From the IMG/VR virus record IMGVR_UViG_3300006919_000037: a stretch of DNA of 22,366 nucleotides. One strand, 5' to 3'. This document shows, piece after piece, positions 1-22,366 of this stretch (position 1 is the stretch's first letter; the number at the start of each line of letters is the position of its first letter). Position numbers and translations under genes: made by a program. The notes beneath the pieces are model-generated. The model was not told the DNA's origin, searched no databases, and saw nothing but the letters and a program-made list of their open reading frames with translations. The stretch is from a virus. Its lineage: Duplodnaviria > Heunggongvirae > Uroviricota > Caudoviricetes.

Positions 1-120
1 AGCAGTAGCATCTTTCAATGTATCTGCAAATGCTATCTTTTCAAAACCGTGCTGTTCAACGAGAATATCACCCACAGTTCCCTTACCGGAACCAATAAAT
101 CCTATGATACCAATAATCAT
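1..120 (-). CDS. gp1: Deoxynucleoside monophosphate kinase (T4 gp1-like), 5' part, truncated by the window edge
   Basis: Not in the ORF track. Manual translation from ATG at 120 gives MIIGIIGFIGSGKGTVGDILVEQHGFEKIAFADTLKDATA: N-terminal P-loop GxxGSGK followed by the FADxLK motif typical of phage dNMP kinases. Confidence 0.85.
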   Translation of the reverse strand, partial: MIIGIIGFIGSGKGTVGDILVEQHGFEKIAFADTLKDATA

Positions 121-149
121 TTTTCATCATCTCTCTCTCTTTTTTATTG

Positions 150-1097
150 CTACAACCTTCCGGTCATTGCTGCAATAGATTTCATATCACCAGTGAATGC
201 ATATGTTCCAATATGCTGGGTTTTCATCCAAGGACATAGCCAGATGGCACCACCGATATTTCTCCAGTATTGACAGAACATATAGTCTTCACTGAGATAC
301 CTATGACTCACCGGATCAATAACTGTGTCGAAATATGCATGGATATATCGTGAGCCATCAAAATTTGCCTGTCCCTTATGATCTGGCTTGTATCTCAAAT
401 GTGGGTATGCATCCTTGAATTTCAAGAACACCTCACGTTTTATCATCATGTAACCAGTTCCAATTTCAAGAACTTCCAATGGTTCAACAACGGAAAACGA
501 CTTAGTGCCGGGGACCGGGTTGAACACGTAATCACCAACGAGTGTTTCCAACATTGCTGGGTTTGGTGCATCATGACCATTCTTTTCAGCAGCAGCAAAT
601 GCAGCAGCAACGTTATTCCAGTTGATCGACTTCTTTGGATATGGAGCACCTATAATCTCACGATCCATAGCCAGCAACTCTAACACATTCTTTGGATCGA
701 AGTGGACATCAGAGTCGATGAATATCATGTGTGTCATACCAGACCGGAGAAATTCATCCACCACATAATTACGTGCACGTGTAATCAGACTCTCGTTAAA
801 AAGGAAACTGAACCTGATTTCAATACCATTAGCCATACAGAGTCCCTGTAGGTCCAGACATGCTTTCATGTAAGGGCCATGGCACATCCCACCATACATC
901 GGAGTGGCCACAAAGAGTTTACGTTTACGAAGTTCTTCTATTGGAACTTCTAACTTGAATCCTTGTGGCTGTTGTACGGGCTTGGGAGAGCCACCGGGAG
1001 CCTTTAGGGGTGGTAGGTTAAGGTTGGTAGTGGTGCTTGGGATTTCAGCCTTGAGAGGCATCTTTGGTTTTAGGGATTGAGTCTTTTTGTCTTCCAT
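150..1097 (-). CDS. GT-A fold (GT2-like) glycosyltransferase
   Basis: Motifs FVATPMYGG, ESLITRARN, FIDSD (DxD), GAPYPKK, GTGYMMIKREVF and LSEDYMFC. Start moved to MEDKK (1097) because the upstream extension overlaps a promoter/hairpin. Confidence 0.75.
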   Translation of the reverse strand: MEDKKTQSLKPKMPLKAEIPSTTTNLNLPPLKAPGGSPKPVQQPQGFKLEVPIEELRKRKLFVATPMYGGMCHGPYMKACLDLQGLCMANGIEIRFSFLFNESLITRARNYVVDEFLRSGMTHMIFIDSDVHFDPKNVLELLAMDREIIGAPYPKKSINWNNVAAAFAAAEKNGHDAPNPAMLETLVGDYVFNPVPGTKSFSVVEPLEVLEIGTGYMMIKREVFLKFKDAYPHLRYKPDHKGQANFDGSRYIHAYFDTVIDPVSHRYLSEDYMFCQYWRNIGGAIWLCPWMKTQHIGTYAFTGDMKSIAAMTGRL

Positions 1098-1112
1098 TAT
1101 GATCCACCAGTT

Positions 1113-1151
1113 AATAAAATAAATGAGACAGACCAACATGGCTTGTCTCAT
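1113..1151 (-). terminator. Hairpin with U-rich tail (putative intrinsic terminator/attenuator)
   Basis: Minus strand ATGAGACA-agccatgttggtc-TGTCTCAT followed by TTATTTTATT; 8-bp perfect stem, extendable past one mismatch. Confidence 0.5.
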
Positions 1152-1152
1152 C

Positions 1153-1159
1153 TATTTAT
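1153..1159 (-). promoter_or_regulatory. T4-type late promoter (ATAAATA)
   Basis: Intergenic ATAAATA upstream of the glycosyltransferase; matches the core of the gp55-dependent TATAAATA consensus. Confidence 0.55.
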
Positions 1160-1183
1160 GGGCACATCACAGGAAGAGGGTGA

Positions 1184-2245
1184 TTAATTCCATTCAACAA
1201 ATTTGAAATCTTGTGGATCACCCAATATGAAATTACTTTCTGTTGTCTCAGGCTCGATTTCCTGAACCGTGTTAACATATTCCACCACACCCGGTTTAGC
1301 ATCTGGAGATGGTTTATTGTAATTCATATCAATCCGTTCATCCATTTTGGAGTACAGTTCAATGAATGAGTTTTTAGTAATCTCATCAAACCGGTTGATA
1401 CCAATTGTTATGGCTTTCCGTCTGTTACGGAAAATAGTGAATGCTTTGACAATATGCACCAACCTACGAGTCGATATCAGGTCACTAACGATACCATCAT
1501 TAAAATCGTTTCTGGTTTTCTCAGACCACATGGTGAGGTTTGTGGCAAATTCCTCATCAACAAACTTCAACTTCTCCATCATGTTCATGACGATCTGGTG
1601 TTCAATAACCCGTTTAGGATAGTCCTGTTCGAATGAGAAAGCAAACCGTTCAAGGAAAGCTTCATTCATATAGTTGTTCCCAACATACCGGTTATCAGTG
1701 GAACCACGACCCTTTGTATTAGCAGTGGCAATCACCATGAACCCATCAGCAGGTTGGACAACCTGACCGATTTTCTTGATGTAGATAGGACGACCATCCA
1801 GCATCTGTTGCAGGCACATGATTTTCATCATACCCATGTCAACCTCATCAAGGACCAGTACGGCACCCCGTTTCATGGCTACAACAGCAGCACCATCTTC
1901 CCACACCGTGCTACCGTCAATCAACCGGAACCCACCGATCAAATCTTCTTCACCGGTTTCCTCATCGAATGATGTGACGATACACTCACGATTCAGTTGT
2001 GCACAAACCTGTTCACACATCATGGTTTTCCCATTACCGGAATCACCTGATATGAAAATTGGTGAGAACTGTCCACTTTCCAGAATTGTCCGAATATCAC
2101 GAAAGTGACCAAACGGCACATATTCATTCACCTTGACTGGGATCAATGACCCCTTTTCGAATTCACCAATAGTAACGACTGGTTTATCTACGATCATGGC
2201 ACTCATTTTTTCAACTGTGTTTTCTTTTCTCATGGTTTGTGTCAT
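1184..2245 (-). CDS. MoxR/CobS-like AAA+ ATPase
   Basis: Walker A GDSGNGKT, Walker B VLVLDEVD, sensor ATAN, Arg-finger region FLERF, and ISTRRLV. Start uncertain (2245 or 2233). Confidence 0.9.
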   Translation of the reverse strand: MTQTMRKENTVEKMSAMIVDKPVVTIGEFEKGSLIPVKVNEYVPFGHFRDIRTILESGQFSPIFISGDSGNGKTMMCEQVCAQLNRECIVTSFDEETGEEDLIGGFRLIDGSTVWEDGAAVVAMKRGAVLVLDEVDMGMMKIMCLQQMLDGRPIYIKKIGQVVQPADGFMVIATANTKGRGSTDNRYVGNNYMNEAFLERFAFSFEQDYPKRVIEHQIVMNMMEKLKFVDEEFATNLTMWSEKTRNDFNDGIVSDLISTRRLVHIVKAFTIFRNRRKAITIGINRFDEITKNSFIELYSKMDERIDMNYNKPSPDAKPGVVEYVNTVQEIEPETTESNFILGDPQDFKFVEWN

Positions 2246-2270
2246 AGCACATTGTCCTTATGTTTGTCAA
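2241..2270 (-). promoter_or_regulatory. Possible sigma70-type early promoter for the AAA+ gene
   Basis: TTGACA-N18-TATGAC with TGTGC just upstream of the -10; overlaps the stop codon of the vWA gene. Confidence 0.35.
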
Positions 2271-4348
2271 ATCAAATCGGAGATATAATCAACATATTGT
2301 CGGATGAAAATCCGTTCCTTCTTCAGCTTATCAAAAATCTTATCACTATGTGATGTGATGTGGATACGTGGAGAGACCACAAACTCAATGTCATATCCCA
2401 CGGAGTCGAGAACTATGAAATCCTCAGTTGCAAGAGCTTTTTTTTCAATAGGCAGATAGTTCAGGTCTTTCACCAAATCGATATGAATAAGATTGACATT
2501 TTTCAGTCTCTCTTTCAGATGAAGCAAAATCAGATCATTTTCAGTTCTGATCGATTTGTTATTCAACATATAATTGGTCTCTGGATCATATGTAACAAAA
2601 TTCTTCAACACGGCACCCTCTGAATTCCTCAAACTGTCTGTTGCACAACCATCGGTTATGAATATCAGGTTATTCACCTCAGTGCTGTTCCTATTCTGAA
2701 ACCGTTGCATAATATTCTGGGAGATTAACGTAGAACCCAACAATGGAGTAGAAGACAACTTTGTGTGTCTATATGCACTGTTTGCACCCATGGTGTAAAC
2801 AACCTCACAGGCTTTGTTGAAATCCTCAATTTTCATATCACTCGACAATATTTTCCACAACTGGAATTTGGCACCTTGATCAATATTGAACATATCATCA
2901 GCTTCTTTTTCGGAAAACGGGTAACCACCTCTTTTACTATTGAAGGTGTAAATCTCAAACGGTATCCTGAGTTGACGGCAGAACATTGCAAGAGATATTG
3001 ATTTCTCAAGAACCGATTTCAGGATACTACTCATGGATGAAGACCAGTCTAGGATCATCACAAACCCGTGATTTTTACCCTTCTTGAAAACCCTCTTGGT
3101 ATTGAAAATCTTATCACTGTGCTTGTAGTTGTGCAACTTTTTGGTGTTCAGAGTCCCCTTCTGGGAGATTTTGGAATTGACCCACGACCGGGCAGCTTGT
3201 TTGGCTGTAAATTCCTTGACCATGTAGTTTACAATATGGGTCTCTGTTTTCTTCCATTTCTCGAAAACAGCACTTTTAGAGTTTGACAATTCCGGGCAAC
3301 CATTAACATGCTCCATGAAACCATCATCAACAATACATTTTTCCCAATCAGATTTGATGGATGGAACCCTATAAAATTTTCTATTCTGTGTCGATGATTG
3401 ATTGATTGTTGATTCCAACTGATCATTAAAGATGGACATCTCTTCTGGTCGGTCCAGTTCAACATCTTCATCATCTTCTTCATCTTCTTCAGTGTCACTT
3501 GGACCTGCACCATCAGATGGTTCTGACATAGATGGAAGATCAGGCTCAGTGCTATCAGGCTCAGTGCTCTCAGGCTCTTCATCATCTTCTTCAGTGTCAC
3601 TTGGACCTGCACCATCAGATGGAAAATCAGGCTCAGTGCTCTCAGGCTCAGTGCTCTCACCATCAAATTTTTCAGATGGTAATGATGGAAGAGGATTTTG
3701 TTTCTTCCGTTTCTTGGTCAACTTCTTCTCACGAAGGATCATTTCAATAGCACGATCCCTCACATCTTCCATGGTCCTCATTTTCCAAACACGATTAACG
3801 ATATCTAGTTCTTCGTCTGAAAACTCAAGACGGATGTTTTTCTCACCAATCTTATCCTTGAACAAGATCAGTTCAATCAACAGCTTCTTCTTGGTGTTGT
3901 ATGAAAATCCAACACGGGCAGAAAAGAATTCCAAACTCATCAATTCAGCACCACCGATATTGAAATCCTTCTTCGTACCGGGATACATTCTCTTGATGAA
4001 ATTGTTGATTCGAACATCTTCCAATATCTGGAAATAGTCGTTTACCACCAAAGAACTAACCTTGGTTTTTTTGACTATCTCTTTCTGATATTCAACCCAT
4101 TTCTTTGGGTCTGTGTTAATGGCATGGGAGACCTCATGACTTATAAACAAATCCAATATCTCAGGACTCACATCCCAACTGGGAATTGTGATAACCCTTC
4201 TGGCAAGATCAATGGATGCTGTTTTGGCAGTCTTGGACTGGACAATGGTCAAACGACCATCAGAGGACATCATACGTGCAAGGGCTTCCTTGGAACGTAA
4301 TTGTGTCTGGGATCGTTTGGTGTCGGGACGTTGTTTTAATTTTTGCAT
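2267..4348 (-). CDS. CobT-like protein: N-terminal HEXXH metallopeptidase-like domain, acidic repeat linker, C-terminal vWA domain
   Basis: HEVSH followed by LEDVRIN; MIDAS motif DWSSSM, plus STPL and FITDG. Adjacent to a MoxR AAA+ ATPase. ATG at 4348 preferred over TTG at 4384, which is part of a TTGACA box. Confidence 0.85.
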   Translation of the reverse strand: MQKLKQRPDTKRSQTQLRSKEALARMMSSDGRLTIVQSKTAKTASIDLARRVITIPSWDVSPEILDLFISHEVSHAINTDPKKWVEYQKEIVKKTKVSSLVVNDYFQILEDVRINNFIKRMYPGTKKDFNIGGAELMSLEFFSARVGFSYNTKKKLLIELILFKDKIGEKNIRLEFSDEELDIVNRVWKMRTMEDVRDRAIEMILREKKLTKKRKKQNPLPSLPSEKFDGESTEPESTEPDFPSDGAGPSDTEEDDEEPESTEPDSTEPDLPSMSEPSDGAGPSDTEEDEEDDEDVELDRPEEMSIFNDQLESTINQSSTQNRKFYRVPSIKSDWEKCIVDDGFMEHVNGCPELSNSKSAVFEKWKKTETHIVNYMVKEFTAKQAARSWVNSKISQKGTLNTKKLHNYKHSDKIFNTKRVFKKGKNHGFVMILDWSSSMSSILKSVLEKSISLAMFCRQLRIPFEIYTFNSKRGGYPFSEKEADDMFNIDQGAKFQLWKILSSDMKIEDFNKACEVVYTMGANSAYRHTKLSSTPLLGSTLISQNIMQRFQNRNSTEVNNLIFITDGCATDSLRNSEGAVLKNFVTYDPETNYMLNNKSIRTENDLILLHLKERLKNVNLIHIDLVKDLNYLPIEKKALATEDFIVLDSVGYDIEFVVSPRIHITSHSDKIFDKLKKERIFIRQYVDYISDLI
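3481..3660. repeat. Intragenic direct repeats encoding the acidic linker
   Basis: 40-bp exact repeat CATCTTCTTCAGTGTCACTTGGACCTGCACCATCAGATGG at 3481-3520 and 3583-3622; 15-bp units TCAGGCTCAGTGCT(C/A) at 3540, 3555, 3627 and 3642 (encoding (E/D)STEP). Confidence 0.95.
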
Positions 4349-4387
4349 GTGAATATAGCTATCAGACTTTTCGAGCCGTGTCAATAC

Positions 4388-4394
4388 CTAAATA
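4388..4394 (+). promoter_or_regulatory. Late-type promoter variant (CTAAATA)
   Basis: CTAAATA 19 nt upstream of the ATG at 4414; the same variant recurs intergenically elsewhere in the window. Confidence 0.45.
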
Positions 4395-4413
4395 TACGGA
4401 AAGGTGGGCCACT

Positions 4414-4608
4414 ATGCAAATAGACAAAAAAAATCAAAAAGTCACTGTGACGTACAAAGACAATAAGATCAGCATCTTCAATGAAGACAGATCGGTTGCC
4501 GGTGTATTAGAGATATCCGGAACCAATCTGAAAAATATGTACTGGGGTAAAAAAGGATATGGAACTCTTCACCTTCAGGTCATTGAAGAAGAAGACGACG
4601 AATCCTAA
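4414..4608 (+). CDS. Hypothetical protein, 64 aa; the only plausible plus-strand gene
   Basis: 3' half of track ORF 4216-4608; ATG preceded by GGAAAGGTGG RBS and CTAAATA; fills otherwise empty intergenic space. Confidence 0.65.
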   Translation: MQIDKKNQKVTVTYKDNKISIFNEDRSVAGVLEISGTNLKNMYWGKKGYGTLHLQVIEEEDDES

Positions 4609-4805
4609 CGTTCAATATCGATATTCTTAACGTCATTGAAATCAATATCACCCAACAGTCCTGATGACCATTGCAGGATGAAATTACTGTTCTTGATTTC
4701 GTCAAGATGAATTCTTGGTGAGACGGTTAGTATACGATTCTCACGGGCTACATTGATTGTCAGAAGGACGTTGCCCACTGCATCTTTAAGGTGTAGTTTT
4801 GTCAT
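4605..4805 (-). CDS. Hypothetical protein, 66 aa
   Basis: GGAG 9 nt before the ATG of MTKLHLK; lies downstream of the tRNA-like gene and converges on 4414-4608 with overlapping stops. Confidence 0.55.
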   Translation of the reverse strand: MTKLHLKDAVGNVLLTINVARENRILTVSPRIHLDEIKNSNFILQWSSGLLGDIDFNDVKNIDIER

Positions 4806-4827
4806 TGGACTCATCTCCAGAAAAAAA

Positions 4828-4907
4828 TGGAGCACCTGATAGGATTCGAACCTACATGTTTCCGGTTAACCTTTCGACTGGTTCGTAGCCAGAGGGTATA
4901 CAGATGC
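4828..4907 (-). ncRNA. Atypical D-armless tRNA-Arg(ACG)-like RNA, 80 nt
   Basis: Acceptor GCATCTG/CAGGTGC + T + CCA; T-arm GTAGG-TTCGAAT-CCTAT; hairpin CTGG-CTACGAA-CCAG; only 8 nt between acceptor and anticodon hairpin; 22-nt segment before the T-arm. Confidence 0.75.
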
Positions 4908-4924
4908 ATTGTTTGTAAACGAAA

Positions 4925-4950
4925 TTAGGGTGACAAAAATGCCACCCTAA
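4925..4950 (-). terminator. 11-bp hairpin, putative intrinsic terminator
   Basis: Minus strand TTAGGGTGGCA-TTTT-TGTCACCCTAA followed by TTTCGTTT. Confidence 0.6.
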
Positions 4951-5000
4951 CTAAACTTGCAAGACTTAAAGTGCCAAACTTGGCTCTTTATGTGATTGGA

Positions 5001-5183
5001 TTAACGGCCACCCTTTGGCTCTTTATCCCAATCATGACCACCACCAGTGATGTTGGTCTTCTTGTCTAGTGTAGGGGTTGGACCACCATCACCTTTGACA
5101 TCATCACCTTCTGAGGTAGATGGGTTAACTGCTGGGCCGGAAACGTCTTCTTCTTCTTTAGGTGTATCACCCATTGTATTCAT
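5001..5183 (-). CDS. Small acidic, Gly/Pro-rich hypothetical protein (57-60 aa; likely start 5174)
   Basis: AAAGGA RBS; upstream CTAAATA at 5213-5219 and a downstream hairpin. Confidence 0.6.
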   Translation of the reverse strand: MNTMGDTPKEEEDVSGPAVNPSTSEGDDVKGDGGPTPTLDKKTNITGGGHDWDKEPKGGR

Positions 5184-5212
5184 TCCTTTTTGTTAGTAGT
5201 CGGTTTCATTAG

Positions 5213-5219
5213 TATTTAG
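5213..5219 (-). promoter_or_regulatory. Late-type promoter variant (CTAAATA)
   Basis: Immediately downstream of the tRNA-Asp CCA and upstream of ORF 5001-5183. Confidence 0.45.
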
Positions 5220-5225
5220 GGAAAC

Positions 5226-5299
5226 TGGCAGGGACAGGGGGAATCGAACCCCCAACGTCTGATAGACAATCAGGCATGTTACCACTACACTATGCCCCC
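5226..5299 (-). tRNA. tRNA-Asp(GTC)
   Basis: Cloverleaf folded by hand; anticodon loop TT-GTC-TA; G73; encoded CCA. Confidence 0.9.
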
Positions 5300-5313
5300 A
5301 TTGTCAGTTTCAT

Positions 5314-5487
5314 TCAATACTTCATTGCACTCAGTGCTGCACGAAATCTCCTACCACAATCTGGTTTGAAAGTGGCACCCTGCTTAGTTCCGTAGAACTT
5401 GCAACCTGCCAGATAAACCTTGCCACGATTTTTCGACGTGGGGTGGAAGACTCGTTCTCTGTTATCTGTTATCAATACTTTAGTCAT
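5314..5487 (-). CDS. Small basic hypothetical protein, 57 aa
   Basis: MTKVLITDNRER...; GAGG RBS upstream. The track's longer start overlaps tRNA-Val and was rejected. Confidence 0.6.
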   Translation of the reverse strand: MTKVLITDNRERVFHPTSKNRGKVYLAGCKFYGTKQGATFKPDCGRRFRAALSAMKY

Positions 5488-5509
5488 TAACAACCTCATA
5501 TTATGAAAA

Positions 5510-5585
5510 TGGTGCCCGGTGTCGGAATCGAACCAACGGCATCCTGCATGTAAAACAGGCACTCTACCAACTGAGTTAACCGGGC
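5510..5585 (-). tRNA. tRNA-Val(TAC)
   Basis: Cloverleaf; loop TT-TAC-AT; A73; CCA. Confidence 0.93.
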
Positions 5586-5601
5586 ATTACTGTCCTATCC
5601 A

Positions 5602-5647
5602 TATTTATGGACACAATATGATATAGTATGATTTATGCCACTGTCAA
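5602..5647 (-). promoter_or_regulatory. Tandem early (sigma70-like) and late promoters upstream of tRNA-Val
   Basis: TTGACA(5647-5642)-N16-TATATC and ATAAATA (5608-5602). Confidence 0.55.
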
Positions 5648-6508
5648 GGGTGATATGCAATGATTTCTCTTATAACCCTCTATCGTGTCCATGATGATAT
5701 CATCAAGGTTCTTCATATATGGCAGTGATGCCTCATCATTAACCTGAAATGACGGGTCACCCACCCTAAGATCACCCATCAAAATCTTCTTCTTCTCTCC
5801 GGTCACCCTGTGATATGATTTCAGGACATCATGGATTGAGCTACCAACCCCTGTTCCGATATACCACGGCTCCCCAAGTCTGGGAAATCTACCGTGAATC
5901 ACAGCAGCCAATGCCCTACACACGTCATACACATGAACATAATCTCTCACAATATCAGGATCACCATTGATTGTCAAAGGTTTATTTGAAACCAGATTTG
6001 GAATCAGGTGTGTCTCTGGCTCATGATCCTCAACAGCATTGCATAATGGTATATGACCAGCAACATTATGCAATCTATACGTGTATGTGTATCTGTCATC
6101 CCATTTTCTGTCAAAATATTCCTCACTCATCAATTTACTGATTGCATAATGACTATCTGATACATCCACACTGGCAGAAGATACCATCACAAAATGATCA
6201 CAACTCAAACCCCCAACCAATTCATTAACCTGAACCGTGTTGAGATAAGCAAGATGTGGGTCCACATTGAAAACCGGCACTGATGAAGACCCTGCAAGAT
6301 GAAATATATAATCGTACCTGACGGCTTTCATCAATTTATGTGACCTACAATCAGTATTCCATACCATGTTGAATAGATTTCTATGTATCACATTTTCTGG
6401 GTGTTTATCATATCCATATAGTTCAATAGAATGATTCATCGGACGTGACAGGTAATATGCAAGCTGATTACCTATGTATCCACCAGCACCTGTTATCAAT
6501 ATCTTCAT
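5633..6508 (-). CDS. NAD-dependent nucleotide-sugar epimerase/dehydratase (GalE-like extended SDR)
   Basis: ITGAGGYIG Rossmann motif, HLAG, SSAS, catalytic YAISK, EDHEPETHLIP and RDYVHVYD; ATGA overlap with the NAMPT stop. Confidence 0.88.
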   Translation of the reverse strand: MKILITGAGGYIGNQLAYYLSRPMNHSIELYGYDKHPENVIHRNLFNMVWNTDCRSHKLMKAVRYDYIFHLAGSSSVPVFNVDPHLAYLNTVQVNELVGGLSCDHFVMVSSASVDVSDSHYAISKLMSEEYFDRKWDDRYTYTYRLHNVAGHIPLCNAVEDHEPETHLIPNLVSNKPLTINGDPDIVRDYVHVYDVCRALAAVIHGRFPRLGEPWYIGTGVGSSIHDVLKSYHRVTGEKKKILMGDLRVGDPSFQVNDEASLPYMKNLDDIIMDTIEGYKRNHCISPLTVA

Positions 6509-7860
6509 AATTTGGCTCTTTCCCTTACTTCTGCAAATGTTGTGGTGTTCATCATCTTACCGTTTTCATATCTCGTGGTGAATGGACCCGGTTGGATACC
6601 ACCCTTTGAGGCTTTAGAGTGATCGGTCACAGGGTCTTTCACAACATCAAACCACTGTTTGCCATTATATGATGCTGCATTGGTCTTCATTGCAAATGAC
6701 AGATCGTCACGGTTGACCTTCTGGAGCAGGCCACCACCCATACCAAAAGCCCAGTTATCAAGACTGATCTTGTTCAGTTTCATGAATGCAACTGCATATC
6801 TAACGGTCTCAAGTGTGCAACCATCACCCCAGATGGCACGAACACACGGCTCAAACACTTTGTACCCTTTACTATTCACGGTGTACTGATCAAAAGCTCC
6901 CATAATCTCTTCAGATACTTTCAACATACCTTGTGCAATATCACCAGAGTCTGGACGGATCACCAGTGTACCACCAGCAGACCTGACCTTATCTTTCAGC
7001 TTGCCACCCCACCCTTCCTTGATAGCATCCCAGATATTATAGCTATCTGACACACAAGCATAAAGCTTTCCGGGACCGGCATAGGTATCAAGGAAATGTT
7101 CAAACATCTCATACTCACGGTCCCTACCCCAGCATGTCACGGTTGAGTGTTCAGAAGCAGGGATTGAGAACCCGGCCATTTCTTCTTCATAAAATGCATA
7201 TGCACCTTCAACAGCCTCAACAGTGTCTGTACCCATGAAGTTGATCAGGTGGGCCATACCACCCAGCATAGCACTCTCACCAGATGATGCACCACGTCCA
7301 CCGAAGTCATGGAGCTTGAAAGCAATCTGCCCATCCGGATCATCAGATGTATCCTGAAGTCCCTTATAGATGATCTTCTTGACCTCACGTGATACCGTGG
7401 CAACCGTGGATGGATACCAGATTGCACGATGTAGGGCTGTTTCAATAAAGGCTGGCAACCATGGGAATCTTTTATCAGTGTTCCGGACCTGTACCAGTGG
7501 AGTCCCTAACGGCACAACTGAACCCTCATCAATTGCTTCAATGATCAGTGGGAGATGACCTTTGTATTCATTGACAATGACATCCCACGGCTTCCGGTCA
7601 AACGGCACACCATGCATCTTTAATCTTTGCTCTACATAGTCCACATCAATCTTGGTAATTGGTTTGGACAAATATGCCTTCAGATATGCTTGGAGACCGA
7701 AATAAACCATGTCATCAAACGTATCAGACTTTCGGCCTTCCACGTATGAATTCATGTACTTGATTTTCGGATCAATCAGTTGGCCATGACTGTGTTTATA
7801 ACTGTCTGCTGCCATGATAAAATTTGATGGAACTCTGTGTTCCGGATTGTTTATAAGCAT
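6505..7860 (-). CDS. nadV: Nicotinamide phosphoribosyltransferase (NAMPT)
   Basis: DSYKHSH, LHDFGGRG, PASEHS, VSDSY, VIRPDSGD, WGDG, FGMGGGLLQKVNRD and KDPVTD..KASK motifs. Confidence 0.95.
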   Translation of the reverse strand: MLINNPEHRVPSNFIMAADSYKHSHGQLIDPKIKYMNSYVEGRKSDTFDDMVYFGLQAYLKAYLSKPITKIDVDYVEQRLKMHGVPFDRKPWDVIVNEYKGHLPLIIEAIDEGSVVPLGTPLVQVRNTDKRFPWLPAFIETALHRAIWYPSTVATVSREVKKIIYKGLQDTSDDPDGQIAFKLHDFGGRGASSGESAMLGGMAHLINFMGTDTVEAVEGAYAFYEEEMAGFSIPASEHSTVTCWGRDREYEMFEHFLDTYAGPGKLYACVSDSYNIWDAIKEGWGGKLKDKVRSAGGTLVIRPDSGDIAQGMLKVSEEIMGAFDQYTVNSKGYKVFEPCVRAIWGDGCTLETVRYAVAFMKLNKISLDNWAFGMGGGLLQKVNRDDLSFAMKTNAASYNGKQWFDVVKDPVTDHSKASKGGIQPGPFTTRYENGKMMNTTTFAEVRERAKL

Positions 7861-7889
7861 TGTAATATCTCCTATTACGGTTTGTTGTC

Positions 7890-7902
7890 GGGGTCTATCC
7901 CC
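7890..7902 (-). promoter_or_regulatory. GGGG-AUAGA-CCCC hairpin in the nadV leader
   Basis: Same GGATAGACC core as the nadM leader hairpin; loop ends 33 nt before the ATG. Confidence 0.6.
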
Positions 7903-8948
7903 TATAGTTTCACCATGTCATCTATCATATCAAAATGATCCTCATACATTTGAGAACGATCAAGCTCACCAAGAGGAACCCACTCAGCATGGACGGCATC
8001 ATCAGACCCCTTAACCTTTGGCAGTTTCGGTTCATCTCTCAAATGGAAATAAAAGGCTGTTGTGATGGTTCTACCACGTTGTGACCTGTATGGGTCATCA
8101 AAGGTCTTTCTGTCCACCAGTGACCCTATCAGGACCGGTACAGGCACCTTCAGCTTGGTTTCTTCTCTCAACTCCCTGATGGAAGCATCTTTCAGCTTCT
8201 CATACTGGTTGACGAACCCACCGGGCAATGCCCACTGACCTTTACCGGGCATAGCACCCCTCTTGACCAACAGGATATGACCAGATTGCACCACGATGGC
8301 ATCAACCGTGACGAATGTTGGTGGATATGGGGAATGGGACCACTGCTGGTTATAATCGATCAGGTGCTGGTATTCATCCTGAATGAACTCAAACGACTCA
8401 GTACAATCATCCATCCACAACTCTATCCACGTTACAATGGATTTTGGCATGGAGATTTTCGGGGATGGGAACAGACCTCTGACACGGGGATTGAAAATAT
8501 CCTTACGGATATACGTTGCATCCATCACAATGTCTTGCTTGACATTGACGGACCCCCAGCTTGGGAACAGGTTGAGATAGAATGAGGATGAGTCCTTGGA
8601 GTGACCAATGAGACCAATATTGACTGGACCAGCTTTCCATTTCTTATGGATGATGTGGTTTACCTGACCCTGAATAGAGGCCAGCCACTTGTCCAGATTA
8701 TATGTGTAATCTTCTTGGAACACAAACTCCAGACGATGTTCACCTGTAAAAGCATAACAGGATTGAATCATCTCTCGACGTTCCTGTGATGTCCACGGGT
8801 TACGGAATGATCTTGGCTGGTTGTGTGAGCCAAGGACAATTATTACTTTTTCGGAGAGTTCCAGTGCCCGGTCAACAACTGCTTTGTGACCATCATGGAA
8901 AGGTTGGAATCGGCCAATGAAGACCAAATAATCATATTCATAAGACAT
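7902..8948 (-). CDS. nadM: Bifunctional NMN adenylyltransferase / ADP-ribose pyrophosphatase (NadM-Nudix, NatV-like)
   Basis: IGRFQPFHDGH (HxGH), LIGHSKDSSSFYL, and Nudix box GGFVNQYEKLKDASIRELREET. Confidence 0.95.
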   Translation of the reverse strand: MSYEYDYLVFIGRFQPFHDGHKAVVDRALELSEKVIIVLGSHNQPRSFRNPWTSQERREMIQSCYAFTGEHRLEFVFQEDYTYNLDKWLASIQGQVNHIIHKKWKAGPVNIGLIGHSKDSSSFYLNLFPSWGSVNVKQDIVMDATYIRKDIFNPRVRGLFPSPKISMPKSIVTWIELWMDDCTESFEFIQDEYQHLIDYNQQWSHSPYPPTFVTVDAIVVQSGHILLVKRGAMPGKGQWALPGGFVNQYEKLKDASIRELREETKLKVPVPVLIGSLVDRKTFDDPYRSQRGRTITTAFYFHLRDEPKLPKVKGSDDAVHAEWVPLGELDRSQMYEDHFDMIDDMVKL

Positions 8949-8973
8949 CGAAGAATCCCTTCGTTATGTGTTA

Positions 8974-8992
8974 AGACCGGTCTATCCAGTCT
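8974..8992 (-). promoter_or_regulatory. AGACUGG-AUAGA-CCGGUCU hairpin in the nadM leader
   Basis: 7-bp stem including one G-U pair; loop ends 32 nt before the ATG. Confidence 0.6.
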
Positions 8993-8999
8993 GTAAAAT

Positions 9000-9074
9000 T
9001 GGTTGCAGGGGATGGACTTGCACCACCGACCTCTTGATTATGAGTCAAGCAAGCTGCTTCTGCTCTACCCTGCA
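9000..9074 (-). tRNA. tRNA(CAT), initiator-Met-like scaffold, atypical
   Basis: TGCAGGG/CCCTGCA acceptor, A11-U24 pair, GCAACCA end; lacks the three G-C pairs in the anticodon stem; T-loop TGCAAGT. Confidence 0.8.
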
Positions 9075-9082
9075 ATACTGTT

Positions 9083-9158
9083 TGGTGCCGGATCGTGGAA
9101 TCGAACCACGTTAGCATCCTTATGAGGGATGTAAGATCACCATTACCTTCCAACCGGC
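9083..9158 (-). tRNA. tRNA(CAT), probably elongator Met
   Basis: CATCC-CTCATAA-GGATG anticodon arm resembling elongator tRNA-Met; G8 and a U6-U67 mismatch; CCA. Confidence 0.8.
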
Positions 9159-9172
9159 ATCATGTTCTATTC

Positions 9173-9179
9173 TATTTAG
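9173..9179 (-). promoter_or_regulatory. Late-type promoter variant (CTAAATA) upstream of the tRNA(CAT) pair
   Basis: CTAAATA 14 nt upstream of the tRNA 5' end. Confidence 0.45.
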
Positions 9180-9215
9180 TGTCATCATTCAACATATTCA
9201 ATACATAATCAGACA

Positions 9216-9392
9216 TCATCCACTCAACCAATCAAAAAATAACCACACTGGCCAGAAGGTTGCTATGATGAAATCTTTGAACGGATTGCCACCAACGGCA
9301 GAAAATATGGCCCAGACAAAACCAACACTGATAGCATAGAGATGTGTGACCACCAAGATAACCCACCCCCACACTGTTAGATCATACAACAT
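9216..9392 (-). CDS. Small membrane protein, 58 aa, probably 2 TM helices
   Basis: Not in the track. Manual translation MLYDLTVWGWVILVVTHLYAISVGFVWAIFSAVGGNPFKDFIIATFWPVWLFFDWLSG; the start overlaps the 3' end of the upstream ORF. Confidence 0.7.
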   Translation of the reverse strand: MLYDLTVWGWVILVVTHLYAISVGFVWAIFSAVGGNPFKDFIIATFWPVWLFFDWLSG

Positions 9393-9669
9393 TTTCGTGT
9401 TCCTTCACGGCTTCTATGATTTCATCATCATAGAGTTTCATCGGATTAAGGAAAACCATCCGGTAAAACAAGTGTTTGTCATAAGAGACCTTTTCGAATT
9501 TATCACACAATTCCAAGGCATCGGGACGGTATCCCACTGTATTGGGTCTACGAAAAATCGATTTGATAATTATTTTCCTATCTTTTGATGTCAACTCATT
9601 AGATAACAACCCAACGATTCCAACAATTAATCCAAACACAGCAATACCCATGATAATTTCCATAATCAT
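9382..9669 (-). CDS. Hypothetical protein with an N-terminal TM helix
   Basis: IIMGIAVFGLIVGIVGLL hydrophobic segment; AAAGG RBS. Confidence 0.7.
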   Translation of the reverse strand: MIMEIIMGIAVFGLIVGIVGLLSNELTSKDRKIIIKSIFRRPNTVGYRPDALELCDKFEKVSYDKHLFYRMVFLNPMKLYDDEIIEAVKEHENVV

Positions 9670-9682
9670 AACCTTTCAAAAA

Positions 9683-9757
9683 TGGTGCTCCCGACTGGAT
9701 TCGAACCAACAACCAGTCTGTTATGAGCAGACGGCTCTACCATTGAGCTACAGGAGC
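9683..9757 (-). tRNA. tRNA(CAT), probably Ile2 (lysidine type)
   Basis: Canonical cloverleaf; C4-G69 and C5-G68 pairs as in TilS substrates; A73. Identity is inferred. Confidence 0.8.
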
Positions 9758-9769
9758 ATTAAATGTCTT

Positions 9770-9843
9770 TGGTAGTCCCACAGAGATTCGAACTCCGATA
9801 TGTCACTAATCAGGTGACTGCCTTACCCTTAGACGATGGGACC
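9770..9843 (-). tRNA. tRNA-Ile(GAT)
   Basis: GTCAC-CTGATTA-GTGAC anticodon arm; T-arm CGGAG-TTCGAAT-CTCTG; CCA. Confidence 0.85.
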
Positions 9844-9844
9844 A

Positions 9845-10183
9845 TTATTCTTTTTCATCTTCATCAAAGAGAAACGGTGGAACTTTACGTGGCTCAATGG
9901 AACCGGCCCATGCACGTAACATAGAAGCTTTTATCTCATCATTAATTTGTCTATTGAAGAAACGTGAGTGATCTTCCATCTTCTCCCTAATTCTTTTCTC
10001 AGCAGATTTTCCATCCGGATAGTTGATTTTCACACAATGTATGTACAGACCGTCACCCTCATAATCAACATCAGTTTTCCAAAAATTTGGAATGAAACGT
10101 GATTTGTCTCTGTACTGAACCCAATAACAATTAATTTTGGTTTCAGACGGCACTATCCGATATTCACGTTCTTTATACTTCAT
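9845..10183 (-). CDS. Hypothetical protein
   Basis: AAGGAAG RBS before MKYKE; fills the gap between tRNA elements. Confidence 0.7.
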   Translation of the reverse strand: MKYKEREYRIVPSETKINCYWVQYRDKSRFIPNFWKTDVDYEGDGLYIHCVKINYPDGKSAEKRIREKMEDHSRFFNRQINDEIKASMLRAWAGSIEPRKVPPFLFDEDEKE

Positions 10184-10207
10184 GATCAACTTCCTTGGTT
10201 GTGTCTT

Positions 10208-10270
10208 TGGATGGGAATCGAACCCATATTTCCAGAGCTTATCTGACGTTCTACCTTAAGCTTTCACCCT
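10208..10270 (-). pseudogene. Degenerate tRNA-like remnant
   Basis: D-arm-like GCTTAAGGTAGAAC, hairpin TCAGA-TAAGC-TCTGG (5-nt loop), perfect T-arm ATGGG-TTCGATT-CCCAT followed directly by CCA; the 3' acceptor strand is missing. Confidence 0.55.
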
Positions 10271-10298
10271 ACTGTCCGTGCACTCGATTATCAACAGG

Positions 10299-10508
10299 CT
10301 ACTTTGCTATTTTTAAACTACCATCGACATGATCAACCTCTTTATTCAAGGGACAACCTTCCCAAATTTCCTTTTCGGCAACTCTGTGACTGATCACATA
10401 ATCCCATCCACCATTTGGCACCAATCCACAACTGGCTTCTTGTGGATGGTTAATGAAATGAGGACAATCATAACATCGTCTCACTTCTGTTGTCACCGTA
10501 ACCAGCAT
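10299..10508 (-). CDS. Small Cys-rich (CxxCP...C...CPL) hypothetical protein
   Basis: Four Cys arranged as a putative metal-binding site; between tRNA-Phe and the pseudo-tRNA. Confidence 0.65.
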   Translation of the reverse strand: MLVTVTTEVRRCYDCPHFINHPQEASCGLVPNGGWDYVISHRVAEKEIWEGCPLNKEVDHVDGSLKIAK

Positions 10509-10525
10509 AAAACAAAAACCTTTTT

Positions 10526-10601
10526 TGGTGCTTCCCCACAGAATCGAACTGTGACTTTCTGCTCTTCAAACAGACGTGCAGACCGACTACACCAGAGAAG
10601 C
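10526..10601 (-). tRNA. tRNA-Phe(GAA)
   Basis: TCTGT-TTGAAGA-GCAGA anticodon arm; CCA. Confidence 0.88.
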
Positions 10602-10605
10602 ATTC

Positions 10606-10722
10606 TTAATTTCTTACATATAGACCATATGTCTCAACATTCAATGGGTCTTCACCCTCAGATACCTTCTGTTGCTTGACATCACTTGCACCGGCAAAGG
10701 TACGATGTATGCTGTAGACCAC
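10606..10722 (-). CDS. Possible 38-aa ORF (GTG start)
   Basis: GGAAGGA RBS; MVYSIHRTFAGASDVKQQKVSEGEDPLNVETYGLYVRN; lies just downstream of a sigma70-like promoter. Confidence 0.4.
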   Translation of the reverse strand: MVYSIHRTFAGASDVKQQKVSEGEDPLNVETYGLYVRN

Positions 10723-10736
10723 AAAAGGGTCCTTCC

Positions 10737-10766
10737 TGTATACCACAAACATCATTACATTGTCAA
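10737..10766 (-). promoter_or_regulatory. Sigma70-like early promoter
   Basis: TTGACA-N18-TATACA with TGTGG just upstream of the -10. Confidence 0.5.
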
Positions 10767-10789
10767 GCATTTTTATCATCCTGATAGTT

Positions 10790-10863
10790 TGGCAAGGGTA
10801 CGAAGAATCGAACTCCGGTCATCTGGTTTGGAAGCAGATGTGTTACCACTACACTATACCCTC
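10790..10863 (-). tRNA. tRNA-Trp(CCA)
   Basis: Loop TT-CCA-AA, G73 discriminator; C31-C39 mismatch. Confidence 0.82.
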
Positions 10864-10872
10864 ACATAAACT

Positions 10873-10947
10873 TGGTGGGTCGAGGGAATTTCGAAATCCC
10901 GGCCAAGAGTTTAAAAGACTCCTGCTCTGCCTCTGAGCTACCGACCC
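10873..10947 (-). tRNA. tRNA-Lys(TTT)
   Basis: GGAGT-CTTTTAA-ACTCT anticodon arm; CCA. Confidence 0.92.
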
Positions 10948-10957
10948 ATTAATTCTT

Positions 10958-11032
10958 TGGTACACCGGGTGGGGGTCGAACCCACGGCCTTGAGTTTAAG
11001 AGACTCCTGCTCTACCACTGAGCTACCGGTGT
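10958..11032 (-). tRNA. tRNA-Lys(CTT)
   Basis: GGAGT-CTCTTAA-ACTCA anticodon arm; CCA. Confidence 0.92.
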
Positions 11033-11037
11033 ATATT

Positions 11038-11355
11038 TTACTTCCCGTAATTCGTCATCCAATTCAACAGATAATCACGGGCTTCGTATTTGTCAAATCC
11101 AAACTCTTCCTTGAGATATGGACCTGCTCCCATCATATTAGTTTCACCACTACGTCGAAGTGTTTCCAGAAATTCTGCAACATCTGCAACAGTATCTTCA
11201 TCCAACGTCATGATCATCTTCCTTCCAGTTCCATTACAGGCATCACACTTAGGTGACCCATTATGATCGTATTTTCCAGAACCATTACATGCAATACAAC
11301 GATTGTCAAGTTCTTTTTTCGGTTCTCTCTGGACTATACAATCCTTACGTTTCAT
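11038..11355 (-). CDS. Hypothetical protein: DnaJ-type CxxCxGxG zinc-finger pair plus a C-terminal SGETNMMGA domain
   Basis: CIACNGSG and CDACNGTG; start MKRKDC overlaps the upstream stop. Confidence 0.75.
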   Translation of the reverse strand: MKRKDCIVQREPKKELDNRCIACNGSGKYDHNGSPKCDACNGTGRKMIMTLDEDTVADVAEFLETLRRSGETNMMGAGPYLKEEFGFDKYEARDYLLNWMTNYGK

Positions 11356-11536
11356 AATCGTAACCAACCTTTTCCTCAAACATAGTAAAACCAAGTTTGT
11401 TGGCTTCATATTCTGCAATAATCAGATTTATATGTCCACCAGTATTACCCCATTTGGATTGACCAGACCATTTAAGACCTTTTTCCATCATACCCACTGC
11501 AACACCTTTGGGTGCTAACTCAAGCTTAATCTTCAT
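11345..11536 (-). CDS. Hypothetical protein, paralog B of a tandem pair
   Basis: MKIKLELAPKGVAVG...IAEYEANKLGFTMF; AAGGTAG RBS. Confidence 0.8.
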   Translation of the reverse strand: MKIKLELAPKGVAVGMMEKGLKWSGQSKWGNTGGHINLIIAEYEANKLGFTMFEEKVGYDYET

Positions 11537-11714
11537 TATCTACCTTCCAATCAAATAACGTGAAACCAAGTTTGTTGGCTTCATACTCTGCAATCACAGC
11601 AGGTATGGCTGCATCCTTCATCTGAGACTGTGCAACCCACTCACGGGCTTTGGTCATCAGACCCTCTGCAAGACCTACAGGGCACAACTCAAGCTTAATC
11701 TTCATTATCTACCT
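11388..11714. repeat. Direct repeats from a tandem gene duplication
   Basis: 29-bp exact repeat at 11517-11545 and 11686-11714; 32-bp repeat with 1 mismatch at 11388-11419 and 11563-11594. Confidence 0.9.
11526..11705 (-). CDS. Hypothetical protein, paralog A of a tandem pair (59 aa)
   Basis: Not in the track. MKIKLELCPVGLAEGLMTKAREWVAQSQMKDAAIPAVIAEYEANKLGFTLFDWKVDNED; GAGGTAG RBS; clear similarity to 11345-11536. Confidence 0.8.
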   Translation of the reverse strand: MKIKLELCPVGLAEGLMTKAREWVAQSQMKDAAIPAVIAEYEANKLGFTLFDWKVDNED

Positions 11715-11715
11715 C

Positions 11716-11967
11716 TCAGACATAATACGACAGGTTGGACCCATCCTTGAAATCGATGGTGAAACCATCATAAAAATCGTTATGGGCTTCAACCAGTTCA
11801 TACTTCCATTCATCAATGATGGCATGGAATGCACCTGAATGGTGCTGTCCAAGGTGACCTTCCATCTTGGTGTACTTGGCAAGATCAGCAATGGTGACTG
11901 TTCCATCACCGGGTGCTGGTGTTGATACCAAGTGATACCGATTTGCAATATCCTTAACCTTCATCAT
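11716..11967 (-). CDS. Hypothetical protein
   Basis: GAGGTGG RBS before MMKVKD; overlaps the upstream ORF end. Confidence 0.7.
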   Translation of the reverse strand: MMKVKDIANRYHLVSTPAPGDGTVTIADLAKYTKMEGHLGQHHSGAFHAIIDEWKYELVEAHNDFYDGFTIDFKDGSNLSYYV

Positions 11968-12148
11968 CCACCTCTGGGGGATTTTCATAACCCCTCATAT
12001 ATTCCTTCACACATTCTTCCTTCTCAGACCTCATCCCAAAATGACACCCGTAGTGTGCATTGAGACCGGTCAGACGATCCAGTTGACCACGTTCAAACTG
12101 GTCTTGGAGCATCTGCTTTTTGTATGCTTCAAATTCATTATCCATCAT
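11954..12148 (-). CDS. Hypothetical protein
   Basis: AAAGGA RBS before MMDNEF. Confidence 0.7.
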   Translation of the reverse strand: MMDNEFEAYKKQMLQDQFERGQLDRLTGLNAHYGCHFGMRSEKEECVKEYMRGYENPPEVDDEG

Positions 12149-12158
12149 CAATCCTTTC

Positions 12159-12548
12159 TCAGACGAAAAACTTCTCAACAACCTGCTTCAGTTCAGCTTC
12201 ATAGTCTGCATACGACAGACCGAAGTGGAAGCAGATGTAACCACCACCATACCGGAAGTCCATCTCATCAAGGTCTTCCCCATCAAGTATCCACCGGATG
12301 GCATCTTCACGATCCTTTGCACCCAGAGCAATGGTCTTGGTGATCCGGTTTTCGAAGTCGATCCCACGAGCATAGTGGAAGCACTCTTCTTCGTTAATGC
12401 TATCCTGTGCACTTTCTGCAACCTGATCCCAAATGATCTGCTTTTCATCAGCAGACGTTTCTGGGTCATAGAACCGGTGACTACGTGGACGGCTTCCAAA
12501 AGCTTCCTTGTACATGTCACTGAAAATGTTCTCATCAAATGTGTACAT
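12159..12548 (-). CDS. Hypothetical phage protein (SDMYKEAFGSRPR motif), 129 aa
   Basis: First ORF after the sigma70-like promoter; AAGGG RBS. The track's start at 12602 is the TTG of the -35 box. Confidence 0.75.
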   Translation of the reverse strand: MYTFDENIFSDMYKEAFGSRPRSHRFYDPETSADEKQIIWDQVAESAQDSINEEECFHYARGIDFENRITKTIALGAKDREDAIRWILDGEDLDEMDFRYGGGYICFHFGLSYADYEAELKQVVEKFFV

Positions 12549-12574
12549 CGTTTTTTCCCTTTCTCTATGACCCC

Positions 12575-12602
12575 ATAATAGCAGATTGGGAAACTGTGTC
12601 AA
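12575..12602 (-). promoter_or_regulatory. Sigma70-like early promoter
   Basis: TTGACA-N16-TATTAT with TG upstream of the -10, directly after a terminator. Confidence 0.7.
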
Positions 12603-12606
12603 GCAT

Positions 12607-12643
12607 AAAAAAAGCCCCAGTGAGATTTTCTCAACCGGGGCTT
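12607..12643 (-). terminator. Rho-independent terminator
   Basis: GCCCCGGTTGAG-AAAAT-CTCACTGGGGC followed by TTTTTTT. Confidence 0.85.
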
Positions 12644-12665
12644 CTGTATCTGGAAGTTGGGATGC

Positions 12666-12770
12666 TTACAATGCTGTCCCGTCTATTCCTGCACACACAA
12701 AGGCACCGGTCCCGGTTTTGATAAACCAAGGTGATCCAACTATAATAATTGGTTTCATTTTACGTTGCAT
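12666..12770 (-). CDS. Possible 34-aa ORF
   Basis: MQRKMKPIIIVGSPWFIKTGTGAFVCAGIDGTAL, between tRNA-Gly and the terminator; weak AGAGAG RBS. Confidence 0.35.
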   Translation of the reverse strand: MQRKMKPIIIVGSPWFIKTGTGAFVCAGIDGTAL

Positions 12771-12791
12771 TTGTATGTCTCTCTTAAAAAT

Positions 12792-12865
12792 TGGAGCAGG
12801 TATGGAGAATCGAACTCCACTACTTAGCTTGGAAGGCTAGTACATTGCCACTATGCTATACCTGC
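12792..12865 (-). tRNA. tRNA-Gly(TCC)
   Basis: Loop CT-TCC-AA, U73, CCA. Confidence 0.93.
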
Positions 12866-12875
12866 ATTATTCGTT

Positions 12876-13052
12876 TTATTCTACAGTTCCATGTCTGACA
12901 TAATTGAAAAGTCTTTGAGCCTTCTGTATGGCCTCACGTGGCACACCAACAGCTTCTGTTCCACCAACAATCTTCAGACATTCCAGACGAAGTTCGATAT
13001 TCTGAAATTCATCCATTTCTTCTTTCGAAGGCATTTGATCAAGATTTATCAT
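12876..13052 (-). CDS. Hypothetical protein, 58 aa
   Basis: Not in the track. MINLDQMPSKEEMDEFQNIELRLECLKIVGGTEAVGVPREAIQKAQRLFNYVRHGTVE; fills the gap between tRNA-Pro and tRNA-Gly. Confidence 0.65.
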   Translation of the reverse strand: MINLDQMPSKEEMDEFQNIELRLECLKIVGGTEAVGVPREAIQKAQRLFNYVRHGTVE

Positions 13053-13075
13053 TCTGTTTCTTTCATGTCAATAAT

Positions 13076-13152
13076 TGGTCTAGGTAGAGGGATTCGAACC
13101 CCCGGTCTTCTGGTCCCAAACCAGACGGATTACCATGCTTTCCCATACCTAG
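13076..13152 (-). tRNA. tRNA-Pro(TGG)
   Basis: Loop TT-TGG-GA, C1-G72, A73, CCA. Confidence 0.92.
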
Positions 13153-13161
13153 ATAGGTTTT

Positions 13162-13269
13162 TTATTTTACTGGGTCTTCAGTGCCAACTGGACCAGCAGG
13201 TCCACAACCGGTTAGAACAGTTCCAGTAACTGCCACTGCAAGCAGGGCTAGAAGGGCATAAACTTTCAT
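13162..13269 (-). CDS. Mini-lipoprotein, 35 aa (signal peptide II, lipobox LTGC)
   Basis: Not in the track. MKVYALLALLAVAVTGTVLTG-CGPAGPVGTEDPVK; AGGA RBS; ATAAATA upstream. Confidence 0.75.
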   Translation of the reverse strand: MKVYALLALLAVAVTGTVLTGCGPAGPVGTEDPVK

Positions 13270-13285
13270 TTTCATTTTCCTATTT

Positions 13286-13292
13286 TATTTAT
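13286..13292 (-). promoter_or_regulatory. Late promoter (ATAAATA) overlapping the last A of the tRNA-Ala CCA
   Basis: CCATAAATA at the tRNA 3' end, upstream of the mini-lipoprotein. Confidence 0.5.
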
Positions 13293-13366
13293 GGTGGAGT
13301 GCCGGGGAATCGAACCCCGAATATCTGGTTGCAAACCAAATGTGTTCCCGTTAGCACTAGCACCCC
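13292..13366 (-). tRNA. tRNA-Ala(TGC)
   Basis: G3-U70 wobble, anticodon TGC, A73, CCA. Confidence 0.94.
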
Positions 13367-13379
13367 ATCGTTTCACATG

Positions 13380-13407
13380 TATTTAGGGACTTTTTTTACA
13401 AAGTCAA
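13380..13407 (-). promoter_or_regulatory. Hybrid early/late promoter at the head of the tRNA cluster
   Basis: TTGACT-N16-TAAATA; the -10 lies within CTAAATA. Confidence 0.5.
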
Positions 13408-13700
13408 GCATTTTCCTGAATAAGGTGTCGGTATGGTGGAACAACTCTGAATGTATCACCTTCAGCCATCCACTCATCCGTTTTCTTGAGTTTCTGTTCC
13501 AGAGCCAAATCTTCTTGGATCAATCCTGCAACACCGTGTTCAGCTTCAAGCTCACCATAATACCCAAGAGGCTTACCAACCAGTTCCCAACTATCATCAG
13601 AAGCCTCAAGCACCCTACGATACACATTATAAATTTCCGGTGTTCTGCTCTTCACTATCCGATATAGATAATAGGGACTCTTCACTGTTCCATCTTCCAT
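13404..13700 (-). CDS. Hypothetical protein
   Basis: 98-aa ORF; overlaps the RF-like gene by ~70 nt, so the start may be a later GTG. Confidence 0.6.
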   Translation of the reverse strand: MEDGTVKSPYYLYRIVKSRTPEIYNVYRRVLEASDDSWELVGKPLGYYGELEAEHGVAGLIQEDLALEQKLKKTDEWMAEGDTFRVVPPYRHLIQENA

Positions 13701-14037
13701 CTTTGAAAATCTCCACTTTTAGATTCTTAGGTCGAATCATATCCTCAACCTTATCCACCATTATCTGGTGTGTGCCCATGTGTTTTGCAATCTCTATTTT
13801 ATGCCATGCCTTGAATTCCTTTGTGGCAATACATTTCTCAAAGGCAATCCGTTTGTTCTTGTGTTGTGATCTGGTCTCATCAGAATACCCAAGGGCATTG
13901 GAAGGGGGATGCTTACAATGAACTGCACTCTCAGTCTTGTTACGTTTCTGTCCACCCTTACCAGACCCTCTGGAATATGACCATACGAAATCCCTCTCCG
14001 TGATGCTAAACAGAAGTTCTTTTTCCTTACTCATCAT
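13627..14037 (-). CDS. Class I release factor-like GGQ-domain protein (peptidyl-tRNA hydrolase domain; ArfB/PrfH-like size)
   Basis: RGSGKGGQKRNKTESAV and RSQHKNKRIAF; only 136 aa, with no stop-codon recognition domain. Confidence 0.88.
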   Translation of the reverse strand: MMSKEKELLFSITERDFVWSYSRGSGKGGQKRNKTESAVHCKHPPSNALGYSDETRSQHKNKRIAFEKCIATKEFKAWHKIEIAKHMGTHQIMVDKVEDMIRPKNLKVEIFKDGRWNSEESLLSISDSEEQNTGNL

Positions 14038-14227
14038 CCCTATCCCTAAAGAACTTCACACACTCATAGCATAAAACAGGTCCACCATTATACCGGCACC
14101 AGTCTGGAGTTAGTTTCTTACAGTGTTCACATTTTTTCTTCATCAGATAATCTCTTTCAACAGGTTTTTCAAAATCCACACCGTCTCTAGTTACTGTGAA
14201 ATTGAGATGGATAAACTTCTCACCCAT
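14027..14227 (-). CDS. Small zinc-ribbon (CxxC...CxxC) hypothetical protein
   Basis: CEHC and CYEC; ATG overlaps the gp46 stop region. Confidence 0.6.
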   Translation of the reverse strand: MGEKFIHLNFTVTRDGVDFEKPVERDYLMKKKCEHCKKLTPDWCRYNGGPVLCYECVKFFRDRDDE

Positions 14228-15947
14228 TTTCAACAATCTCTGAAAAGTTACCCTTCTTACCAAATTCTATAACCCGGTCAAACTTGTCCGATATAGACTG
14301 GACCTTGTGACTGATCACGAATATGTTAGAAGACTTGGCTATTGTCTCAATGATATTCAAGAACTCTTCGTTCCCTTCATCATCTAGTGAGGAATCCATA
14401 ACCTCATCCAGTATCAGGATATTGGTTGATACAGAATTACGGCCACGGGCAATCTCTCTCCATGTGAACATCAGTGCCATATCAATTCTCATCTTCTCAC
14501 CCTGTGAGAAATTCATATATGACAAACTATCCAGATGACGGCTCTTGATGGTTTCCTTGAAATTCTCATCCAACTCAAACGACACAAAGAATTCCATCAG
14601 GGACAGATAGTGATTGATCCTCTGGTTGATCACCGGGAGATACTGATTTATGATCTTGGCCTTGATACCATCATCCTTCAACATGCCCAGAGAGAGCTTC
14701 AGGACCTCTGCTTCCTTCATCAGGTCCTCATATAGCCCAGCTTCCTCTTTACCGTCCTGTATGGCCTTCTTTAGGTCCTTACGGGTATCTTTGATGATAT
14801 CACCTGTCTGGGTGACCGGCTTCTCTTTTTTCATGGTCTCCAGTTGCCTACGAATAGATTCAGCCAACCGGAATTTATCTTCCTCTTCTCGTTCCATGTT
14901 CTGAAACTTCACAAGAGCCTTCTGTATCTTTGTGGATTCCTTCTGGTGTTCCACCATCAAATCATTGGCTCTAACTGAACCCTTATCTATCTCATCAAGC
15001 TTGGCAGCTAAATCAAACATCTTGGATTCTCTCAAGGTTGGGTCCATATGCTGCTTACATGATGGACATGAGTCCGGATGCTTCTCGAAAAACTCATACT
15101 GTTCCTGCCAGAAGTCTGCCTTTATTTCCAGATCACGAATAACCTTACCAAACTGTGTGATCTTCTTCTGGTGTTTTTCATCTTCAGCTTTGGCTTTCTT
15201 ATATGCTGGCCGGTGCTGGGCAATCTTCTGAGTAATCAAATCAGTCTCAGCCTTCATCTCATCGTACTGTTTACTGAATGCTTCAATCTTATTGAGCCGT
15301 GCTTCATCCTCAGACTTGTTGGATTTCTCAAGCCGTGCCAAATTTGTTTTGATCATATCGATTTTGGACTTGATCTGTGACAGCCGTTCCTTCTTGATCA
15401 GGCAGGCTTCCTTGTTATCCTTTGCCTGCTGCTTGATGATTGAATTCATCAGTGAGAATATCTGGATATCAAGCAGGTCTTCAATAACATCACGTCTCTT
15501 GGCTGCTTCAAGCTGCATGAATGGTTTGAAAACAGCAGACCCCAGAATATCAATCTGGGTGAATGACTCCTTGCTCATTCTCAGGACGTTCTGCTCAAAA
15601 TCCTTCTGGTAGTTTGATGCTTCCTGATTTTGCAGCACACCATCAATATACACCTCAAAAACCTTTGGCTTCTGGCCACGTCTGACCATGTAATTCTTCT
15701 TATTGATAGAGAACTCACACTCAGCAATGCAATCCTTCTTGTTGATTGAATTAACCAGAGAGCCAACCGTAATTTTCCGGAATGGTGTATCGAACAGTGC
15801 AAAGCATATTGCATCCAGCATGGTAGACTTGCCAGAACCGTTCTTGCCCACTATCAACGTAGTGGGTAATTCATCCAACCGTATCTCATTAAATGAGTTG
15901 CCGGTGGAAAGGAAATTTTTCCATCTTATTTTTTTGAATTTGATCAT
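14220..15947 (-). CDS. gp46: Recombination endonuclease subunit gp46 (Rad50/SbcC-like)
   Basis: GKNGSGKS, coiled coils, CPSC zinc hook, FSQGE signature, ILDE, ISH. Confidence 0.96.
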   Translation of the reverse strand: MIKFKKIRWKNFLSTGNSFNEIRLDELPTTLIVGKNGSGKSTMLDAICFALFDTPFRKITVGSLVNSINKKDCIAECEFSINKKNYMVRRGQKPKVFEVYIDGVLQNQEASNYQKDFEQNVLRMSKESFTQIDILGSAVFKPFMQLEAAKRRDVIEDLLDIQIFSLMNSIIKQQAKDNKEACLIKKERLSQIKSKIDMIKTNLARLEKSNKSEDEARLNKIEAFSKQYDEMKAETDLITQKIAQHRPAYKKAKAEDEKHQKKITQFGKVIRDLEIKADFWQEQYEFFEKHPDSCPSCKQHMDPTLRESKMFDLAAKLDEIDKGSVRANDLMVEHQKESTKIQKALVKFQNMEREEEDKFRLAESIRRQLETMKKEKPVTQTGDIIKDTRKDLKKAIQDGKEEAGLYEDLMKEAEVLKLSLGMLKDDGIKAKIINQYLPVINQRINHYLSLMEFFVSFELDENFKETIKSRHLDSLSYMNFSQGEKMRIDMALMFTWREIARGRNSVSTNILILDEVMDSSLDDEGNEEFLNIIETIAKSSNIFVISHKVQSISDKFDRVIEFGKKGNFSEIVENG

Positions 15948-15950
15948 CTA

Positions 15951-17024
15951 TCACACACTGTTGTAAGCTATTGCTTCATTGTACACAGAACGAAGTTTGT
16001 CCTTGACCATGGTCTTCATATCGTCTGCAATCTCAACTCTTTCAACATGCTTATCTATTATTGTTGGAGTATCCTCAATATTCTCAATATCAACCTCTTC
16101 ATCATCCTCTGATGTTATGAAGTCGGAGTCTATCACCTTGATGTCGATAGGATCATAGGATTCAACCACGTCTCTGAGGGTATCCAAAAGGGCTGGGTTG
16201 GTTTTCTTGGCTACGATGATCTTGACATAGTTGTCTCTCATCTTTTCGAGCTTGCCGGTCTCTATGTCATTCCTGATGACCTTCTCGTTTGCCTCATCAT
16301 TGTATTCATATATCTGGAAGATGCTGTATGGGTTACGGTGGAATTCCAGCTTACCCGTTTCTGTATCCAGTATGCTCACACCCCGTGGATCGTTACAATC
16401 AAACCAGTTGAATTCATAGGCAGCACCCAGATATGTTATATTACCCTCTGAAGAAGCATGATGAAAGTGACCAGAATAAACACTACTGTACTCAGCAAAA
16501 AGATCAGCCATATGTCCATCCCGGTTAACAACTCCACGGTAGAATTGAAACCCTTGGATTTCCAAGTGTCCGATAATTCGTTCAGCTTTCTTTTCAGATA
16601 TTGCATGTAACACTCTCTCTTCATTCTCTGGATTGATCCATGGCAATAGAAGGATTTTAGTGCCAGCCACATTGATCACAGATGGCTCGTGTACAATGTT
16701 TATATCGTAACCGTTCAAGAGAACATCAAGAGAGTTTATCTTGTTGGTGTCCTTGTAGTAAACATCGTGGTTGCCGGGGATGATGTGCATATCAAATTCC
16801 TTAGTCCACGGATCAAGGAAATCTGTCTTCATCCGGTGGGCTGTGAAATAATTGATATACTTCCGTCTGTCCACCAGATCACCACCATGAACCACCGTCT
16901 TCACACCAGCCGTTTTGAACAGCTTCATGAAATAATCATTCGACTTCTGCATATAATTGTAGAAATTGACGTTATCGTTCCGGATACCGTAGTGGGTGTC
17001 TGTGATAAGTCCAAGCTTACTCAT
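15951..17024 (-). CDS. gp47: Recombination endonuclease subunit gp47 (Mre11/SbcD-like)
   Basis: DTH, GD, GNHD, GH and GHFH phosphoesterase motifs; start at MSKLGL overlaps the gp55 end. Confidence 0.95.
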   Translation of the reverse strand: MSKLGLITDTHYGIRNDNVNFYNYMQKSNDYFMKLFKTAGVKTVVHGGDLVDRRKYINYFTAHRMKTDFLDPWTKEFDMHIIPGNHDVYYKDTNKINSLDVLLNGYDINIVHEPSVINVAGTKILLLPWINPENEERVLHAISEKKAERIIGHLEIQGFQFYRGVVNRDGHMADLFAEYSSVYSGHFHHASSEGNITYLGAAYEFNWFDCNDPRGVSILDTETGKLEFHRNPYSIFQIYEYNDEANEKVIRNDIETGKLEKMRDNYVKIIVAKKTNPALLDTLRDVVESYDPIDIKVIDSDFITSEDDEEVDIENIEDTPTIIDKHVERVEIADDMKTMVKDKLRSVYNEAIAYNSV

Positions 17025-17610
17025 TCTGTTCGTTTTCCTTTGCCAACCGGTCTTCTTCACGTTTTTTTCTCATCCGTTCTTTCTTCTTCTGTTTTCGACG
17101 TTCCATCTTATCTTCGAATTTCTGGATGAATTCTTGGATTTGCTCATACACCGGGTTGTTGATCAGATTGGTTTCGTCATCCAACATGAAAGCATCTTCT
17201 GTGTTCAGAGTCATGTCGAACGATTTATACATAGAGTATCTGACTTCCTCTTCAAGGTTGATCCGGTTTATGAATGCAAAATGGCATATCCGTGTGAAGT
17301 AGGCCAACGGGTTTTTATATTTCTTCTCATTGAAGTTGTCAAAGTATTTGATACAGTCCATGATGGCATCACTCACCATAACATCCCGATATGAATATCC
17401 CATAAATTTACGGTTCCATGAATAGTGTTCAGCAATATCCATGATGGCCTTGCCACAATATTCTGGGATAGGGGGTTTCTCAGCACTTTCCAGTTCAGCC
17501 TTCGTACATGCTTCTTTATAGCCAACTATCACCTCATAGAATTCCTGCTTGTCTATGTAATCGGATTCAATTGAGTCTCTTTCTGGCTTTTTATTGATTA
17601 TTTTTGTCAT
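17017..17610 (-). CDS. gp55: Late-transcription sigma factor gp55
   Basis: YIDKQEF, IPEYCG, FMGYSYRDVMVSDAI and NPLAYFTRICHFAFINRI. Confidence 0.93.
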   Translation of the reverse strand: MTKIINKKPERDSIESDYIDKQEFYEVIVGYKEACTKAELESAEKPPIPEYCGKAIMDIAEHYSWNRKFMGYSYRDVMVSDAIMDCIKYFDNFNEKKYKNPLAYFTRICHFAFINRINLEEEVRYSMYKSFDMTLNTEDAFMLDDETNLINNPVYEQIQEFIQKFEDKMERRKQKKKERMRKKREEDRLAKENEQNE

Positions 17611-17646
17611 TATGTCACTTTCTTTAAGTTTTTTTTCATTTGCCTC

Positions 17647-17676
17647 TTGACAGGCATCAGAGTCGTGTTATATAGT
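17647..17676 (+). promoter_or_regulatory. Near-consensus sigma70-like promoter pointing antisense into uvsW
   Basis: TTGACA-N16-TATATA (or N18-TATAGT), with TG upstream of the -10. Confidence 0.6.
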
Positions 17677-17729
17677 ATACTGTCCCGTTTTAAGGATCAT
17701 AGAGTCGTTTAAGATTCTATAGAGTCGTT
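17659..17729 (+). repeat. AGAGTCGT x3 (iteron-like)
   Basis: Copies at 17659, 17701 and 17721; the last two extend to TAGAGTCGTT, 20 bp apart. Confidence 0.75.
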
Positions 17730-17776
17730 ATGGTTTTCTAAGTAGCTTGACTCATCTCCAGAATCCAAAAATCACA

Positions 17777-19270
17777 TCAGACTCCAATATTGATTTTGTA
17801 GGTTTTGAGGTTATACCTCTCTGCAACCCAAAGCTTCAAACGTTCTCTGAAATGCAAATAACTATGATTCGTGAAACCTGATGTCGAAGACATCAGATCA
17901 TCACCAATATCAAATATGGTAGCAGTGGTGTCTTCAAACTTCCTCAACATACGGCCAATAGATTGTAGGTTCCGGATACGACTCTTGTACCCAATAGCCA
18001 GTATGCAATTGACAAGTGTGGGTAGATCGATACCGGTAGAGAATGTACCATAGCTGGCAATCACAATACAGTTGTTGTTCTTTTTAACAAACTCTGTGAT
18101 CTTCAACCGTTCCTCAACCTTGGTCTCACCCGAAATGTAGAAGACATGCTTGCCTTCCTTATTGTGCTTGTCGATCATCTTCTTCAACAGTTTTCCATGC
18201 TTCTCAACATAGTTGAACAGGATCAGACTGTTTCCTTCCAGAGACAGTGCCAGATTCGTAATGTACTTATTCCTATAGTCACACTGACACAGGTAGCTCA
18301 ACTCCTGTTGATAACCCCATTTTTCAGTTGTTCTCAGTGTGCATATCTGTTTAGGGTGTTTTAACACCAGTGCCTTGACCGTGGTTTGTGATGATAAACC
18401 TCTCTTGATCAACTCATGGGACTTGGCTAGAGTCTTGATCTTGCCAAACATGCCCGTCAAGGCTAATTTATGGACCACTGAGCCGTCTAATGATCCAGTC
18501 AGACCTATCCGGTACTCAGCATTATGCATACTGTCCATGATCTTCTTAAGCTCTTTGGCTTTGAAATGATGTGCCTCATCACCGATCAGGAATTCAAACT
18601 GCTCATGGAAGTGTTTCGGTTGTTTGGCAAGGGACTGCCATGTGGTTATTGTGATGGGCTTATCAGTGTTGATTCCCATGCCGGTGCCTGCATGTACACG
18701 ATGGCATAGATTTTCTACATCCAAGCCATATGACATGAAGTCATTATACAACTGCTCAACAAGCTGGACAGTCGGCACGATCACCACACCCTTACTTTTA
18801 CCGGATGTGAGTATCTTACATATCAACAGGAACATGATGATGGATTTGCCAGAGTTTGTGGGTGAGAGAAGAATACATCTCTTCTTCCGGAACCCGTGCA
18901 GGAACCCCATCATCTGGTAGTCACGTTTTGTGTACTTTTTTGGGATATCCAGACTGTCAAAAAACTCAACAGCTTCCTTTGCCGAAAACTCATTCTCATA
19001 CTGGAAGTCGTTTTCTATTTCCACATTGATTTTATTATGCTCTGCCCAAGCCACAAGAATGTCCAGCAGGCCCAAAGGCAGGGTCTGGGCACGTCTGTTG
19101 AATAATCGGATGTTACCGTCCCACTTGCCACTCTGGAATGCTGGGCTGTATGCTGAATTGTTTGCCGGGAATGTGAATTGTTCCGATATCTCCTGCATCA
19201 CTGAAAATGAGCAATGTACCTTCAGGCTTGTCTCATCAATCTTACTGATCTTGATAGTTTCACTCATCAC
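17777..19270 (-). CDS. uvsW: SF2 RNA-DNA/DNA helicase UvsW
   Basis: RDYQ, SPTNSGKS, DEAHH, TGS, STGID and QSIGRMLR motifs; T4-like context. Confidence 0.95.
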   Translation of the reverse strand: MMSETIKISKIDETSLKVHCSFSVMQEISEQFTFPANNSAYSPAFQSGKWDGNIRLFNRRAQTLPLGLLDILVAWAEHNKINVEIENDFQYENEFSAKEAVEFFDSLDIPKKYTKRDYQMMGFLHGFRKKRCILLSPTNSGKSIIMFLLICKILTSGKSKGVVIVPTVQLVEQLYNDFMSYGLDVENLCHRVHAGTGMGINTDKPITITTWQSLAKQPKHFHEQFEFLIGDEAHHFKAKELKKIMDSMHNAEYRIGLTGSLDGSVVHKLALTGMFGKIKTLAKSHELIKRGLSSQTTVKALVLKHPKQICTLRTTEKWGYQQELSYLCQCDYRNKYITNLALSLEGNSLILFNYVEKHGKLLKKMIDKHNKEGKHVFYISGETKVEERLKITEFVKKNNNCIVIASYGTFSTGIDLPTLVNCILAIGYKSRIRNLQSIGRMLRKFEDTTATIFDIGDDLMSSTSGFTNHSYLHFRERLKLWVAERYNLKTYKINIGV

Positions 19271-19529
19271 CAGACTCCAACTTGGCTAATGCAAGGGTTG
19301 CAGGATTTAAGGCTATTGCCTGTTTCAGCTTTTTTCTGCTGTGTGGGTGATCACCACCATATTCCACATGATAATACCCGTTCAGTTCACACTCACACTC
19401 TCGTAGTGCCTCAACCAAGCTATCAAGGGTTGTGGCCACCTCTTCAAGGAAAGGTCCTGCATCCCCATTGCCACCCCATACATCGGCCCTAGCCCATCTA
19501 CGTAACCTTGATTGCATCTTATCAGTCAT
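19260..19529 (-). CDS. Hypothetical protein
   Basis: ATG overlaps the upstream stop (ATGACTGA); LVEAL-type helical phage protein. Confidence 0.65.
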   Translation of the reverse strand: MTDKMQSRLRRWARADVWGGNGDAGPFLEEVATTLDSLVEALRECECELNGYYHVEYGGDHPHSRKKLKQAIALNPATLALAKLESGDE

Positions 19530-19740
19530 TGAATTCAATGATCAATCTGGAGATGTTTGAAGTCTGGAAATACAAGCCCGTGTCCACCTCTATCCAATTG
19601 CCTATATTAACCAACAGGTCATTTATCCGTTCTTGTCTGTTATGTGATTCATGGGTTTCGAACTGTGTGGTCCAAATCCCATGTGCACCGTCTATCATCC
19701 AAAGATGCACCACGGCCTTTTGTGTTATTCTGTCTGACAT
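19522..19740 (-). CDS. Hypothetical protein
   Basis: 72 aa; starts immediately after the uvsY stop. Confidence 0.65.
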   Translation of the reverse strand: MSDRITQKAVVHLWMIDGAHGIWTTQFETHESHNRQERINDLLVNIGNWIEVDTGLYFQTSNISRLIIEFND

Positions 19741-19744
19741 AATT

Positions 19745-20191
19745 TTAGCCACCACTTATGAACTTTCTATGCTCAATAGCATTTCTGATCTGCCATTGCC
19801 GGTTACCCAGTTGTTTGATTATCTCCTTACATGCATCCACGATTTCCTCATGGTATTCTTTTTTCAGGAGAATTCCACATAGCTCATCGTCTGCATCAAG
19901 CCATATGTCTATGTCTTGCTTCATGATTGTGTTTTGCATTGGGGGGAGATTGTACTTTTGAAGATCAGCCGGGTTGTTGAGTTCACCCCGGTAATATTTC
20001 CACTTCACCAGCTTGACCTTCTTATATTCAGACCCTATCTTCTTCACAAGCAATTTGTGATGAACAAGAATCGACATATATTTTCCGTGGAGTTTAGCTG
20101 CATCAAGACTACTTTTATCCAAGTCCATTTCTGGTATCTTGGAGTCTTCCATCCACATATCCACTAAATCATCTATCTTGTTGATTCTCAT
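19745..20191 (-). CDS. uvsY: Recombination mediator UvsY
   Basis: WMEDSKI, LHGKY, KWKYYRGEL, DIDIWLDAD and RQWQIRNAIEHRKFISG. Confidence 0.92.
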   Translation of the reverse strand: MRINKIDDLVDMWMEDSKIPEMDLDKSSLDAAKLHGKYMSILVHHKLLVKKIGSEYKKVKLVKWKYYRGELNNPADLQKYNLPPMQNTIMKQDIDIWLDADDELCGILLKKEYHEEIVDACKEIIKQLGNRQWQIRNAIEHRKFISGG

Positions 20192-20237
20192 GATATTTAC
20201 CAATGTTAAAACACACTGATATTATGTGGCTATTGTG

Positions 20238-20753
20238 CTATAGTCTTTCAACCTCAAATGTGTCATAATCTAAAGTAATATCAACAACTAAGATATCGGG
20301 TCTGTCTTTTTGTGTAGACATTTGAAGTGGACCCATACCGGTTATACAACATTCGTTGAATTTTATTCTCAGGTTGGTGAGATTTGAGTTCCTGTGAAAT
20401 TCCAGAATACCATCATTGTAGATTTCACCGGTTCTGATATTTGTCTTGTATTGATCAAAACCAAGAGGTGTTGTGATAGACATTAACCAGTTGTATGTTT
20501 CTTCCCACACTCTCAGGTCTTCATCCACCTGTGCAGTGATTACCAATGGTTCATACATCAGCCGGTCACCATGCCTTTTCTGTATATGGAATGGTGTTGC
20601 CATCTCAGCAGAACTGGTTGTCACACCCGGCAGGTTGACACTCTGGCAAAAATAGATTGCAAAGGGAAGGTTTGGAATGACAAACTTATACTTGTTGTCC
20701 TGTAGCAGTGACAGGTTAGATGGATTGTCTGCCAGACCAATCTTCTGGGACAT
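20238..20753 (-). CDS. gp3: Tail completion / tail tube terminator gp3
   Basis: FCQSVNLPG, GDRLMYEPL and VDEDLRVWEETYNW; position after gp23. Confidence 0.85.
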   Translation of the reverse strand: MSQKIGLADNPSNLSLLQDNKYKFVIPNLPFAIYFCQSVNLPGVTTSSAEMATPFHIQKRHGDRLMYEPLVITAQVDEDLRVWEETYNWLMSITTPLGFDQYKTNIRTGEIYNDGILEFHRNSNLTNLRIKFNECCITGMGPLQMSTQKDRPDILVVDITLDYDTFEVERL

Positions 20754-20935
20754 TATCGTTTACCACTCATGTATCTGGCATACTGTGAAACATCAGTCTT
20801 CTTAACTGTCAGGTCCTGATGTGCTTCATTCAGCATACCGGTCTCTTTGGTCTCAACAATCTGTGGTTTTTCGTCACCGAAATCCAGATCAAGGTATTCT
20901 TTCGGCTGGTGTTTCATGGCATTATACATTGACAT
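20753..20935 (-). CDS. Hypothetical late protein, 60 aa
   Basis: GGAG RBS before MSMYNA, downstream of TATAAATA. Confidence 0.65.
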   Translation of the reverse strand: MSMYNAMKHQPKEYLDLDFGDEKPQIVETKETGMLNEAHQDLTVKKTDVSQYARYMSGKR

Positions 20936-21563
20936 TTTCGTCTCCCTGTTCTTCTGTGTATTTATAGGCACAGTATCCTTTGTATTTTCCTCTGGTCAGG
21001 TTGGACTGTCCATTCGTTCCAAGTCCATTATCAATACACCATTTTCTAAGGTTGGTGATATTTTCCTTTTTACCATCAGGGTGTGTGATAACCCATTTCA
21101 TCTGGTTGGCATTACGGACTGCTTTTTTCTGAAAGTCTGTTTGTGTACATCCCAACCTAGATTTTTGAAGTCTTTCAAGTCTCTCTAGTTTTACTTCTTC
21201 AGGTAGTGCTTTCCATTGTGCTTTTTTCGTAGCAGACATTTTGTTGATTGCTGTTTCATCAAGTGAGTTGGCAAAACACTGATTGTACCCATTGGGCCAT
21301 ATTGTATTGTAGTGTACCATCCAATGATTTTCACGGTCATTCAGTTGATCATGTGGCACATCATCCTCTAAGACGATATACTCAAAATTCTCCATCCCAT
21401 ATTTTCTCAGTGACCGGTGGAAATAGTAGTCTGACCCCTCTATCAATGCTTTGCTCTTGTGTCCAGACTTACGTTGATTTGGATGTATGGTTTGTCCAAC
21501 GTATCTCTTTCCAGTCTTTGGGTTATGGTAGCAGTATATGATACCGGTTCTGATCTTTTTCAT
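20922..21563 (-). mobile_element. Free-standing GIY-YIG homing endonuclease (Seg-like) CDS
   Basis: GIIYCY...RYVGQT, conserved R/E and GYN; C-terminal HPDG...ITNLRKWC DNA-binding-type module; inserted between gp23 and gp3. Confidence 0.88.
20959..20966 (-). promoter_or_regulatory. Canonical T4 late promoter TATAAATA
   Basis: Exact match, embedded in the last codons of the endonuclease gene, upstream of the gp3 unit. Confidence 0.75.
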
Positions 21564-21619
21564 GGATACCTTCTCCACATTAAGTTACATATAGTATATA
21601 ATATAGTGTAGTCATGGGT

Positions 21620-21644
21620 AAAAAAGAAGGGCCGAAGCCCTTCT
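21620..21644 (-). terminator. Rho-independent terminator after gp23 with a C(UUCG)G tetraloop
   Basis: AGAAGGGC-TTCG-GCCCTTCT followed by TTTTT. Confidence 0.92.
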
Positions 21645-21698
21645 AATCTTGAGTGGTTAACCCACTTCTTGTTTTTATTGAATGAAATCAATAACTTA

Positions 21699-22366
21699 CT
21701 ACATCAAGTTCCTCACCCGGAAAAGTCTGTAGTAGATGTTTGCATGGTTCACGAAGTCTTCGATCACACCAGTTCCAGCAGAGGTTGCATATGGGTTGGC
21801 TACCATACCGTAACGTGTCTTGAAGCCGATCTTAGGCTGCATGGTGTTCTCACCAACGGCACGAACCATCTGGAGAGGAACGTATGGGCAATAGAACAGT
21901 CCAGCATCGTAAGGGGATGTACCCTTGTAGCCTACACAAACAAGCTCATCACCGTTTGCTGTTCCACCGAAGTAAGGATCAATATAGACCTTCATACGAC
22001 CGTGCATTGTACCTGCAAAGGTGTTGCCTGTGTCATCAACTGACAGGTTGGCATTAAGTGCTGGGGTATAGTCCAGAACACCAGCCATTGAAAGAGCAGA
22101 AGCAATGTCAGAGGAAACGATCATTACGTTACCCTTACCACGTCTTGTTGCACGAGCAATAGCATTGGCTTCACGTTCAATCTGGAAAATCAATCCCTTG
22201 AATTTTTCAACTGACCAACGACCGTTTGAGTCGGTGTCGAGGTCAAACGTACCAGCAGTTGTAGTGTTCGTCTGAGCACCACGGGTAGCTGTGTGATAGA
22301 TTGTACGGATAACTTCACGGTTGATTTCTGCAAGGATTTCTGTTGACAGAATGTTTGCAAGCTCAG
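21699..22366 (-). CDS. gp23: Major capsid protein gp23, 3' part, truncated by the window edge
   Basis: The frame continues to the edge: ELANILSTEILAEINREVIRTIY...GRWSVEKFKGL...YCPYVPLQM...QPKIGFKTRYG. Confidence 0.98.
   Translation of the reverse strand, partial: ELANILSTEILAEINREVIRTIYHTATRGAQTNTTTAGTFDLDTDSNGRWSVEKFKGLIFQIEREANAIARATRRGKGNVMIVSSDIASALSMAGVLDYTPALNANLSVDDTGNTFAGTMHGRMKVYIDPYFGGTANGDELVCVGYKGTSPYDAGLFYCPYVPLQMVRAVGENTMQPKIGFKTRYGMVANPYATSAGTGVIEDFVNHANIYYRLFRVRNLM

Follow-up and report, generated by a model that had tools for sequence, protein, structure and literature searches.

A two-hairpin mRNA element before NAD-salvage genes of phages and bacteria, with a probable role in translation initiation

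Why should two neighboring NAD-salvage genes of a phage carry the same small hairpin before their start codons? A sequence-only reading of an IMG/VR phage record (118.8 kb, estimated to be 68% complete) had pointed out a hairpin with an AUAGA loop before both nadM and nadV and had proposed it as a new cis-regulatory RNA. We followed up this proposal in the window, i.e., the whole 22,366-nucleotide stretch of DNA that was analyzed, which represents the minus strand of the record. The NadV and NMNAT pair constitutes NARP2, a phage route that rebuilds NAD+ against NAD-depleting defense (Osterman et al., bioRxiv 10.1101/2024.02.11.579819). Our main conclusion, to which we give a probability of roughly 80%, is that the nadM and nadV leaders belong to a widely conserved, uncatalogued mRNA element of two hairpins, by which NAD-salvage genes are co-regulated when translation starts.

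The two leaders of this phage

A run of tRNA genes lies upstream of nadM, nadV, and an epimerase-family gene, all on the minus strand of the window. The identities that the sequence-only reading had assigned to nadM and nadV were upheld by their Pfam domains:

9000..9074, minus strand: tRNA-Met gene (ARAGORN and Rfam)
7902..8948, minus strand: nadM/natV, NMN adenylyltransferase plus Nudix ADP-ribose pyrophosphatase, 348 aa (Pfam CTP_transf_like, 1.8e-13; NUDIX, 3.6e-21)
6505..7860, minus strand: nadV, nicotinamide phosphoribosyltransferase, 451 aa (Pfam NAMPT_N, 1.6e-17; NAPRTase, 2.5e-46)
5633..6508, minus strand: NAD-dependent epimerase/dehydratase-family gene (open reading frame list; Pfam Epimerase, 6e-18)

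The epimerase-family gene overlaps the end of nadV by 4 nt, belongs to the same operon, and is without a leader of its own. The tRNA-Met gene ends 7 nt upstream of the first hairpin (P1) of nadM with no promoter between them, and the promoter scan detected no promoter-like site upstream of the nadM or the nadV copy in the window. Since no such site precedes either copy and the nadM copy begins 7 nt past the tRNA gene, both copies appear to lie inside one long transcript.

Each leader consists of P1, a linker, and a second hairpin, P2, with the ribosome-binding purines in its loop. The layout given in the sequence-only reading thus stood in part, as P1 is present but P2, with the Shine-Dalgarno sequence in its loop, had been overlooked. 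Leaders were scored with R3, a covariance model made from 98 leaders, none of them from the window; the parts of the two copies are as follows:

8947..8993, minus strand: nadM two-hairpin leader, whole model match (R3 24.0 bits, E 0.002, full-length alignment; R2 18.3 bits)
8974..8992, minus strand: nadM P1, AGACUGG-AUAGA-CCGGUCU, 7 bp including one U-G (sequence and minimum-free-energy fold; -9.0 kcal/mol)
8964..8973, minus strand: nadM linker, UAACACAUAA, without G (sequence)
8949..8963, minus strand: nadM P2, CGAAG-GGAUU-CUUCG, ribosome-binding purines in the loop (sequence and fold; -3.6 kcal/mol)
7861..7906, minus strand: nadV two-hairpin leader, whole model match (R3 41.5 bits, E 2.8e-7)
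7890..7902, minus strand: nadV P1, GGGG-AUAGA-CCCC (sequence and fold; -6.7 kcal/mol)
7862..7878, minus strand: nadV P2, GUAAUA-GGAGA-UAUUAC, Shine-Dalgarno GGAG in the loop (sequence and fold; -2.3 kcal/mol)

As had been claimed, both copies read GG-AUAGA-CC on the minus strand, and their outer stems differ yet both pair, AGACUGG with CCGGUCU (one U-G) in nadM and GGGG with CCCC in nadV. The nadM P1 is made up of AGACUGG (8992-8986), AUAGA (8985-8981), and CCGGUCU (8980-8974), giving a pentaloop of the A-N-A-G-A type on a G-C closing pair. The nadV P1 is made up of GGGG (7902-7899), AUAGA (7898-7894), and CCCC (7893-7890), its first G also ending the stop codon of nadM, UAG. The spacing reported earlier was also confirmed from the sequence, with 32 nt between the nadM loop and the AUG at 8948 and 33 nt between the nadV loop and the AUG at 7860. 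The AUG of nadM follows directly 3' of the P2 stem (0 nt), and a single nucleotide (a) separates the P2 stem of nadV from its AUG. The minimum-free-energy folds of the two leaders are exactly P1 plus P2, with z-scores of -2.8 and -2.2, and no U-tract lies 3' of either hairpin.

When R3 was run over the whole window, on both strands and with filters off, the nadV leader scored 41.5 bits, the nadM leader 24.0 bits, and the next match 11.3 bits. The lower score of the nadM copy is explained by its atypical P2 loop, GGAUU instead of GGAGU. No further copy of the two-hairpin leader was found in the rest of the 118.8-kb record, in which GGATAGACC occurs four times and forms a hairpin in an intergenic leader only at the nadM and nadV copies. 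Placing the Shine-Dalgarno sequence in a hairpin loop is not a general habit of the other genes of this phage. Altogether, both leaders of the window are members of the two-hairpin NAD-salvage family described below, and chance is excluded by the scores.

A covarying family tied to NAD-salvage genes

No close relative of this phage was found among GenBank phages. We therefore gathered 93 IMG/VR loci through NadV (40 to 73% identity); with few exceptions, nadV is preceded there by nadM. Model R1 came from 17 leaders set together without gaps, a seed that replaced a plain MAFFT alignment in which the 3' arm of P1 had been split. At about 100 loci from phages and bacteria, with NadV identities of only 40 to 50%, nadM or nadV is preceded by P1, a G-poor linker, and P2, and the raw, unaligned leaders repeat this layout: P1 stem, pentaloop, short G-poor linker, A/U-rich stem around GGAGU, and AUG.

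Across the family, P1 has a stem of 7 to 8 bp of arbitrary sequence (-7.3 ± 2.7 kcal/mol) and an A-N-A-G-A pentaloop, most commonly G-AUAGA-C, with the C-G-closed forms C-AGAGA-G and C-AGUGA-G also present. Loop bases A1, G4, and A5 are invariant in 73 to 74 of 78 distinct leaders, the remainder having gaps there. The linker spans 5 to 13 nt (mode 7) and is composed of 48% A, 29% U, 20% C, and 3% G; the ACA-N3-AAC linker proposed from the two window copies is not conserved family-wide as a sequence, its composition alone being kept. P2 is a weak, A/U-rich hairpin of 5 to 6 bp (-3.7 ± 1.4 kcal/mol) with the Shine-Dalgarno GGAG in its 5-nt loop; 0 to 3 nt separate its stem from the AUG. The two loops share the pattern N-N-A-G-N, and in some copies (loci L082, L126, and L043) the P1 loop itself reads GGAGU or GGAGA.

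Conservation and covariation in homologous leaders, the evidence by which the sequence-only reading had wanted its proposal judged, came out strongly positive. When 80 and 98 leaders were aligned by the model, compensatory changes on both sides were seen at each of the 14 base pairs, 91% of cells were paired (48% after shuffling, 51% or less after sliding the partners), and 471 to 590 double-change cells were counted where 152 to 183 were expected; the alignments behind these counts were fitted to the model, a procedure that favors structure, and lists of unaligned leaders give the same pairs. The stem pairs also rank first in mutual information, and the only other link is that between the closing pair and loop position 2. 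No pseudoknot, loop-linker, or tertiary contact emerged from the mutual information of the family alignment, in agreement with the earlier observation that the leaders show no convincing loop-Shine-Dalgarno pseudoknot. A pairing of the P1 loop with the 3' arm of P2, drawn by eye, was dropped, as it holds in some clades only. G-U pairs occur in the stems of family leaders, and all 109 R1 matches in loci oriented on nadV fell on the gene strand, which together argue for an RNA rather than a DNA element.

Two gene-blind searches of all IMG/VR contigs with exact patterns bore out the association with NAD genes: nadM or nadV was the gene directly downstream at 10 of 12 and 21 of 23 matches (24 of 28 distinct matches when pooled). 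By a simple rule, P1 plus P2 was found in 38% of 331 NAD-gene leaders compared to 0.9% of 850 other Shine-Dalgarno-bearing genes from the same loci; six of the eight exceptions were either additional genes within the NAD cluster or nadV itself with another candidate start. Nor is a Shine-Dalgarno sequence in a loop a general habit of the other genes of these related loci, with 17% for them compared to 71% for the NAD genes. A search of five whole bacterial genomes returned five matches at E<=0.1, in four genomes and all on contigs of the nadM/nadV locus, and nothing at this threshold in the fifth, a known motif carrier. As judged from these searches, the element appears to occur almost only before NAD-salvage genes in phages and bacteria.

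Carriers span phages as well as Cyanobacteria, Campylobacterota, and Alpha- and Gammaproteobacteria. Bacterial copies before nadM and/or nadV were found in a Xenococcaceae cyanobacterium, Thiothrix, Rhodospirillales, and several marine Gammaproteobacteria and, among the Campylobacterota, in Sulfurovum, Sulfuricurvum, and another Epsilonproteobacteria bacterium. Among six cultured phages, nadM and nadV are both preceded by strong copies in Roseobacter phage DSS3P8 (44 and 40 bits), and weak copies occupy the expected places in Xanthomonas phage X1; in KVP40, Salmonella phage Arash, Stenotrophomonas phage DLP_6, and Aeromonas phage SW69-9, nadV is present and the element is absent. The enzymes of these four phages evidently do not need it, and by this sequence comparison the element appears to be frequent and not obligatory for the pathway. 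A model search of 151 whole genomes was insensitive, missing a positive genome too, and is uninformative on distribution. We also sought a genome with the element and without NadM; in the records where NadM was seemingly missing, it was present in five of five tested. In 19 of the 93 phage copies a strong sigma-70-like promoter ends a few nucleotides before P1, compared to 2 of 93 at control positions, and in these copies P1 is 5'-terminal.

Relation to known RNAs and candidate readers

A cmscan search of the window with all 4,227 families of Rfam 15 gave no family at the leaders, either at the gathering score or at E<=10, with only tRNAs and noise reported, and no family was found at the leaders of nine motif-rich loci. 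The check that the sequence-only reading had suggested, with NAD+-I and NAD+-II included, accordingly placed the leaders in no family, and the open literature searched contained no description of a two-hairpin element with nadV/NAMPT. The proposal of a new cis-regulatory RNA is thus supported by covariation, by specificity for NAD-salvage genes, and by the lack of an Rfam match.

The two known NAD+ riboswitches resemble the element in being cis-acting RNAs in NAD-gene leaders, and NAD+-II likewise uses the ribosome-binding site and an A-rich strand (PMC7749635, PMC10085692). Unlike the element, they have internal loops, a pseudoknot, and many conserved bases, and they are known from Acidobacteria and Streptococcus, where they precede nadA and pnuC. 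NAD+-I (the nadA motif, with tandem bulged-stem domains) had no Rfam match at the leaders or in the nine motif-rich loci. NAD+-II (the pnuC motif), which in Streptococcus pnuC leaders is made of P1, P1a, and a pseudoknot with the ribosome-binding site (PMC7749635), had no match even at E<=10, and its pseudoknot has no counterpart signal in our alignments.

The leader suggests a mechanism in which P2 is the part that is acted upon. The Shine-Dalgarno sequence and the AUG are part of the conserved element, which contains no terminator. GGAG held in a 5-nt loop would be unable to pair with 16S rRNA unless P2 opens, so that this weak hairpin may serve as a tunable barrier to 30S binding. P1 would be the specificity element, recruiting a reader through its invariant loop bases and probably through the P2 loop too, and the reader would fix or free P2, such that nadM, nadV, and a few neighboring NAD genes are translated together according to the NAD pool. 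In this phage, a ribosome terminating on nadM would also have to melt the P1 of nadV. Since the polycistronic tRNA-nadM-nadV transcript encloses both copies, control in this phage has to come after transcription; taken together with the promoter-close copies elsewhere (19/93), these internal copies leave translation initiation as the common denominator.

If the element is regulatory, the chance that its reader is a protein is in our estimate a little short of even. We lean this way because only loop bases are conserved, because N-N-A-G-N is common to both loops, which in some copies are the same, and because the ever-present NadV and NadM-Nudix proteins already bind NAD-related ligands. The most economical candidate, by analogy with PyrR, would be NadV or NadM-Nudix itself, both oligomeric enzymes, with an NAD-related ligand modulating the binding. 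PyrR, the reader of loops in the Bacillus pyr operon (RF00515), is an enzyme-like protein that is encoded in the operon and modulated by nucleotides of the pathway, and there too each of several successive genes of a single pathway is preceded by a hairpin with a purine-rich apical loop. The PyrR loop consensus contains CCAGAGAGG, which is also found in many P1 copies. The likeness does not extend to identity, as the commonest P1 loop, G-AUAGA-C, falls outside the PyrR consensus, PyrR acts mainly by antitermination, and no PyrR homologue is implied for the two-hairpin leader; RF00515 (115 positions) matched nothing in the 118.8-kb record or in the nine motif-rich loci, with Bacillus, Thermus, and Lactococcus controls positive. 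No RNA-binding domain was detected by Pfam in NadM or NadV, and no residues set the NadV or NadM proteins of motif-bearing loci apart from those of motif-free loci, the differences being clade-like. Wherever a locus could be inspected, both NadM and NadV were present alongside the element, and this co-occurrence is thus uninformative on the reader.

Other protein-bound leaders share parts of this design. In the MS2 coat protein hairpin, the T4 gene 43 operator, and the E. coli thrS operator, loop bases rather than the stem are recognized in a short hairpin at or just upstream of the Shine-Dalgarno sequence, resulting in translational repression; each of these serves one gene or phage lineage, whereas the two-hairpin element marks a small regulon across phages and phyla. 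CsrA/RsmE sites likewise place a loop GGA over the Shine-Dalgarno sequence, with a second site about 20 nt upstream and binding by a dimer, but the P1 loop has mostly AGA and not GGA, and a global regulator would leave the restriction to NAD genes unexplained. T-loop, IRE-like, and boxB-like readings of the pentaloop were set aside, the sequence giving them no support.

Alternatively, the element may be a new miniature riboswitch, in which a small NAD-related ligand would join both pentaloops and alter access to the Shine-Dalgarno sequence with no protein involved, an explanation that we regard as possible, at distinctly less than even odds. Nicotinamide, NMN, NAD+, and ADP-ribose are candidate ligands, and the mode of action would be like that of guanidine-II (mini-ykkC), which also has two small hairpins with free stems, conserved loops and closing pairs, a variable linker, and a position directly at the ribosome-binding site. 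That precedent, in which only two small loops are conserved, keeps a ligand-only mechanism nearly as likely, and guanidine-II has about as many invariant positions as the element has (A1, G4, A5, the closing pair, and GGAG). The short, flexible linker (5 to 13 nt) would permit the hairpins to lie side by side. The element is found in phages and at least four bacterial phyla, each time in cis to NAD genes, a portability typical of riboswitches. A neighbor-gene comparison of 80 bacterial loci, aimed at an NrtR-like regulator that would exclude the motif, showed no dedicated regulator gene beside the cassette, although spurious open reading frames in GC-rich DNA deprive this comparison of weight. 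Against a ligand-only switch, both loops are almost all purine, leaving no Watson-Crick kissing pairs possible, loop positions 2 and 3 vary, and there is neither a conserved junction nor tertiary covariation. The ACGR loops of guanidine-II pair mutually, whereas A-N-A-G-A and GGAGU cannot; ACGR tetraloops are absent from both hairpins of the window (loops AUAGA and GGAGA/GGAUU), and guanidine-II differs as well in ligand and gene context and gave no Rfam match. Should a ligand be the reader, the element might even represent a third NAD-related riboswitch class, the first of two bare hairpin loops and shared by phages and bacteria, which would respond to nicotinamide or a different metabolite of breakdown or salvage, turning on the rebuilding of NAD once host NAD+ is destroyed by NADase defenses (Thoeris, DSR, and SIR2 types); this extended version we consider rather unlikely.

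It is improbable that the leader is a constitutive expression cassette with no sensor. P1 would then protect the 5' end of the mRNA or mark a processing site, the G-poor linker would act as a standby or enhancer strand, P2 would merely display the Shine-Dalgarno sequence, and the linkage to NAD genes would arise only from the leader and genes moving together. CA-rich unstructured leaders are known translation enhancers, and the promoters just before P1 in 19 of 93 phage copies are consistent with such a role. However, both copies of the window are internal to a transcript, the element stands before two unrelated genes and a few NAD-area genes and almost never before others, and three loop bases stay invariant across hosts of several phyla while the stems drift, which argues for specific recognition.

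Known bacterial NAD regulators bind DNA palindromes, and the P1 region is an inverted repeat in DNA. A DNA-level site (an NrtR-, NiaR-, or NadR-type operator, a phage promoter element, or a chance palindrome) is nonetheless hardly tenable, since the half-site sequences are not conserved and the asymmetric spacer, i.e., the loop, is, G-U pairs in the stems together with the covariation contradict a DNA reading, every match in the loci oriented on nadV (109/109) falls on the strand of the gene, the position is tied to the AUG and not to promoters, and a chance palindrome is excluded by the R3 scores.

Meaning for NAD salvage and counter-defense

NARP2 uses up PRPP, overproduces NAD+, and is toxic in E. 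coli (Osterman et al., bioRxiv 10.1101/2024.02.11.579819). Escape from NAD-depleting immunity by this route therefore comes at a cost, the PRPP drain and the NAD+ overproduction, which gives a phage reason to regulate it. The conservation of the two-hairpin element across phages and several bacterial phyla would mark an NAD-salvage regulon working at the RNA level. To our knowledge, all classical bacterial NAD regulators (NadR, NiaR, and NrtR) act on DNA, and the two known NAD+ riboswitches belong to other taxa and other genes than this element. It may also serve as a signpost, the uncharacterized carriers phrog_1843, phrog_12218, and an SPFH protein being candidates for a function in NAD metabolism or counter-defense. 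Phage DSS3P8 on Ruegeria pomeroyi DSS-3 offers a cultured, tractable system, and the identity of the reader would give either a new minimal riboswitch or a metabolic enzyme doubling as an RNA-binding regulator.

Further genes preceded by the leader

Among the related phage and bacterial loci collected for comparison (L-numbers; coordinates within each locus), the two-hairpin leader was found before genes other than nadM and nadV:

L085:615-1253 and L038:158-799, phrog_1843 protein, 213 aa, just upstream of nadM
L166:5082-6110 and L149:6002-7030, SPFH/Band-7 protein gene, downstream of nadV in marine Gammaproteobacteria
L195:915-1238, phrog_12218 protein, 108 aa, preceded by the leader
L211, near 1167-1199, minus strand, 202-aa ORF, preceded by the leader

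The phrog_1843 gene possesses its own full leader copy, scoring 38.9-40 bits against the covariance model of the leader family, and its product contains no Pfam domain; the gene is a candidate addition to the NAD-salvage regulon. The SPFH/Band-7 gene likewise has a separate leader copy of its own in both loci, with a broken counterpart at L148:4978.

In a few copies, i.e., the L082 nadM leader and the nadV leaders of L126, L043, and L045, the loop of the upstream hairpin P1 reads GGAGU or GGAGA, matching the Shine-Dalgarno loop of P2, the hairpin next to the AUG. This identity suggests that both loops may serve as equivalent binding sites.

Gene arrangement around nadM and nadV

The P1 stem of nadV begins within the nadM stop codon, UAG, whose last base is also the first G of the stem (window 7899-7904); thus, each ribosome completing nadM must melt this hairpin, and its opening by terminating ribosomes may couple both genes. 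Other genes in the window are as follows:

5633-6508, NAD-dependent epimerase/dehydratase-family gene, overlapping the nadV stop by 4 nt
within 1184-4384, same strand as the NAD genes, MoxR-like AAA_5 ATPase, 353 aa
within 1184-4384, same strand as the NAD genes, 705-aa protein

The epimerase/dehydratase-family gene lacks a leader and is probably translationally coupled to nadV. The gene for the 705-aa protein, with no Pfam match, lies upstream of the ATPase gene.

Directly upstream of nadM, on the same strand, are 11 of the 13 window tRNA genes (9000-13366), with the remaining two downstream at 5226-5585. A CAT anticodon is present in three of the 13; of these, the gene at 9083-9158 scored only 30.6 bits. 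Because no promoter-like site was found between the tRNA genes and nadM in the window, the 5' end of nadM mRNA may be generated by tRNA processing.

A cultured phage carrying the leader

Roseobacter phage DSS3P8 (KT870145.1) contains two leader copies:

L199:1708-1754, before gp110 (NadM)
L199:3099-3145, before gp112 (NadV)

Both copies are strong, and since this phage is cultured and its host, Ruegeria pomeroyi DSS-3, is tractable, the pair offers a ready experimental system for the leader.
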